NCBI GenBank assembly: GCA_963753975.1 | Contig: CAVWEH010000004.1 | Coordinates: 128,001-192,000, forward strand | Source: an uncultured delta proteobacterium | GTDB taxonomy: Bacteria > Desulfobacterota > Syntrophia > Syntrophales > Smithellaceae | DNA: 64,000 bases | Direction of reading: 5' to 3' | Part shown: positions 1-64,000 of the stretch, piece after piece | Position numbering within the stretch: the first letter of the stretch is position 1 | Layout of the letters: each line of letters opens with the position of its first letter | The notes under the pieces: model-generated | What the model saw: only the letters and a program-made list of their open reading frames with translations | What the model was told of the DNA's origin: nothing | The model's database searches: none | Made by a program: the position numbers and the translations under genes

Positions 1-608
<608 letters not shown>

Positions 609-777
609 TGGACACATTAGGAAATAAAATATCGCCGCTTGTAAGTGGAGCTCCTCCGGCAGGAGCGGTAATCTCCTTTCCAAAACGCGACATCCCGCAG
701 CCAGCAGAAAGCATTGAACCCCCGGCGGAAGCTGGAGGCTTTCTGCAGCGGGGTGGAGCCTTACGAGGATAAAAAGG

Positions 778-1398
778 ATGGAATCTGTCGTCTTTTTTGA
801 AAAGATAGTAATTGATCCTCCTCGCACAAAAATATACCGGCGTCTCGGCTTTAAAAAAAGAACCACCCAAATTCCGGTAAACCAGCAAAAAGAAACCGAT
901 GGCTTTATCGATGAAGCCGTAGCGATTATTTCATTGCGAGGATCTTTACTGCGGACTCCCATTAATAAAAATGATGGAAAGAAAATATTTTTGGCCGGTG
1001 ATTTGATCTTCGACAGCAAAAAATTGTCCTCATTCCTCTCCAACTGCGAAGAAGCCGCGCTCATGGGCGCAACAGCCGGAAACTCCATTATGGAAGCAAT
1101 CAAAGAAAAAACGAACCAGGATAATCTGGCCGCCGCTGTGGTTTACGACGCCGCCGCCAGCGAAATAGTCGACGCCGGGCTGGATTGGATTATGGATTAT
1201 CTGAATCAACAACTTCGCCGCGAAAAAAAGACTCTTTTGCCGCGGCGCTTTTCCGCAGGCTATGCCGATTTTGATCTGACAAATCAAAAGGCACTGTATC
1301 AAAAACTCCAAATGGAAAAAATTGGCGTAACAATCACCTCCAGCTTCATCCTGCTTCCGGAAAAATCCGTCACCGCGGTGAGCGGCATTTGCGGTTAA
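778..1398 (+). CDS. stand-alone B12-dependent methionine synthase activation (AdoMet-binding) domain protein
   Basis: RFSAGYADF and LLPEKSVTAV motifs; directly upstream of a MetH lacking this domain. Confidence 0.8.
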   Translation: MESVVFFEKIVIDPPRTKIYRRLGFKKRTTQIPVNQQKETDGFIDEAVAIISLRGSLLRTPINKNDGKKIFLAGDLIFDSKKLSSFLSNCEEAALMGATAGNSIMEAIKEKTNQDNLAAAVVYDAAASEIVDAGLDWIMDYLNQQLRREKKTLLPRRFSAGYADFDLTNQKALYQKLQMEKIGVTITSSFILLPEKSVTAVSGICG

Positions 1399-1507
1399 AA
1401 CGAGGAACTGTTATTACCCTTGGAAAAAAATCACACTTCTTCACTCAAAGATGATATAAGAACATCCTCAAAGGCAAAGAGACATCTAAGTTTCGGGAAA
1501 CATTCTG

Positions 1508-3907
1508 ATGATAAACAGCAAAATTAAAAATCTCTTGACGAGAAAAATTATAATTTTGGACGGCGCCACCGGCACCGAACTGCAAAAAAAAGGAATGCCG
1601 GCAGGAGTTTGTCCTGAACTGTGGTGTTTGGAAAATCAGAACATTATTAAGGATATTCACGCATCTTACGTACAAGCGGGAGCCCAAATAATTTATGCCT
1701 GCACCTTTGGCGCTAATCGCTTTAAGCTCAAACAATTTGATTCTACAGATAATATCCGGCAAATTAATCGGCAACTGGCGCGTCTGGCTAAAAAAACTGC
1801 CGGTGACAAAGCGCTTGTTGCCGGCGATATCGGTCCGACCGGTCTTTTTATCCAGCCTTTCGGGCAGCTTTCCTTTGCAGAAGCCGTGAACACTTTTCGC
1901 GAACAAGCTCTCGGTTTGATTGAAGGGGGATGTGATCTTATCGTCATTGAAACGATGATCGATATTCAGGAAGCACGGGCGGCTTTATTGGCCGTAAAAG
2001 AAATTAAAGACATTTTTACTATCGCTTCTATGACCTACGAAAAAGATGGTCATACACTGAACGGCACCGATCCGGTAAGCGCGCTCATCACACTGCAGAG
2101 CCTCGGTGCGGATGCCGTGGGCTGCAATTGTTCTACCGGACCCGAAAATATGGTGGAATTCATCGCCGCCATGAAGCCTTATGCAACAGTGCCACTCATC
2201 GCTAAACCGAATGCCGGGGTTCCTCGCCTCGAAAACGGCAAAACAATCTTTGATATGGATGCCGCAACCTTTGCCTCTTTCGGACGCAAACTCGCAGCGG
2301 CAGGAGCTAATATGTTAGGCGGCTGCTGCGGAACAACGCCGGCACATATCAAAAAACTCGCTCAGATAACGGCAAATATCAAACCGAAAGCGCCACGGAG
2401 AAAGTCAATTGCCGCGCTCAGCTCCGCGCGCGGATTTTTGCACATAGGCGAAAATCAGCCCCTCTTAATCGTCGGAGAACGGATTAATCCTACGGGGAAG
2501 AAATTATTCCAGCAGGAGCTCTCCGAAGGAAAGACATCCATCCTTCGCCAGATGGCTCTCGATCAAGAAAAGCAAGGTGCAAATTTATTAGACGTAAATG
2601 TCGGCCAGCCGGGCATAGACGAAGTCGAAACGATCAAAACCGCCATAAGCCTTTTGACGACGGTATCCAAATTACCGCTGGTGATAGATTCTTCCCGGAT
2701 AGAGACCATCGAAGCTGCGCTGCGCATTTATCCCGGCCGGATGCTCATCAACTCCATCTCCGGGGAAAAAGAGAAAATAAAGCGGCTTCTGCCGCTCGCC
2801 GCCAAATACGGGGCGATGTTTATTCTCCTGCCTTTGACCGAGGGCGAAATACCGTCTACCGCCAAAAAGCGCCAGAGCATAATCAAGTGCGTCTTTCAGG
2901 CGGCGAAGAAATACGGATTTACCAAAGATGATTTTGTCGTGGATGGTCTTGTTATGGCCGTCGCTTCGGATACGCAAGCCGCCAAAGAAACCTTAAAGAC
3001 TGTTAGTTGGTGCGCGGAGATATTTAAGTGTAAAACCATTTTGGGGCTTTCGAATGTTTCCTTCGGGATGCCCGGACGTCCCTGGCTTAACGCCGGTTTT
3101 CTGGCGATGGCGCGATTATGCGGTTTGACCATGGCCATTGCCAATCCGGCCAGCACGGAAATGATGAATATAGCCAAAGCAGGAGACGTTCTTACGGCAA
3201 AAGATAAAAGCGCCCAGCGTTTTATCGGCCATTTTTCAGCCGAAAAAAATGCTGATTCCAGCGCTGCCGTAAAGATGATTCTTTCGCCTGAGGAAAAAAT
3301 AGCCGGTGCGATTATGGAAGGAGACAGAGAAAGTATAGTTTCTCTGATTAAGTCCGTTCTATCTTCAGACTATTCGGCGCTGGAAGTGGTCGATCAAATC
3401 ATGATTCCCGCCATAGTCAAAGTGGGCGATCTATACGAAAAGAAGGTTTATTTTTTGCCGCAACTTATGGCCGCGGCCGAAGCAATGAAAAAAGCGCTCA
3501 ATTATCTGGAGCCGCAATTAAAGAAAGCCACCACCGGAGATAAAGGCAAAATAATACTGGCAACTGTAAAAGGTGATATTCACGACATAGGAAAAAACAT
3601 TGTTGCGCTTCTTTTAAGAAACTATGGCTACAGTGTTCTTGATTTGGGCAAAGATGTCGCTGCAGAAATAATAATCGCCGCTGCCAAAAAGGAAAAGCCG
3701 GATGTGATCGGCCTTTCCGCGTTGATGACGACAACAATGGTCAACATGAAGGACGTAATTGCTCTGGCCCGGGAACATGGAGTAAAAGAAGCCTTTCTCA
3801 TCGGCGGAGCAGTTGTTACCGAAACTTATGCTCGCTCCATCGGCGCGTCTTTTGCGAAGGATGGTGTAGAAGCTGTTAAGGTAGTTGAAAAATTAATTAA
3901 AAAATAA
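1508..3907 (+). CDS. metH: cobalamin-dependent methionine synthase (Hcy-, pterin- and B12-binding domains)
   Basis: LDGATGTELQ, GGCCGTT, IVGERINPTGKK, GDIHDIGKNIV (DxHxxG), LSALMTTTM. Confidence 0.9.
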   Translation: MINSKIKNLLTRKIIILDGATGTELQKKGMPAGVCPELWCLENQNIIKDIHASYVQAGAQIIYACTFGANRFKLKQFDSTDNIRQINRQLARLAKKTAGDKALVAGDIGPTGLFIQPFGQLSFAEAVNTFREQALGLIEGGCDLIVIETMIDIQEARAALLAVKEIKDIFTIASMTYEKDGHTLNGTDPVSALITLQSLGADAVGCNCSTGPENMVEFIAAMKPYATVPLIAKPNAGVPRLENGKTIFDMDAATFASFGRKLAAAGANMLGGCCGTTPAHIKKLAQITANIKPKAPRRKSIAALSSARGFLHIGENQPLLIVGERINPTGKKLFQQELSEGKTSILRQMALDQEKQGANLLDVNVGQPGIDEVETIKTAISLLTTVSKLPLVIDSSRIETIEAALRIYPGRMLINSISGEKEKIKRLLPLAAKYGAMFILLPLTEGEIPSTAKKRQSIIKCVFQAAKKYGFTKDDFVVDGLVMAVASDTQAAKETLKTVSWCAEIFKCKTILGLSNVSFGMPGRPWLNAGFLAMARLCGLTMAIANPASTEMMNIAKAGDVLTAKDKSAQRFIGHFSAEKNADSSAAVKMILSPEEKIAGAIMEGDRESIVSLIKSVLSSDYSALEVVDQIMIPAIVKVGDLYEKKVYFLPQLMAAAEAMKKALNYLEPQLKKATTGDKGKIILATVKGDIHDIGKNIVALLLRNYGYSVLDLGKDVAAEIIIAAAKKEKPDVIGLSALMTTTMVNMKDVIALAREHGVKEAFLIGGAVVTETYARSIGASFAKDGVEAVKVVEKLIKK

Positions 3908-3920
3908 AGGCTTTCGGCAC

Positions 3921-4628
3921 GTGGAATTAATCACCCGGAAAAAGAAAATACAAAAAATCACATCGGCAGTTTGCTTTTCACTTTTAATTCACGCCGGCGC
4001 GGGAACGCTTTTAATCTTTAGTCCGTTAAGTGCTCCAGTTTCCCCTCCCCGCTTAAGCGGCTTGAATTTTGTTTGGGCATCGCTCGGCGCTGAAAGCAGC
4101 GGCACAGCCGTTGAAAAAAACCCGCTCCATCAAGCGCATAAAAAGAAAAACCCGGCTACAAACCCTTCAGAGCCTGAAGAACAAAACTCCCCGCCGAGAA
4201 CCGCGCCAATATTTGCCGCCCCCGAATCAGCCGGTCCCATTAAATCGGCAAACTACGAAGGATACAATGCCGAGTCAACCAAAGAACAATCTGCCAAAAC
4301 AAGTGAAGCCGCGGACGGCATATCACGGTCGGGCGCTTTAACTGCTTACCCTCTATACAGGGAAAATATGCCGCCGGTCTATCCGGAAATAGCACGCGTT
4401 CGCGGCTATGAAGGAGTTGTCTTGGTGGTCGCGGAAATTTTACCTAATGGCCGCGTGGGGAATATGAAAATTCGTAAATCATCCGGTTATGCCATCTTGG
4501 ACCAGTCAGCACTGGAAGGTGTAAAACCTTGGAAATTCGAACCGGCGAAGAAATCAGGCAAACCATTTACAATTTGGGTGCAAGTGCCGATCAAATTTGT
4601 CTTACATAACGATAATTCTCCATCATAA
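3921..4628 (+). CDS. TonB family energy transducer
   Basis: N-terminal TM helix with SLLIH, Pro-rich linker, C-terminal YPEIAR..GYEGVV..SSGY..LD..W.F.PA. Confidence 0.85.
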   Translation: MELITRKKKIQKITSAVCFSLLIHAGAGTLLIFSPLSAPVSPPRLSGLNFVWASLGAESSGTAVEKNPLHQAHKKKNPATNPSEPEEQNSPPRTAPIFAAPESAGPIKSANYEGYNAESTKEQSAKTSEAADGISRSGALTAYPLYRENMPPVYPEIARVRGYEGVVLVVAEILPNGRVGNMKIRKSSGYAILDQSALEGVKPWKFEPAKKSGKPFTIWVQVPIKFVLHNDNSPS

Positions 4629-4660
4629 GTAAGATTTAGATCCATTAATGGGACAAAAAA

Positions 4661-5239
4661 ATGACTATTAATGAAATGAAAGAGAGGCTGGGTGAAATAA
4701 TTATCGCGCGGTCTTTTAAATACAGTGATAATCCCCCGTTTACTCTGGCTTCCGGGAAAAAAAGCAATTATTACTTCAATTGCAAACCGACTACGCTTGA
4801 TCCCGAAGGCATGAACCTTATCGGAACAATTCTCTTTGACATGCTTAAAGATAGTGAAATTACGGCAGCGGGAGGACTCACCCTGGGAGCCGATCCGATA
4901 GCGAATGCGCTTTCGGTCATATCATATCAAAAAGGTAAACCGATAAAATCATTTATTGTCCGCAAAGACGTTAAAGATCACGGAACGAAAAGCTCGATTG
5001 AAGGTAATATTACACCCGGTGAAAAAGTTGTCATTATCGATGATGTCATAACGACCGGCGGATCCACCATCATTGCCATCGAACAGGCTCGCGAAGGCGG
5101 GCTTATCGTCGATGGAGTTATAACACTTATCGACCGCGAGGAAGGCGGCAAGGAAAATATTCTCCGGCATACAAATAACGTCAGAAGCATTTTAACCCGA
5201 ACACAAATAATGCAGCTTCGCGCAAAAGATGAGCGGTAG
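4661..5239 (+). CDS. pyrE: orotate phosphoribosyltransferase
   Basis: FTLASGKKS, VRKDVKDHGT, PRPP motif VVIIDDVITTGGS. Confidence 0.93.
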   Translation: MTINEMKERLGEIIIARSFKYSDNPPFTLASGKKSNYYFNCKPTTLDPEGMNLIGTILFDMLKDSEITAAGGLTLGADPIANALSVISYQKGKPIKSFIVRKDVKDHGTKSSIEGNITPGEKVVIIDDVITTGGSTIIAIEQAREGGLIVDGVITLIDREEGGKENILRHTNNVRSILTRTQIMQLRAKDER

Positions 5240-5350
5240 AGATAACAAATGCAAAAAAGCTCCGCTGTTTTTATTTTTTTGCATAGTCTTGCTTTTCCAC
5301 GAGTTGATTCTTTTATTACGGCAAAAGTAATTCAGTGAAGGATTTTTCGT

Positions 5351-8332
5351 ATGGTCGATCAATCAAAATTCCCCCGGCCGACACTGCAAGCCGGGAACAA
5401 ATTGCACGGATTTAAAGTACTACGGGTGCAGACAATCCCGGCCATGCGGCTCACCGCCTACGAGATCGAGCATGAAAAAACCGGCGCTAAAGTTCTGCAT
5501 CTGCATTCATTGGACCGGGAAAATTTATATGCCATCGGTTTTCGTACACCGCCTTCCGATTCGACCGGATTGCCGCATATTCTCGAACATTCCGTGCTGG
5601 CGGGATCGGCAAAATATCCGCTCAAAGACGTCTTCAAGGAATTGATGCGCTCCACACTGCAGACTTTCATCAATGCTTTCACCTACCCCGATAAAACCAT
5701 TTATCCGGTGGCGAGCCAGATCAAAGCGGATTTTTACAATCTGGCGCGCGTCTATACTGATCTGGTTTTGCATCCGCGACTATTGAAAGAAACTTTTTTT
5801 CAGGAAGGGCATCACCTGGAATTTGTTGTGCCGGAAGATCTGGAGAGCGATCTGACTATTTCCGGTATCGTTTATAATGAAATGAAGGGAGCCTACTCTT
5901 CTCCGGATTCCCTTATGTACAAAGCAATCCAGGAAAACCTCTATCCGGACAGCGTTTACGCTTACGATTCCGGCGGCGATCCTGACGTTATTCCCCAACT
6001 TACATACGAACAATTTAAGAATTTTCACCGGAGTTATTATTCTCCATCCAATGCGCGGTTTTTTATCTATGGAGATATTGAAACTGCCGAGCATCTGATT
6101 TTTCTTGCAGAGATGCTCTCCGGTTTTGAAAAATTGGAAGTTGATTCCTCCATCAAAAGCCAGCCGCTCTTGACCGAACCCCGCCACGTGACAAGCAGCT
6201 ACCCCGTGGGGAAAGAAGAATCCCTGGAGCATAAAACAATGGTTAACGTCGCCTGGCTGCTCACGGAAAATAGGGATTATGAGACGGCGCTTTTTTTGGA
6301 AATTATTTCCGGACTGCTTGTCGGCAGCGCAGCCAGCCCCCTGCGCAAGGCGCTCATTGATTCCGGGCTGGGCGAAGATCTGACGCCGGTCAGCGGCATG
6401 GAGTCTGATTTGAAGCAGCTGATGTTCTGCGCCGGTCTGAGAAATGCGCAAAGTACAGATATTCAAAAAATCGAAAAGCTCATTCTGGATACGCTGCAAA
6501 AGATTGTTACGGAAGGATTTGACCGGGACTTGATAGAGGGTATCCTTCATCAGGTTGAATTTCACGGCAAGGAAATTGTCCGCGGCTCTTATCCTTTCGG
6601 TATTGCGCTTATGGGAACTGTTTTTCAGACATGGCTCTACGACGGTGATCCGTTAATCAGTCTTGATTTTCCGCTGGAAATAGAGAATATACGCAAGCGC
6701 TGGACAGCCGATTCGCAGATATTCCAGAAGATGACAAAAAAGTGGCTTCTGGACAATCGGCATCGCCTTCTCGCGGTGATGGAACCGGACCCCGCTTTCA
6801 ACGAAAAGAAAGAAAAAAAATTCCTGGGCAAAATGGCAGGGCTTAAAGCCCGCCTTTCTCGGGATGAACTCCAAAAGATCAACACTCAGGCACATGAGCT
6901 CAAAATCTTTCAGTCGGAGGCGGATTCACCGGAAGCTGCGGCGACCATACCAAAATTAAAAATAGAAGACATCCCGAAAGAGATCGAAATAGTTCCCACA
7001 CAGCATGGAATGCTTTCCGATGTCCAGACTCTGAATCACGATATTTTTACCAACGGCATTGCTTATATCGATCTCGCTTTTGATATTGCGCATGTGCCCG
7101 AGGAGCTTCAACCTTATCTGCCGCTTCTGGGCAAGATCATGAGCGGCATGGGAGCAGCAGGTTTTACTTATGAAGAAATGGCCAAACGTATCGCTCTTAC
7201 CATGGGCGGATTTGGTTATGATCTATCCGCCGGCTTTCTAGTTGATGCCTCTACAAGCTGGCAGAAAATGATCTTTTCTTTTAAAGCGCTTTACCGTAAT
7301 TTGCCGGAAGCGATCAATATTGTCAGCGATATCCTCTGTGCCGGAGATCTGGATCACGAAGCAAGAATGCGCGATTTAATCGCCGAGCGAAAAAATGATC
7401 TGCAATCCGCTATCATCCCGTCCGGCCATATCTTTGCCAAAAGAGCCGCAGGAGCGGCGCTTACCTTGCCCGCTTATCGCGATGAGCAGTGGCACGGCCG
7501 CACGCAATTCAGATTTGTTCAGGACAAAGCCGAAAATTTCGACTCCGCAAAGATTGATTTGCGCAAAAGACTGCGAGAGTTGAAATCGATCATCTTCAGC
7601 AAGAAAAATCTACTCGTAAATATAACGGCGGAAGATCAAGGACTAAAATTAGTTGATGAAAATATTGTGCATCTTCTGCAGAAACTATTTCCGCCCGTAG
7701 ACCTGCCGGCGGAAACTCCTCCCCGGCTGACGCCGGTTTATGCAGGAATTGCCGTTCCCACACAAGTATCCTATGTTGCCCGCGTTATGAAAGCTCCGGC
7801 ATATAATGATCCGGCCTCCCCGATGCTAATGCTGGCAGCCAAGGAACTATCCAACAGCTATCTTTACAAACACATCCGGGTGCAGGGCGGCGCCTACGGT
7901 GGCATGTCTTCATTCGATCCGTCGCTGGGATTATTTTCATTTATTTCTTATCGCGATCCGCATATTGCAGAAACGCTGCAAATATATAAAGATGCGCAGG
8001 ACTTTTTTTCCTCGAATGAAATGGCCGCAGTCGATTTGGAAAAGGCCATCATTAGCACGATCGGCATGCTCGACAAACCTATGGACCCGGGAAGCCGTGG
8101 CTATACCGCGATGCTGAGGTTTTTTGGCGGTGCTACTGACGAAAAGAGGCAGAAGTTCAGAAATGATATTTTATCCGCAATGCCGAAGAAGATGAAGGAA
8201 ACATTGAAAACGTATTTCGCTGAGGCTGCTAAATCCCAAGCGGTTGCCGTTTACTCCGCTCGGGAAAAGTTGAAGAAAGCCAATAGAAGGCTCACTGAAA
8301 AACTCGTTTTGGAAAATCTTTTTGAATCCTAG
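5351..8332 (+). CDS. M16C (presequence protease/insulinase family) zinc metallopeptidase
   Basis: HILEH inverted zincin motif, NAFTYPDKT, VYNEMKG, IRVQGGAYG, SYRDP. Confidence 0.92.
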   Translation: MVDQSKFPRPTLQAGNKLHGFKVLRVQTIPAMRLTAYEIEHEKTGAKVLHLHSLDRENLYAIGFRTPPSDSTGLPHILEHSVLAGSAKYPLKDVFKELMRSTLQTFINAFTYPDKTIYPVASQIKADFYNLARVYTDLVLHPRLLKETFFQEGHHLEFVVPEDLESDLTISGIVYNEMKGAYSSPDSLMYKAIQENLYPDSVYAYDSGGDPDVIPQLTYEQFKNFHRSYYSPSNARFFIYGDIETAEHLIFLAEMLSGFEKLEVDSSIKSQPLLTEPRHVTSSYPVGKEESLEHKTMVNVAWLLTENRDYETALFLEIISGLLVGSAASPLRKALIDSGLGEDLTPVSGMESDLKQLMFCAGLRNAQSTDIQKIEKLILDTLQKIVTEGFDRDLIEGILHQVEFHGKEIVRGSYPFGIALMGTVFQTWLYDGDPLISLDFPLEIENIRKRWTADSQIFQKMTKKWLLDNRHRLLAVMEPDPAFNEKKEKKFLGKMAGLKARLSRDELQKINTQAHELKIFQSEADSPEAAATIPKLKIEDIPKEIEIVPTQHGMLSDVQTLNHDIFTNGIAYIDLAFDIAHVPEELQPYLPLLGKIMSGMGAAGFTYEEMAKRIALTMGGFGYDLSAGFLVDASTSWQKMIFSFKALYRNLPEAINIVSDILCAGDLDHEARMRDLIAERKNDLQSAIIPSGHIFAKRAAGAALTLPAYRDEQWHGRTQFRFVQDKAENFDSAKIDLRKRLRELKSIIFSKKNLLVNITAEDQGLKLVDENIVHLLQKLFPPVDLPAETPPRLTPVYAGIAVPTQVSYVARVMKAPAYNDPASPMLMLAAKELSNSYLYKHIRVQGGAYGGMSSFDPSLGLFSFISYRDPHIAETLQIYKDAQDFFSSNEMAAVDLEKAIISTIGMLDKPMDPGSRGYTAMLRFFGGATDEKRQKFRNDILSAMPKKMKETLKTYFAEAAKSQAVAVYSAREKLKKANRRLTEKLVLENLFES

Positions 8333-8369
8333 ATTAGCTGCATTTACCGCGCATTAAAAAAGTATCCTT

Positions 8370-9896
8370 TCAACTCCTTTTTTCAATCTGCTCGATCAGA
8401 TTATTGAAAATCAACCGATGAAACGGCAGGAATATATACCAGTATATTTTCCCCAGCAGAGTATGTGTATAATAGTAAGCAGTGATGGACAACTTTCTTT
8501 TATCAGTTTCATCCTGAATATTGAATTCCAGCCATGCTCTTCCGGGAAGTTTCATCTCCGCCCGCAGAAGAAGGCGCTTGTTCGGCTGAATATCTTCCGT
8601 GCGCCAGAAATCTATTACATCATCAATTTTTAGAGTAGTCTGGCTTTTTCTGCCTCTGGACGTCCCTACTCCCAGAAAAATCCGGTCGATTGCCCCGCGC
8701 AGCCGCCACATCCAGTTATTGGCAAACCACCCTCCCTTACCTCCCACGCGGCAAATGGCTTGAAAGAGGGAAGATGCTTTCTTATCGGTAACAAGCGAGT
8801 AAGAAGCGATGAATTGAGGCTTGCCCGCACATTCATGAAGCTTCATGGCCAGCTCATAGGCAGGAGGATAAGCATCGGACCAGCGCGTATGGATGTTGTC
8901 CTGCTCTTCGCGATTCATCGCTCTTATTATGGCTTCTCGGTAGCCGATGGTCTGGAACGGTAAAATTTCTCTTATCGAATTATCCTGGCAGATAACTTCA
9001 TTTTTCAGCCCTTCCATCAAACAGCGGTTTATGGAATCAGGCACAGGAGTTACAAGGCTTTCTATATAGGAATAAAAACGGATATTGGAAATAAAGCAGG
9101 GAATAAAAAAAGTCTTTTTATTCATCAATTCCGCCCTGATTTTTAACATATCCCGATAGCTGAGAATATCATTCCCGCCGATATCAAAATATTTTCCGGC
9201 CGCTTCTTTGATTTCCAAGACGCCAACCAGATATTTAATTACATCACGGATGGCAATCGGTTGGCATTTTGTCTTGGCCCAACGCGGAACCAAAATCACG
9301 GGAAGCCTTCTTATCAGATTCTGAATAATTTCATAAGAGGCGCTTCCTGATCCAATGATGATTGCCGCCCGTAAAATGGTCACGGGAACTTTTCCCTTTT
9401 GCAATTCCTGGGCCACCCGAATACGGCTTTCCAGATGTGTTGACAGCTGCGTATGTGTATCGCCCAGCCCTCCCAGATAAATAATTCGTTTAACCTTCTT
9501 CTCTTCGGCAACCATCCGAAAGTTCCTGGCGGCCTGTACGTCTGCGGAGGCGAACTCCTTCGGCCCCAGAAGCAGGGAGTGAATCAGATAATAGGCAGTA
9601 TCAATGTTTTCCAGAGCAGCCCTCAAGCTCTCTATATTGAGCGCATCAGCCACTACAATTTCCGCTTCCGGCCAATGTTCCTTGTAAATCGGAGAGGCAG
9701 CACGAACCATAACTCTGACACTGTACCCACGAGCCAATAATTCGGGAACCAATCGTCCGCCAATATATCCCGAAGCTCCTGTCACTAAAATCTTGCCCAC
9801 GTCCAGCCGCGGTTGGGAGGGCAGATCATGGCAAAACAGGTTTCCATATCCTTTCATTTGCCCGTTTAACTCATGATCAGTGGAAGAATTTGACAT
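8370..9896 (-). CDS. NAD(P)-binding atypical SDR with C-terminal DUF2867-like domain
   Basis: VTGASGYIGGRL, YYLIHS, C-terminal LRAEMKLPGRAWLEF...YWY..LPFH. Confidence 0.85.
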   Translation of the reverse strand: MSNSSTDHELNGQMKGYGNLFCHDLPSQPRLDVGKILVTGASGYIGGRLVPELLARGYSVRVMVRAASPIYKEHWPEAEIVVADALNIESLRAALENIDTAYYLIHSLLLGPKEFASADVQAARNFRMVAEEKKVKRIIYLGGLGDTHTQLSTHLESRIRVAQELQKGKVPVTILRAAIIIGSGSASYEIIQNLIRRLPVILVPRWAKTKCQPIAIRDVIKYLVGVLEIKEAAGKYFDIGGNDILSYRDMLKIRAELMNKKTFFIPCFISNIRFYSYIESLVTPVPDSINRCLMEGLKNEVICQDNSIREILPFQTIGYREAIIRAMNREEQDNIHTRWSDAYPPAYELAMKLHECAGKPQFIASYSLVTDKKASSLFQAICRVGGKGGWFANNWMWRLRGAIDRIFLGVGTSRGRKSQTTLKIDDVIDFWRTEDIQPNKRLLLRAEMKLPGRAWLEFNIQDETDKRKLSITAYYYTHTLLGKIYWYIFLPFHRLIFNNLIEQIEKRS

Positions 9897-9969
9897 TTTT
9901 TAAGCACCATTCCGCTATTGATTAAATTCTATAAATTATTTTCATGCATTCGCCTAACATAATAAAACG

Positions 9970-10769
9970 TCAGTGCATGACGGCTCCTCCATCAACATTT
10001 ATGGCCTGCCCCGTGATGTTCTTAGCCTCCTCCGAAACAAGATAAGCGACAAGGCTTGCTATATCCTCGGCCGTCTGAGGTCGTTCAAAGGTGTTACTGA
10101 TTTTACACGCGCCTCAAAAATTTCTTCCAGTGTCTTATTCGTGAGAGATGCATAGTCTTTTTGCAGCTCTCGGGCCAGACGCTCCCATCCATGTGTATAA
10201 ATGTAGCCCGGACAGACGGCATTCACCGTGATGGTATAGCGGCCCAGTTCCCGGGCCAACACCTGCGTCAACCCGACAACACCGAATTTGGCCGCACAGT
10301 AGGCGCCGATAAGCGGTTCGCCCGACCTCCCTGATATAGATGAGATATTAATAATCCGCCCCCGTTTCCTTGAAATCATAACCTGCACCACGGCACGACA
10401 ACAGAGAAACGCACTTTTCAGATTTATTTCAATCGTTTTATCCCAATTTTCGATAATTGTTTTGGCAACCGGAGCCATACCCGAGCCACCACCTACATTA
10501 TTGACGAGGATGTCTATTATACCATACGCTTCGATCGACTGCCGGACCATTTTATCGACATCAAGCTCTTTTGTGGCGTCGGATTGGAAGGCGATGCTTT
10601 CGCCACCTAGTGCGATGATTTCGGATGCGACATCTTGAGCATCTTCTCTTCTCAGATCCGTCACAATAATCTTAGCACCCTCAGCGGCCAGACGCAAAGC
10701 GATTGCCCGGCCTATTCCGTTTCCTGCACCTGTTACGATAGCTATTCTATTCTTTATTTTCAAATCCAT
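9970..10769 (-). CDS. short-chain dehydrogenase/reductase, one-base frameshift near 10085
   Basis: TGAGNGIG, NNVG, YCAAK. The conserved tail RPQTAEDIASLVAYLVSEEAKNITGQAINVDGG continues in another frame to a stop at 9970. Confidence 0.85.
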
Positions 10770-10923
10770 GCTTTCCCCCTTCGACAGCGGACATATTTGT
10801 TAAATCCAGTACAGCTTTCATGGCGCATTCTGTCAAGCATTACATTTTTAACAAAATATTTTGACATTCAGCATATTAAACTTTTATACTACTGTCGAAA
10901 CGCAAACTTGAGGATAAAACAAT

Positions 10924-11535
10924 ATGCAACTGATTCTGATCAGACACGGGGAAACGCTGTGGAACAAAGAAGGACGGGTGCAGGGCGCAAGTGATGTCGA
11001 ATTAAGCGCAGGGGGCAAAAAACAAGTAGAGCTTCTGGCTTTGTCGTTGAAAGATCATCCCCTGGAGGCGATTCATGCCAGCCCTTTGAAAAGAGCCTAT
11101 CAAACGGCAGAGATAATCAACGAGTTTCACCATCTGGACATTCAGATTCATCGGGACTTAATGGAAATGGACCAGGGAGACTTCGAAGGCGTCTCTTTTA
11201 AGGAATTGCTGGTCGGCAAAAAAGAGTTTCTGCAGAAATGGATCTCCGATCCCGCATCAGTTAAAATGCCCAACGGCGAATCTTTATCGGAGTTACAAAA
11301 CCGCGCCTGGCGCACTATGAAAGAAATCATTGGAAAATCGAAGAATGCTCTGGTCGTTTCTCACAATTTCACCATCGCCGCCATTCTCTGCCGCTTGCGC
11401 AATATCAGCCTTGCCGATTTCCGAAGCGCCTGCGTGGATACAGCTTCTAAAACTGTCGTCCGGCTCGAAAATAATGAGGCCTTTATAGACCTGCTCAATG
11501 ATCGCGGTCACCTTCTTGAGGCGAGTAAAAAATAA
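10924..11535 (+). CDS. histidine phosphatase family protein (PGM/CobC-like)
   Basis: RHGET, SPLKRA, GES, VSH motifs. Confidence 0.88.
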   Translation: MQLILIRHGETLWNKEGRVQGASDVELSAGGKKQVELLALSLKDHPLEAIHASPLKRAYQTAEIINEFHHLDIQIHRDLMEMDQGDFEGVSFKELLVGKKEFLQKWISDPASVKMPNGESLSELQNRAWRTMKEIIGKSKNALVVSHNFTIAAILCRLRNISLADFRSACVDTASKTVVRLENNEAFIDLLNDRGHLLEASKK

Positions 11536-11616
11536 TGGACATTGCCGGATTATTAAATTAAGTTAATCATTGATATTATGTTAATCGGTGCTGTTACCTT
11601 CTAATACTTTTAATAT

Positions 11617-13701
11617 ATGAAAGAAATTATTAAAAAGCGCATCTTCAATAACAAGGTGAAGATTAAGCCCTGCAAAGAGAACACTCAAGAATTACTCAAA
11701 ACGCTTGATATTTACCGTAATCTTGTGGAAGCGGCGAGCGATTCCATTTATATTGTGGATAGCGAATGCCGGTTTATCTACACCAATCCCAGATATTGTT
11801 CCCGCCTTGGTTTGCCTCTGAAAGATATAATCGGTAAAACCTACGGAATTTTTCATTCCCCGGAGGATGCCAAATCCTTTGCCGCGGATGTGGCGGAGGT
11901 TTTCCAAAAAGGTCTGTCGTTCCAGCGTGAATACCGGAGCCAGAGAGACGGAAACGAATTTTTGCGCACTTTCAGCCCTGCCCGCCAATTCGCCGGGCAA
12001 GGTGCGGTTACGACAGTATCCGTAATTGCGAAAGACATAACCCAATTGAAGCGCGCCGAAGAACTTTATGCCACACTGGCAGAGAAATCGCCCATCAGCG
12101 TTTTCATCGTTCAAGGTGGTCTGATTCAATGGGGCAATTCGAAACTTCAGGAATCTATGGGATATAAGGCCGACGAGCTTATAAATATGCCTTATTCACA
12201 TTTTGTCCATCCGGACGACAGGGAAATACTTAAGAGCAACTCCATCGCCATGCTCCGTGGCGAGATTTCTCTTCCTTTTGAATACCGGGTAGTAACTAAA
12301 GCAAGAGAGATACTATGGCACGTAGGAACAGTGAACTCCATCACTCATAAGGGGAAGAGAGCTATTCTCGCGAGTCAAATGAACATTGATCCCCAGAAGC
12401 AGGCAGAGATGAACCTGCGGCAAAGTGAGGAACGTTACCGGACGATAATCGATACTATTCCGGATTCTTATTCCGAACAAGATTTGAAAGGTAATATCGT
12501 GTACTTCAACGATGCCTATGCGAAAAGCATGCAGGGTTATAATCGTACAGAATTACAAAACCTCAGTTACAAGGAATATATAGACAGTCATTCTGCAAAG
12601 CGTATTTTTCAAGTCTATAACACGGTTTTTAAAACCGGAAAACCTCTGAAGAATGTGGAAGTGGAGAGAATAAGCAAGAAAGGGATAAAAAGTCTGGCAG
12701 AACTCTCTGTCAGCCTGGCCCGGGATAATCAGGGGAACCCTACTGGATTTCACACTGTTTCCCGCGATATTACAGAAAGAAGAAAGAAAGAAGATGCTCT
12801 GCGGTTGAGCGAAGAGCGTTATCGCACAATTATCGACAGCATTGCCGATGCTTACTATGAAGTTGATTTGGCGGGAAACACCACTGTTTTCAACGATGCC
12901 TATCTTAAACTCTACGAATACAGCGCAAAGGAAATGCAAGGGAAAAATTATCGGACATACGTGGATAAGGAGCACGCAGAAATTGCCTATTGGGTTTTCC
13001 ATCAAGTTTTTAAGACCGGCAAGCCGACTAGGAAAATGGAATGGGAAATCATCACCAAAAGCGGGAAGAAGAAACAGGTGGAACTCTCCGTAAGTCTTAG
13101 TCGCGATGTCAACGGGAAACCAATTGGTTTCCGCGGCATCATCAGCGATATAACTGACCGGCGCATGGCCGAAGAAACGATTCGCCACCAGGCCTTCCAC
13201 GATTCGCTGACCGGTCTTGCTAACCGAATCCTTTTTTATGACCGTATGCACATGGCCTTTAACTTGGCAAAACGAGGCGGAAAAATGGTTGCTGTTATAA
13301 TACTTGACCTGGATAATTTTAAAGTAATCAATGATAACAAAGGCCATAGAGTGGGAGATGAAGTTTTAAAAAGTATTTCCGGCAGACTTTCGAAAATGGT
13401 TAGGGCGAGTGATACAGTAGCCCGTTACGGAGGCGATGAATTTACCCTGATTATTCCATCTTTATCCAATGAAGAAAATGTTTTGATCGTTGCCCAGAAA
13501 ATAGTCAAGGCTTTCAACGAACCTTTTCATCTCGATGACAGCAATATAACGGTAACAGCGAGTGTTGGCGTGGCCATGTACCCCCTTCATGGGCAGGACA
13601 TTGATACCCTTATGAACAAGGCCGATGCTGCAATGTACCGGGCTAAGGCTACGGGACGCAACAGGTACTGTTGGTACGGCGACACAAAAGAGAATTCCTG
13701 A
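11617..13701 (+). CDS. multi-PAS diguanylate cyclase
   Basis: Four PAS/PAC repeats, HDSLTGLANR, ARYGGDEF, ADAAMYRAK. Confidence 0.9.
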   Translation: MKEIIKKRIFNNKVKIKPCKENTQELLKTLDIYRNLVEAASDSIYIVDSECRFIYTNPRYCSRLGLPLKDIIGKTYGIFHSPEDAKSFAADVAEVFQKGLSFQREYRSQRDGNEFLRTFSPARQFAGQGAVTTVSVIAKDITQLKRAEELYATLAEKSPISVFIVQGGLIQWGNSKLQESMGYKADELINMPYSHFVHPDDREILKSNSIAMLRGEISLPFEYRVVTKAREILWHVGTVNSITHKGKRAILASQMNIDPQKQAEMNLRQSEERYRTIIDTIPDSYSEQDLKGNIVYFNDAYAKSMQGYNRTELQNLSYKEYIDSHSAKRIFQVYNTVFKTGKPLKNVEVERISKKGIKSLAELSVSLARDNQGNPTGFHTVSRDITERRKKEDALRLSEERYRTIIDSIADAYYEVDLAGNTTVFNDAYLKLYEYSAKEMQGKNYRTYVDKEHAEIAYWVFHQVFKTGKPTRKMEWEIITKSGKKKQVELSVSLSRDVNGKPIGFRGIISDITDRRMAEETIRHQAFHDSLTGLANRILFYDRMHMAFNLAKRGGKMVAVIILDLDNFKVINDNKGHRVGDEVLKSISGRLSKMVRASDTVARYGGDEFTLIIPSLSNEENVLIVAQKIVKAFNEPFHLDDSNITVTASVGVAMYPLHGQDIDTLMNKADAAMYRAKATGRNRYCWYGDTKENS

Positions 13702-14056
13702 TTCCCGGAAAACTTTAGTCAGAAGTATACCCGGTTCAATATAATTAGCAAAAAGATTTAAGATGAAGCAAAAGTATCATTGATATTCTCTCGCAACCGG
13801 TTGAAGCCGCGATCACTGTAAAAAGCAGGAATATCGGTAGACAATTATGGCTGATGGACATCTATGCACTGGGAATTATTGTTAGTGCGCACATTCATGA
13901 CGCGCCGGGGAAAAATCAGCAGGAACTTGCAAAAAGCCCTGATTGTTTTCCACAATTTTATCATCGTTTCCCTTCTCTACCGCGTGAGCAATATCAGCCT
14001 CTAAAAGTTCAGAAACACCTGCACGGGACAAATTGTACCAGAAAGATAACTACAGA

Positions 14057-14938
14057 ATGCTGACAAAATCGAGTATCTTGCACTTACGTATTCCCTTTTC
14101 CTATTTTCTTATGCCCACATATCTTTTTGCTTTGACTTGTGCCGAGAAACCGATCCTGTGGAAAGTAGTGCTGGTATTTTTCATTCTGCACTTTCTTCTT
14201 TACCCGGCAAGTCATTCCTATAATTCTTATTATGATCGCGATACGGACAGCATCGGCATACTGAAAAACCCTCCTCCCGTAGAGAAGGAACTGCTCACCA
14301 TATCGCTGTTGCTGGATGCTTCAGCGGTACTCCTTTCTCTCTCAATTGGCTGGCTTTTTACCGCCGCCGCGTTTTTTTATGGCCTCGCCTCCAAAGCTTA
14401 CAGCCACAATAAAATTCGAGTGAAAAAAATGCCTGTTCTCAGCCTTATCGGGGTGGGTCTTATCCAGGGCGCTTTTACCTTTCTCCTATCTTTTTGGGGT
14501 ATTCAAGACATTCCCATAACAGAGATTTTCCATACACAGATTCTCTTTGCCGCAGTCATTTCCAGCTTATTTCTTGCGGCCGCTTATCCTATGACGCAAA
14601 TCTACCAGCACAAAGCGGATGGAGAACGTGGTGATATCTCCTTTAGCCTGCTTCTGGGTATTAAAGGCACTTTCCTGTTTTGCGCAGTGTTTATCATGCT
14701 CTCGATTGCCTGTTTTGTTTTTTATTTCCTGATCTATTATGGCCTGCTAATTGCCGCATTTTTCATCCTTTTCCTCACTCCCGTGGCGGTTTTCTTTTTT
14801 TATTGGATGGTGATAACATTCCGGGATGAAAGTAAGGCCAACTACGACAATGCCATGCGTCTGAATTTCATTTCCTCGACGGCATTGAACACTTTCATGA
14901 TATTATTAATGGCGGCAAATCATTTTAAACTTGACTAA
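14057..14938 (+). CDS. UbiA prenyltransferase family membrane protein
   Basis: Multi-TM protein; NSYYDRD and TQIYQH.AD..RGD Asp-rich motifs. Confidence 0.75.
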   Translation: MLTKSSILHLRIPFSYFLMPTYLFALTCAEKPILWKVVLVFFILHFLLYPASHSYNSYYDRDTDSIGILKNPPPVEKELLTISLLLDASAVLLSLSIGWLFTAAAFFYGLASKAYSHNKIRVKKMPVLSLIGVGLIQGAFTFLLSFWGIQDIPITEIFHTQILFAAVISSLFLAAAYPMTQIYQHKADGERGDISFSLLLGIKGTFLFCAVFIMLSIACFVFYFLIYYGLLIAAFFILFLTPVAVFFFYWMVITFRDESKANYDNAMRLNFISSTALNTFMILLMAANHFKLD

Positions 14939-15252
14939 CAACATGTGAATAATATCTGTAAAACATTACACTTAATTAAATTTTCATATAAAGTCACTAC
15001 GGTACAGACAGAAATCCGTCGTGCATTTTAAAAGAGCTCACCATTAGAAATTATGTCGCAGAGAACACCAGCTGCAGGCAAATTTTTTAAGTTGAAAAAC
15101 CTTTGCCGGACAGGTTGACCAAAGTTTGCGTCCACAAATAAGAAAACTGCGGCAGAAAATGATCCAACAGCCGGAAAGTTGGAATAGGTCAATGTTTCAA
15201 ATAGAATAGTTCACGGCTATAACCTTCCCTGATTATAACTCTTTCCCGCCAA

Positions 15253-16701
15253 TCAGATTTCGTTTCCAAAATCGGCCTTAAATGCCTTCACAAGTTTCGC
15301 GCCCCAGTCGCCGCCCACCGTTTCCAGCTTGCCGAAAAAGAAACGCATTACCGGCGGCTCCTCCACAAAGCGTAATCCGCCGATGATATCCTTATGATGA
15401 TGCAGCCAGGCTAGTCGATCCGCAACGTACTCGATATGCCCCAGAGTATAGGTACGTCGCGGGATGGCGATGCGCACGAGCTCCATTTTGGCTGTAACTT
15501 CCTTGCCGTTCCGATCCCGGTCTTCAGACATCGTTCCGCGCTCGACTCCCCGCGCTCCTGAAACAAGATACATCGCTGCATTCAGCGCTTCCGCCGGATA
15601 CTGAAGCGGGGGAATGTTCGGCAGAAACTCGCGGGCATTTACATGGCAGGCCAGTCCGCCCGGCGGGGTAACGACCGGAACGCCGTATTCCTGCAAACGT
15701 TCGACAAAATATTTGATAAATTCAGGGCTGCTGCCCGCAACTTCCATCTGTGTCATTTCCTCCAGCCCTACCGCCATAGCTTCGATTTCCTTTGTGGACA
15801 TGCCGCCATAGGTCGAAAATCCCTCGTACACCGGCAGCCATGTCATCAGCTGGTCAAAGTGTTGTTTGTTGTTTGTTGCAATAAGGCCTCCCCGCGCACC
15901 GCCGCTCTTCCTTCCCGACATATAGAGGATATCGACGTGACTCATCATTTCTAAAAGAATTTCTTGAATCGATTTATCAGCGTATCCTTTTTCACGCTGC
16001 TTGATGAAATAAGCGTTTTCTCCGATAAGGCTGCCATCCATCACCATCAAAATGCCGTTTGATTTGGCGATTTTCTCGACGTCTCGCAGGTTTTGCATCG
16101 AAAACGGCTGGCCACCGATCAGGTTGGTTGTCGCTTCCATGCGGATAAAAGCGATATTTTCACGGCCATGCTTTTCAATGGACTTCTTGAGCTTTGTAAT
16201 ATCGATGTTTCCCTTGAACGGTGCGCTTCCGGCCGGAATCAGGGCTTCGTCAGCCACCAGGTCGATGATCTGAGAACCAACGAGCTCCACATGAACCCGG
16301 GTCGAGGGAAAGTGATAGTTCGTTAACACAACTTGTGGAGATTTGAGAAACACTTTCACCAGCAAGTGCTCCGCGGCTCGTCCCTGGTGGACAGGTAACG
16401 TGTGTTCAAATCCGAAAACCTTTTTCACCACGCGTGCCATTTTGTAGAAACTCTCGGAGCCGGCATAGGCATCATCCGCAACCATCATGGCAGCTAATTG
16501 ATTATCACTCATTGCGTTTGTGCCACTATCGGTCAACATGTCGAGAAATACTTCCCTCGCCGGGAGGAGGAATGTGTTATAACCGACAGCTCGCAGACAC
16601 TCCAGCCGCTGCGCTGCAGGGAGGAGGTACATTTTTTGCACGATCTTGATCTTGTGCATCTCCATGGGTACTTGCCGGCCATTGGCCAATGTAATAATCA
16701 T
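15253..16701 (-). CDS. PLP-dependent beta-eliminating lyase (tyrosine phenol-lyase/tryptophanase family)
   Basis: DMLTDSGT, DDAYAGS, HQGRAAE, GGQPFS, MSGRKS (PLP Lys), YEGFSTYGG, IPRRTYT. Confidence 0.88.
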   Translation of the reverse strand: MIITLANGRQVPMEMHKIKIVQKMYLLPAAQRLECLRAVGYNTFLLPAREVFLDMLTDSGTNAMSDNQLAAMMVADDAYAGSESFYKMARVVKKVFGFEHTLPVHQGRAAEHLLVKVFLKSPQVVLTNYHFPSTRVHVELVGSQIIDLVADEALIPAGSAPFKGNIDITKLKKSIEKHGRENIAFIRMEATTNLIGGQPFSMQNLRDVEKIAKSNGILMVMDGSLIGENAYFIKQREKGYADKSIQEILLEMMSHVDILYMSGRKSGGARGGLIATNNKQHFDQLMTWLPVYEGFSTYGGMSTKEIEAMAVGLEEMTQMEVAGSSPEFIKYFVERLQEYGVPVVTPPGGLACHVNAREFLPNIPPLQYPAEALNAAMYLVSGARGVERGTMSEDRDRNGKEVTAKMELVRIAIPRRTYTLGHIEYVADRLAWLHHHKDIIGGLRFVEEPPVMRFFFGKLETVGGDWGAKLVKAFKADFGNEI

Positions 16702-17003
16702 AATTTTCTCCTTTCGACTTCCAAAGTTCAAAGAACCTGAAATTACAGATAAATTATTGGTGATAGTTTCCTTCTGAGTGAGGGAGTATAGGAAAAAACT
16801 TTCTTTTGTGTCAAGATAATTTAATATTACAATTTTAGGTAATTAGAAAAAAATCGGCGGTACTCTTTTCAATTGTCTCCAGGCACATAAACCAGAAAAT
16901 TAGAACAGTCCAATATTTTTTGAATAAAACCTTTCTCAATTTTCCAGCAAAAAAATGAATCAGCCTGTCTGGTAATTCTCACGCATGTCTTGGACTGATA
17001 GTT

Positions 17004-17768
17004 TTACTTAAACTTGGTAAAATCCGGTTTACGTTTCTCAAAGAACGCGGTAAATGCTTCCTTTGCTTCTTTCGATACCAGCATTTTAGTAAAAAGCCTG
17101 CCCTCTTCCTCCATTTTGGACTTGATCGCCGCAAGCTCTTTACCCTTCATCAAATGTTTGGTTGCCTTTAGCGACGATGTCGGCAATGCCGCTAGCTTAG
17201 CCGCCTGGGTCTGCGCAAACGCAAAAACTTCGGCAGTCGGCAATACCTTGTTTACCAATCCCATCGCGCACGCTTCGTGGGCCGAAAATGTCTCGCCCAG
17301 CATCAACTTTTCCGCCGCACGCTGGTAACCGGCGATTTGAGGAAGCAGCATACTGGACGAAAATTCCGGACACAAGCCGAGCTTAGCGAAGGGCATCGAA
17401 AACTGAGCATTGTCGGCTGCATAGACGAAATCACAGTGCAGCAACAACGTCGTGCCAATACCGACTGCGGGACCGGACACCGCCGCGACTACCGGCTTGG
17501 TCGCCCGGCTAAGTTTCTGCATAAATTGGTATACAGGACTATTTCTTTTCTGCGGGGGATTCTTCATAAAATCCTCCAAATCATTGCCGGCCGTGAATAT
17601 TTCCGGTTTACCTGTGAATAGAATCACGCGCACCTCTGTATCTTTTTCCGCTTCTTTCAGTGCGTCGGCCATGGTCTGGTACATCGCCGCTGTAATCGCA
17701 TTCTTCTTATTTGGACGGTTAAATGTGATAGTAAAAATGCCGTTTGCCTTGCTGGTCAAAATATCCAT
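17004..17768 (-). CDS. enoyl-CoA hydratase/isomerase family protein
   Basis: NRPNKKNA, FTAGNDL, GPAVGIG, LGLCPE, AFFEKRKPDF. Confidence 0.9.
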   Translation of the reverse strand: MDILTSKANGIFTITFNRPNKKNAITAAMYQTMADALKEAEKDTEVRVILFTGKPEIFTAGNDLEDFMKNPPQKRNSPVYQFMQKLSRATKPVVAAVSGPAVGIGTTLLLHCDFVYAADNAQFSMPFAKLGLCPEFSSSMLLPQIAGYQRAAEKLMLGETFSAHEACAMGLVNKVLPTAEVFAFAQTQAAKLAALPTSSLKATKHLMKGKELAAIKSKMEEEGRLFTKMLVSKEAKEAFTAFFEKRKPDFTKFK

Positions 17769-17947
17769 GTTATCTCCTGACAAAATACTTTTTTAATTCT
17801 TTTTATATTAATTAAGCAATCTTTATAAAACAGTAAAATCGACTGTTAATTTCTTTTAAATGCATTTATATCAAGCGGTGATTATGGTCAATGATTTGTT
17901 TGCCGATGTCATGATCCAGATTGCAGCAATATTTCCTCAATCAATCA

Positions 17948-18346
17948 TTACACTTTAATTGCTATTTGAATTTCCGGCGGCGCATCCAGAAACTTTTTGA
18001 CCGAGCAGGTTTGAGCGGCTTTAACAATCGCGGCTTTGTATTTCTCCGGAAAATTCAGCGGCAATACTATGTCGATATTCATTTTTTCGACCCTGTGAGT
18101 CGTGTCATTACGCATAACTGTTTGTATCATGGTAATATTGTCCGTCGGGATAGAACGTGATTGGCAAAAAGCGATAATATAAAACCCGGCGCACATACCA
18201 ATGGAAGCTAGAAAGATTTCCAATGGTGCCGGTGCAGTATTATCGCCACCGTCGGCCACCGGTTGATCTGACTTTAGAGTAAAACTACGAAAATGCGCAT
18301 CAACCTTTTTATTTCCAGTAAACGTAATGTCATATTTCATTTCCAT
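17948..18346 (-). CDS. OsmC family protein
   Basis: DQP...GG.N.AP.P...FLASIG.C...CSVKK. Confidence 0.82.
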   Translation of the reverse strand: MEMKYDITFTGNKKVDAHFRSFTLKSDQPVADGGDNTAPAPLEIFLASIGMCAGFYIIAFCQSRSIPTDNITMIQTVMRNDTTHRVEKMNIDIVLPLNFPEKYKAAIVKAAQTCSVKKFLDAPPEIQIAIKV

Positions 18347-18392
18347 ATTTTCTGTCCTTATTAAAACAGTTATCCATTATATATAGGTGTCA

Positions 18393-18640
18393 TCAGCCGT
18401 CCATATATATGCGCCTTTTTGCCGGGGTAAATCTTTCTATCACGTAACGCAGCATGGCTCTGGGCATTACTGGGCAATGTTTTTGTAAAAACAACTCTGC
18501 ATACTTAATATCACGTTTGCCGACTTCGCGCAGCATCCAACCGGCAGCCCTGTAAATTAAATCTTCTTTATCTTGCAGTAAAATTCCGGTGATCTTAAGT
18601 GCATCGGCAAATTTATTGCTTCTGATAAAAAAGAAAGAAA
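18393..18640 (-). pseudogene. AlkD-like DNA alkylation repair protein, C-terminal fragment
   Basis: FFFIR...DKEDLIYRAAGWMLREVGKRD...MPRAMLRYVIERF. Confidence 0.75.
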
Positions 18641-18649
18641 AAAGTGAAT

Positions 18650-19113
18650 GTGGGAACATATCAATAAAACTGATGATGCATTTTTCCGTGTGCCGATAAT
18701 TGCGCCGCCAGATCATTGAAGCGGTCAATGTGATAGTCAATGTTTATACTTTCCGACAACAAGATCGGATCATAGCGCCAGATGATTCGTTTCTTGCCAA
18801 TTTTATCGGAAAGCTTTAAGAACGTATCGATAATTTCGGTTTTGGGCGGCAGATTCGGCTCGATATCTTTGTTATAGGGTGTCAGGGTGAATTGAAAGTA
18901 AAAGTTGCAGTTTTGGAGAAGTTGCAGCCGATCCATCATCGGCGCCGGATCTTTCGTCCAGAAAACAATGCAGTCAACATCGGTAGGGGCAAGCGATATA
19001 TTCTAACCTGCTTGGGATTCATTGGATTGCGCACAGAACAAATCTACGAATCCGGTTGAAAAACCAGTCACTGTAATAAGCGGGAATATCCGTCTCGGCT
19101 GAGCGATAATCAT
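18650..19113 (-). pseudogene. DUF1848 family protein, N-terminal portion, multiply frameshifted and truncated
   Basis: Joining frames gives MII...RTDIPAYYSDWFFNRI...RNPMNPKQV...VDCIVFWTKDP...YFQFTLTPY..DIEPNLP...WRYDPI. Confidence 0.75.
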
Positions 19114-19434
19114 ATAGTTTATAAAAGTTAATAGAAGATTAAAATATAAAAATAATTGTATGAATATAAAGAAAATTGAAAAGTGATAATAAAAATAGAT
19201 TTATATATTTTTTGTTTTATATAGTGAAAGTATATGAAATTGTGAATTTGATAATTTTTAATAAATTGATAAGTATTGATAAGTTTATGTTATAGTGTTT
19301 GTAGAAAATTAGTAGAGTATATGTGATTTGTTATGAAGTAATTGATATATTGTAATTTTGAGATATATTATTATTATGACCGATTGAGCAACCGACTATT
19401 GATTTAATTTTAAAATTATTTTCTTCAAGCAATG

Positions 19435-19590
19435 AATTACATTGTAGCGAGCACCGCAATGCGTCGCTCCCAGAGGTTCTTTGATTTCGCCAGTTGATAG
19501 AGGGGCTTTTTGCTTTTCTCCATCAAAGACGCTCCCACAATATTGGGAGCAGAAACATCCACCAAATCCCAGTTATAGTACCGAGGAAAA
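19435..19590 (-). pseudogene. AlkD-like DNA alkylation repair protein, middle fragment
   Basis: Manual translation NWDLVDVSAPNIVGASLMEKSKKPLYQLAKSKNLWERRIAVLAT; it would join directly onto the 18393-18640 fragment. Confidence 0.72.
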
Positions 19591-19636
19591 AGATCGTCGA
19601 GAAAACCATGATGCTGACGTCAATGTATGTGCAGGA

Positions 19637-22295
19637 TTATCTATATTTGTCCTGCTTTGTCAGTAATTTCTCCAAACCAGAGAAAACTTTGCCCAAATTT
19701 TCCGGTTGTGTGCCACCGGCCTGAGCCATGTCGGAGCGGCCGCCGCCACTGCCGCCCACCAGCGGTGCGAGTTCCTTGATGATGTTTCCGGCGGAATATT
19801 TTCCGGCCAGGTCTTTGGTCACCATACACAAAAGCAACGCTTTCTCTCCGGTCTTACTGCCCAGAAAGATAACGCCGGATTCCATTTTGTCGCGTAGCTT
19901 ATCACCAAAGTCGCGCAGCGTTTTGACATCGGTAATACTCACTTCCGCGGCCAGCACCTTCACTCCGCCGATTTCGCGCGTCTGGCTGAGCAGATCACTG
20001 GAATCCTTGGCGGCGAGTTTTCCTTTGAGGGCTTCAATTTCTTTTTCCAGATCTCTTGCGTGTTTGAGCAATTTTTCGGTTCTGTCCACAAGCTCCAGAG
20101 GATTAGCCTTAAATAATCCGGCGGCTTTTTTGAGTTCTTCTTCCGCCTTCTGCACATGCGTAAGCGCTTCCTTACCGGTGACCGCTTCGATTCTGCGCAC
20201 ACCCGCGGCTATGGCCGATTCGTGGATAACCTTGAACAAGCCGATCTCGCCTGTTTGCTGCACATGCGTGCCGCCGCAAAGCTCCATGCTCATCTCGCCC
20301 ATTTTGACAATACGGACGGTCGCGCCGTACTTTTCATCAAACACAGCCGTGGCACCGGTTTTAAGCGCGTCTTCCAACGCGCAAACTTCCGTCTGCACGG
20401 GCAGATTTTTGCGAATCATATCATTGGCGATATCTTCCACACGCTGTAGTTCTTCATCACTGATTTTAGAAAAGTGAGTAAAGTCGAAACGCAACCGTTC
20501 GGCTGTCACCTGCGAGCCGGATTGTTTGATGTGATCGCCCAGCACGGCTTTGAGCGCTGCCTGTAAAATATGCGTGCCGGAGTGATTGGCCTGAGCCGCC
20601 CTTCTTTTTTCGGCATCGACAATCAAATGCGCTTTATCGCCGATTTTAATATTTCCCTTTTGCACAATACCTTTATGCACGATAAAATTTTCCACCGGCT
20701 TTTTGGTCTCGAGCACAGCAAAGTCAAAACCTGCTCCTTTTAAAAAGCCCGAGTCACCTATCTGACCACCGGACTCACCATAAAATGGAGTTCTCTCTAC
20801 AACGATTTCCGCCTTCTGGCCTTCGCTTGCACTATCGGCAAGTTTCCCATTCACAAAAATAGTCGCAATACTCGAATCTCCTATAGTCACTCCCTCATAA
20901 CCGCAAAACTCACTCGATATGCCGGAGCTGGAAGCTTTCAGGTAGCACTCAGCCACTGCTTCTTCACCGCTCCCCTTCCAGGCGCCACGCGCTCTTTCGC
21001 GCTGCTTCTCCATCTCGGCTTCAAAGCCAGCCGTGTCGAGTGTAAAATTATCTTTTTTAACAATGTCCGCAGTCAAGTCGGTGGGGAAACCAAAGGTATC
21101 GTAGAGTTTGAAAACCAGTGTGCCGGGTAGAACCGATTTCGCCCGCTTCTTTCAGGGCTGTCGTTTCTTCCTGTAAAATGCGCAATCCGGCGTCGAGCGT
21201 TTCCATAAAACGCTGTTCTTCGTTGAGAATAACTTTGGTAATGTAAGAAGCCTTATCGGCTAGGTCGGGATAGGTATATTTCATCATATCAATGACGACT
21301 CGCGCGCTTTCGTGTAAGAACGGTTTGTTGATGCCCAGCATCTTGCCATGACGCGCGGCGCGGCGCAAGATGCGCCTGAGCACATAACCGCGGCCATCGT
21401 TCGCGGGCAGGATACCATCCCCAATTAAAAAAGTCACAGCACGGCTGTGATCGGCAATGACCCGGATAGAGACATCATTATCGGCATTTTTACCGTAGGT
21501 CTTATCGGATATTTTTTCCATAAGCCGTATCAGGGGAGTGAAAAAATCAGTATCATAGTTACTCTTCACGCCCTGAATAACAGCCGTCAAGCGCTCCAGT
21601 CCCATGCCCGTATCAATGCTGGGCTTGACCAGCGGATTTAATTTTCCGCTTTCATCGCGATCAAACTGGGTGAAGACAAGATTCCAGATTTCCAGATAGC
21701 GGTCACAACCGCAGTCCAGACCGCATTCGGCGCGCCCGCAGCCGGTGCCTTTGCCCTGGTCATAAATGATTTCCGAGCAGGGGCCGCAGGGGCCGGTCTC
21801 CCCCATCATCCAGAAATTACTTTTTTTACCCATGCGGACGATACGCTCTTTCGGCACTTTCATCTTTTTATTCCAGACAGCGAAGGCATCATCGTCTTCT
21901 TCATAAATCGTGACCCACAGCTTCTCTCTGGGCAATTTAACAATGTCGATCAAGTATTCCCATGCCCAGGCAATTGCTTCTTCTTTGAAATAATCACCGA
22001 ACGAAAAATTGCCGAGCATTTCGAAAAAAGTATGATGCCGCGCGGTAACGCCGACATTTTCGAGGTCGTTGTGTTTTCCGCCGGCACGCACGCATTTCTG
22101 GCAGGATGCCGCCTTCGTATAGCCTCTTTTTTCGAGACCCAGAAACGCGTTTTTGAATTGCACCATACCGGCATTGGTGAAAAGCAGGGTCGGATCATCT
22201 TTGGGAATCAAAGCGGAGCTAGCCACTCGTGTATGTCCCTTAGCTTCAAAATACTTTAAAAAACTTTCCCTGATTTCACTCCCCGTTTTCGGCAT
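19637..22295 (-). CDS. alaS: alanine--tRNA ligase, +1 frameshift near 21140
   Basis: [37 protein letters not shown] in the first ORF; ELCGGTH, GGSGGGR in the second; [10 protein letters not shown] spans the join. Confidence 0.95.
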
Positions 22296-22774
22296 TAATT
22301 TCCTCCTGTGCTGTCTTTCCCAGTTTTTTTAAGATCAAGCCCGGCGGGAAACCACGACCCATCAGGCTTTGAAATATCCTTTTTTTCGCCTGCAAATCCA
22401 AAATATCTAATTTTTTTCTTGATGCTTTTTTTTTAATTAAAAATGCAATGGCCTCTTCTTCCGAAATTTCCCGGCGTGCCTTCGTCTACCGCGGCTGGTA
22501 TTAATTCCGCCTCCACACCTTTTTCCCGCAGATTGACAAATATTTTTTTATCTCCCCAGAGCTTATTTACAGCAAGATCCCGTGCCCTTTGAACGGCAAA
22601 AGACGCATCATTTAGATAATTCAATTCGCGAAGTTTTTCCAGAGCTTCTTTGACCACAGCTGCGGAAAAGCCTTTCTCCCGCAGCTTTTTCCCCAACTCT
22701 TTTTCCGCGTGCGGACGCAATGATAAAAGACGGTAAGCTTTTTGTTTGGCTGCCGCCAGATCTAAAACCTTCAC
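22276..22774 (-). CDS. recX: regulatory protein RecX, +1 frameshift near 22480
   Basis: [22 protein letters not shown], downstream of recA; the other frame continues LMGRGF to a stop at 22276. Confidence 0.8.
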
Positions 22775-23793
22775 TTATCATCTTCCTGCTCTTTAGCCAC
22801 GATACCCAGCTTGGCTCGTACATCATTTTCCACTGCCGTCATAATATCCGGATTATCTTTTAAAAAGATACGGGAATTATCCCGGCCCTGCCCTATTCTA
22901 TCTCCCTTGTATGAATACCAGGCGCCGCTTTTCTCAATGATACCATTGTCGGCCGCCAGATCCAGCACATCGCCTTCGCGCGATATACCTTCGCCGAAGA
23001 TGATATCAAATTCCGCTTCTCGGAAAGGTGGGGCCAGCTTATTTTTTACAACTTTAACCTTGGTTCTGAACCCGATGACGTCCTGACCGTTCTTTATAGA
23101 AGTCATTTTTCTAATATCGAGCCGCTGCGAAGAGTAAAATTTTAAAGCATTGCCGCCTGTTGTTGTTTCCGGATTGCCGAAGAAAACGCCGATCTTCATG
23201 CGTAACTGATTAATAAAGATAACTGTGGTCTTGGATTTACTGATACTGCCGGTAAGCTTGCGTAGCGCCTGCGACATAAGCCTTGCCTGCAATCCCATTT
23301 GCGCGTCGCCCATTTCACCTTCCAATTCGGCCTTGGGAACGAGTGCCGCCACGGAGTCAATTACCAAAACATCCAAAGCACCGCTACGCACAAGAGTCTC
23401 CGCAATTTCCAATGCCTGCTCACCCGTGTCCGGTTGCGATATAAGGAGATCATCCGTGTTGACGCCAATTTTTTTGGCATAGGTCACATCCAAAGCGTGT
23501 TCGGCATCAATGTAAGCGGCAAGTCCATTTTTCTTTTGCGCCTCAGCGACAATGTGCAGCGCCAGTGTGGTCTTTCCGCCTGATTCCGGCCCGTAGATTT
23601 CAATAACCCTTCCACGCGGGACGCCAAACGTCCCTAAAGCAATATCCAGGCTAAGCGAACCTGTGGATATTGCCGGAACATCGGCAACCCGCTCCGAGCC
23701 ACCCAGTTTCATAATCGATCCCTTGCCAAATTGCCTTTCTATCTGAGTGATCGCCAAATCAACAGCTTTTGATCTGTCTAAATCTGCGCACAT
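22771..23793 (-). CDS. recA: recombinase A
   Basis: [47 protein letters not shown] 9 nt before the ATG at 23793. Confidence 0.98.
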
Positions 23794-23859
23794 AGTATCA
23801 TGACCTCCATTAATTTTATTGTTTGTAGTTTTTTTAGTTTTCATTGCTATCCTTAATTT

Positions 23860-24442
23860 TTAACCGGAAAAAGAAAACTTTTCCAGCTTTGTATAAATTG
23901 CTCCCTGTCTTGCCAGTTTACTTTCAAATAAAATTATTTCCGAACAGCTAAATTCACCCGCGATGAAATCGTTATACTTATTCAGAGCCTCGCTGATTTC
24001 CCACTAATTCCGGCGGGATTTTAATCCGGCCCAAGGTCAAATGAGCGCGGAATGGCCGGTTTTCCCGCGGAAAACCAATTCCTTCAAAATCCATATCTGA
24101 TGTAGTCTGCAATGCGGTCAATTTTTCCGTATCACCCGCCGTTCCCAGCCAGAGAACACGCGGCCTTCGGGCACCGGGGAAAACACCTAGCTTTTCTATA
24201 GTCAAAGACAGAGTCGGCACCGAAGCTACTTGCTTTTTCATTATAGCGCAAATATTTTTTACATCGTCTTGATCAATGTAGCCGAAAAATTTTAATGTAA
24301 TATGATTGCCTTGCGGTCTTGTCCAACTTATCTTTCCTTTTATTTCTTTTTTTAAATTCTCCTGCAGGCGGGAAACAGCCTCGAGGACATCATCTCCCGG
24401 CTCAATTGCTAAAAAAGCCCGTATCTTCTTTTCTTTTTCCAT
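23860..24442 (-). CDS. thpR: RNA 2',3'-cyclic phosphodiesterase, +1 frameshift near 23998
   Basis: RAFLAI, two HxT motifs (HITL, HLTL), GVFP..RRPRVLW; tail FESKL...GAIYT in another frame. Confidence 0.85.
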
Positions 24443-24448
24443 TTGCCA

Positions 24449-25700
24449 TTAACCTTTTCTCTGTAAATAATCTTTGATCATCATCAAAGCCGCTTCTGAG
24501 AAAACATGTTTGTTTCTTTTACGATCCCAGCGAAAAGTGTAATGGCGGCAAATAGTCTGCTTGGAGTCGGCCAGCGCCAGATAAACAGTGCCTACGGGCT
24601 TATCAATGCTCCCGCCTGTTGGACCGGCAATGCCGGTGGAGGAAAGGCCCAAATCAGTGCCGGCAACTCTGCGGATTCCTTCCGCCATCGACCGCGCAGT
24701 CTCTTCGCTTACTGCTCCATACTTTTCAATTACGCCCGCCGGAATGCCGAGCAAATTCACCTTGGCGGCATTGCTGTAAGCCACGACCGCCCGTTCGAAA
24801 AAAGCCGAACTTCCCGCCACATCGGTTAATCGATTAGATATCAGTCCACCGGTGCACGACTCCGCCACAGCCAAGGTCATTTTCTTCTCGATCAACAGAG
24901 CGGCGACAATTTCTTCGAGAGTTTCCTCGCCGTAATGAAATATATATTTTTTAAGCCGCTTGGTTATTTCATCTCTGCGCTATCTTTAATTTATCCTGGG
25001 CCTCTTTAAGAGATTTCCGGCGCGATATCAAAACAAGATGATTTTCAGGGAAAACAGGATAAAAACCAACGCTCACCTCCAAAGAATTAAAATCGATGTC
25101 TTTCAGAGCGTCGTCAACAGCCGCTTCGGAAAGCCCGAAAGTCTTGATGGTTTGTTTGGCAAAATGCCGTTCGTCTTGCGGGAAATATCTGCGCAAAACA
25201 GGAATAACGCCTTCCGGCAACATCCTTCTCATCTCCGCGGGAACTCCGGGAATAACAAAAATAATTTTTCCTTCTGCCGTTCTAAGAGCAAAACCGGCTG
25301 CCGTTCCTATCGGATTGGCAATAATTTCTGCACCGAGAGGGAACATGGCCTGCTTAGCGTTATTTTCTACCCAGCGTAAATTGTATTTGGCAAACCTTTC
25401 TTTGATGCCGCGCAAAACGGTTTCATCAGTGTATAACGGCAAGTCGAAAGCCTGAGCGATAGCGGCAGTTGTTATATCGTCGGCAGTCGGTCCCAGACCT
25501 CCTGTGCAAATTACGGCATCCGTCATCGGCAACAAATAATTTAAACGGTTTTTAATCGCTTCAAAATCATCGCCCACCGACATTATAGCTTCGACGTGCC
25601 AGCCCTGCTGATTCACTTCGCGCGCGATAAACGAAGAATTGGTATCAACAGTGCGGCCGTTCATCAATTCGTTGCCTATGGTTAAGATGCCGATTTTCAT
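24449..25700 (-). CDS. cinA: competence/damage-inducible protein CinA (MoCF + PncC domains), +1 frameshift near 24974
   Basis: IGNEL..G..VDTN, GGLGPTADD, PGVP.EM; then AESCTGG, GAVSEETA, TGIAGP.GG. Confidence 0.9.
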
Positions 25701-26152
25701 ATCACTCCAAAAAATACCAGTAACCACATCAATAGCCCTGCATAAATCCCGGCGGCAACATCGTCCAGAACAATGCCCAAACCGCCGGCTATTTTTTGCA
25801 GATCGCGGATGGGGAAAGGCTTTAAAATATCAAAAATCCGAAAAAGAATGAACCCGACCAGAAGATGCAACCCCGTTATGGTCACAGGCAGCATCGCCAC
25901 TTGAAAACCGGCAATTTCGTCAATCACAATGCGTTGATCATCTTTTGTCTGATAAATTTTTTCTGCAAGTCCGGCAACATAAACGGCAAGACCCGTGAGG
26001 GCGATCACAATCAAAAGCCGCAATAACCAGGGCAAATATCCGCAAATAAAGCAAATCCCGACGCCAATCAATGTGCCTGCGGTTCCGGGAGCGACAGGAG
26101 AGAGCCCGGAAGCAAAACCCGTGGCCAAGAACTTTATCAACTTTTCACTCAT
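25697..26152 (-). CDS. pgpA: phosphatidylglycerophosphatase A
   Basis: APGTAGT, IVIDE, FRIFDILKPFPI, GIVLDDVAAG. Confidence 0.92.
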   Translation of the reverse strand: MSEKLIKFLATGFASGLSPVAPGTAGTLIGVGICFICGYLPWLLRLLIVIALTGLAVYVAGLAEKIYQTKDDQRIVIDEIAGFQVAMLPVTITGLHLLVGFILFRIFDILKPFPIRDLQKIAGGLGIVLDDVAAGIYAGLLMWLLVFFGVI

Positions 26153-26317
26153 TGCCTCTCCAGTTATCCTGATAAACTGAAATATCTTCTATTATCAATT
26201 AGTTAAGTTGGTGCAGGCTATCTTTTTTTTAAAGTTGTGTCAATTGTTTTTATAAATTCTTTCCCTAAAACTCCCCGCACCTGAACTCTCTTTTATTTTT
26301 CCCTCAACAGAAAACTC

Positions 26318-26346
26318 TTGACAATAGAACAATCGTTCTATACCAT
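26318..26346 (+). promoter_or_regulatory. sigma70 promoter with palindromic SOS-box-like operator in the spacer
   Basis: TTGACA (26318-23), 17 nt, TACCAT (26341-46); spacer contains TAGAAC-AATC-GTTCTA (26325-26340). Confidence 0.8.
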
Positions 26347-26353
26347 ACCTTCC

Positions 26354-26941
26354 ATGAAAGTCAAGCGAACTTTACCGGATGTGGAGAAAAAATTTTCCGC
26401 CTTTTTCCGCGCCAACCGGCGTATGCCGACATACTCAGAAGCGGCTGAAATCATTGACGTGCATTCCAAAAGCGTCGTCCACTTCTGGGTAAAAAAGATG
26501 CTGGCCTCCAGGTTTCTGCAAAAGGACGCCAAAGGTTTTTTATCACCGGCGCGCTTATCGCTGGGCTTGCCTCTGGCCGGAGAAGTTTGCGCTGGTTTTC
26601 CTTCACCGGCGGAAGAGGAATTGCGCGACGTCATTTCCTTTGACGAATATCTTGTTGCGCATCCGGAAACATCGTTTCTGCTTTCCGTCACCGGCGATTC
26701 CATGATCGGCGAAGGCATCAGAGAAAAAGATTTAGTAATTGTAGAAAGAGGCCGGGAGCCGAAAAACGGCGATATCATTCTGGCCGAAGTGGACGGAAAC
26801 TGGACTATGAAGTATTTTCGCAAAAAAGGAAAGACGGTAACGCTAGAGGCGGCCAATCCCAAATATCCCCCGATCGTACCGGAGAAGGAATTGCGCATTG
26901 CCGGCGTCATTACGGCGGTGGTTCGGAAATATCACAAGTAA
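26354..26941 (+). CDS. LexA/UmuD-family S24 autopeptidase regulator with N-terminal HTH
   Basis: HTH-like RMPTYSE...SKSVVH; cleavage site CAG-FPSPA; catalytic GDSM and TMKY. The track's TTG start is the -35 box, so the ATG at 26354 is preferred. Confidence 0.88.
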   Translation: MKVKRTLPDVEKKFSAFFRANRRMPTYSEAAEIIDVHSKSVVHFWVKKMLASRFLQKDAKGFLSPARLSLGLPLAGEVCAGFPSPAEEELRDVISFDEYLVAHPETSFLLSVTGDSMIGEGIREKDLVIVERGREPKNGDIILAEVDGNWTMKYFRKKGKTVTLEAANPKYPPIVPEKELRIAGVITAVVRKYHK

Positions 26942-27068
26942 TTATTGCGGCGGCGCGCATCTGTAAAACATATTGACACAAGGCGGCGACAATGATTTTA
27001 TCATTTCAATTCTTCTATTGTTTTCAGATCCGGTTTTACATGCATAAAAATGTTTGGGGAACTCGGAA

Positions 27069-27218
27069 ATGATGCACAATTCGGAAAACCAACCACCTTT
27101 GACCCACCATTCATTTGCCACTCACCTTCTTAAAGATGAGGATACACACGAAAACGTCTTATACAGAAAGAAACCGTCTGTGTTTACAGAATTATACAGA
27201 CTGTGTAAACATTGTTAA
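27069..27218 (+). pseudogene. eroded tyrosine recombinase (integron integrase-like) C-terminal remnant
   Basis: 49-codon ORF MMHNSENQPPLTHHSFATHLLKDEDTH...; HSFATHLL (27108-27131) is the box II motif of XerC/D/IntI recombinases. Confidence 0.6.
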
Positions 27219-27220
27219 GC
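27159..27220 (+). other. attI-like integron recombination site
   Basis: TAAACATT-GTTAAGC core (G at 27214), direct repeats TTATACAGA (27159-67, 27192-200), inverted pair TGTTTACA/TGTAAACA; directly precedes cassette 1. Confidence 0.6.
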
Positions 27221-27223
27221 CAT

Positions 27224-27853
27224 ATGGATAAATTTAATTTTCAAAATCTGAGACAATTTGATCTCACTTTTCCTAGCCATTGGTTAGAAGGTGAAGACAG
27301 AGATCAAGCATTTCAAATATCCCACACATTAAGTATGATTCGCAGTTTATTCACCGAAGCTGTTGCTTCCTACGCTTTATTTCAACCACTTACGGCTGAG
27401 AATATTGACGACCATATAGAAAAATGGACAAATAATGATGAAACACCATATGAACGTTGTTTAAATGGTATTTATGCTAAAGCTTTTGTATTCGCTTTAG
27501 ACGGCATTGAGAAACTATTCAATCACCTAGTCACAAGTTATAGCTCACCAGAAAAAGTTAAGCATTTGCACGAGGAATACAGAAGACTATTCGGTCATCT
27601 TAAGCACATCCGCGATTCAGCCATACATATTGAAGATCGTGGCCGGGGGAAAACGCGAAAGCAGAAACCACTTGATACACATATCGTACTTTTGGGTTGC
27701 TTTATTGAAAAGCGTTACACTTTTACTGGTGAAGATGGAAGACAATATGAAGTTGAGATTTCTGAGTCTACATTAAACAAAGCAAAAGCAATTCTCCAAG
27801 AGGCCATTAATTCATATTCATGGATCGAAGTAGGGAAAATAAATTTGGTTTAA
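27224..27853 (+). CDS. cassette 1: hypothetical protein with HEPN-like Rx4H motif
   Basis: ORF fills the cassette and its stop lies in the attC R'' box; LKHIRDSAIHIEDR. Confidence 0.75.
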   Translation: MDKFNFQNLRQFDLTFPSHWLEGEDRDQAFQISHTLSMIRSLFTEAVASYALFQPLTAENIDDHIEKWTNNDETPYERCLNGIYAKAFVFALDGIEKLFNHLVTSYSSPEKVKHLHEEYRRLFGHLKHIRDSAIHIEDRGRGKTRKQKPLDTHIVLLGCFIEKRYTFTGEDGRQYEVEISESTLNKAKAILQEAINSYSWIEVGKINLV

Positions 27854-27902
27854 CCAGGCAATCCAGCCGATCGCTACGCTCCGGCTGATTTTTTCGTTAT
27901 GT
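27848..27902 (+). repeat. attC site 1 (55 bp)
   Basis: GTTTAAC...AATCCAGCCG...CGGCTGATT...GTTATGT. Confidence 0.88.
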
Positions 27903-27915
27903 GTCAGGAGGATAA

Positions 27916-28548
27916 ATGCAAAGGAAAACTTTCTGGAAGGCAATTTCCCTTTTTGAATCGGGGCTCTCAGCAGCCGAGTGGGCTTGGAGAATTATAGTCG
28001 TTATATTCATTGGCACTAGCGGAACAGTAACCGCATTTGTGGCTAAAGCAGACCCTGTACTCAAAGCACTTGGTCCTATCTATTGGATTGGTGCAGGAGT
28101 AATTATGGCGCTGGTAATTTCTGTTGTTCTGTTCCTCATAAAGTCCTCACAACTCAAACAGAGCGAAGCGGATCTTAATCGAGCACTGGCTATTCCGCGA
28201 AGCACGGTTAACCCGCTATTGAATAGCTTTACTGATTCAATAATACCCGTCGAAGACTTGAGATTACCGAGGACTCAATTGCACGAAAATAAGCATTTCT
28301 TGAGATGTAAGTTCGTTGGCCCTGCCGCCATCGCAATTTTAGGAGGCACCTATGTTCGCAGTGGCTTCCTTGATAGCGGTGATGTCATAGCACTTCCAGA
28401 TAATGTCGCTCTCTCGGGTATCGTTGTACTCAAGAACTGCACGGTTGAAGATTGCGAGTTCATACGAACAACGATTCTTGTAGATCAAGTTACCGCAAAA
28501 GGTATTGCGACTGTTCCAGGTGCGCAAGTCAAGGGAATGCGCACATAA
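27916..28548 (+). CDS. cassette 2: hypothetical protein, two N-terminal TM helices and a beta-rich C-terminal domain
   Basis: SD AGGAGG, hydrophobic segments, stop in attC R'' box. Confidence 0.78.
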   Translation: MQRKTFWKAISLFESGLSAAEWAWRIIVVIFIGTSGTVTAFVAKADPVLKALGPIYWIGAGVIMALVISVVLFLIKSSQLKQSEADLNRALAIPRSTVNPLLNSFTDSIIPVEDLRLPRTQLHENKHFLRCKFVGPAAIAILGGTYVRSGFLDSGDVIALPDNVALSGIVVLKNCTVEDCEFIRTTILVDQVTAKGIATVPGAQVKGMRT

Positions 28549-28596
28549 CCAGTCAATACAGCCGATCGTTTACTCCGGCTGATTTCTTCGTTGGAC
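28543..28596 (+). repeat. attC site 2 (54 bp)
   Basis: ACATAAC...AATACAGCCG...CGGCTGATT...GTTGGAC. Confidence 0.9.
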
Positions 28597-28608
28597 GAAA
28601 GGAAATAT

Positions 28609-29202
28609 ATGAAAAGACAATGGCTTTATTTTGTAATAGTAGTCGTTTTAGCTATTACTCCGGCACTTAGTATTGCTGCTGACTCCATTCTGGGTGAATG
28701 GATTTCTGTGGAAAGGTCAAAGGGAGGTTTAGGCGCGGCAAAGAATTATAATAAAGACGGGACTGTTCAAGCCACTTTTGGTGCGCTCGTAGATTTCAAG
28801 TACAAGGTCACCGGCAAAAAAATTACTCTTTCATTTCCTGAGGCAGATGACATTGTACAGAAGTTTGAAATCAAAGATTCCAAACTTGTACTGACAGACG
28901 CGACGGGCAACAAACAGGAATTAACGCGCATTTCAGACGATGCAATAACAGGACTACTCGGAAAATGGACGGGTGTTCACTACACCGGGGCAAAACAAAT
29001 TCTTCACTTTACTGCAGCCCACAACTGTTATTTAGCAGTTCCCATGATCTCAGCAGACGGTACGTATATCATAATGGGGGATATACTGACCGAGTCATAT
29101 AAAGATAAAGGCTCACAAAATTACAAATGGACAATTCGAGACAATGTCCTAATCCTTACAGACGGCCAAGGCAAGACTGAAAAATACATGAGAAAAAAAT
29201 GA
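28609..29202 (+). CDS. cassette 3: exported protein with two lipocalin-like (LG.W) repeats
   Basis: Signal peptide MKRQWLYFVIVVVLAITPALSIA; ILGEW and LLGKW repeats. Confidence 0.75.
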   Translation: MKRQWLYFVIVVVLAITPALSIAADSILGEWISVERSKGGLGAAKNYNKDGTVQATFGALVDFKYKVTGKKITLSFPEADDIVQKFEIKDSKLVLTDATGNKQELTRISDDAITGLLGKWTGVHYTGAKQILHFTAAHNCYLAVPMISADGTYIIMGDILTESYKDKGSQNYKWTIRDNVLILTDGQGKTEKYMRKK

Positions 29203-29204
29203 CC

Positions 29205-29259
29205 GTCCAACAATGGCAATACAGCCGATCGTTTACTCCGGCTGATTTTTTCGTTAGGC
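29205..29259 (+). repeat. attC site 3 (55 bp)
   Basis: GTCCAAC...AATACAGCCG...CGGCTGATT...GTTAGGC. Confidence 0.9.
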
Positions 29260-29300
29260 AGTGACCGAATCTATTCACACCCGAAAGGAGATTTTCCACG

Positions 29301-30062
29301 ATGGACATTCCACGGATCTTCAACATCACTGAAAGTGCTCACCGCATCCATGACCCATTCACACCCGAAAAGCTCGCCACTCTCGGCGCGGCGCTGCGTC
29401 TGGAAACGGGAACCCGAGTGCTCGACCTCGGCAGCGGTTCGGGGGAGATGCTGTGCACCTGGGCACGCGATTACGGAGTCATCGGCACCGGCATCGACAT
29501 GAGCCAGTTGTTCACCGAGCAAGCGAAACTCCGCGCTGAAGAACTCGGCGTCGCCGATCAAGTCAAGTTCATCCATGGCGATGCTGCCGGCTACGTCTCT
29601 GACGACAAGGCCGGTGTGGCAGCCTGTCTCGGTGCCACGTGGATCGCTGGGGGAGTCGCCGGCACCATCGAGCTTCTGGCGCAGAGCCTCCGCCCCGGAG
29701 GGATCATCCTCATCGGCGAGCCCTACTGGCGGCAGTTACCGCCGACGGAAGATGTTGCCAGGGGGTGTCTTGCCGGCTCAATCTCCGACTTTCTCCTGCT
29801 TCCGGAACTTCTCGCGTCTTTCGGCCACCTCGGCTACGACGTCGTGGAAATGGTTTTGGCAGACCAAGACAGCTGGGACAGATACGAGGCGGCCAAGTGG
29901 CTCACCATGCGCCGATGGCTTGAAGCCAATCCCGACGACGAGTTCGCGAAAGATGTTCGAGCCAAACTAACCTCGGAACCCGAGCGCTACGCCGCTTACA
30001 CGCGTGAATACCTGGGCTGGGGCGTGTTCGCGCTGATGCCTTTAAAGACCATCGGTTATTGA
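29301..30062 (+). CDS. cassette 4: class I SAM-dependent methyltransferase (YjhP-like), GC-rich, no closing attC
   Basis: VLDLGSGSGE motif I, GIDMS, IGEPYW; N-terminus MDIPRIFNITESAHRIH resembles the E. coli YjhP family (from recall). Confidence 0.85.
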   Translation: MDIPRIFNITESAHRIHDPFTPEKLATLGAALRLETGTRVLDLGSGSGEMLCTWARDYGVIGTGIDMSQLFTEQAKLRAEELGVADQVKFIHGDAAGYVSDDKAGVAACLGATWIAGGVAGTIELLAQSLRPGGIILIGEPYWRQLPPTEDVARGCLAGSISDFLLLPELLASFGHLGYDVVEMVLADQDSWDRYEAAKWLTMRRWLEANPDDEFAKDVRAKLTSEPERYAAYTREYLGWGVFALMPLKTIGY

Positions 30063-30107
30063 AATTTTTCGGGCTTTTCAGCTTTTTCTTGCTTTAAAAG
30101 AAGTTTT

Positions 30108-31421
30108 ATGGCTCAACAACTCTTCAGTCTCCATTCCTGGCCGCGCGCTATTGTCCACGTCGACGGCGACGCTTTCTTTACTTCCTGTGAAGAAGTGATT
30201 CATCCGGAACTCAAAGGCAAACCGCTCATCACCGGCGGCGAACGGGGCATTGTGGCCTGCGCCAGTTATGCGGCCAAAAAAATGGGTATCAAACGCGCCG
30301 TGCCTCTCAACGAAGCACGCAAAATCTGCCCGGGCCTGATCATCCTTCCTTCCGATTATGAGACTTACAGCCTGTTTTCACGGCGGATGTTCGACATTAT
30401 GCGCCGCTTCACGCCCGACGTCGAGGAATGCTCGGTGGACGAGGCTTTCGCCGATATCACCGGTATGCGCCGCGCCCTGCACTCCTCCTATGAAGAAATT
30501 GCAGCCATGATGAAAAAAGAAATTGAAAGAGATCTCGGCATCACCGTTTCCGTGGGTGTAAGCATTACCAAGGTGCTCGCCAAGGTTGCCTCTAAATACC
30601 AGAAGCCCTCGGGAATGACGGTCATCAGCGGCAGGGAGATTCCCTCCTACCTTCACGATTTGCCGGTGGAAAAAATCTGGGGGATCGGCCCTGCCACTAC
30701 CAATTATCTCGCCAAGATGGGCATTCGCACCGCGCTTGCTTTCGCCCAACTTCCCGAAAAAATTGTCCTAAAAAAATTCACCAAACCGGGAGTGGAAATC
30801 TGGCAGGAGCTGCGCGGCGAATCCGTTTATGCGGTGACTACCGAAGAAAAAAGTTCCTACGCGTCCATCAGCAAAACCAAGACATTTTCTCCGGCAACGT
30901 CCGATGCCGAATACCTTTTCGCGCAACTGATGCGCAATATGGAATCGGCCTGCATCAAAGCCAGGCGTTATTCTCTCGCGCCGCAAAAAATAATAGTGTT
31001 TCTGAAGAAGAATGATTTCGCTACGACCGACAGTGAAGCGGCCCTTTCTCATCCTTGTGCTTGTCCGCTGGAGTTTACCCACGTCATCCGTGAGCTTTTT
31101 TCGGACTGCTATAATCCACAGGAGCTCTACCGTTCTACCGGTGTCATTCTGCTCGATCTCGCGCCGGACAACAACACTCAGTACACTCTTTTTGACGATC
31201 CCGTGCACGCCGAAAAGATCAAAGATGTTTACGCCGTTGCCGACGAGCTGGGAAAAAAGTTCGGTAAACACGCTCTGCATCTGGGCAGTTCTCACCTGAT
31301 TGAAAAACTCGGCAAAGGACGCCGGGGCTCACCCACCGTACGGGAGCGGACAATTCTCAAAGGCGAGACAAAGCGCCGCCATTTAGGGTTGCCTCTTATC
31401 CATGTAAAAACAGAAGATTAA
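30108..31421 (+). CDS. Y-family DNA polymerase (DinB/UmuC-like)
   Basis: VHVDGDAFF, ASYAAK, SVDEAF, LAKVAS..QKP.G, IWGIG. Confidence 0.92.
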   Translation: MAQQLFSLHSWPRAIVHVDGDAFFTSCEEVIHPELKGKPLITGGERGIVACASYAAKKMGIKRAVPLNEARKICPGLIILPSDYETYSLFSRRMFDIMRRFTPDVEECSVDEAFADITGMRRALHSSYEEIAAMMKKEIERDLGITVSVGVSITKVLAKVASKYQKPSGMTVISGREIPSYLHDLPVEKIWGIGPATTNYLAKMGIRTALAFAQLPEKIVLKKFTKPGVEIWQELRGESVYAVTTEEKSSYASISKTKTFSPATSDAEYLFAQLMRNMESACIKARRYSLAPQKIIVFLKKNDFATTDSEAALSHPCACPLEFTHVIRELFSDCYNPQELYRSTGVILLDLAPDNNTQYTLFDDPVHAEKIKDVYAVADELGKKFGKHALHLGSSHLIEKLGKGRRGSPTVRERTILKGETKRRHLGLPLIHVKTED

Positions 31422-31550
31422 AACATATCGGCGCATAAACCAAAGACAATATTAAACTTTTATGATACTTACTCAATAATTATTTTTCAATTGCATAAAA
31501 TGCGGCAATGGTCTAAAAATGATTCATTGCACAAATAAAATAAAAAAGAG

Positions 31551-32054
31551 GTGAAAGAAATGACTAATGTTTCTTTGACCGCACAAAGCGGCACAAAAGT
31601 CTATCGCAAGGCAATTAGCGCTTTTTCTCTCTTGGTTTTGCTCCCCTTGCTGGCAAGTCTCATCAATATAACTTTTGCCGAAAGCTGGAAAATCCATTTC
31701 TTTCCGGCAGCGATCATTTTGGCAGCAATCGTTTTCGGCGTTCCCGGCGGCATTATCGCGGGAATCTCCGGTTCTCTTTATTCCGCTCTGTTTTTGGGTA
31801 ATTCTTATATTATCGTGGGTAACGCTCTTTTTGGTCTGCTTGTTGCCGTTTTTTATAAGAAGAGCGGCAAAATCCTCCCCTCTGTTCTGCTCGCCTTTCT
31901 GTGCGAACTGCCGTGGCTGATTTTAACCGATTATTATCTTGTCCACCTGCCCCTAGTTTTTATTTCTCAACTGGTAGTTGTATTATTTTTGGCCAATATT
32001 CTCTGGGCGGTACTCATCAATATGGGCAGAAAGCAAATACAGAAGTTATTGTAG
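31551..32054 (+). CDS. ECF transporter S-component-like membrane protein
   Basis: Small hydrophobic protein, KIHFFP..I.LAA..FG..GG..AG pattern. Confidence 0.6.
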   Translation: MKEMTNVSLTAQSGTKVYRKAISAFSLLVLLPLLASLINITFAESWKIHFFPAAIILAAIVFGVPGGIIAGISGSLYSALFLGNSYIIVGNALFGLLVAVFYKKSGKILPSVLLAFLCELPWLILTDYYLVHLPLVFISQLVVVLFLANILWAVLINMGRKQIQKLL

Positions 32055-32324
32055 AATCGGGCGTTGTTTAACCATCGTTTCGCCATCCGCCGGAAGAAAG
32101 ACTGATATGGCAGAAAGGCAAAAAACCGACTGCGGCGCCTGGGAGAAAGCATGTTCGACTTCACCTAAATCAATTGTCGTCCGGTCAAATCCGATACACA
32201 AAAAAGTCACCAAATATGTCGCCGCGGCAAAAATGCTGGAACAAAAAGAAGAAGTAATCAAGGATTCCCTTTTTTAGACAGCCGCCAAAGCGATGTCCTA
32301 TTTCGGGATAGGAAAATAAGTGTT

Positions 32325-33248
32325 CTATTTTTTCAAATTTCTTATAAAATCCAAATAATACTCTGCCGTTTCTTTCGGTTTCTCAATTTGCGGTACGTGG
32401 CCGCAATCTTTAACAATAATTGTTTTGTGTTTTTTTAAACCTCTTTCAAAAACCGGCACACTGGAAATATCGAGGATTTTATCCTGATCGCCCCACAGAA
32501 TTAGAGCCGGCGCTTTTATTTTCGGCAGTTGTTTTTCGAGAGAAAGAAAGTCAGGACCAATTTCTTTCAGAGCTTTTTCATAAAAGGCACGATTATTTAT
32601 AGCTTCTTTTACAAACATCTTTCTTAGCGGATAAGGCAAACTGGGCGGGTGAACAAAAAGTATTTTTGACAACCGGGATAGGTCATTTTCATCTCTTAAT
32701 ATAAGAGGGTTTGCGCCCTTTTCCATCATCTTCTCGACATCACTTTTCTGTAATGATCGAACGCCTGCCGCGTCAAACAGGCCGACGCTGATAATTTCGT
32801 CGGGATAGCGCACTGCATAGATTCCCGAAAAAAATCCTCCCATGGAATTACCGGCAATATGAAATTTTTTGAGATTAACAACTTGGACAAATTTATGTAA
32901 ACGGGACATTTGGCTGGATAAATTGTAAGACGCATCCATTAGTTTGGAGCTCTCTCCGTAACCCGGAATATCCGGTATAACTACATGGTAATCTTTGGTC
33001 AAATAACCGGCAAATTGAAGCCAGTTGTCTTTTTCCCCGGTATAACCATGCAGAAGCAATATTGCCGGCCCTTTACCCCCTTCCAGGTAAACAATATTCT
33101 GGTCGTCTATTTTGACTTGCTTCTTGACGAGACCGGCCTTGCTTCTGGCCAGATCAAGCATGTACCCCGCTACTCGTTCGGGAAAAACGTAGTAACAGGC
33201 AACGGCAGCCATGATTATTATCAAGAAAGTAATTAGAATCTTTTTCAT
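32325..33248 (-). CDS. alpha/beta-fold hydrolase (lipase/esterase)
   Basis: LLHGY, PDIPGYG, GNSMGG nucleophile, WGDQD, CGH. Confidence 0.9.
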   Translation of the reverse strand: MKKILITFLIIIMAAVACYYVFPERVAGYMLDLARSKAGLVKKQVKIDDQNIVYLEGGKGPAILLLHGYTGEKDNWLQFAGYLTKDYHVVIPDIPGYGESSKLMDASYNLSSQMSRLHKFVQVVNLKKFHIAGNSMGGFFSGIYAVRYPDEIISVGLFDAAGVRSLQKSDVEKMMEKGANPLILRDENDLSRLSKILFVHPPSLPYPLRKMFVKEAINNRAFYEKALKEIGPDFLSLEKQLPKIKAPALILWGDQDKILDISSVPVFERGLKKHKTIIVKDCGHVPQIEKPKETAEYYLDFIRNLKK

Positions 33249-33310
33249 ATTGACACCCTCCCTATTATCCTTATATAAAGTTCAATCGCTTATTACGCAT
33301 AACACTGATT

Positions 33311-33971
33311 ATGGATATAATCATTAATTTTATAGATTTTTTTATTCATCTTGACCGGTATCTACCTCTGATCATTGATAGCTTCGGCATCTGGGCTTAT
33401 GTTATCATATTTCTTGTTATTTTTTGCGAAACCGGCCTTGTAGTTACGCCCATTTTACCCGGCGATTCACTCTTGTTTGCTCTCGGAACTTTTGCCGCGC
33501 TCGGATCTTTGAATATTGAAGTTACTGTTGATTTTACTTTGCATCGCCGCCATTGCCGGAGATACCGTCAACTACACTATCGGCCATTTTATCGGACCGA
33601 AGGTTTTTCATTATGAAGACAGCCGTTTTTTCAAAAAAGAATATCTTCAGAAAACGCACGAATTTTATGAGAAGCATGGCGGAAAAACAATCATCATCGC
33701 CCAATTCATGCCCATTATCCGCACTTTTGCTCCTTTCGTGGCCGGTGTTGGTGCCATGAATTATTTTAAATTTATTTTGTTTAATATCACTGGTTGCATC
33801 TCGTGGGTTTGCTTATTCCTGCTGGGAGGTTATTTTTTCGGTAACATCCCGGCCGTAAAAAGCAATTTTACAGTAATAATTATCGCGATTGTTACTGTTT
33901 CCGTAACGCCGGGATTCATTGAATACTGGAGACAAAAACGTTATAATTCTCATAAGAAAGTTGGCACCTAA
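33311..33971 (+). CDS. dedA: DedA family membrane protein, +1 frameshift near 33521
   Basis: FCETGLVVTPILPGDSLLF then AAIAGDTVNY..G, HGGKTII.A.F.PIIRTFAPFVAG in the next frame. Confidence 0.88.
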
Positions 33972-33973
33972 TA

Positions 33974-34837
33974 ATGAAAAAAAATGTGAGCACAAAATTT
34001 ATTTATTTTACCATTTTTCTGACGACAATCTTTCTATCGACGTCTTCCGCAGAGGCAAATAACATAATAAAGATAGGCGGCGATGTGACCATAGAAGCGC
34101 AGCAAAAAGCAAACAATGTAGTTGTGGTCGGTGGCCAGATAACCGTTAACAGTCTTGTAGAAGGAAATGTGATCGCCGCTGTTGGATCGATTGTGCTTAC
34201 CAGCAAAGCTGTGGTGCGCGGCAATGTTATTTGCATTGGCGGAGTTGTTGCCCAAGGCAATGGATCGCAAGTTTACGGTGATATTACTGAAATAAATTCT
34301 TCCAATATATCCAGCGCCATTGCCGCCGTTCTGAGCGGAGACTGGGAAGGATGGCCTTTAATTATTAATTTTATTTATTTGTGTTTTTTGGCCCTTATGT
34401 TCATCATCGCCCTGCTCATGGCGATTTTAATACCACGTCCACTGATCGCCATCGCCAACATGATCCAAAACAATAAAACAAAATCTTTTTTTTGGGGATT
34501 TTTCGCGACCCTGATGATTCCTCCTTTTTTCTTTTTGCTGATAATTTCAATCATAGGCATTACTTTAATACCGTTGATATTTGCCGCTTTATTGCTGGCA
34601 TTCGTGTTAGGGTTTATTGGTGTAAGTGCGCTCATCGGCAATTTCATCCTAACAAAAATATTTCGAAAACATCAGAGATCTCTGGTGCTGGAAACCATTT
34701 TAGGATTAATTCTACTTTGGTCAATAGGTTGGCTGCCTTATATCGGCTGGATGGTAAAAATGATCGCTATCATGTTTGGTCTGGGTGGTGTTTTGCTCAT
34801 TCTCTTTAACCGCAAACATGAAAGTGCAACCCTATAG
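33974..34837 (+). CDS. membrane protein with N-terminal bactofilin-like (GG.V/V.GNV) repeats
   Basis: Signal peptide, repeated IGGDV/VGGQI/VEGNV/VRGNV, four or five TM helices. Confidence 0.65.
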   Translation: MKKNVSTKFIYFTIFLTTIFLSTSSAEANNIIKIGGDVTIEAQQKANNVVVVGGQITVNSLVEGNVIAAVGSIVLTSKAVVRGNVICIGGVVAQGNGSQVYGDITEINSSNISSAIAAVLSGDWEGWPLIINFIYLCFLALMFIIALLMAILIPRPLIAIANMIQNNKTKSFFWGFFATLMIPPFFFLLIISIIGITLIPLIFAALLLAFVLGFIGVSALIGNFILTKIFRKHQRSLVLETILGLILLWSIGWLPYIGWMVKMIAIMFGLGGVLLILFNRKHESATL

Positions 34838-35078
34838 AAATTCCTGAAGCTCCTGTTAAATCCGCTGCTTTGCCTACTTATCGGCCGCGCTCATTTAAGG
34901 TCTAAAAAATTGTCGTTTAATTTTCTTGACACATTAACTCCTTTTTCCTAATTAAAAGGAATATTAAACAAGTTCTTGTCCAAAACAGCCTCCTGCAGAT
35001 TTCTTTGTTATTGTTCTATAAAGTAAGACAAGAATTATAAAAAAATATAGCAAACCTCAAAAAAGCGAGATAGTACAA

Positions 35079-36521
35079 ATGACTATCAAAGCTGATCAAA
35101 AGCCAATAGAAATGGATGCCGATTTTCCGAAACCGCTTTATCAAAGGTACGTACAGGCAGCCTTTGTAAGGTCACTGGCCAGTTTTCTCATGTGGTTGTC
35201 TGCTTTGATAGTGTATTTTTTCGGCATTATTCATACCGATAATTTGGTTAGCGCCAGTATTGCCGTTTTATACCTCATCCTGGTAAACCCCCCTACTCTT
35301 TGGGTTCTGAAAAGAATTAAAAATGAAAATTTTGCCGAATATTTTGCTTATTTCATCAGCTTACTGGAAACCATCGGATTTACCGCCATTATCCATTCTT
35401 TCGGCGGCATCGAAGGCGCTTTCCTGATACCCATCTACGCAGCCGCTATAGCCTATGTAGGTCCTATGGAACCTCGTAAAACGCCTTTCATTATCGCCGG
35501 TTTTAGCAGCATTTGTTTCTGTCTTTTGATTATTTTAGAGCACTTAGGTATTGTTCAGACTTTGAAAATTAATCCTGATTATTATATGCCCTGGCGATAT
35601 CAGGTGGCAATAATGTTTGTCGAAGTACCTTTATTGTTTATTGTGGCGTTCATATCTTCCTATACGGCCCAACTTCTTAAGAATAACAGAGAGAAACTGC
35701 AACGGCAAAATGAAGAGCTTCGAGTGGCCTTAATTAAAGCGAGCGAATCCGACCGGCTTAAATCGGAATTCTTAGCCAATATATCCCATGAACTGAGAAC
35801 ACCGCTTCATGCCATTATCGGATTTTCGGATCTGCTCAACAACCATCACTTTGGTGAATTGAACGAAAAACAGAAGGATTCGGTAAAAGATATAAACACC
35901 AGCGGAAAGCACCTGCTTTCCATCATTAACGATCTACTTGATCTCAGCAAAATGGAAGCGGGCAAAATGGACTTGGATATATCGGAAATCAACTTGAAAA
36001 TGCTTTTAGAAAACAGTTTGAACATTTTCGGAAAGCTGGCTCACGGGCGTGGAAATCAATTATTGCCGGATATCGATGATTGTCCTGAAACGATGCAGGC
36101 TGATGAACGAATGGTCAGACAAATCATTTACAATCTCCTTTCCAACGCAATTAAATTCACTCCGGAGGGAGGATCAATCAAGTTGTCGGCGCACCATCTG
36201 ACCCGCGCAAACAACCACTGGTTAACAAAAAAGGGGGAAATAGTATTTTTACCAGTCATTAATGGATATGAAATGACGAAGCATAAACAATTGGTTAAAG
36301 TTTCCGTATCAGATAACGGCATCGGTCTGAAGAAGGAAGATATGAAACTGATATTCAAACCTTTTGTACAAGTTGACGGATCTAAAAGTCGCCGGTATCA
36401 GGGTACGGGGCTGGGCCTGTCCTTAACCAAGCAGTTTGTGGAACTCCACAAGGGAAGTATCTGGGTACAGAGCGAGGGGGAAGACAAGGGATGCACTTTT
36501 CACTTTGTGATTCCAGTCTAG
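35079..36521 (+). CDS. membrane sensor histidine kinase
   Basis: FLANISHELRTPL, NLLSNAIKFT, DNGIG, GTGLGL. Confidence 0.92.
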   Translation: MTIKADQKPIEMDADFPKPLYQRYVQAAFVRSLASFLMWLSALIVYFFGIIHTDNLVSASIAVLYLILVNPPTLWVLKRIKNENFAEYFAYFISLLETIGFTAIIHSFGGIEGAFLIPIYAAAIAYVGPMEPRKTPFIIAGFSSICFCLLIILEHLGIVQTLKINPDYYMPWRYQVAIMFVEVPLLFIVAFISSYTAQLLKNNREKLQRQNEELRVALIKASESDRLKSEFLANISHELRTPLHAIIGFSDLLNNHHFGELNEKQKDSVKDINTSGKHLLSIINDLLDLSKMEAGKMDLDISEINLKMLLENSLNIFGKLAHGRGNQLLPDIDDCPETMQADERMVRQIIYNLLSNAIKFTPEGGSIKLSAHHLTRANNHWLTKKGEIVFLPVINGYEMTKHKQLVKVSVSDNGIGLKKEDMKLIFKPFVQVDGSKSRRYQGTGLGLSLTKQFVELHKGSIWVQSEGEDKGCTFHFVIPV

Positions 36522-36594
36522 ATTCGGAAATATAATCCCTGTAATTTCCCGTCATTCAGCTATGGACAAAAAAATCTCAAGAAAGGGGCTTATC

Positions 36595-36981
36595 ATGGAA
36601 GATAAAACTATTTTAGTAGTCGAAGATAATGAAATCAATATGAAGCTTATCAGGGCATTCCTCCAGATAGGCAAGTATCATATATTGGAGGCCAGGGATG
36701 CCGAAACCGGCATTCGCCTGGTAAGAGAACAACGTCCCGATCTCATTTTGATGGATATACAGTTGCCGGGCATAGATGGATTGAGCGCGGCCCATCTCAT
36801 TAAGGCTGATCCGGATTTAAAGAAAATTCCTATTATTGCCGTAACGGGCAATGCCACACAGATGGACAAAGAAGAAGCTCTGAATATCGGGTTTGCCGGC
36901 TATCTCCTGAAACCGTTCTCCATTGAAGTTTTTTTAGAAACAATTTCCGATTTCTTCAAAAGTCAACAGACTGAAAAATAA
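36595..36981 (+). CDS. single-domain response regulator (DivK/CheY-like)
   Basis: LVVEDN, LMDIQLPGIDG, KP. Confidence 0.9.
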   Translation: MEDKTILVVEDNEINMKLIRAFLQIGKYHILEARDAETGIRLVREQRPDLILMDIQLPGIDGLSAAHLIKADPDLKKIPIIAVTGNATQMDKEEALNIGFAGYLLKPFSIEVFLETISDFFKSQQTEK

Positions 36982-37115
36982 TGCCGCAGGCAGTCAAAAA
37001 ATTCTCAAAGATTAATCAACCCCGCCGTCGCATGTATATAAAACAGCCGTTCTCTAAGAAATTCTCACTAAGCTATGCAGCCTTCCTTATTACACATATT
37101 TTTAACGCTATTGCT

Positions 37116-38303
37116 TTATGATAAAGCAATTATAACCTGGTTGCGGCCTTTTCTTTTCGCTTCATACATGGCATCATCCGCCCGCTTTAGCAAAGTCTCC
37201 AGCTGATTTTCATCAGGTAATAATTCCGCGACACCGATACTGACTGTAATATGAAGTATTTTATTATCTGCTTCAATATTAGTCTTTGCTATGGCTGAAA
37301 GCAGGCGTTCAGCGATTATTCCACCCCCGACAATATCTGTTTCCGGCAGGAGAATAGCAAACTCTTCTCCTCCCAGACGGCCGAAAATATCAATATTGCG
37401 CAAAAGATCTTTACAAGTCACAGCAAGTTCCATCAATGCCTTATCGCCTATTGCATGACCATAGGTATCATTAATCTTTTTGAAATGATCAAGGTCGACC
37501 ATGAGCACCGCAAGAGGGCGATTATATCTGTGCGCTCGCTGAATTTCGCTTTCGCCGGCTTCAAAGAAGAATCTGTTATTGGCAATGCCGGTGAGGAAAT
37601 CGATCTTAGCCATTCGTTCTAACTCTATCTGGGCACTTTTTAAATCAGACTCCAGGCGCTCGCTGTTCAATATAACAAAACCGAAAGTCCAGGCGATGCC
37701 GAGAAAAATAGCCAGCAGGAATGTGATCGATTGAAGCATATTGGGTGCGAACAAATCTTGTGGAGCGGGAAAAAGTTCAGTGAGGAGACCACGGGCAAAC
37801 ATGAAAATGCTGTACACGGCAAATAGACCTCCGGTAAACCAGTTACCGAACCGTAAATCCAACGGCACATTGCGGAGCAATTCCAACGCCACCAGAGAAT
37901 AAATAACCGCCAGAAGAAATGACATGATAGCAATACGTATACTAACATCATTAATCATGAAGGTAAAATATGATTGAAAGACAGCATAAACAAGTATAAC
38001 AGAAGCATTTAAAATTTCCCGAGAGGCTCTTCCGCGAAAGAGCCTTGTGCCTTCGAGAAAACATATTGCGGCGGTTAGAAGCAAGACATTAGCCAGAACG
38101 ATGGTGAAGATATCCGGGAGCTGATCACGCAGCGAAATGAAAAAAAATCCCACGGCAAATGTTGTGCTGCCTGCCGTCCACAATCCAAAACCGGGATAAG
38201 TCTTGCGAGTGAGATAAATCAGGATCATGGTTATGCTGAGAACGATCGTAACCGCCATCAACATTATGGTGAGGGTCAATGTATCTAAAGAAAATGATGG
38301 CAT
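37116..38303 (-). CDS. membrane-bound diguanylate cyclase
   Basis: About 7 TM helices then DFLTGIANNR, GRLGGEEF, ADDAMYEAK. Confidence 0.9.
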   Translation of the reverse strand: MPSFSLDTLTLTIMLMAVTIVLSITMILIYLTRKTYPGFGLWTAGSTTFAVGFFFISLRDQLPDIFTIVLANVLLLTAAICFLEGTRLFRGRASREILNASVILVYAVFQSYFTFMINDVSIRIAIMSFLLAVIYSLVALELLRNVPLDLRFGNWFTGGLFAVYSIFMFARGLLTELFPAPQDLFAPNMLQSITFLLAIFLGIAWTFGFVILNSERLESDLKSAQIELERMAKIDFLTGIANNRFFFEAGESEIQRAHRYNRPLAVLMVDLDHFKKINDTYGHAIGDKALMELAVTCKDLLRNIDIFGRLGGEEFAILLPETDIVGGGIIAERLLSAIAKTNIEADNKILHITVSIGVAELLPDENQLETLLKRADDAMYEAKRKGRNQVIIALS

Positions 38304-38419
38304 ATAAACTTCTCCTTAAAAAAATTCCGCTTCCTCTCACTGCAACAAACATGTCGGCAGGATTTATGTACCGATAATATCCAGGTTACCGATTTTTTCT
38401 ATTATAAATAATTATCAGT

Positions 38420-39196
38420 TTAAATCCACGTGGAAGAAAGCACCTCACCGCGCGTACCGACAATAACGGCTTTTAGCGGAACTTTTCGTTTCGCCGACGA
38501 GAGTGCGCTTTGAGCAATTTGCAGAAGGCCGCGGCAGCAGGGAACTTCCATCATCATCACGGTCAGCGTATTTATTTTGGCTTCATCGGCCATTCTACGT
38601 ATTTTTTCTACATAGATATCCTGCCCTTCATCAAGTTTCGGGCAAGCAATCGCCAGGCTCTTGTCTTTCAGAAATTTTTCATGAAAATCAGGAAGAGAAT
38701 AAGCGACACAATCGGCGGCAAGCACAACATCTTTGCCGCGAAAAAACTCAGCGGCCGGATTAACCAGATGGAGCTGAATCGGCCAGTGAGTAAGTTCGGA
38801 TTGTCGAATATTTTCCCCAACGGGGCTTGCCGGGCTTTGAGCTTTTCTCTCGAATGTTGCGTGCGCCGATCCCGGACAACCCTGCGGCACCTGACCTATT
38901 ATATTCAGATTATGCGGAGCCGATCTGCCGCCATGAATATTTTCTGCCGTCTTCCCCTTGCGGGCAATATTTTCCTTTACGGCCTTTTCATCGAACAGGC
39001 TCGCTTCCCGCTCTTCAATGGAAAGAGCCCCTTCCGGACATTCACCAAGACAGGCGCCCAGTCCGTCGCAAAAAACATCGCTGACGAGTTTTGCTTTACC
39101 GTCAATAATCTTTATTGCCTCTTCCTGACAATTCGGCACGCATAAGCCGCAGCCAGTGCATTTTTCCTCATCAATCTTGATTATCTTTCGCTTCAT
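38420..39196 (-). CDS. 4Fe-4S ferredoxin-domain protein
   Basis: CTGCGLCVPNC, CDGLGACLGECP, WPIQL, AADC, ACPKLD, MEVPCC. Confidence 0.88.
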   Translation of the reverse strand: MKRKIIKIDEEKCTGCGLCVPNCQEEAIKIIDGKAKLVSDVFCDGLGACLGECPEGALSIEEREASLFDEKAVKENIARKGKTAENIHGGRSAPHNLNIIGQVPQGCPGSAHATFERKAQSPASPVGENIRQSELTHWPIQLHLVNPAAEFFRGKDVVLAADCVAYSLPDFHEKFLKDKSLAIACPKLDEGQDIYVEKIRRMADEAKINTLTVMMMEVPCCRGLLQIAQSALSSAKRKVPLKAVIVGTRGEVLSSTWI

Positions 39197-39240
39197 AAAA
39201 TCGCTCTCCCGTTTTCAAACCTGCACTTTAGGGAATCAAG

Positions 39241-39358
39241 CAAGCTGTAGTCATCAGGATACCGCGACGGCAAGGAGGAGGCTCCGCAGGCGTATTTAAA
39301 AATACGTTGAGGAAGCCGACGACGCTGCCAACAAATGTAGCCGTATGAATACAGTTTG
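39241..39358. repeat. structured intergenic repeat, family A copy 1
   Basis: Imperfect terminal IR CAAGCTGTAGTCAT/ATGAATACAGTTTG; core shared with 47234-47336. Confidence 0.75.
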
Positions 39359-39361
39359 CGT

Positions 39362-40333
<972 letters not shown>

Positions 40334-40438
40334 TTACTACAATAAAACTCAATTTTAGACAATCGTCAAACATTTTTTTCCCTGTTGCAAAAGTGAACAC
40401 TCTAGAGTAAAAAATGAAACAATAATCGGAGAAAGAAA

Positions 40439-41788
40439 ATGAAAAAACTCTTCGGCACCGACGGCATTCGTGGAATCGCCAATGAATATCCGATGACGGC
40501 GGAGATCGCCTTAAACATCGGCCGGGCGTTGGCTTATCTATCCAAAAGAGAAGGCCATTCACCGCGGATTATCATCGGCAAAGACACCCGCCTCTCCGGA
40601 GATATGTTTGAAGAAGCGATTATTGCCGGTATTTGTTCGATGGGTGTCGATGCTATTTCCGCAGGCATCATCCCCACACCGGGAATAGCTTTTTTGACCA
40701 AGAGCATGCGGGCGGACGCGGGCATTATGATTTCCGCCTCGCACAATCCCATGCAGGATAACGGCATAAAATTTTTCAACAGTGATGGTTTCAAACTCGC
40801 TGATGAAAAGGAAAATCAAATCGAAGAATTAGTCTTTGCAAATACTATGCACAAACTCCACCCCGCTCCCAAGGAGCTGGGTAAATTATCCAGGATGGAT
40901 GACGCCACAGGGCGCTATGTGGACTTTGTTAAGCAGACCTTCCCACAGGAACTGAATCCGGAAGGAATGAAAATCCTTCTGGATTGCGCAAATGGCGCAA
41001 CCTATCGTGTTGCTCCTGCCGTTTTTGCGGAGCTGGGCATTGAGGTGATAACGCTATTCGATCAACCCGATGGCAAAAATATCAATCTTAATTGCGGCTC
41101 ACAACATACCGAAGCACTGGCCCGCGAAGTGTTGCGGCAAAAAGCCGATGCAGGCTTTGCCTTTGACGGAGATGGTGACCGGGTGATTGCCGTGGACGAC
41201 AAAGGCAATGTTCTTGCCGGTGATAGAATTCTGGCCATCTGCTCTGCCATTCTGAAAAGAGAACGCAGCCTGAAAAACAATTTAGTTGTCCGCACGGTCA
41301 TGAGTAATCTGGGGCTATCCGTCGCCTTTAAAGAACTGGGTATTGATTCCGTATTTACTCAGGTTGGTGACCGCTTTGTTCTGGAAGAAATGCTGGCAAA
41401 GGGCGCCGTCATCGGCGGTGAAGATTCCGGCCATTTAATTTTTTTACAGCATCACACGACCGGCGACGGCTTGATTACCGCCTTACAACTATTGGCCGCC
41501 ATGAAAAAAGGAGGCAAATCGCTCTCCAAGCTCGCCTCCATCATGACAGTATTTCCGCAATTGCTCATCAATGTTGACGTAAAAAAGAAACCCAAAATTG
41601 AGTCCGTGCCTGAAATCATGGTCGCCATCAAACAAGTTGAAGATAAACTGGGCGAGAAGGGCCGCGTACTCGTGCGCTACTCCGGCACTCAGAACATGTG
41701 CCGGGTCATGGTCGAAGGCCCGACTAAAGAAGAAACCGAAACCTACTGCCGCCAAATCGCGGATGTTGTAGGAAAGATGCTGGCCTAA
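40439..41788 (+). CDS. glmM: phosphoglucosamine mutase
   Basis: FGTDGIRG, ISASHNP, FDGDGDR, GGEDSGH, VRYSGT. Confidence 0.93.
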   Translation: MKKLFGTDGIRGIANEYPMTAEIALNIGRALAYLSKREGHSPRIIIGKDTRLSGDMFEEAIIAGICSMGVDAISAGIIPTPGIAFLTKSMRADAGIMISASHNPMQDNGIKFFNSDGFKLADEKENQIEELVFANTMHKLHPAPKELGKLSRMDDATGRYVDFVKQTFPQELNPEGMKILLDCANGATYRVAPAVFAELGIEVITLFDQPDGKNINLNCGSQHTEALAREVLRQKADAGFAFDGDGDRVIAVDDKGNVLAGDRILAICSAILKRERSLKNNLVVRTVMSNLGLSVAFKELGIDSVFTQVGDRFVLEEMLAKGAVIGGEDSGHLIFLQHHTTGDGLITALQLLAAMKKGGKSLSKLASIMTVFPQLLINVDVKKKPKIESVPEIMVAIKQVEDKLGEKGRVLVRYSGTQNMCRVMVEGPTKEETETYCRQIADVVGKMLA

Positions 41789-41825
41789 ATGGGAACAGGT
41801 GAGTTCATAAGCGCCTTGCAGGCCT

Positions 41826-42004
41826 GTGCCCAAAAATCCTTTTCGCTGCCGGAAAGCGTTTTGGATAAATCTAAGACTTGCTTCAGGCGATTACAAAACT
41901 CGCCTGCGGCTCAAACACTTGTAACCACCTATCTTACGCTTCGCCAAGCTTTATTAGCCAAAACGCTTTCAATGACCGCGCAAATGGATATTTTTTGGGC
42001 AACA
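41826..42004. repeat. long imperfect palindromic element, family B copy 1
   Basis: TGCCCAAAAATCC...GGATATTTTTTGGGCA and GAAAGCGTTTTGG...CCAAAACGCTTTC arms around loop AAACTCGCCTGCGGCTCAAACACT. Confidence 0.7.
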
Positions 42005-42087
42005 CCAGTTAACAATTGTAATTATAAGGAAGATACGGAACCGTCTTATATAGAAAGTACAACAATGATGGAAAAAACAGATGGGAG

Positions 42088-42279
42088 TTGAAGTTTGAAG
42101 AGTATCGAGAATATCTTCCGCAAGAGGCAATCCGACTCGTGAGTTATATTCGATTATACCGACGACTCCATGAGCTTAGGAGTGAAAGACTCAGTGAAAT
42201 GAATATGGCTCCAGCCTTTTTTCAGGTTGTCATAGATGCATTATTCTCGGTGATAATGATGGCAGCCAGCACGTATTAG
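42088..42279 (+). pseudogene. short gene fragment, possibly N-terminus of a HEPN/AbiU2-like protein
   Basis: 63-aa helical ORF with EMNMAPAFFQVVIDALF; family assignment is from recall only. Confidence 0.3.
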
Positions 42280-42366
42280 AGTCATTAAATGTCACTGACA
42301 TTGGACGTTTATTGAACCGCCTGCATAACGCTAAGAAAACGTGACAAATAACCTGGTTGAACTGGG

Positions 42367-42532
42367 GCATACAATAAGCGACTATGCCCGAAACGTCATG
42401 GCTCTAGGCGAAATGAAGCATCAGACAGCCGGAGTGTTTAAGCCCGGCAGGGTGAGTTTCCGGCTGTCGCGTAATAAGCCGTAGAGCCACAGTTGAGGGG
42501 ATTCGGAGCGTTTGGATGCCCCTTCAACTGTC
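42367..42532. repeat. multi-hairpin element, family B copy 2 (inverted)
   Basis: GGGCATA/TATGCCC, TGGCTCTA/TAGAGCCA, GACAGCCGG/CCGGCTGTC around minus-strand loop AAACTCACCCTGCCGGGCTTAAACACT, ACAGTTGAGGGG/CCCCTTCAACTGT. Confidence 0.65.
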
Positions 42533-42548
42533 TTTCATCCATACTCAA

Positions 42549-43910
42549 TTATTTTTCTACTTTGATCAGCATCGCATCCCCCTGCGCATGCCCCGAACAA
42601 ATACCGCAGACGCCCCAGCCGCCGCCGCGACGCTTCAGTTCATAGCCCAGCGTCATGGCGATTCTGGCTCCGGTTGCTCCGATAGGATGACCGAAGGCTA
42701 CCGCCCCGCCATTCACATTCACCTTTTTAAACATATCTTCTTTGGACATACCGAGAATCGACCGGCAGCTCACCAGCACTACCGCGGCGAAAGCTTCATT
42801 TATCTCGAGGACATCCATCTGATCCAGTTTCATATCGTTTTGTTCTAGAATTTTCTTGATAGCCAATCCCGGTACGGTAGCGATGTCTTTAGTCGGTTGC
42901 GACACTTCAGCATAATCAACAATAGTAAAGATTGGTTTCAAACCCAGCTGATCGGCTTTTTCTCTCGCCATCAGAAGACAGACATCCCCGCCGTCATTTA
43001 CTCCCGGAGCATTGCCGGCGGTGACGCTTCCGGGCCTACCGGTTACGGTACTCAAATGGCCGAACACAGGGGGGAGTTTCGCTAAACCTTCCAAGGTCGT
43101 ATCCGGTCTTGGTCCTTCATCTTTTTCCATGATTGCAATTTTTTTCCCCTGCTTGACTTCCACAGGAAAAATTTCATCATCGAGTTTGCCGTTACTCATC
43201 GCCTTGACCGCGTTCATCTGGGAATTCAAAGCCCACTCATCTTGTTCCTCTCTCGTAAAGCCGAACTCATCTGCGACTTCCGAGCCGTTGATCGCCATAT
43301 GCCTGTTGTAGAAGGCGTCCCATAATCCATCATAAACCATCGCATCGACAACGCGGCCGTTGGGCAAGCCCATCTTAGCGCCCCAGCGCATATCGGGCAG
43401 AAGATAGGGACAATTGCTCATACTTTCCTGGCCGCCGGCTATACAGATGTCGGCACGACCCAAAAGAATCATTTGAAAGGCCAGATCAATGGTTTTAATG
43501 CCGGAAGAGCAAACTTTGTTCACGGTAATGGAAGGCACCGATTCCGGCACTCCGGCCAGAATTGTCGCCTGTCTTCCCGGTATCTGGCCACAGCCGGCGG
43601 GAACAACCTGTCCCATAAAGATATAATCTACATCGCCGGGTTTCACCTTGCCTCCGGTTCGTCGCAGAACTTCCTTAATTGCCATAGCGCCTAATTCCAT
43701 CGCCGAAAAATCTTTCAGCATGCCGCCTGCACGTCCGTACGGTGTCCGACAGGCCTCCACACAAACAACCTCGCGGAATTTTTTATGAGGATTTTTTATT
43801 TTTTTACCCATCGTACTGAAATCGGGTTTTCTTTGGCCAAATTTCGCAATAGGCGCATTCTTGTAAATATCCCCTCTTGTTTTTTCCAGTTTCTGCGGTA
43901 CTTTTGCCAT
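42549..43910 (-). CDS. acetyl-CoA C-acyltransferase (thiolase)
   Basis: NKVCSSG, GGQESMS, VTAGNA, EINEAFA, GHPIGATG, ICSG. Confidence 0.93.
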   Translation of the reverse strand: MAKVPQKLEKTRGDIYKNAPIAKFGQRKPDFSTMGKKIKNPHKKFREVVCVEACRTPYGRAGGMLKDFSAMELGAMAIKEVLRRTGGKVKPGDVDYIFMGQVVPAGCGQIPGRQATILAGVPESVPSITVNKVCSSGIKTIDLAFQMILLGRADICIAGGQESMSNCPYLLPDMRWGAKMGLPNGRVVDAMVYDGLWDAFYNRHMAINGSEVADEFGFTREEQDEWALNSQMNAVKAMSNGKLDDEIFPVEVKQGKKIAIMEKDEGPRPDTTLEGLAKLPPVFGHLSTVTGRPGSVTAGNAPGVNDGGDVCLLMAREKADQLGLKPIFTIVDYAEVSQPTKDIATVPGLAIKKILEQNDMKLDQMDVLEINEAFAAVVLVSCRSILGMSKEDMFKKVNVNGGAVAFGHPIGATGARIAMTLGYELKRRGGGWGVCGICSGHAQGDAMLIKVEK

Positions 43911-44113
43911 ATTATCTCCCCCTTAGCTGTACAAGCAAATATTTAACTGCCGTAAAGCCAGTTTTGCTAAGTTTCCATTTTCTGGTGTTTTTTACATATA
44001 GAATTTATTTAGTCAACTATATTTAGTCCGGAAAACCGTACTTTCCCCCAACAATCAATTTGACGAAAGTAAATTAATGATTTATATATTTACATAAGAA
44101 GGAGGTAATTTCA

Positions 44114-44299
44114 ATGTTTGAAGGACTTTTTCAACCAATGCACTTAATTATCATCCTGGTGATAGTTCTGATCATTTTCGGACCGGGTAAACTTCCGGAA
44201 CTGGGAAGTGCAATCGGCAAAGCAATTAGAGGGTTCAAACAAGCAATGGATGATCCCGAAAAAAAATCTCCGGATGAAACGAAAAAAATCGAAAAATAA
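44114..44299 (+). CDS. tatA: twin-arginine translocase TatA/TatE subunit
   Basis: IIFGPGKLPELGSAIGKAIRGFK; SD GGAGGT. Confidence 0.92.
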   Translation: MFEGLFQPMHLIIILVIVLIIFGPGKLPELGSAIGKAIRGFKQAMDDPEKKSPDETKKIEK

Positions 44300-44331
44300 A
44301 GTTACGGAACGATACTGACTAAGATTCTTCA

Positions 44332-45015
44332 ATGAATAAACGTTTGGCTTTCAGGATTCTATTCCTGCTCCTGTTCACAATTTTATCGATTTATCTATTC
44401 ATCCATTTTGATATATATTTATTCTTCGAAGATAGAAACAAATTAGTAAACTTCATAACATCATACCCTTACGACGAACTCGTTTTCATTTTGCTTCAGA
44501 TTGTCCAGGTCGTGGCGGCGCCGATTCCGGGAGAGCTGACAGGTCTCATCGGCGGTTATCTTTACGGACCTTTTTGGGGAACTGTATATTCCACTATCGG
44601 CTTGACCATCGGTTCCTGGCTGGCCTTCCTCTTGGCGCGCTTTTTTGGCATGCCGCTCATAGAAAAAGTTGTCAAACCTGAGACCATAGAAAAATTCGAC
44701 CACTTCATGGAACATCAGGGTATCCTGGTATCATTTCTTCTCTTTTTGATTCCGGGATTCCCTAAGGATTATTTATGTTACATCATGGGTATCAGTCGCA
44801 TTCCCACTTGGACATTCATAATAATTGTTACTGCCGGGCGTTTCTTCGGCACCATGATGCTTTCTATTACCGGAAATGCCGCCCGCAATGAACAATATCT
44901 TATTCTGGCCATCATTGTAGCAGCAGGCGGCATTATCTTTATTATGGCTTATTATTATCGCGATAAACTTCTGGAAATATTGAAAAAAAATAACAGCCAA
45001 AAGAAATTATTTTAG
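44332..45015 (+). CDS. TVP38/TMEM64 (SNARE-associated) membrane protein
   Basis: QVVAAPIPGE, LFLIPGFPKD.LCY..G. Confidence 0.85.
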   Translation: MNKRLAFRILFLLLFTILSIYLFIHFDIYLFFEDRNKLVNFITSYPYDELVFILLQIVQVVAAPIPGELTGLIGGYLYGPFWGTVYSTIGLTIGSWLAFLLARFFGMPLIEKVVKPETIEKFDHFMEHQGILVSFLLFLIPGFPKDYLCYIMGISRIPTWTFIIIVTAGRFFGTMMLSITGNAARNEQYLILAIIVAAGGIIFIMAYYYRDKLLEILKKNNSQKKLF

Positions 45016-45048
45016 CATATGGGCGCGAGGATGCGCATGTGATAATAA

Positions 45049-46350
45049 TTATATCTGCCTTTTATCAACTACTCGCACAATTTTCCCCTTCTGCCGCAGT
45101 ATGCTTTTGGATTCGACCAATTTAACATCAACATTGATACCTGTTACCGATCCGATGCGCTTTTTAAGTGTTTCCAGAAAAGATCTCTGCTTTTGCAGCT
45201 CCAGAGAAAATATTTTATCCGTAATCTCAACAATAACCTCCAAGCTATCCATTGCCCCTTTTCTTTCCACAACAAGCTGATATGGGGATTCGCCCTGCGC
45301 GACGCTAAAAAGCGCCTCTTCAATTTGCGAAGGAAAAACATTTACACCCCTGATGATGAGCATGTCGTCGGAACGCTGCATTACTTTTTCCATGCGCACT
45401 AAAGTTCTTCCGCATTCGCACTGAGTATAGTTGAGAGAGGTGATATCCCCTGTCCGGTAACGGATCATGGGAAAGGCTTCTTTGGTCAAGGTAGTCAGCA
45501 CCAGTTCACCCGCGTGGCCGGGAGACTTCACCGCTCCTGTTTCCGGATCAATGATCTCCGGGATGAAAGCGTCTTCATAAATATGCAAACCCTTCTTGCA
45601 TGAACATTCTCCGGCAATACCCGGACCAATTACCTCGGAAAGACCGTAATTGTCCGTCGCGCTCAGTAATAACCTTCTTTCAATTTCATCACGCATTTTC
45701 TCCGACCAGGGCTCTCCGCCAAAAAGTCCGATTTTCAGCGAAAGAGCTTGGGGACTAACACCGATCTGCTCCAGGCGATCCGCCAGAGCAAGCGCGTAAC
45801 TAGGTGTGCTGACCAATACCGTCGTTTTATAATCCTGCATAATCATAATCTGCTTTTCCGTGTTGCCGGTACCCATCGGAATTACCGATGCACCGATCGC
45901 TTCCGCTCCGTAATGCAGACCGAAAGCTCCGGTGTAAAGACCATAACGAAACGCTATCTGCACCAGATCGTCGCGGGATACACCGGCGGCCGTCATAAAC
46001 CGCGCCACAAGGTTAGACCAAATACGGATATCGTTTTTGGTATAACCGACAACAATCGGCTTACTTGTTGTCCCCGAAGAAGAATGAATGCGGACTATCT
46101 CTCGGAGCGGCACGGCAAACATACCGTAGGGATAGTTCAGGCGCAAATCATCCATAGTAGTAAAAGGAAGTTTCGTTAAATCGGATAAGGAACGAATATC
46201 TTCCGCGATCATTCCTAAATCGTCGAATTTCCTTCGATAGCAGGTAACATTCTTATGAACCCGATTGATTACAGCCTGGAGTCTTTCCAGTTGCAGTTGT
46301 TCGAGTTCATCCCGTGAAATACACTCATGTTCGGGATCCCAGATATTCAT
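45049..46350 (-). CDS. paaK: phenylacetate--CoA ligase family protein
   Basis: YPYGMFAVP, RIHSSSGTT.KP, YGLSE..GPG, RYRTGD, DDMLIIRGVNVFPSQIE. Confidence 0.9.
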   Translation of the reverse strand: MNIWDPEHECISRDELEQLQLERLQAVINRVHKNVTCYRRKFDDLGMIAEDIRSLSDLTKLPFTTMDDLRLNYPYGMFAVPLREIVRIHSSSGTTSKPIVVGYTKNDIRIWSNLVARFMTAAGVSRDDLVQIAFRYGLYTGAFGLHYGAEAIGASVIPMGTGNTEKQIMIMQDYKTTVLVSTPSYALALADRLEQIGVSPQALSLKIGLFGGEPWSEKMRDEIERRLLLSATDNYGLSEVIGPGIAGECSCKKGLHIYEDAFIPEIIDPETGAVKSPGHAGELVLTTLTKEAFPMIRYRTGDITSLNYTQCECGRTLVRMEKVMQRSDDMLIIRGVNVFPSQIEEALFSVAQGESPYQLVVERKGAMDSLEVIVEITDKIFSLELQKQRSFLETLKKRIGSVTGINVDVKLVESKSILRQKGKIVRVVDKRQI

Positions 46351-46426
46351 AAATTACCTCCCTGCAAATTGTGCTTTCCTTCACCCGGAAGGCGAGGATC
46401 GTTTCCCTTCGTTACTGACACATTTT

Positions 46427-47170
46427 TTACCGTTCCCATATTTCCTTCTTATCTTTTCCCAGATATGCCCGCTGAACTTCTTTATTTTGCAATAAATCGG
46501 CGGCCGTTCCCTCTAAAATCAGCCTCCCCGTCTCGAGGACGTACCCGCGATTGGCCAATTTCAGGGCTGCCCGCGCATTTTGCTCGACCAAAAGAATAGT
46601 TGTTTTCTTCTCCTTAGCCAGACTTTTGATAACCTGAAAAATTTCCTGCGCCACGATAGGCGCAAGCCCCATGGAAGGTTCGTCTAAAAGCAGAAGTTTC
46701 GGTTTGGCCATAAGCGCTCTACCGATGGAGAGCATTTGCAGCTCACCTCCCGATAATGTCCCGGCAAGCTGTTTTCGCCTTTCCCTGAGTATAGGAAACA
46801 AGGCATAGATCATTTCATTTGTTTCTTTTGCATAAGTCCTGCCTGCCCGCGTTTTGTATTGCAAATAGGCCCCTAATTCCAGATTATCCTCCACCGAAAG
46901 AGGTTTAAAAACCTGTCTTCCCTCCGGAACCTGGGAAATTCCCAACTTGACGATTTGATGCGCGGCAAGATCATTTATCGGAACCCCATCAAAAATAATT
47001 TGTCCGCTACGGGGAGAAATAATTCCGGACAAAGAATTAAGAAGCGTTGTTTTACCCGCGCCGTTAGCGCCGATAAGCGTGACTATTTCTCCCGCCATCA
47101 GATGCAAAGAAACATTTTTCAGAACATGCACCTGACCGTAGTACGTGTTGATATTTTTTATCTTCAGCAT
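46427..47170 (-). CDS. LivF-like ABC transporter ATPase
   Basis: GANGAGKTT, VPEGR, LSGGE.QML, LDEPSMGLAP, VEQN. Confidence 0.92.
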   Translation of the reverse strand: MLKIKNINTYYGQVHVLKNVSLHLMAGEIVTLIGANGAGKTTLLNSLSGIISPRSGQIIFDGVPINDLAAHQIVKLGISQVPEGRQVFKPLSVEDNLELGAYLQYKTRAGRTYAKETNEMIYALFPILRERRKQLAGTLSGGELQMLSIGRALMAKPKLLLLDEPSMGLAPIVAQEIFQVIKSLAKEKKTTILLVEQNARAALKLANRGYVLETGRLILEGTAADLLQNKEVQRAYLGKDKKEIWER

Positions 47171-47233
47171 AATATTCGGTTCATAGTATATTTATGTTAT
47201 TCTTCGCAGTCGTCATACCGTTCCGCTTTCAAA

Positions 47234-47336
47234 GGATAACGAGGCGGCAAGAAGGAGGCTCCTCAAGCATATTACTAACGCGTGACCTTCAGGTTATACG
47301 TCGAGGGAGCCGACGACGCAGCCAACAAAGTTAGCC
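47234..47336. repeat. structured intergenic repeat, family A copy 2
   Basis: GGCAAGAAGGAGGCTCCTCAAGCATATT...ATACGTCGAGGGAGCCGACGACGCAGCCAACAAAG matches 39257-39342. Confidence 0.75.
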
Positions 47337-47438
47337 AAAGACCGGGGGCACATCTCGCAGGGGAGCGCATAGCAAATCAAAAATTTACCTTGCCGGTAAT
47401 TACCGCCTGTAAGGCGGTAACTTACAAGTGAAACGGTA

Positions 47439-48191
47439 TCAACCCTCGCCCAAATAAGCGGAAATAACCGCAGTATTTTCCTGAACTTCCCTGGGCGTTC
47501 CTTCCATCAGCTTTTTCCCCAGATTCAATACGATTATGGAATCACAAATCTCCATAACTAATTCCATATCATGCTCCACCAACACTACTGTTATGCCGGA
47601 CTCTCTGATTCTGCGGATCAGATCAGCAAGCTCGGACGTCTCCCGGCTATTTAATCCAGCCGCCGGTTCATCCATTAAAATAATTCGAGGCTCTACAGCG
47701 AGTGCCCGGGAAATTTCCAGAAGCCTTCCCTTCCCGAAAGGTAAATTGCCGGCCGCGATATCTGCCAGATGGGCCATGCCGGTAAATTCCAGCCACTGCA
47801 AACTTTTTTTCTTAATATATCTTTCTTCCATAATTTGGCCCGGCATTTTGAAAGCACAACTGAAAATACCACTGCGGCCCTTGGTATGGAGTCCCACCAT
47901 TACATTTTCCAGAACGGTCATGTGGTCGAATAGTTCCACATTTTGGAATGTGCGCACCAGACCCAAACCGGCAAGAACCTCCGGCGCGAAGAGCGAAATA
48001 TTTTCTCCAGCCAGATAAACATTTCCTGACGTTTGTGTATAGAGTCCGGTGATGATATTGAACAATGTGGTTTTCCCTGCGCCGTTAGGACCGATTATGC
48101 CGGTTATCGAACCGCCCGCTATGGAGAGTGAGACATCTTCCAGTGCGGTCAACCCGCCGAATATTTTGGTTATACCGTTTAGTCTAAGCAT
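47439..48191 (-). CDS. LivG-like ABC transporter ATPase
   Basis: FGGL.AL, GPNGAGKTT, RTFQN, DEPAAG, VEHDM. Confidence 0.92.
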   Translation of the reverse strand: MLRLNGITKIFGGLTALEDVSLSIAGGSITGIIGPNGAGKTTLFNIITGLYTQTSGNVYLAGENISLFAPEVLAGLGLVRTFQNVELFDHMTVLENVMVGLHTKGRSGIFSCAFKMPGQIMEERYIKKKSLQWLEFTGMAHLADIAAGNLPFGKGRLLEISRALAVEPRIILMDEPAAGLNSRETSELADLIRRIRESGITVVLVEHDMELVMEICDSIIVLNLGKKLMEGTPREVQENTAVISAYLGEG

Positions 48192-49158
48192 TGCTGCCGG
48201 TTTTTCCTTTCAGCTTGGCGTAGACATTTTGTGTCATTGACTGAATACCGCCAATCAAGCCTCCGGGCATAAACATAATCATTAAAATCAGCAGCAATCC
48301 GTAAATAACGATGTCCAGATCCTGGAATATGCGCAAGAACTCCGGCAATATCGTTAAAATTGCCGCACCCAGGAATGAGCCGTAAATGCTGCCGAGACCG
48401 CCGACAACCACCATCGTAACCAACTCTATGGAAAAGTTGAACCCAAAGGATACCGGAGAAATAAAAGACATGGTATGAGCATACAGGCTTCCGGCCACGG
48501 ATGAAATAAGAGCAGAGACAGTGAAGATTTGCACTTTCAAAACCCGGGCATTTACACCCATAACTCTGGCGGCCACTTCCGAATCATGAATCGCTCTCAG
48601 AGCTCTGCCGATTCTGGATTGATACAAGTTTATCGATAACAACATTACAACAAGTGTGACTACCCAGATTAAATAGTAATTATGCAAATCATTGTCGAAA
48701 ATCCAAGATCCGATATGGAGATTGGGTATGCCGGATAATCCCGATGGACCGCCGGTCCAGCCGACAGTTTCATTGAAAACTATATACATGATAATACCGA
48801 AGCCGAGTGTAGCCATTGCGAGGTAATGACCTCTGAGCTTCAAAATAGGGAAACCGATAACAAATGCCAGTGCCGCTGCACAAACAGCCGCCAAAATAAT
48901 TACCAGCCAGGGATCAAGGGAAAATCTAGTTGTCAGCACGCCGGATATATAAGCTCCCAAACCAAAGAAGGCGGCATGTCCGAGCGAAATCTGACCCGCA
49001 TATCCCAAGAGCAGATTGAGCGCCACGGCCAGCATGGTATTTATACCGACAAAAACCAGAACATTTAAAAAATAACTCTCCTGAAGAAAAAAAGGCGTGA
49101 CCAGCACGGCAAGCGCAAATACTAGAAAAATAATTATCCGGTGTTTTTCTTTTGTCAT
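48184..49158 (-). CDS. LivM-like ABC permease
   Basis: GYAGQISLGHAAFFG.GAY, LRGHYLAMATL, GRALRAI. Confidence 0.9.
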   Translation of the reverse strand: MTKEKHRIIIFLVFALAVLVTPFFLQESYFLNVLVFVGINTMLAVALNLLLGYAGQISLGHAAFFGLGAYISGVLTTRFSLDPWLVIILAAVCAAALAFVIGFPILKLRGHYLAMATLGFGIIMYIVFNETVGWTGGPSGLSGIPNLHIGSWIFDNDLHNYYLIWVVTLVVMLLSINLYQSRIGRALRAIHDSEVAARVMGVNARVLKVQIFTVSALISSVAGSLYAHTMSFISPVSFGFNFSIELVTMVVVGGLGSIYGSFLGAAILTILPEFLRIFQDLDIVIYGLLLILMIMFMPGGLIGGIQSMTQNVYAKLKGKTGSNA

Positions 49159-49354
49159 GATTTTTAATGGCAATCTTTCCGGCAAATATATCCAAATCAA
49201 ATCTATAAAAAAGAACCCGCCGAAACCTGAATTTTCGTCACAAGCTGCGGCGAATTAACCCTAAGATTCTTCGATTCGTTTTATTCGCTCAGAGTCAATT
49301 CGACTAATACCATTTTTTACGGCGGAGCCTTGAAAAAGATCAAGTCTTGTTGAT

Positions 49355-50239
49355 CTAAACCCTTTCCGTCTCCTTTTTCTTGAATAATCCTTCCGGCCGT
49401 ATAAATAGCACCAACAACAAGATAATGAAGGCGATGGCATCTTTATAACTGGCAGAGATAAAACCGGCACCCAAAGCTTCCAATAAACCCAGCAGAAGTC
49501 CTCCCAGCACAGTACCCAAACCGCTGTTCATTCCGCCGATGATCGCCGCGCAAAATCCTTTAAGCCCCAGCATAATACCAACGTCATAGGAAGTCATAGT
49601 AAGCGGGGCAATGACTATCCCGGCCATTGAGCCGACAGCCGAACTGATAACAAAGGAGAGCAAAACCATTGTCTTTACATCAATACCCACCAAGCTTGCC
49701 GCCTGAGAATTATAAGCACAAGCGCGCATGGCTTTACCGACGATACTGTAATTAAAAAAAATCCTGCCGGCAATAATGATCAGGATAGTTACGGCAAAAA
49801 TCCAGAGATGTTGGGGAAGGATAGTCGCGCCGGCTATATGCAAAGGATCGTTACCCGAAAAAGCCGGCAGAGCATGGGTATCTTTCCCCCAGATAAGCAT
49901 CGCCACACCGCGTATAAAAATACTTGCGCCGATAGTAATGATAATAAGACTAAGCGGCTTCGCCTTCTTGAGCGGTCTGATGGCGAGACGTTCAAAGCAG
50001 ATACCCACTATTGTCGAAATAAGAACAGCCAAAACTATCGACGGCACAAGCGGCAGTTTTAAGCCGGTCAGGAAAAAAACTGTCAACATTCCCCCGAGCA
50101 TCACAAACTCACCTTGAGCGAAATTGATGATGCCGGTCGCGTTGTGGATGATGGCAAAGCCAAAACCAATCAGCGCATATATAGCACCGTTAGAAAGCCC
50201 GGATAAGATATATTGAAATAATTGTCGAGAATTGTTCAT
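49355..50239 (-). CDS. LivH-like ABC permease
   Basis: GAIYALIG.GF, INFAQGE, GKAMRA, GLKGF.AAIIGG. Confidence 0.9.
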   Translation of the reverse strand: MNNSRQLFQYILSGLSNGAIYALIGFGFAIIHNATGIINFAQGEFVMLGGMLTVFFLTGLKLPLVPSIVLAVLISTIVGICFERLAIRPLKKAKPLSLIIITIGASIFIRGVAMLIWGKDTHALPAFSGNDPLHIAGATILPQHLWIFAVTILIIIAGRIFFNYSIVGKAMRACAYNSQAASLVGIDVKTMVLLSFVISSAVGSMAGIVIAPLTMTSYDVGIMLGLKGFCAAIIGGMNSGLGTVLGGLLLGLLEALGAGFISASYKDAIAFIILLLVLFIRPEGLFKKKETERV

Positions 50240-50331
50240 TTATTAGTTACAATTTTGATAAATATTAATGCGGCACAGGCCTAATCATCGCCCGCGCCGC
50301 TTATACAGTCTAACTAATTCATATCACTTCA

Positions 50332-51474
50332 TCATTTAATCAATTTCCAGTCGCCGTGTTTGATTTGCACCAAAACAAAAGCGTCACTCGTCAATCCGGC
50401 ATGATCCTGCGGAGAATAACTAAAAGTCCCTCCTATGCCTGCGAATTTTTTTGTTTTCTCAAGCTGATCACGAATTGCTGCAGGTGAATAGCCCCCTCGT
50501 TCGATAGCGCTTTTGAGCAGCATTATGGCATCCCAGGCATGCCCGCCAAAATGATCACCTTCCATCTTGTAGTGTTCCCGATATTTGTTAACATAGTTCA
50601 TCAGCGCTTTCTTTTGCGGATCGGACTTAGGCAGCTGATCGGCGACAATGACTCGTCCCGAAGGAAGGATAATGCCTTCGGCTCCATCACCGGCAAGTTC
50701 AATAAACTTTTTGGAGGAAACACCATGGCTCATATACAAAGGAATATTAATCCCCAATTGCTTGGCATTCCGGGCAACAACGGCCGGACCGGGATTTGTT
50801 CCCCAGCAAATAATTGCCTGTACTCCGCTGTCACGTATTTTTGTTAATTGAACGGTCATATCCGTATCTTGCGGTCCATATGTTTCATCCGAAATTATTT
50901 GCATGCCGAATTTTTTGGATTGTAAGGTCAACTGTTCCCTGCCGGAAGAACCAAATCCATCCGAAACTGTCAATATTGCTATTTTAGCGATTTTTTGTTT
51001 TTTTAAATATTCATAGATTTTAGCTACAGCGAGAACGTCGTTTTGCGCTGTTTTAAAAACCCATTTTTTAACCGGTTCGGTAATTTTGATTCCGGCCGCA
51101 CACGAAATAAGCGGTATTGCGGATTTTTCGATCACAGGTATCACGGCCATACTATCACCGGTCGTGCTCGGACCAATGATCGCCACAACCTTATCATCCT
51201 TAATCAGCTTGTTGACTGCCTGCACAGCTTTTGTGGCATCACCCTGAGTATCATAAACTATAAGTTCCAGTTTGCGTCCCTTTATTCCGCCGGTTTTATT
51301 TATTTCCGTCACCATCATTTGCGCCGTATTGCGTTCCGGCTCACCGAGAAAAGAAGCGGGCCCCGATACGGAAAATAACGCTCCAATTTTTAGGGGAGGA
51401 GCCGCTAATGCCGTTCCGGCAATCAAAACACTAAAAAATAAAACAAATATTATTCTGAAAATATTTTTTGGCAT
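50332..51474 (-). CDS. LivK-like ABC substrate-binding protein
   Basis: Signal peptide, KIGAL..SGPA..LG, IN..GGIKGRKLEL; SD GGAGGT before the ATG at 51474. Confidence 0.9.
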   Translation of the reverse strand: MPKNIFRIIFVLFFSVLIAGTALAAPPLKIGALFSVSGPASFLGEPERNTAQMMVTEINKTGGIKGRKLELIVYDTQGDATKAVQAVNKLIKDDKVVAIIGPSTTGDSMAVIPVIEKSAIPLISCAAGIKITEPVKKWVFKTAQNDVLAVAKIYEYLKKQKIAKIAILTVSDGFGSSGREQLTLQSKKFGMQIISDETYGPQDTDMTVQLTKIRDSGVQAIICWGTNPGPAVVARNAKQLGINIPLYMSHGVSSKKFIELAGDGAEGIILPSGRVIVADQLPKSDPQKKALMNYVNKYREHYKMEGDHFGGHAWDAIMLLKSAIERGGYSPAAIRDQLEKTKKFAGIGGTFSYSPQDHAGLTSDAFVLVQIKHGDWKLIK

Positions 51475-51522
51475 ATACACCTCCATCATAAAAAATTTAG
51501 TTGTCCACAAATTCAAAAAATT

Positions 51523-51560
51523 AAAAAAGCCACGGACTTTTTCATTTCTGCCCGTGGCCT
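51523..51560 (-). terminator. intrinsic terminator of leader attenuator
   Basis: Minus strand GCCACGGGC-loop-GTCCGTGGC followed by TTTTTT, about 50 nt upstream of the livK-like start. Confidence 0.85.
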
Positions 51561-51586
51561 TTAATACGATCTACTTTCAAGTCATC

Positions 51587-51682
51587 TCAAAAATGAGCAG
51601 ATATAGATAGGAAAAAGTAATCATAAGCATAATAGTTGGTATTTAGCGAATCGCTTATTTTGTATCTATTTCTGCTCACCAT
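51587..51682 (-). CDS. Tyr/Phe-rich attenuator leader peptide (31 aa)
   Basis: MVSRNRYKISDSLNTNYYAYDYFFLSISAHF*; AGGAG upstream; followed by terminator. Confidence 0.75.
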   Translation of the reverse strand: MVSRNRYKISDSLNTNYYAYDYFFLSISAHF

Positions 51683-51816
51683 TTACTTCAAAACTCCTTG
51701 ATGTTCCAGCAAGATTTTAAATCATAGATAAAAATTCATGTCAAATGAAAAATGACATATTATGATTCATTATATAGTCAGTTTAAAACCCTGAAATAGT
51801 GCATCTACTTATTCTT

Positions 51817-54672
51817 TTATACAATCGGCATCCTTATGGTAAATGTCGTCCCCTTTCCTTTTTTGCTTTCGAAGGAAATTTCTCCTTTATGTCTCTGGAT
51901 AATTTCATAGGAAATGTTTAGCCCCAGACCCGTTCCCTTACCCACTTCCTTGGTCGTGAAAAAAGGCTCAAATATCTTGCTTTGATTCTCCCGCGGGATT
52001 CCACAACCCGTATCGGATACCGTAACCCAAATGGAGCCGCCTTTTTCCCATGTTTTGATTTTTATTTTTCCTTTTTTCTCAATAGCATGTATGGCATTAA
52101 TCAAAAGATTTATAAAAACCTGATTCAGTTTTAGGGGATAACATTTAGTCTGGGGTAAATTGCCGTAATCTTTATGGAGAGTGGCTTTTTGTTTTAATTC
52201 ATTCCAAACAATATTAATGCTGCTTTCCATACATTCATTGATGTTAGCTTCTTTATATTCTGCGTTATCCATTCTGGAGAAGCGATTAAGTTCCTGAACA
52301 ATCTTTTGCACTCTTTCCGAACCGTCACGGGATTCCTTAACTAGGAGGTCTATATCGTCAATAGTATAGTCCAGTTTCAATTCTTTGCGCTTTTTATCAA
52401 GTTTCTCGATAGCTTCAATGGCCTTAAGAGATTTAATTGTTTCCGACTGTGCCTGGATAAAATCTTTCAACCTGCGGATGTATTTATCGAGTGTTCCCAG
52501 GTTGCTGGCTATAAAAGCCATTGGATTATTTATTTCATGGGCAACTCCAGCCGCCAGTTGTCCGATGGAAGCCATCTTTTCCTGCTGGAGGATTTTTGCC
52601 TGTGAGGTCTTTAGTTCTTCATAAGCTGCAGCGAGTTTTTCCAAAGTAAGCTGGACATTTTTCCTGCTTTCCTCTATTTCCTGATTCTTCCTGATTAGTT
52701 CTTCCCTGTTTCTCTTTAAAGCATCGTCAGCCCGCTTGCGTTCGGTGATATCGCGAGAAACGCCACTGAATCCTATTTTTTTCCCTTGGGAATCTCTTAT
52801 CAGAGCCACTGAGATTTCGTTAAACTTTTTCGTCTCATCTTTTCTAATAATTTCTATATCTATTATCTTATTTGGTTCACCTGTTTTGTATATATCATTA
52901 AAGATTTGATACATCCTTCTAACTGTTGCTTCATCTTGATACTGCCGGTTGTTCATTCCTATCAATTCTTCTTTGGAATATCCAAGATTCCTACATTCTG
53001 CATTATTAACGAAAGTAAAATTACCAACAAGATCGATTTCAAAACATCCTTCTTCCATGTTCTCGAGAATATGTCGGTATTTTTCCTCACTCCGGCGTAA
53101 TGCTTCTTCCATTTTCTTACGCTCGGTGATGTCCCGGGAAACACCGCGGAATCCAACTGGCTTGCCTTCATTATCCCTGATGAGAGATACCGAAGTTTCG
53201 TAAATCGCTTTTGTCGCGTCTTTTCTGATAGCCTCAAGTTCTAGTATTTCTATAGGGTTACCCGTCCGGTAAAGTTCGTAGTAGGACTGATACATTTTTT
53301 TTGCCGTTTCTTCATCCATATGCCGTCGGTAGTTCATGCCGATAAGTTCTTCTTTGGTATATCCCAGATATCTGCAGCTTGCTTCATTTGCAAATGTATA
53401 ATTACCGTCAAGGTTAAGCTCAAAATAGCCTTCCCGGATGCTTTCCAGAATGCTTCGATATTTTTCCTCGCTCCCCCGCAGTGCTTCTTCCGCCAGTTTA
53501 TGCTCGGTGACGTCGCGCACGTATTCTATAACGCCTTGCATCTCTCCTGTCGCATCATCAACGATAGGGAAGCTATAGAGGTCCAGCCATCCCACGATTG
53601 TATCTCCCGCGCCGCGTTTAGGAACGATTGCGTAAGCCGATTCACCCGTCTGCAGAGTTTGCCAGGTGGGACATGTTTTGCAGCGTTCATCCCGACTGTG
53701 GTAGGCCTTATAACACTTCTTTCCGACAAGCGGCATGTTATAAGCATACCACTGTTCCATCACCGAATTGACGCGGACGATGTTCATAGACTTATCAATG
53801 ATGCTAATACCGTCTCGTATGCTGTTAAAGATGTTGGTCAGGAAGCGTTCGCTTTTACTCAATGCCTCCTCTGTCTGCTTGCGATCGGTAATGTCTCTTA
53901 TAACTGCCAAAACAGCTTGTTCCCCCTCGTACTCCAGGGGGGCCGCCGCTACCTCCGTGTTAATAACCGCTCCATCTGCCCGGAGCATTTTCTCCTCTAT
54001 CAAAGGAACCAATGCCCCGCGTTTGGTCTGCTCCGCTATTCTTTTAAGCACAGTTTTACGGTAGTCCGGATGAATGTAATCTATAATAGGCTTACCCACT
54101 AACTCGTCGGGGCCGGAGACACCAAAGATTTTGGCAAGACTTTTATTCGCAAACACATGGCGACCCTTGGAAGCAATGGCAATCCCATCCGGAGAAAGCT
54201 CGACGACCGTGCGGTACTTCTCTTCACTCCTCCTCAGTGCTTCTTCGGCCTCTCTACGGCTGGTAACGTCTCTGATGATTCCTTTAAATCCTATAGGTTT
54301 ATCTGATGAATCTTTTCTTATAGATGCCGACGCTTCAATGTATCTCTTCGCTCCATCTTTTCCGATAACTTCATAATTATAGCTTATATTGGTATTCCCC
54401 GTTTTGTAAATTTCATTAAATATTTGAAATAGTTTTTTCGCGGTTTCTTTATCCGTATACTGACGGTAATTCATCCCCATCAATTCCTCGCGGGAATATC
54501 CGTATATGCGGCACATGGAGTTATTGAAAAAAGTAAAATTACCTGCAAGGTCTTCTTCATAATAACCCTCTTCCATGTTTTCCAGAATATCGCGGTATTT
54601 CTGCTCGCTCCTGCGCTGAGTTTTTTCGCCCTTACTACGCACAGTTTTTCTACGCTCGGGAATATGTACCAT
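51817..54672 (-). CDS. multi-PAS sensor histidine kinase (NtrB-like)
   Basis: Five PAS repeats, EKMASIGQLAAGVAHEINNP, DTGCGI, PFFTTK, GTGLGL. Confidence 0.92.
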   Translation of the reverse strand: MVHIPERRKTVRSKGEKTQRRSEQKYRDILENMEEGYYEEDLAGNFTFFNNSMCRIYGYSREELMGMNYRQYTDKETAKKLFQIFNEIYKTGNTNISYNYEVIGKDGAKRYIEASASIRKDSSDKPIGFKGIIRDVTSRREAEEALRRSEEKYRTVVELSPDGIAIASKGRHVFANKSLAKIFGVSGPDELVGKPIIDYIHPDYRKTVLKRIAEQTKRGALVPLIEEKMLRADGAVINTEVAAAPLEYEGEQAVLAVIRDITDRKQTEEALSKSERFLTNIFNSIRDGISIIDKSMNIVRVNSVMEQWYAYNMPLVGKKCYKAYHSRDERCKTCPTWQTLQTGESAYAIVPKRGAGDTIVGWLDLYSFPIVDDATGEMQGVIEYVRDVTEHKLAEEALRGSEEKYRSILESIREGYFELNLDGNYTFANEASCRYLGYTKEELIGMNYRRHMDEETAKKMYQSYYELYRTGNPIEILELEAIRKDATKAIYETSVSLIRDNEGKPVGFRGVSRDITERKKMEEALRRSEEKYRHILENMEEGCFEIDLVGNFTFVNNAECRNLGYSKEELIGMNNRQYQDEATVRRMYQIFNDIYKTGEPNKIIDIEIIRKDETKKFNEISVALIRDSQGKKIGFSGVSRDITERKRADDALKRNREELIRKNQEIEESRKNVQLTLEKLAAAYEELKTSQAKILQQEKMASIGQLAAGVAHEINNPMAFIASNLGTLDKYIRRLKDFIQAQSETIKSLKAIEAIEKLDKKRKELKLDYTIDDIDLLVKESRDGSERVQKIVQELNRFSRMDNAEYKEANINECMESSINIVWNELKQKATLHKDYGNLPQTKCYPLKLNQVFINLLINAIHAIEKKGKIKIKTWEKGGSIWVTVSDTGCGIPRENQSKIFEPFFTTKEVGKGTGLGLNISYEIIQRHKGEISFESKKGKGTTFTIRMPIV

Positions 54673-54820
54673 AGACTACCCTCAAACAAACACCTGTAAA
54701 GCTAAACAATTTTATCCAACATTTCATTTACTAATTCAAGAGCTAAAAAAGATAACTCCAGGCAAGGATTCATCTGGAATCAGCAGAAGTCCAGTTTCAA
54801 ACAGAATTAAAACAATTTGA

Positions 54821-56074
54821 TTAAGGTTCTTCTAATTCGATAGATGATTTATCGTCGAACATAATTTCGGCAGGCGAGCACGGCAGTTCCTCCACGGCAC
54901 GCAATTTATTTTGAATCGTTTTCGATTTCTTGCGGGCATCATCTACGGAGTTCGCGGCTTGTTCCAGACGCTTGTGCACGGCATCCAGAACGTCGCCGAA
55001 TCTGCCGAACGCCGTTTTCACTTCACCCAGGACTCTCCAGACCTCACCGGAGCGCCTCTGGATCGCCAAGGAGCGAAAGCCCATTTGCAGGCTGTTCAAA
55101 ATAGCGGCAAAAGTGGTGGGACCGGTAACGACAATATGATAATCGCGCTGCAATGTTTGCACTAAAGAAGTCCGCCGGATTACTTCGGCATAAAGACCCT
55201 CGAAAGGCAGAAACATTATGCCAAAATCAGTTGTCTTGGGCGGCGCAATATATTTTTGCGATATGTCTTTAGCCGACTTCCTAATACTTGCTTCCAGTTG
55301 TTTTATAGCATCATCTGCGGCAATTACATCAGCCCTCTCCTGCGCGTCTAAAAGCCGCTGGTAATCCTCGATGGGAAATTTGGCGTCGACCGGCATCCAT
55401 ACAGGACAGGCATTATCATCGCTCTGACCGGGAAGTTTAATCGCGAATTCCACAATATCGTTGCTGTGTTCCTGGATTTTTACATTCTTGGCGTATTGTT
55501 CGGGCGAGAGTATTTCTTCCAGCAGTGCGCCTAGCTGCACTTCACCCCATGTACCGCGTGCTTTAACATTGGTCAGCACCTTCTTCAGATCGCCGACTCC
55601 GGCGGCAAGATTGCGCATATCGCCCAATCCCTGATGCACCTGCTCCAGGCGCTCTGAGACCTGCCGGAAAGATTCTCCTAGCCGCTTTTCCAACGTATTT
55701 TGCAATTTTTCATCGACGGTTTCGCGCATCCGGTCAAGCTGCCTGGTATTATCCTCTTGAATCTGTTTTAGTTTTTCATCTATAACAACGCGCACCGCTT
55801 CCATTTTTTGTTCGACGGAATCTCCGAATGATTTTAATGACCCCACCAGTTCTTCTCTTTCCTGGCGGGCCTGGGTATGCGCTTCCGCCCGGAATTTAGC
55901 TATTTCATCACGCACCGAACGATCGGTTCTTTCCTGAGAGCCGAGCAATGCATCCAGCTGCTTCTCCAGCGGCCTCAAATCCAGTGAACCTGAAGAGTAC
56001 CTGGATCGCCAAAATTGCAGAGCCAGAATAACAATCGCCAAAGATAAAATTACGGCTAAGAGAAGTGTTTCCAT
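54821..56074 (-). CDS. rmuC: DNA recombination protein RmuC
   Basis: TVDEKL..TLEKRLGESF, KARGTWGEVQL, VDAKFP, KYI.PP.TTDF, GPTT. Confidence 0.92.
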   Translation of the reverse strand: METLLLAVILSLAIVILALQFWRSRYSSGSLDLRPLEKQLDALLGSQERTDRSVRDEIAKFRAEAHTQARQEREELVGSLKSFGDSVEQKMEAVRVVIDEKLKQIQEDNTRQLDRMRETVDEKLQNTLEKRLGESFRQVSERLEQVHQGLGDMRNLAAGVGDLKKVLTNVKARGTWGEVQLGALLEEILSPEQYAKNVKIQEHSNDIVEFAIKLPGQSDDNACPVWMPVDAKFPIEDYQRLLDAQERADVIAADDAIKQLEASIRKSAKDISQKYIAPPKTTDFGIMFLPFEGLYAEVIRRTSLVQTLQRDYHIVVTGPTTFAAILNSLQMGFRSLAIQRRSGEVWRVLGEVKTAFGRFGDVLDAVHKRLEQAANSVDDARKKSKTIQNKLRAVEELPCSPAEIMFDDKSSIELEEP

Positions 56075-56126
56075 TTAATAGTACCGACGATACGCCAGCG
56101 AGGATTGAGATTTCTAAAAGTTGATG

Positions 56127-56165
56127 CATGGCGAGGACGGATTTTTCATCCGCTTTCGCCATGCA
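56127..56165. terminator. intergenic hairpin, possible terminator/processing stem
   Basis: GCATGGCGA..CGGAT-TTTTC-ATCCG..TCGCCATGC. Confidence 0.45.
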
Positions 56166-56177
56166 ATGTTGATAGAA

Positions 56178-56810
56178 TTAAAACACTCTTTGAAAATCTT
56201 TATCTTTCATAATAGTGGTAAAAGCCAAATCCACAAGCCTGTAGGAGCGTTTCTCCAGTTCGGCGGCATTTTCTGTTCTTGACGGTACCATCTTTACCGT
56301 AAAATCTTTCTCTAATTTTGTTACACCATTTTTATATAGGTATACTTTAAAACTGAATTCCTGATCGGTAAGAGATGTTATGGTCAATCCGAATTCGGGC
56401 ACGCCTCTGGCGGCTCGAGCGGCTTCAGGAGGAGGCGCATAACCCCACCAATATGGATGGTAGTAAGGACGCGGACCGCCGCTATAGGAATAATCGACAA
56501 GATTTACTCCGATATGGCGGAAAGCTTTGCGAAAGCAACCCCAATAATAGTTCTCCAGAGTTGCGTCTCCTTCATACTTGTATTTGTTATCCACGCTGAA
56601 ATAATCCCATGCTTTGGTATTGGCGGCCTGATTGGAAAACCCGGCGAGAATCAATTTTTTTCCTTTATAGCGGCTGTAATCACCGGAGCGAAATTGCGGC
56701 GTATATTTGCCCTGGGTCATCATTATTTTGCTGCTGGCGGCGCATCCCACGAGAAAAAGACCGATAATGCAAGCAAGGATTATGCTGCTCCACGTAACAT
56801 TTTTTCCCAT
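56178..56810 (-). CDS. hypothetical lipoprotein
   Basis: Lipobox LVGC after a hydrophobic stretch; SD AGGAGG. Confidence 0.7.
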   Translation of the reverse strand: MGKNVTWSSIILACIIGLFLVGCAASSKIMMTQGKYTPQFRSGDYSRYKGKKLILAGFSNQAANTKAWDYFSVDNKYKYEGDATLENYYWGCFRKAFRHIGVNLVDYSYSGGPRPYYHPYWWGYAPPPEAARAARGVPEFGLTITSLTDQEFSFKVYLYKNGVTKLEKDFTVKMVPSRTENAAELEKRSYRLVDLAFTTIMKDKDFQRVF

Positions 56811-57096
56811 AGCTTATAAATACCTCCTTTTAAAATAATATCGCCGAGCGAATAACCTAACTCATAAATGACGACTGAATATAACGGCTAAAAGATGGAA
56901 GTGTCAAGTAAAAATGACCGGCGCTTTATTAGCCTATTTTATTGCTCCACTTATTTAAAAATTAAAAAAACCTGAATCAATTTCAGAACATATTTGGAAG
57001 TTGCTTTATTTTCTACTTTTCGGTATAAGCGCGTCGTCAATCTTTTTCCGGAGGATATGATTCCGGGAAACACTTTTTATTTATAAGGTTAAAAAG

Positions 57097-60079
57097 ATGG
57101 CGCATAGAATTGAAGTAGGGTTTAAAGAAGGCATTCGTGATGCCTTAGGCGAAAAAACAAAAAAGCGCATTATCGATAATCTTTCCCTTCCCGTCGAAAA
57201 AGTTGCCACCATCGAAATTTATACAATAGCCGGGCCATTGTCGGAAGCTGAATTGCAAGAAGCTGCCGCGGGGCCTTTCTCCGATCCGGTAATTCAGGAA
57301 TTTTTGATTAATAAGCCCCTGGCTAAAAAATTTGACTGGCTGATCGAGGTTGGCTTTCGTCCGGGCGTCACCGACAATGTCGGAAAAACCGCCCGTGAGG
57401 CTATTGAACTATTGCTGGGTGAAAAGATAGACACGCGCGCAGTCAGTGTTTATACTTCCCGCCAATATTTAATCAGCGGCAAAATCGGCCAAGCGGAAGC
57501 AGAAAAAATAGCCTCGTGCCTTTTAGCTAACGATCTTACCGAACGCCATCGGGTCATTGCAGCAAGTGAGTTCGATTTTAGCCGCGGCCTGCCCGCCTAT
57601 GTTCCGCGGGTGCTGGGTAAAGACGAGCCGCAAGTGGCCCAAATTGATCTTGCGGCAGTAGACACAAAAGGACTTTTGAAAATCAGTCAGGAAAAACTTC
57701 TGGCTCTGAATCTGGAAGAGATGGAAGCCATCCAGGTTTACTATCAAAATTCCGCCGTAATCAATGCGCGTAAAAAATTCGGGCTTGATGAAAATACAAC
57801 CGACGTGGAGTTGGAATGCCTGGCTCAGACATGGTCGGAACACTGCAAACATAAAATTTTTAACAGCCGGATCGATTACACGGACGGTCGCAATAAATTA
57901 AAAATTGATTCGCTTTTCAAAAAATATATCAAAGGATCGACGGCCAAAATCCGCAAGGCCAAAGGCAAGAAAGATTTTTGCCTTTCCGTGTTTGTGGATA
58001 ACGCCGGCGTCATCAAATTCAATGACGATCACAATTTGGTCTTCAAGGTGGAGACGCATAATTCTCCATCGGCGCTTGATCCCTACGGCGGAGCGCTCAC
58101 CGGTATTGTCGGTGTCAACCGCGACCCGTTCGGTACAGGCATCGGCGCAAAACTGATCTTCAATACCGATGTCTTTTGCTTTGCCTCACCGTTTTACAAA
58201 AAAAAACTGCCGCCGCGTATTCTGCATCCGCGCCGCATTTACGAGGGCGTGCGCGAAGGCGTGGAACACGGCGGCAACAAAAGCGGTATCCCCACAATTA
58301 ACGGCAGCATTGTTTTTGATGAACGGTTTCTGGGCAAACCTCTGGTTTACTGCGGTACCGCCGGCATTATGCCCGCGAGACTCAACGGCAAGCCGACGCA
58401 CACCAAAGAAATAAAATCCGGCGATGTGGTCATTATGACCGGCGGCAGAATCGGCAAGGACGGTATTCACGGCGCAACCTTTTCATCCGAAGAGTTGCAT
58501 GAAGGCTCGCCCGTCACCGCCGTGCAGATCGGCGATCCGATCACGCAAAAGAAGATGACGGATTTTCTGCTGGTGGCCAGAAACCGCGGCCTTTACCGTG
58601 CTCTCACTGATAACGGCGCGGGCGGACTTTCTTCGTCGGTGGGTGAAATGGCCACCTATTCCGGCGGCTGTGAAATTGATCTGGTGCTGGCGCCTTTGAA
58701 ATACGCTGGCCTTCAGCCCTGGGAGATTCTGGTATCGGAGGCGCAGGAACGCATGACCCTGGCTGTTGACCCCCGGAAAGTGGGCGCTTTCCTGGAGCTT
58801 GCCCGCAAGATGGATGTGGAAGCCACAGCCATGGGCAAGTTTACCAAATCCGGCAAGTTTCATGTCCGCTTCGGCGAAAAAACAGTGGCGTATCTGGATA
58901 TGGAATTTTTACACGAAGGCGTGCCGCAGATGAAGCTGGCAGCCAAATGGAAAGCGCCGAAAAATGCCGAGCCTTCTTTTGCCGAGCCTGGCAATTTAAA
59001 CAAAGCCTTTGTCCAGATGCTTTCGCGTTTGAATATCTGCTCCAAAGAAGCGGTCGTCAGACAGTACGATCATGAAGTGCAGGGCGGCTCCGTTATCAAA
59101 CCCATGGTGGGGGCACAAAATGACGGCCCGTCGGACGCCGGTATTGTGCGGCCGATTCTTACTTCTCTGGAAGGCGTGGTCGTCGCGCACGGCATTTGTC
59201 CCGCGCTACAGCGATATCGATACCTACCACATGGCAGCTTGTGCCATTGATGAAGCCATTCGCAATGCTGTGGCCGTGGGCGCTGATCTCGATCATCTGG
59301 CGGGGCTGGATAATTTCTGCTGGTGCGATCCGGTCAAATCGCCAAAGACGCCCGACGGCGAATACAAACTGGCGCAGCTGGTGCGCTCTAATATGGCGAT
59401 TTATGATTACACGACCGCCTTCGGCGTACCTTGCATCTCCGGCAAGGACAGCATGAAAAACGATTACTCGATCGGCAAGACGAAAATCTCCGTCCCGCCG
59501 ACGCTGCTTTATTCCGTGATCGGCAAAATCGATGATGTACGTACAGCTGTGACGATGGACGCCAAGCAGGCACATGACCTGGTTTACATTATTGGTGAAA
59601 CCAGAGATGAACTGGGCGGCTCGGAATGGTTTTCTCTGCATGGGATGATCGGCAATAAGGTGCCGCAGGTTAATGTAAAAAAAGCGATCAAATCTTACCG
59701 TGCCTTGCACAAGGCGATCCAGGCAGGCCTTGTGGCCTCTTGCCATGATTGCTCCGACGGCGGTTTAGGCATCGCGCTCATTGAAACTGCCTTTGCCGGG
59801 GACTTGGGTATGAACATCGATTTAAACCGCGTTCCTTACCGGGGCAAGAAACGCAACGATTATATTTTATTTTCGGAGACGGCCAGCCGTTTTGTGGTAA
59901 CCATTCATCCGGAGGCTAAAGCACGATTCGAAAAAATCATGACCGGAAATATTTTTGGCGAGATCGGAACAGTCACCGGCGATAGCCCGTTTACAGTAAC
60001 CGGCCTGAATAAAAAGCCGGTCATTAAAGAAAGATTCAATAAACTCAAGGAAGCCTGGCAAAAGCCGCTTAATTTTTAG
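57097..60079 (+). CDS. purL: phosphoribosylformylglycinamidine synthase PurL with N-terminal PurS-like region, +1 frameshift near 59202
   Basis: QTWSEHCKHK, KVETHNSPS, DGIHGA, SEAQERM, QYDHEVQ; then DNFCW, SGKDS, HDCSDGG in the next frame. Confidence 0.93.
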
Positions 60080-60093
60080 ACAGGATTTAATTT

Positions 60094-60918
60094 ATGACCA
60101 GCAAAGTGAAAGCGATCGTACTGACCGGCAACGGCACCAACTGCGAAATGGAAATGGCTCATGCCTGCAAGCTGGCCGGAGCTGATGTGGTCGATATTGT
60201 CCATATCAGTGAATTGCTCTTCGGTGAAAAGCATCTGTCTGATTATACTTTCTTGAATCTGCCGGGAGGATTTCTGGATGGTGATGATCTGGGTTCGGCC
60301 AAAGCCGGGGCCAACCGTTTTTTGCATGCCCGGATTGCCGGAGAAAATGAAATGCTCTTCGCGGAGCTTTTACAATTCATCAAAGACGGCAAATTGATTC
60401 TGGGTATCTGCAACGGATTTCAACTGATGGTGAAGCTGGGTTTATTGCCGGCTCTGAATGGCAATTACACCGGCCAGAGCACAACCCTGACCTTCAATGA
60501 TTCAGGGCGCTTTGAAGATCGCTGGGTTTACCTGAGGGCAAATCTCTACAGCCCCTGCATATTCACCTGCGGAATAGATATGGTTTATTTGCCGGTGCGG
60601 CACGGCGAGGGGAAATTTATTCCAGCGGCCTCTTTCATACTCGATCAAATAGAAGAGAAAAATCTTTGCGCCTTCCAATACTGCAAAAATGACGGCGAGG
60701 TGACAATGGAATATCCGGCCAATCCCAACGGCGCGATCAATGCAATCGCCGGCCTTTGCAATGAAACAGGCCGGCTTTTCGGCATGATGCCGCATCCGGA
60801 AGCGTTTCTGCACCGCACCAACCACCCCCGCTGGACCCGGGAAAATCTACCGGAGGAAGGCCAAGGGCTGGCAATTTTCCGCAACGCCGTGAACTTCATC
60901 CGCAGTAAAGATTTTTAG
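60094..60918 (+). CDS. purQ: phosphoribosylformylglycinamidine synthase glutaminase subunit
   Basis: G.NC..E, PGGF..GD, GICNGFQ, HGEG, NPNG, MMPHPE. Confidence 0.93.
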   Translation: MTSKVKAIVLTGNGTNCEMEMAHACKLAGADVVDIVHISELLFGEKHLSDYTFLNLPGGFLDGDDLGSAKAGANRFLHARIAGENEMLFAELLQFIKDGKLILGICNGFQLMVKLGLLPALNGNYTGQSTTLTFNDSGRFEDRWVYLRANLYSPCIFTCGIDMVYLPVRHGEGKFIPAASFILDQIEEKNLCAFQYCKNDGEVTMEYPANPNGAINAIAGLCNETGRLFGMMPHPEAFLHRTNHPRWTRENLPEEGQGLAIFRNAVNFIRSKDF

Positions 60919-60962
60919 CAGGCAGGTCGGATTGATTAAGAGGAACGCATCCGCCGATTATT

Positions 60963-62096
60963 TTATTCGGCTTTCTTCCCGATGATATCAATTACCGTAA
61001 TCTCCGGCGGCGCAAAAAGACGCACGGGTGGGCCCCAGGTACCGGTTCCCCTGCTCACATAAAGCAGTCTGTTTTTTCCCAATTCATAATATCCGTAATT
61101 GTAGGAGAAAAAAAAGTGTGTAACCAGTCCAAAAGGAAATATTTGTCCGCCGTGCGTATGCCCCGAAATTTGCAAATTGAATTTCTCCCGCTCACTAACA
61201 AACGGCTGGTGCTTTAAAAGCAAAACAAACTTGTCATTTTTCTCGGCCAGCGATTTTTGAAAACGGGGATTATCTTTGGTTATCCCGAGCCTGCGGCCGG
61301 TTATGTCGTCCGCGCCGAATATCTTTATCCCGGCTACCTGCACAATGTCATCACGCAGAACTATAAAACCGGCGTTGCGCGTGAACTCTATCGCACGCTC
61401 GATTCCGGCAAAATATTCATGATTGCCCATAATTGCATATTTTCCATACTTTGGATTAATCGTGGACAATAGTTTCGCCTCCAACGTCATATTATCGATT
61501 TCGCCATCCAGTAAATCTCCGGTAGAAACTAAAATATCGGGATTGGCCTCTCCTACCTTATCGAGAATAGCCTCTAGACGTTCTTCTCTGATAATTACTC
61601 CCACATGCACATCGGATATCTGAACAATACGGATTTTACCGTTATTGGGCAGCGCTTGTTCAGCATGAATTTCCAGATTTTTCACTCTGATTCTTCGGGC
61701 ATCAAAAAAACCGTACACGACAAAGACAAAAGCAAGGCAAACCGCGAGTACGAAAGCAATTGTATTGAGGTGGGCGGTGCCGGGACCATAGCCTACGAGC
61801 TTATATAAATAGCGAATGATATCAAAAGCAACACTGAGGAGAAAAAAAAGAAAAACAAAGCCCATCCAGAGATAACCGATATAGGCAATAATTCGCGCCG
61901 ACGTATCCCAATGAACAGCTTCAGTGAGCCTCACGACGATTGGGGCAAGGATCAGTAGTATCATTACAAAAAAGATTATAATCTGCGAGATACCGGAAAA
62001 ATGGAAAATGTTTATCGCCCGGGAAAAAGCATAAAAATTAATTCCGCCGTAAAGGCAGAAAAAAACCAGAAGAAAAATAATCATACTCAGTCCCAT
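60963..62096 (-). CDS. membrane-anchored metallophosphoesterase
   Basis: SDVH, TGDLLD, GNHE, HQP, SGHTHGGQ, SRGTG.WGPP. Confidence 0.9.
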   Translation of the reverse strand: MGLSMIIFLLVFFCLYGGINFYAFSRAINIFHFSGISQIIIFFVMILLILAPIVVRLTEAVHWDTSARIIAYIGYLWMGFVFLFFLLSVAFDIIRYLYKLVGYGPGTAHLNTIAFVLAVCLAFVFVVYGFFDARRIRVKNLEIHAEQALPNNGKIRIVQISDVHVGVIIREERLEAILDKVGEANPDILVSTGDLLDGEIDNMTLEAKLLSTINPKYGKYAIMGNHEYFAGIERAIEFTRNAGFIVLRDDIVQVAGIKIFGADDITGRRLGITKDNPRFQKSLAEKNDKFVLLLKHQPFVSEREKFNLQISGHTHGGQIFPFGLVTHFFFSYNYGYYELGKNRLLYVSRGTGTWGPPVRLFAPPEITVIDIIGKKAE

Positions 62097-62244
62097 AATT
62101 GTTTAATTCGTTTTTGTGAAGTTAAAGGAAAATAACAGGGAAGTCAATATATAAGGTAGTTCAGCCTAACGTAATAACTTGACAAGGAGATGCCCCTTAA
62201 GCTAAATAACGCATCTCTTGTCGGAATAGTGGTTCAACTGGGAC

Positions 62245-62317
<73 letters not shown>

Positions 62318-62329
62318 CCGGTAAGTTTT

Positions 62330-62366
62330 AGGCAACTCGTTTAAAATTAACTGGATTGCCTTTTTA
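62330..62366 (+). terminator. intrinsic terminator after tRNA-Thr
   Basis: AGGCAA...TTGCCT followed by T-run. Confidence 0.6.
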
Positions 62367-62388
62367 TCTGCATTAGAACTAAACTGTT

Positions 62389-63498
62389 ATGGCCACTGTT
62401 ATTGTTCGCAAAACTTCTTATAATTACGATCGGCTAAAGAAAGTTTTTTTTGAAATTATCGAAACCCTGGCCGGTGATAAAATCAAGCCCGGCAGCCGCG
62501 TTTTGATAAAACCAAACATGCTTTCCGCAGCCGCGCCCCAGGACGCAATACTAACTCATCCTTTAATTATTAAAGCGGCGGTAGAGTATGTTTTACAAAA
62601 AGGCGCCCGACCGCAGGTATCCGATTCTCCGGCAATCGGCTCTTTCGAACATATCCTGAAAATGAATGGCACGAAAGACGCTCTGGCCGGCCTGGACGTA
62701 ACTTGTATCCCCTTTAGAAAGACTGTTCCGGTAGATATTGGAAAGCCCTATGGCCGCATTGACATAGCTAAAGACGCTGTGGAGGCGGATGCAATTATCA
62801 ATTTGCCGAAGCTCAAAACACACGGCCAGATGCTTTTAACTCTGGCTGTAAAAAATATGTTCGGCTGTATCGTTGGTTTTCAGAAGGCACGATGGCATCT
62901 GCGCGCCGGTGTCGATTCCATGGCTTTTGCCCGCCTGCTTGTGGCTATTCATCAGGCTAGCCGGCCAACTGTGTCGATACTGGATGGAATTCTGGCACTG
63001 GAAGGCGAAGGACCCGGCAAAGGCGGAAAACCGCGGCCTATCGGCATTTTAATGGGCAGCTGCGATTCATTCGCACTGGATACTGCTGTGTGCCGGATGC
63101 TGGGGATTGATTATCAAAGTCTACCGGTATTAAAAATCGCCAAAGAGATTAATCTGATCAACTCCTGCGAAGTAGATGGCGATTTGCCAACTGTCTATGA
63201 TTTCCAGTTGCCGGAAACTGGTGGGCTGATATTCGGTCCCCGTTTTCTGCATAATTTTTTGCGCCGTCACACTATGCCGCGGCCTGTCTGCGATAATGAC
63301 CTGTGTAAGCAATGCAGCCAATGCTGGACAATTTGTCCGGCCCAGGCCATCCAATCTTTGGAGGCTGGTGTCAAATTTGATTATCAAAAATGTATCCGCT
63401 GTTATTGCTGCATAGAAGTTTGCCCTCACGGAGCTTTGCACTCCAGGGAAACTAGCGGAGGTAAAATCGTCAGGAATTTAATTGATAAATTTTCGTAA
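62389..63498 (+). CDS. DUF362 domain protein with C-terminal 2x[4Fe-4S]
   Basis: VLIKPN, THP, NLPKLKTH, AVKNMFG, EGEGP, CKQCSQC..ICP, CIRCYCCIEVCP. Confidence 0.88.
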   Translation: MATVIVRKTSYNYDRLKKVFFEIIETLAGDKIKPGSRVLIKPNMLSAAAPQDAILTHPLIIKAAVEYVLQKGARPQVSDSPAIGSFEHILKMNGTKDALAGLDVTCIPFRKTVPVDIGKPYGRIDIAKDAVEADAIINLPKLKTHGQMLLTLAVKNMFGCIVGFQKARWHLRAGVDSMAFARLLVAIHQASRPTVSILDGILALEGEGPGKGGKPRPIGILMGSCDSFALDTAVCRMLGIDYQSLPVLKIAKEINLINSCEVDGDLPTVYDFQLPETGGLIFGPRFLHNFLRRHTMPRPVCDNDLCKQCSQCWTICPAQAIQSLEAGVKFDYQKCIRCYCCIEVCPHGALHSRETSGGKIVRNLIDKFS

Positions 63499-63511
63499 AG
63501 GAAACATTATT

Positions 63512-63910
63512 ATGTTGACACCGGATTTTAGCAAATATTCTCTGGCGTTGGTTCAGGGCGATAAAATCATCTTCTCTTCTCAAGCAAATGGATTGAAACC
63601 TCTTTGGGATTGCCTCGAAAATTACCGTCAGACAAAAAATAGTTTTATTTTGTTCGATAAAGTAATCGGACTTGCCGCGGCCAGGCTCGTTGTTTATTCG
63701 GGAATTATATCCCAGATACAAACGCTTTTAGTTTCACAACCGGCAAAGAAATATCTGGAAGACAGCAGCATCCCGATAAAAGCTAAAAATACTGTTGCCA
63801 ATATTTTGACAAAAGACAGGCGTTCAATATGCCCCGGTGAAATTATTGCTTTAAATACTGGCTCGTCTGATGATTTTCGCGCCAAAATAATGGCCATGCT
63901 TAACAATTAA
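63512..63910 (+). CDS. DUF1893 family protein
   Basis: GLKPL, DKVIG.AAA, S.PA...L, CP.E. Confidence 0.75.
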
Positions 63911-64000
63911 ACATTGAAACGGAAATTTATTATATCGCCGTCCTGGACAATATAATCTTTCCCTTCCAAACGCAGGCGACCGGCTGATTTTACCTCTCCG
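63907..64000 (-). CDS. ychF: redox-regulated ATPase YchF, C-terminal end (rest outside window)
   Basis: Manual translation [30 protein letters not shown]. Confidence 0.9.

Follow-up and report, generated by a model that had tools for sequence, protein, structure and literature searches.

In class 1 integrons (IntI1) and in Vibrio (IntIA), expression of the integrase is tied to a LexA-type repressor and to DNA damage; the cassettes come with attI and attC sites, the LexA box lies in the promoter of the integrase itself, and intI is oriented away from the cassettes, as set out in PMC3108266 and PMC8946536. In the reverse integrons of Treponema, intI is transcribed toward attI, in the cassette direction (PMC3607928, PMC7691350; PMC4889954). 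The upstream region of the Treponema example, 556 bp long, includes a putative promoter of its own and a terminator and lacks a LexA motif; an SOS operon context is not part of the accounts in PMC3607928 and PMC7691350. A third group of relevant systems are the lexA-led mutagenesis operons: lexA-imuB-C-polY of Geobacter sulfurreducens, which is reportedly damage-induced and read as one transcript (PMC6511836), lexA-imuA-imuB-dnaE2, and the operon of Acinetobacter UmuDAb (PMC8565304). Here an autoregulated S24 repressor heads an operon with a Y-family polymerase and the operator stands only at its own promoter, with no integron inside as these operons are described in PMC6511836 and PMC8565304. 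Cambray et al. (PMC3108266) describe integrons from soil and freshwater, delta-proteobacteria included, that lack LexA boxes of the E. coli type, and leave open how those integrases are kept in check. In the literature searched, no integron nested in a lexA or umuDC/dinB operon came to light; genome-survey tables in supplements could hold cases.

The window analysed here is a stretch of 64,000 nt from an uncultured delta proteobacterium of the Smithellaceae (GCA_963753975.1, contig CAVWEH010000004.1, positions 128,001 to 192,000), and the locus under study occupies window positions 26318..31421. An operator-bearing promoter, a lexA-like gene, an integrase remnant, attI, four cassettes and a Y-family polymerase follow one another on the + strand, so that the parts, order and strand proposed in the initial annotation (LexA/UmuD-like, cassettes, DinB) are borne out by ORFs, profiles and alignments. 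Rfam searches returned only tRNAs, with no RNA family in this locus or in three intact loci. Upstream, pgpA (25697..26152, - strand, from the ORF list and a profile) is the first gene of a divergent run that includes the gene at 22771-23844, which we take from its translation to be recA; the divergent pgpA is retained in many loci of the GAAC type described below. ORFs at 19637-22295, outside the locus, are split by what look like frameshifts.

The promoter of the lexA-like gene is of sigma-70 type (TTGACA-17-TACCAT, 26318..26346, + strand), and its layout is shared upstream of most relatives' genes. Between the -35 and -10 elements lies a predicted operator, the perfect palindrome TAGAAC-N4-GTTCTA (26325..26340). 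Scanning the genome with a matrix from 24 relatives' boxes gave this as the sole strong site (26.4 bits; runner-up 12.1) and revealed no wider regulon; boxes of the E. coli type, CTGT-N8-ACAG, were counted at 15 sites genome-wide. The gene itself (26354..26941, + strand), the only S24 gene found in the genome, encodes an N-terminal winged helix followed by a UmuD-like S24 peptidase domain. The Ala-Gly site A80-G81 and the Ser-Lys dyad (S116, K153) are invariant among 43 aligned sequences, and the best fold match of the model is full-length LexA (Foldseek, E 3e-13). It scores 109 bits against TIGR00498, just below the cut-off of 110.95, and 110.3 bits against the UmuD model, whose cut-off is 110. 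In joining a LexA-like N-terminal domain to a UmuD-like C-terminal domain it differs from the repressors of the lexA-led operons cited above. Across 122 distinct loci the box type tracks the type of the repressor helix (75 GAAC with SKSVV-type, 26 GGAC with AKSAA-type, no cross-over), a correspondence that represents essentially one clade and not many independent changes. Together with the position of the palindrome, it suggests that the repressor binds there, and self-cleavage triggered by RecA would be expected. The GAAC and GGAC boxes are a candidate operator, in two variants, for a LexA-like family for which the literature searched gave no motif.

The lexA stop is followed, across a gap of just 31 nt, by what appears to be the relic of an integrase promoter. 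This region (26973..27071, + strand), recognised by alignment to locus L295, comprises a promoter (TTGACA-17-TG.TTTTAT), a leader and the start codon of an intI of the stand-alone type. The collinear 108-nt alignment to L295 scores 79 (shuffles 18.6 +/- 3.2, 0/1000), and L295 in turn aligns to the intI leader of locus L031 with a score of 97 (0/1000 shuffles). The promoter candidate (26973-27001), which may still be active in spite of its weak -10 (TTTTAT), is free of an operator and sits between lexA and the cassettes. The remnant HSFATHLLKD follows at 27108..27137 (+ strand), where 9/11 residues are identical to an intact IntI; these ten codons are all that is left of the gene, the remainder of intI and the Pc region being deleted. 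The remnant lies between an intI leader and attI, and on this ground an origin from XerC/XerD was rejected. Searched with the integron integrase profile, the genome gave no intact intI, a possibility raised in the initial annotation: its best TIGR02249 match (E 1.2e-22) is below the cut-off of 265 bits, against 463.6 and 475.2 bits in relatives. The attI site (27151..27220, + strand), a putative recombination site recognised by identity, is 88-97% identical to attI of L031, L087, L095 and L170-L173, most of which stand behind intact intI. In the alignment, cassette sequence departs directly past GTT, which places the likely crossover at G27214/T27215. A minus-strand promoter match inside attI (27218-27191) was rejected as a classical divergent integrase promoter because intI lies on the + strand. 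Like the intact relatives L065, L170 and L302, the window has its integrase (here the remnant, + strand) ahead of attI and oriented with the cassettes, the arrangement of a reverse integron.

The cassettes are bounded by three attC sites of 54-55 nt, spaced 694 and 663 nt, each at the end of a single ORF: attC 1 (27848..27902), attC 2 (28543..28596) and attC 3 (29205..29259), all on the + strand. They were recognised as a recurring repeat. Our own HMMs for attC and attI took their seeds from these loci, and are therefore biased toward them and overlook divergent sites. The R'' of each attC is the reverse complement of its own cassette's start at 6/7, 7/7 and 7/7 positions; the folding z of -1.1 to -2.1 taken alone is not above chance. 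With three attC and no integrase in the assembly, the window alone fits a CALIN with a nearby intI pseudogene as defined by Cury et al. 2016 (PMC4889954: at least two attC, no nearby intact intI). Unlike such an element, it has retained attI and occupies a conserved position that in relatives is taken up by a complete integron. Sequences like attI occur at seven places in the genome and attC at eight, and platforms therefore land in many spots.

Cassette 1 (27224..27853, + strand, 209 aa) belongs to an unnamed family in which R130 and H135 are invariant in 74 aligned homologs (123 found). The proposal that it is HEPN-like holds as far as this R-x4-H motif (R-x4-6-H type) is concerned, but was not confirmed by profiles or folds: no Pfam, NCBIfam or PADLOC match was obtained, the score of 0.76 against the atlas HEPN_AbiU2 cluster is below lead level, and the model folds as a bundle of helices whose matches are generic (best Z 9.2), none of HEPN fold. 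Cassette 2 (27916..28548, + strand, from the ORF list) encodes 210 aa with a hydrophobic N-terminus, for which profile searches found no family, and cassette 3 (28609..29202, + strand) has a profile match to DUF5640 (lipocalin-like). These three cassettes are absent from all other fetched loci. Cassette 4 (29301..30062, + strand), by profile a SAM-dependent methyltransferase, is without attC. Its copies in L075, L164, L165 and L301 (89-97% identical) end in ..LMxR* before a spacer and R''; the window's ORF, having lost its last codons, spacer and attC, runs on into the dinB leader. This leader (30040..30107, + strand) is 74-79% identical in L085, L087, L097, L098, L103 and L163, in all of which it lies between array and dinB; a + strand search ahead of dinB found no promoter-like site. 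The DinB-like gene (30108..31421, + strand) begins 45 nt past cassette 4; its profile matches reach none of the NCBIfam cut-offs for Pol IV or UmuC, and its rough dN/dS against two sisters is 0.09.

How much of this arrangement is shared by other genomes? An integrase clade was defined by at least 65% identity (116 searched), and in 13 of the 15 Smithellaceae genomes that carry it an S24 gene, or its 3' end, lies directly upstream on the same strand. Next to the lexA-linked intI come attI, variable cassettes and often dinB; complete units on a single contig are L302, L163 and L301 (the last with a frameshifted dinB). The S24 stop is 29-39 nt from the intI start in 12 of 19 distinct spacers, while six spacers (113-312 nt) have hairpin-like inserts that could end transcription. 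Neither a LexA box nor a dedicated intI promoter was found in any of the 19; TTGAC occurs in one, too near the start to serve. Three types of S24 gene precede the integrase (full-length GAAC, full-length GGAC and C-terminal only), and they are interleaved on the intI tree. Stand-alone intI make up 6 of the 23 distinct members of the clade, and one can nest among lexA-linked ones. In ten genomes of other families the fetched flank of the clade integrase contains no lexA, and in 9 of these a TTGAC motif lies upstream; in the outgroup locus L336 an operator promoter lies just ahead of the intI promoter.

The initial annotation expected variable cassette content between the two genes, and allowed for a one-off dead insertion should relatives all have them adjacent. 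Contents do differ among 19 lexA-dinB intervals, where 78/80 ORFs share the orientation and lengths reach 7.2 kb. Adjacency (185-192 nt) was seen in 3 of the 4 closest relatives, but attI, attC or intI lie between the genes in 14 of 29 loci with both on one contig, so the integron in this interval is not a one-off. No attI or attC site was detected by our seed-biased HMMs in the long intervals of L103, L313 and L314. In an untargeted set, 17/31 close loci had no platform, nor did any of 49 more distant ones, and many loci retain only intI remnants, which indicates that the integrase is often lost. Several arrays contain ORF pairs that by inspection resemble toxin-antitoxin modules; such modules usually have promoters of their own.

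The conserved feature appears to be a reverse integron whose integrase has been captured as a gene of an autoregulated SOS operon, and we consider it probable that the window holds a decayed, integrase-less copy of such an integron inside a LexA-autoregulated lexA-dinB unit. In the intact form, the operator promoter would be followed by lexA or by a short gene of the umuD type, in some cases by an ORF of 77 aa, and then by intI, Pc, attI, cassettes and dinB. The integrase, having no promoter of its own, would be read from that of the repressor, and RecA-triggered self-cleavage of the latter would switch on cassette shuffling; SOS control would thus be gained through operon position and not through a LexA box in the integrase promoter. 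This differs from class 1 and Vibrio integrons: intI comes after the repressor gene and points toward the cassettes, the predicted operator reads GAAC-N4-GTTC or GGAC-N4-GTCC and not CTGT-N8-ACAG, and a polymerase gene closes the array. As to the order of events, in the window's genome the original platform may have been replaced or overwritten by one of the stand-alone type, from which intI and Pc were subsequently lost; the four cassettes would now be frozen, probably read from the relic promoter and by damage-induced read-through that may also reach dinB. The damage-induced single transcript reported for G. sulfurreducens (PMC6511836) supports this reading. Against it stand the adjacent genes and platform-free loci among near relatives, the stand-alone integrases, hairpin-like spacers and frequent integrase loss, the single clade behind the helix-operator match, and the many genomic spots where platforms land.

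Capture by an operon would be a concrete answer to the question of Cambray et al., and one that would escape searches for boxes upstream of intI. If true, a single promoter would govern both the shuffling of cassettes and translesion mutagenesis in syntrophs that are common in sludge and sediments. A broader form of the idea, plausible at slightly under even chances, is that Smithellaceae have a single damage-inducible "evolvability" operon, in which a LexA-like repressor regulating only itself, intI, cassettes and an error-prone polymerase are under one switch for gene shuffling and point mutagenesis, the platform being handed between three repressor types while its place is kept.

It was proposed at the outset that the cargo itself may be SOS-inducible and that array and dinB may form one SOS-induced transcript in which cassette number could set the polymerase level. 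We regard this as doubtful, since intact platforms keep a Pc-like promoter (a conserved motif ahead of attI in 24/49 related platforms; shuffles mean 1.3) and the window, from which the motif is absent, carries an operator-free relic promoter that could stand in for Pc. Intervals as long as 7.2 kb and the toxin-antitoxin-like pairs also argue against it. According to a review (PMC8876359), attC sites in class 1 integrons left downstream transcript amounts unchanged. In its favour are the co-orientation of the ORFs, the weak relic -10, the deleted Pc, the lack of a promoter-like site ahead of dinB and the short gap behind lexA. The initial report of no obvious terminator stands for that 31-nt gap, but absence along the array is uncertain because on the transcript each attC yields a GC stem of 6 bp with a U-rich run behind it. 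Co-transcription and damage induction of the unit are predicted from gene order and spacing. An integron might also have landed once in a tolerated lexA-dinB gap and persisted there through inheritance and through recombination among paralogous lexA-dinB operons, with no selection for SOS control. Its confinement to one family, its frequent loss and decay, the stand-alone copies and the duplicated lexA 3' fragments ahead of intI or dinB in L300 and L313, which suggest recombination via the conserved S24 domain, all agree with this; we nevertheless think it unlikely, for lexA-linked integrases lack the upstream promoter of outgroup copies, so that an intact one needs the operon promoter, and 15 distinct ones are without a stop codon. 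Even after a chance arrival, the consequence would be regulation.

The window copy could have had a history apart from the family-wide unit, as a stand-alone platform, now dead, that inserted into an ordinary lexA-dinB pair. Its 5' end is indeed of the stand-alone type, three sisters have no array and cassettes 1-3 recur nowhere else, but at its 3' end it has the conserved leader that lies between other arrays and dinB, and genome G006, from the same supported five-member clade, has a family-type lexA junction, an internally deleted intI, attI and four attC; we hold this to be improbable. Misassembly seems very improbable: each junction's order of parts matches independent genomes, the flanks (pgpA and an ECF gene) match a sister, and the contig is 378 kb long. 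The frameshifts apparent at 19637-22295 do mean that the assembly has errors, and no sequencing run matched this strain, the best share of the stretch being 0.13. The four runs examined contained relatives and shared cassettes only, none crossing the window's junctions, and yielded one read-derived contig in which lexA is joined to dinB by 188 different letters.

The order claimed in the initial annotation for the + strand of the window was confirmed: an operator promoter, an S24 gene, an integrase remnant, attI, four ORFs and then the gene of a Y-family polymerase. In the promoter of the S24 gene (26318-26346), the two hexamers flank a perfect palindrome of 16 nt. The gene itself occupies 26354-26941 on the + strand, 270 nt of non-coding-looking DNA separate it from the first of the four ORFs, and the polymerase gene starts 45 nt past the last cassette ORF. 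This locus is a decayed member of a real, family-wide arrangement, in which a reverse integron has its integrase after the SOS repressor gene and an error-prone polymerase closes the array. Among public reads there was no run with this strain (best share 0.13), and none of the four runs examined spanned the junctions.

The remnant was identified from three homologies. The HSFATHLL motif of IntI is recognizable in the codons at 27108-27137, the fragment 27151-27220 is 88-97% identical to attI sites of related loci, and 26968-27073 aligns over its full length with the 5′ part (promoter, leader and start) of the stand-alone type of intI, which has no lexA/S24 gene upstream. The alignment score was 79 between the window and the related locus L295, and 97 between L295 and a further locus, L031; neither value was reached by any of 1000 shuffles. 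What is left of the platform is thus promoter, leader and start, followed across a large deletion by ten codons and, across another deletion that took out the Pc region, by attI. The search for an intact intI elsewhere in the 95% complete, six-contig genome proved negative. With custom profiles, partly seeded from these same sites, the host genome showed seven places with attI-like sites and eight with attC sites, the latter numbering 16 in total. Small attI- and/or attC-bearing platforms without intact integrase are scattered through it (C1: 30.5-32.3k, 80-83k, 190k; C2: 28.2k; C4: 122-123k, 203-207.5k; C5: 410-411k, 433k, 547k) and include at least two attI subtypes. Of the 116 genomes of the family, 46 have an attI of the window type, frequently in several copies.

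This integrase clade (at least 65% identity) occurs in 15 of the 116 family genomes. In 13 of these intI is co-oriented with, and immediately preceded by, an S24 gene or the 3′ end of one (two intI broken, three cut by contig ends), and in two the integrase stands alone. An untargeted repressor search found intI, attI or attC right behind the repressor in 14 of 80 loci, all among the 31 with repressor identity of at least 70% and none among the remaining 49. When targeted loci were added, 29 distinct close loci had repressor and polymerase on one contig; the interval between them contained integron sites in 14, was a gap below 300 nt in 12, and measured 1.0-2.7 kb with no site detected in three. 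Comparison of 19 such intervals between relatives, as the initial annotation had suggested, showed that their contents mostly differ, and 78 of their 80 non-overlapping ORFs have a common orientation.

In the tree of 40 distinct integrases, 23 form one clade (99/97), with 15 behind an S24 gene, six stand-alone and two with too little flank; three S24 types are interleaved on this tree. In ten genomes of other families a related integrase occurs whose retrieved flank contains no lexA; attI lies downstream in eight and a TTGAC motif upstream in nine. Most simply, the operon of the host family would have taken up a reverse integron that previously stood alone. In one of the ten, L336, the operator promoter lies about 50 nt before the promoter of a stand-alone intI with no lexA gene, possibly representing classical SOS control by this native box. 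Each component is already known (CALIN and inverted integrases, PMC4889954; further background in PMC3108266, PMC8876359, PMC8565304, PMC8946536, PMC8618304, PMC3607928, PMC9578287, PMC6511836, PMC7691350), and in the literature searched we found no integron inside a lexA-polymerase operon, nor such coupling by operon position.

How are the integrase and the cargo transcribed? Among 19 distinct stop-to-start spacers before lexA-linked intI, 12 measure 29-39 nt, one 59 nt and six 113-312 nt, the long ones holding hairpin-like inserts; TTGAC occurs in one, 20 nt before the intI start. The operator promoter thus appears to be the evident source of intI transcripts. Of 49 platforms, 24 have a TTGAT-17-TA.. 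motif, a likely Pc, between intI and attI at 104-136 nt upstream of the crossover, against a mean of 1.3 and a maximum of 5 in shuffles. In intact units, therefore, the integrase would most plainly be under the repressor and the cargo would be served by a promoter of its own. The window retains, 240 nt upstream of its first cassette, the relic integrase promoter, which has no operator; upstream of dinB the search for + strand promoters gave none, and this gene might be reached by induced read-through. Most intact platforms (L065, L166, L181 and others) have a palindrome resembling the attI core after the intI stop codon, possibly an integrase binding site or a hairpin.

ORFs 1-3 each end in a 54-55-nt repeat, whose initial R″ is the reverse complement of the first seven bases of its own cassette at 6/7, 7/7 and 7/7 positions. 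Folding energies of these attC sites alone are near those of shuffles (z -1.1 to -2.1). Each has a 6-bp stem and a U-rich run, which might end transcripts before dinB, though section 11 of one review (PMC8876359) reports no terminator effect for attC in class 1 integrons. Cassettes 1-3 are absent from all other fetched loci. The HEPN-like label given to cassette 1 rests on an invariant R-x4-H, but neither a HEPN profile nor a fold match was found. The fourth ORF is a methyltransferase, whose close copies in L164, L165 and L301 end in a spacer and R″; the window copy lacks this end and continues directly into the leader of the polymerase gene. Three arrays (L170, L264, L066) each contain two attI-like sites.

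Repressor and polymerase genes are adjacent in three of the four closest relatives, and G006, the remaining one, shows a family-type junction with a deleted intI, attI and four attC, and lacks dinB at this place. The window platform could conceivably be a fresh insertion, as its 5′ end of stand-alone type would suggest, but its 3′ end shares the array-end leader with six other loci. In the history that we propose, an integron would instead already have resided here in an ancestor, and its platform would have been exchanged later and then have decayed.

The predicted repressor fold best matches full-length LexA, while the C-terminal sequence is equally close to UmuD; an alignment of 43 relatives shows no variation at A80-G81, S116 and K153. 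No second S24 gene was found in the genome, and a matrix of 24 boxes gave a single strong site genome-wide, the window operator. For the repressor and the polymerase, rough dN/dS against two sisters was 0.04-0.05 and 0.09, respectively, which suggests that both genes are maintained. Close relatives with named records belong to Smithellaceae/Smithella and other Syntrophales. Among 122 distinct loci, an SKSVV-type helix accompanies AGAAC-N4-GTTCT in 75 and an AKSAA-type helix AGGAC-N4-GTCCT in 26, with no cross-over cases (the remainder lack a box or a parsed helix); because the GGAC group is one clade, this correspondence amounts to about one independent change.

In four loci (L157, L269, L308, L316) a short S24 gene with no DNA-binding domain, behind a GAAC operator promoter, heads the same intI/array/dinB unit; these genes resemble true umuD whose repressor is encoded at another locus. 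After lexA, many Syntrophales loci have an ORF of 77 aa (L065 1593-1826 and homologs), hydrophobic at its C-terminus and with no NCBIfam match, whose position suggests an SOS-induced small membrane protein, e.g. a division inhibitor. In the window, alaS-like (19637-22295) and cinA-like (24449-25727) genes appear to be broken up into ORFs that overlap or adjoin each other, which points to frameshift errors in assembly. On the - strand, the run at 22433-26152, made up of pgpA and what appear from their translations to be cinA-like and recA genes, begins at a distance of 166 nt from the lexA promoter. Many GAAC-type loci have retained this divergent layout, and recA expression might also be affected by the single operator.
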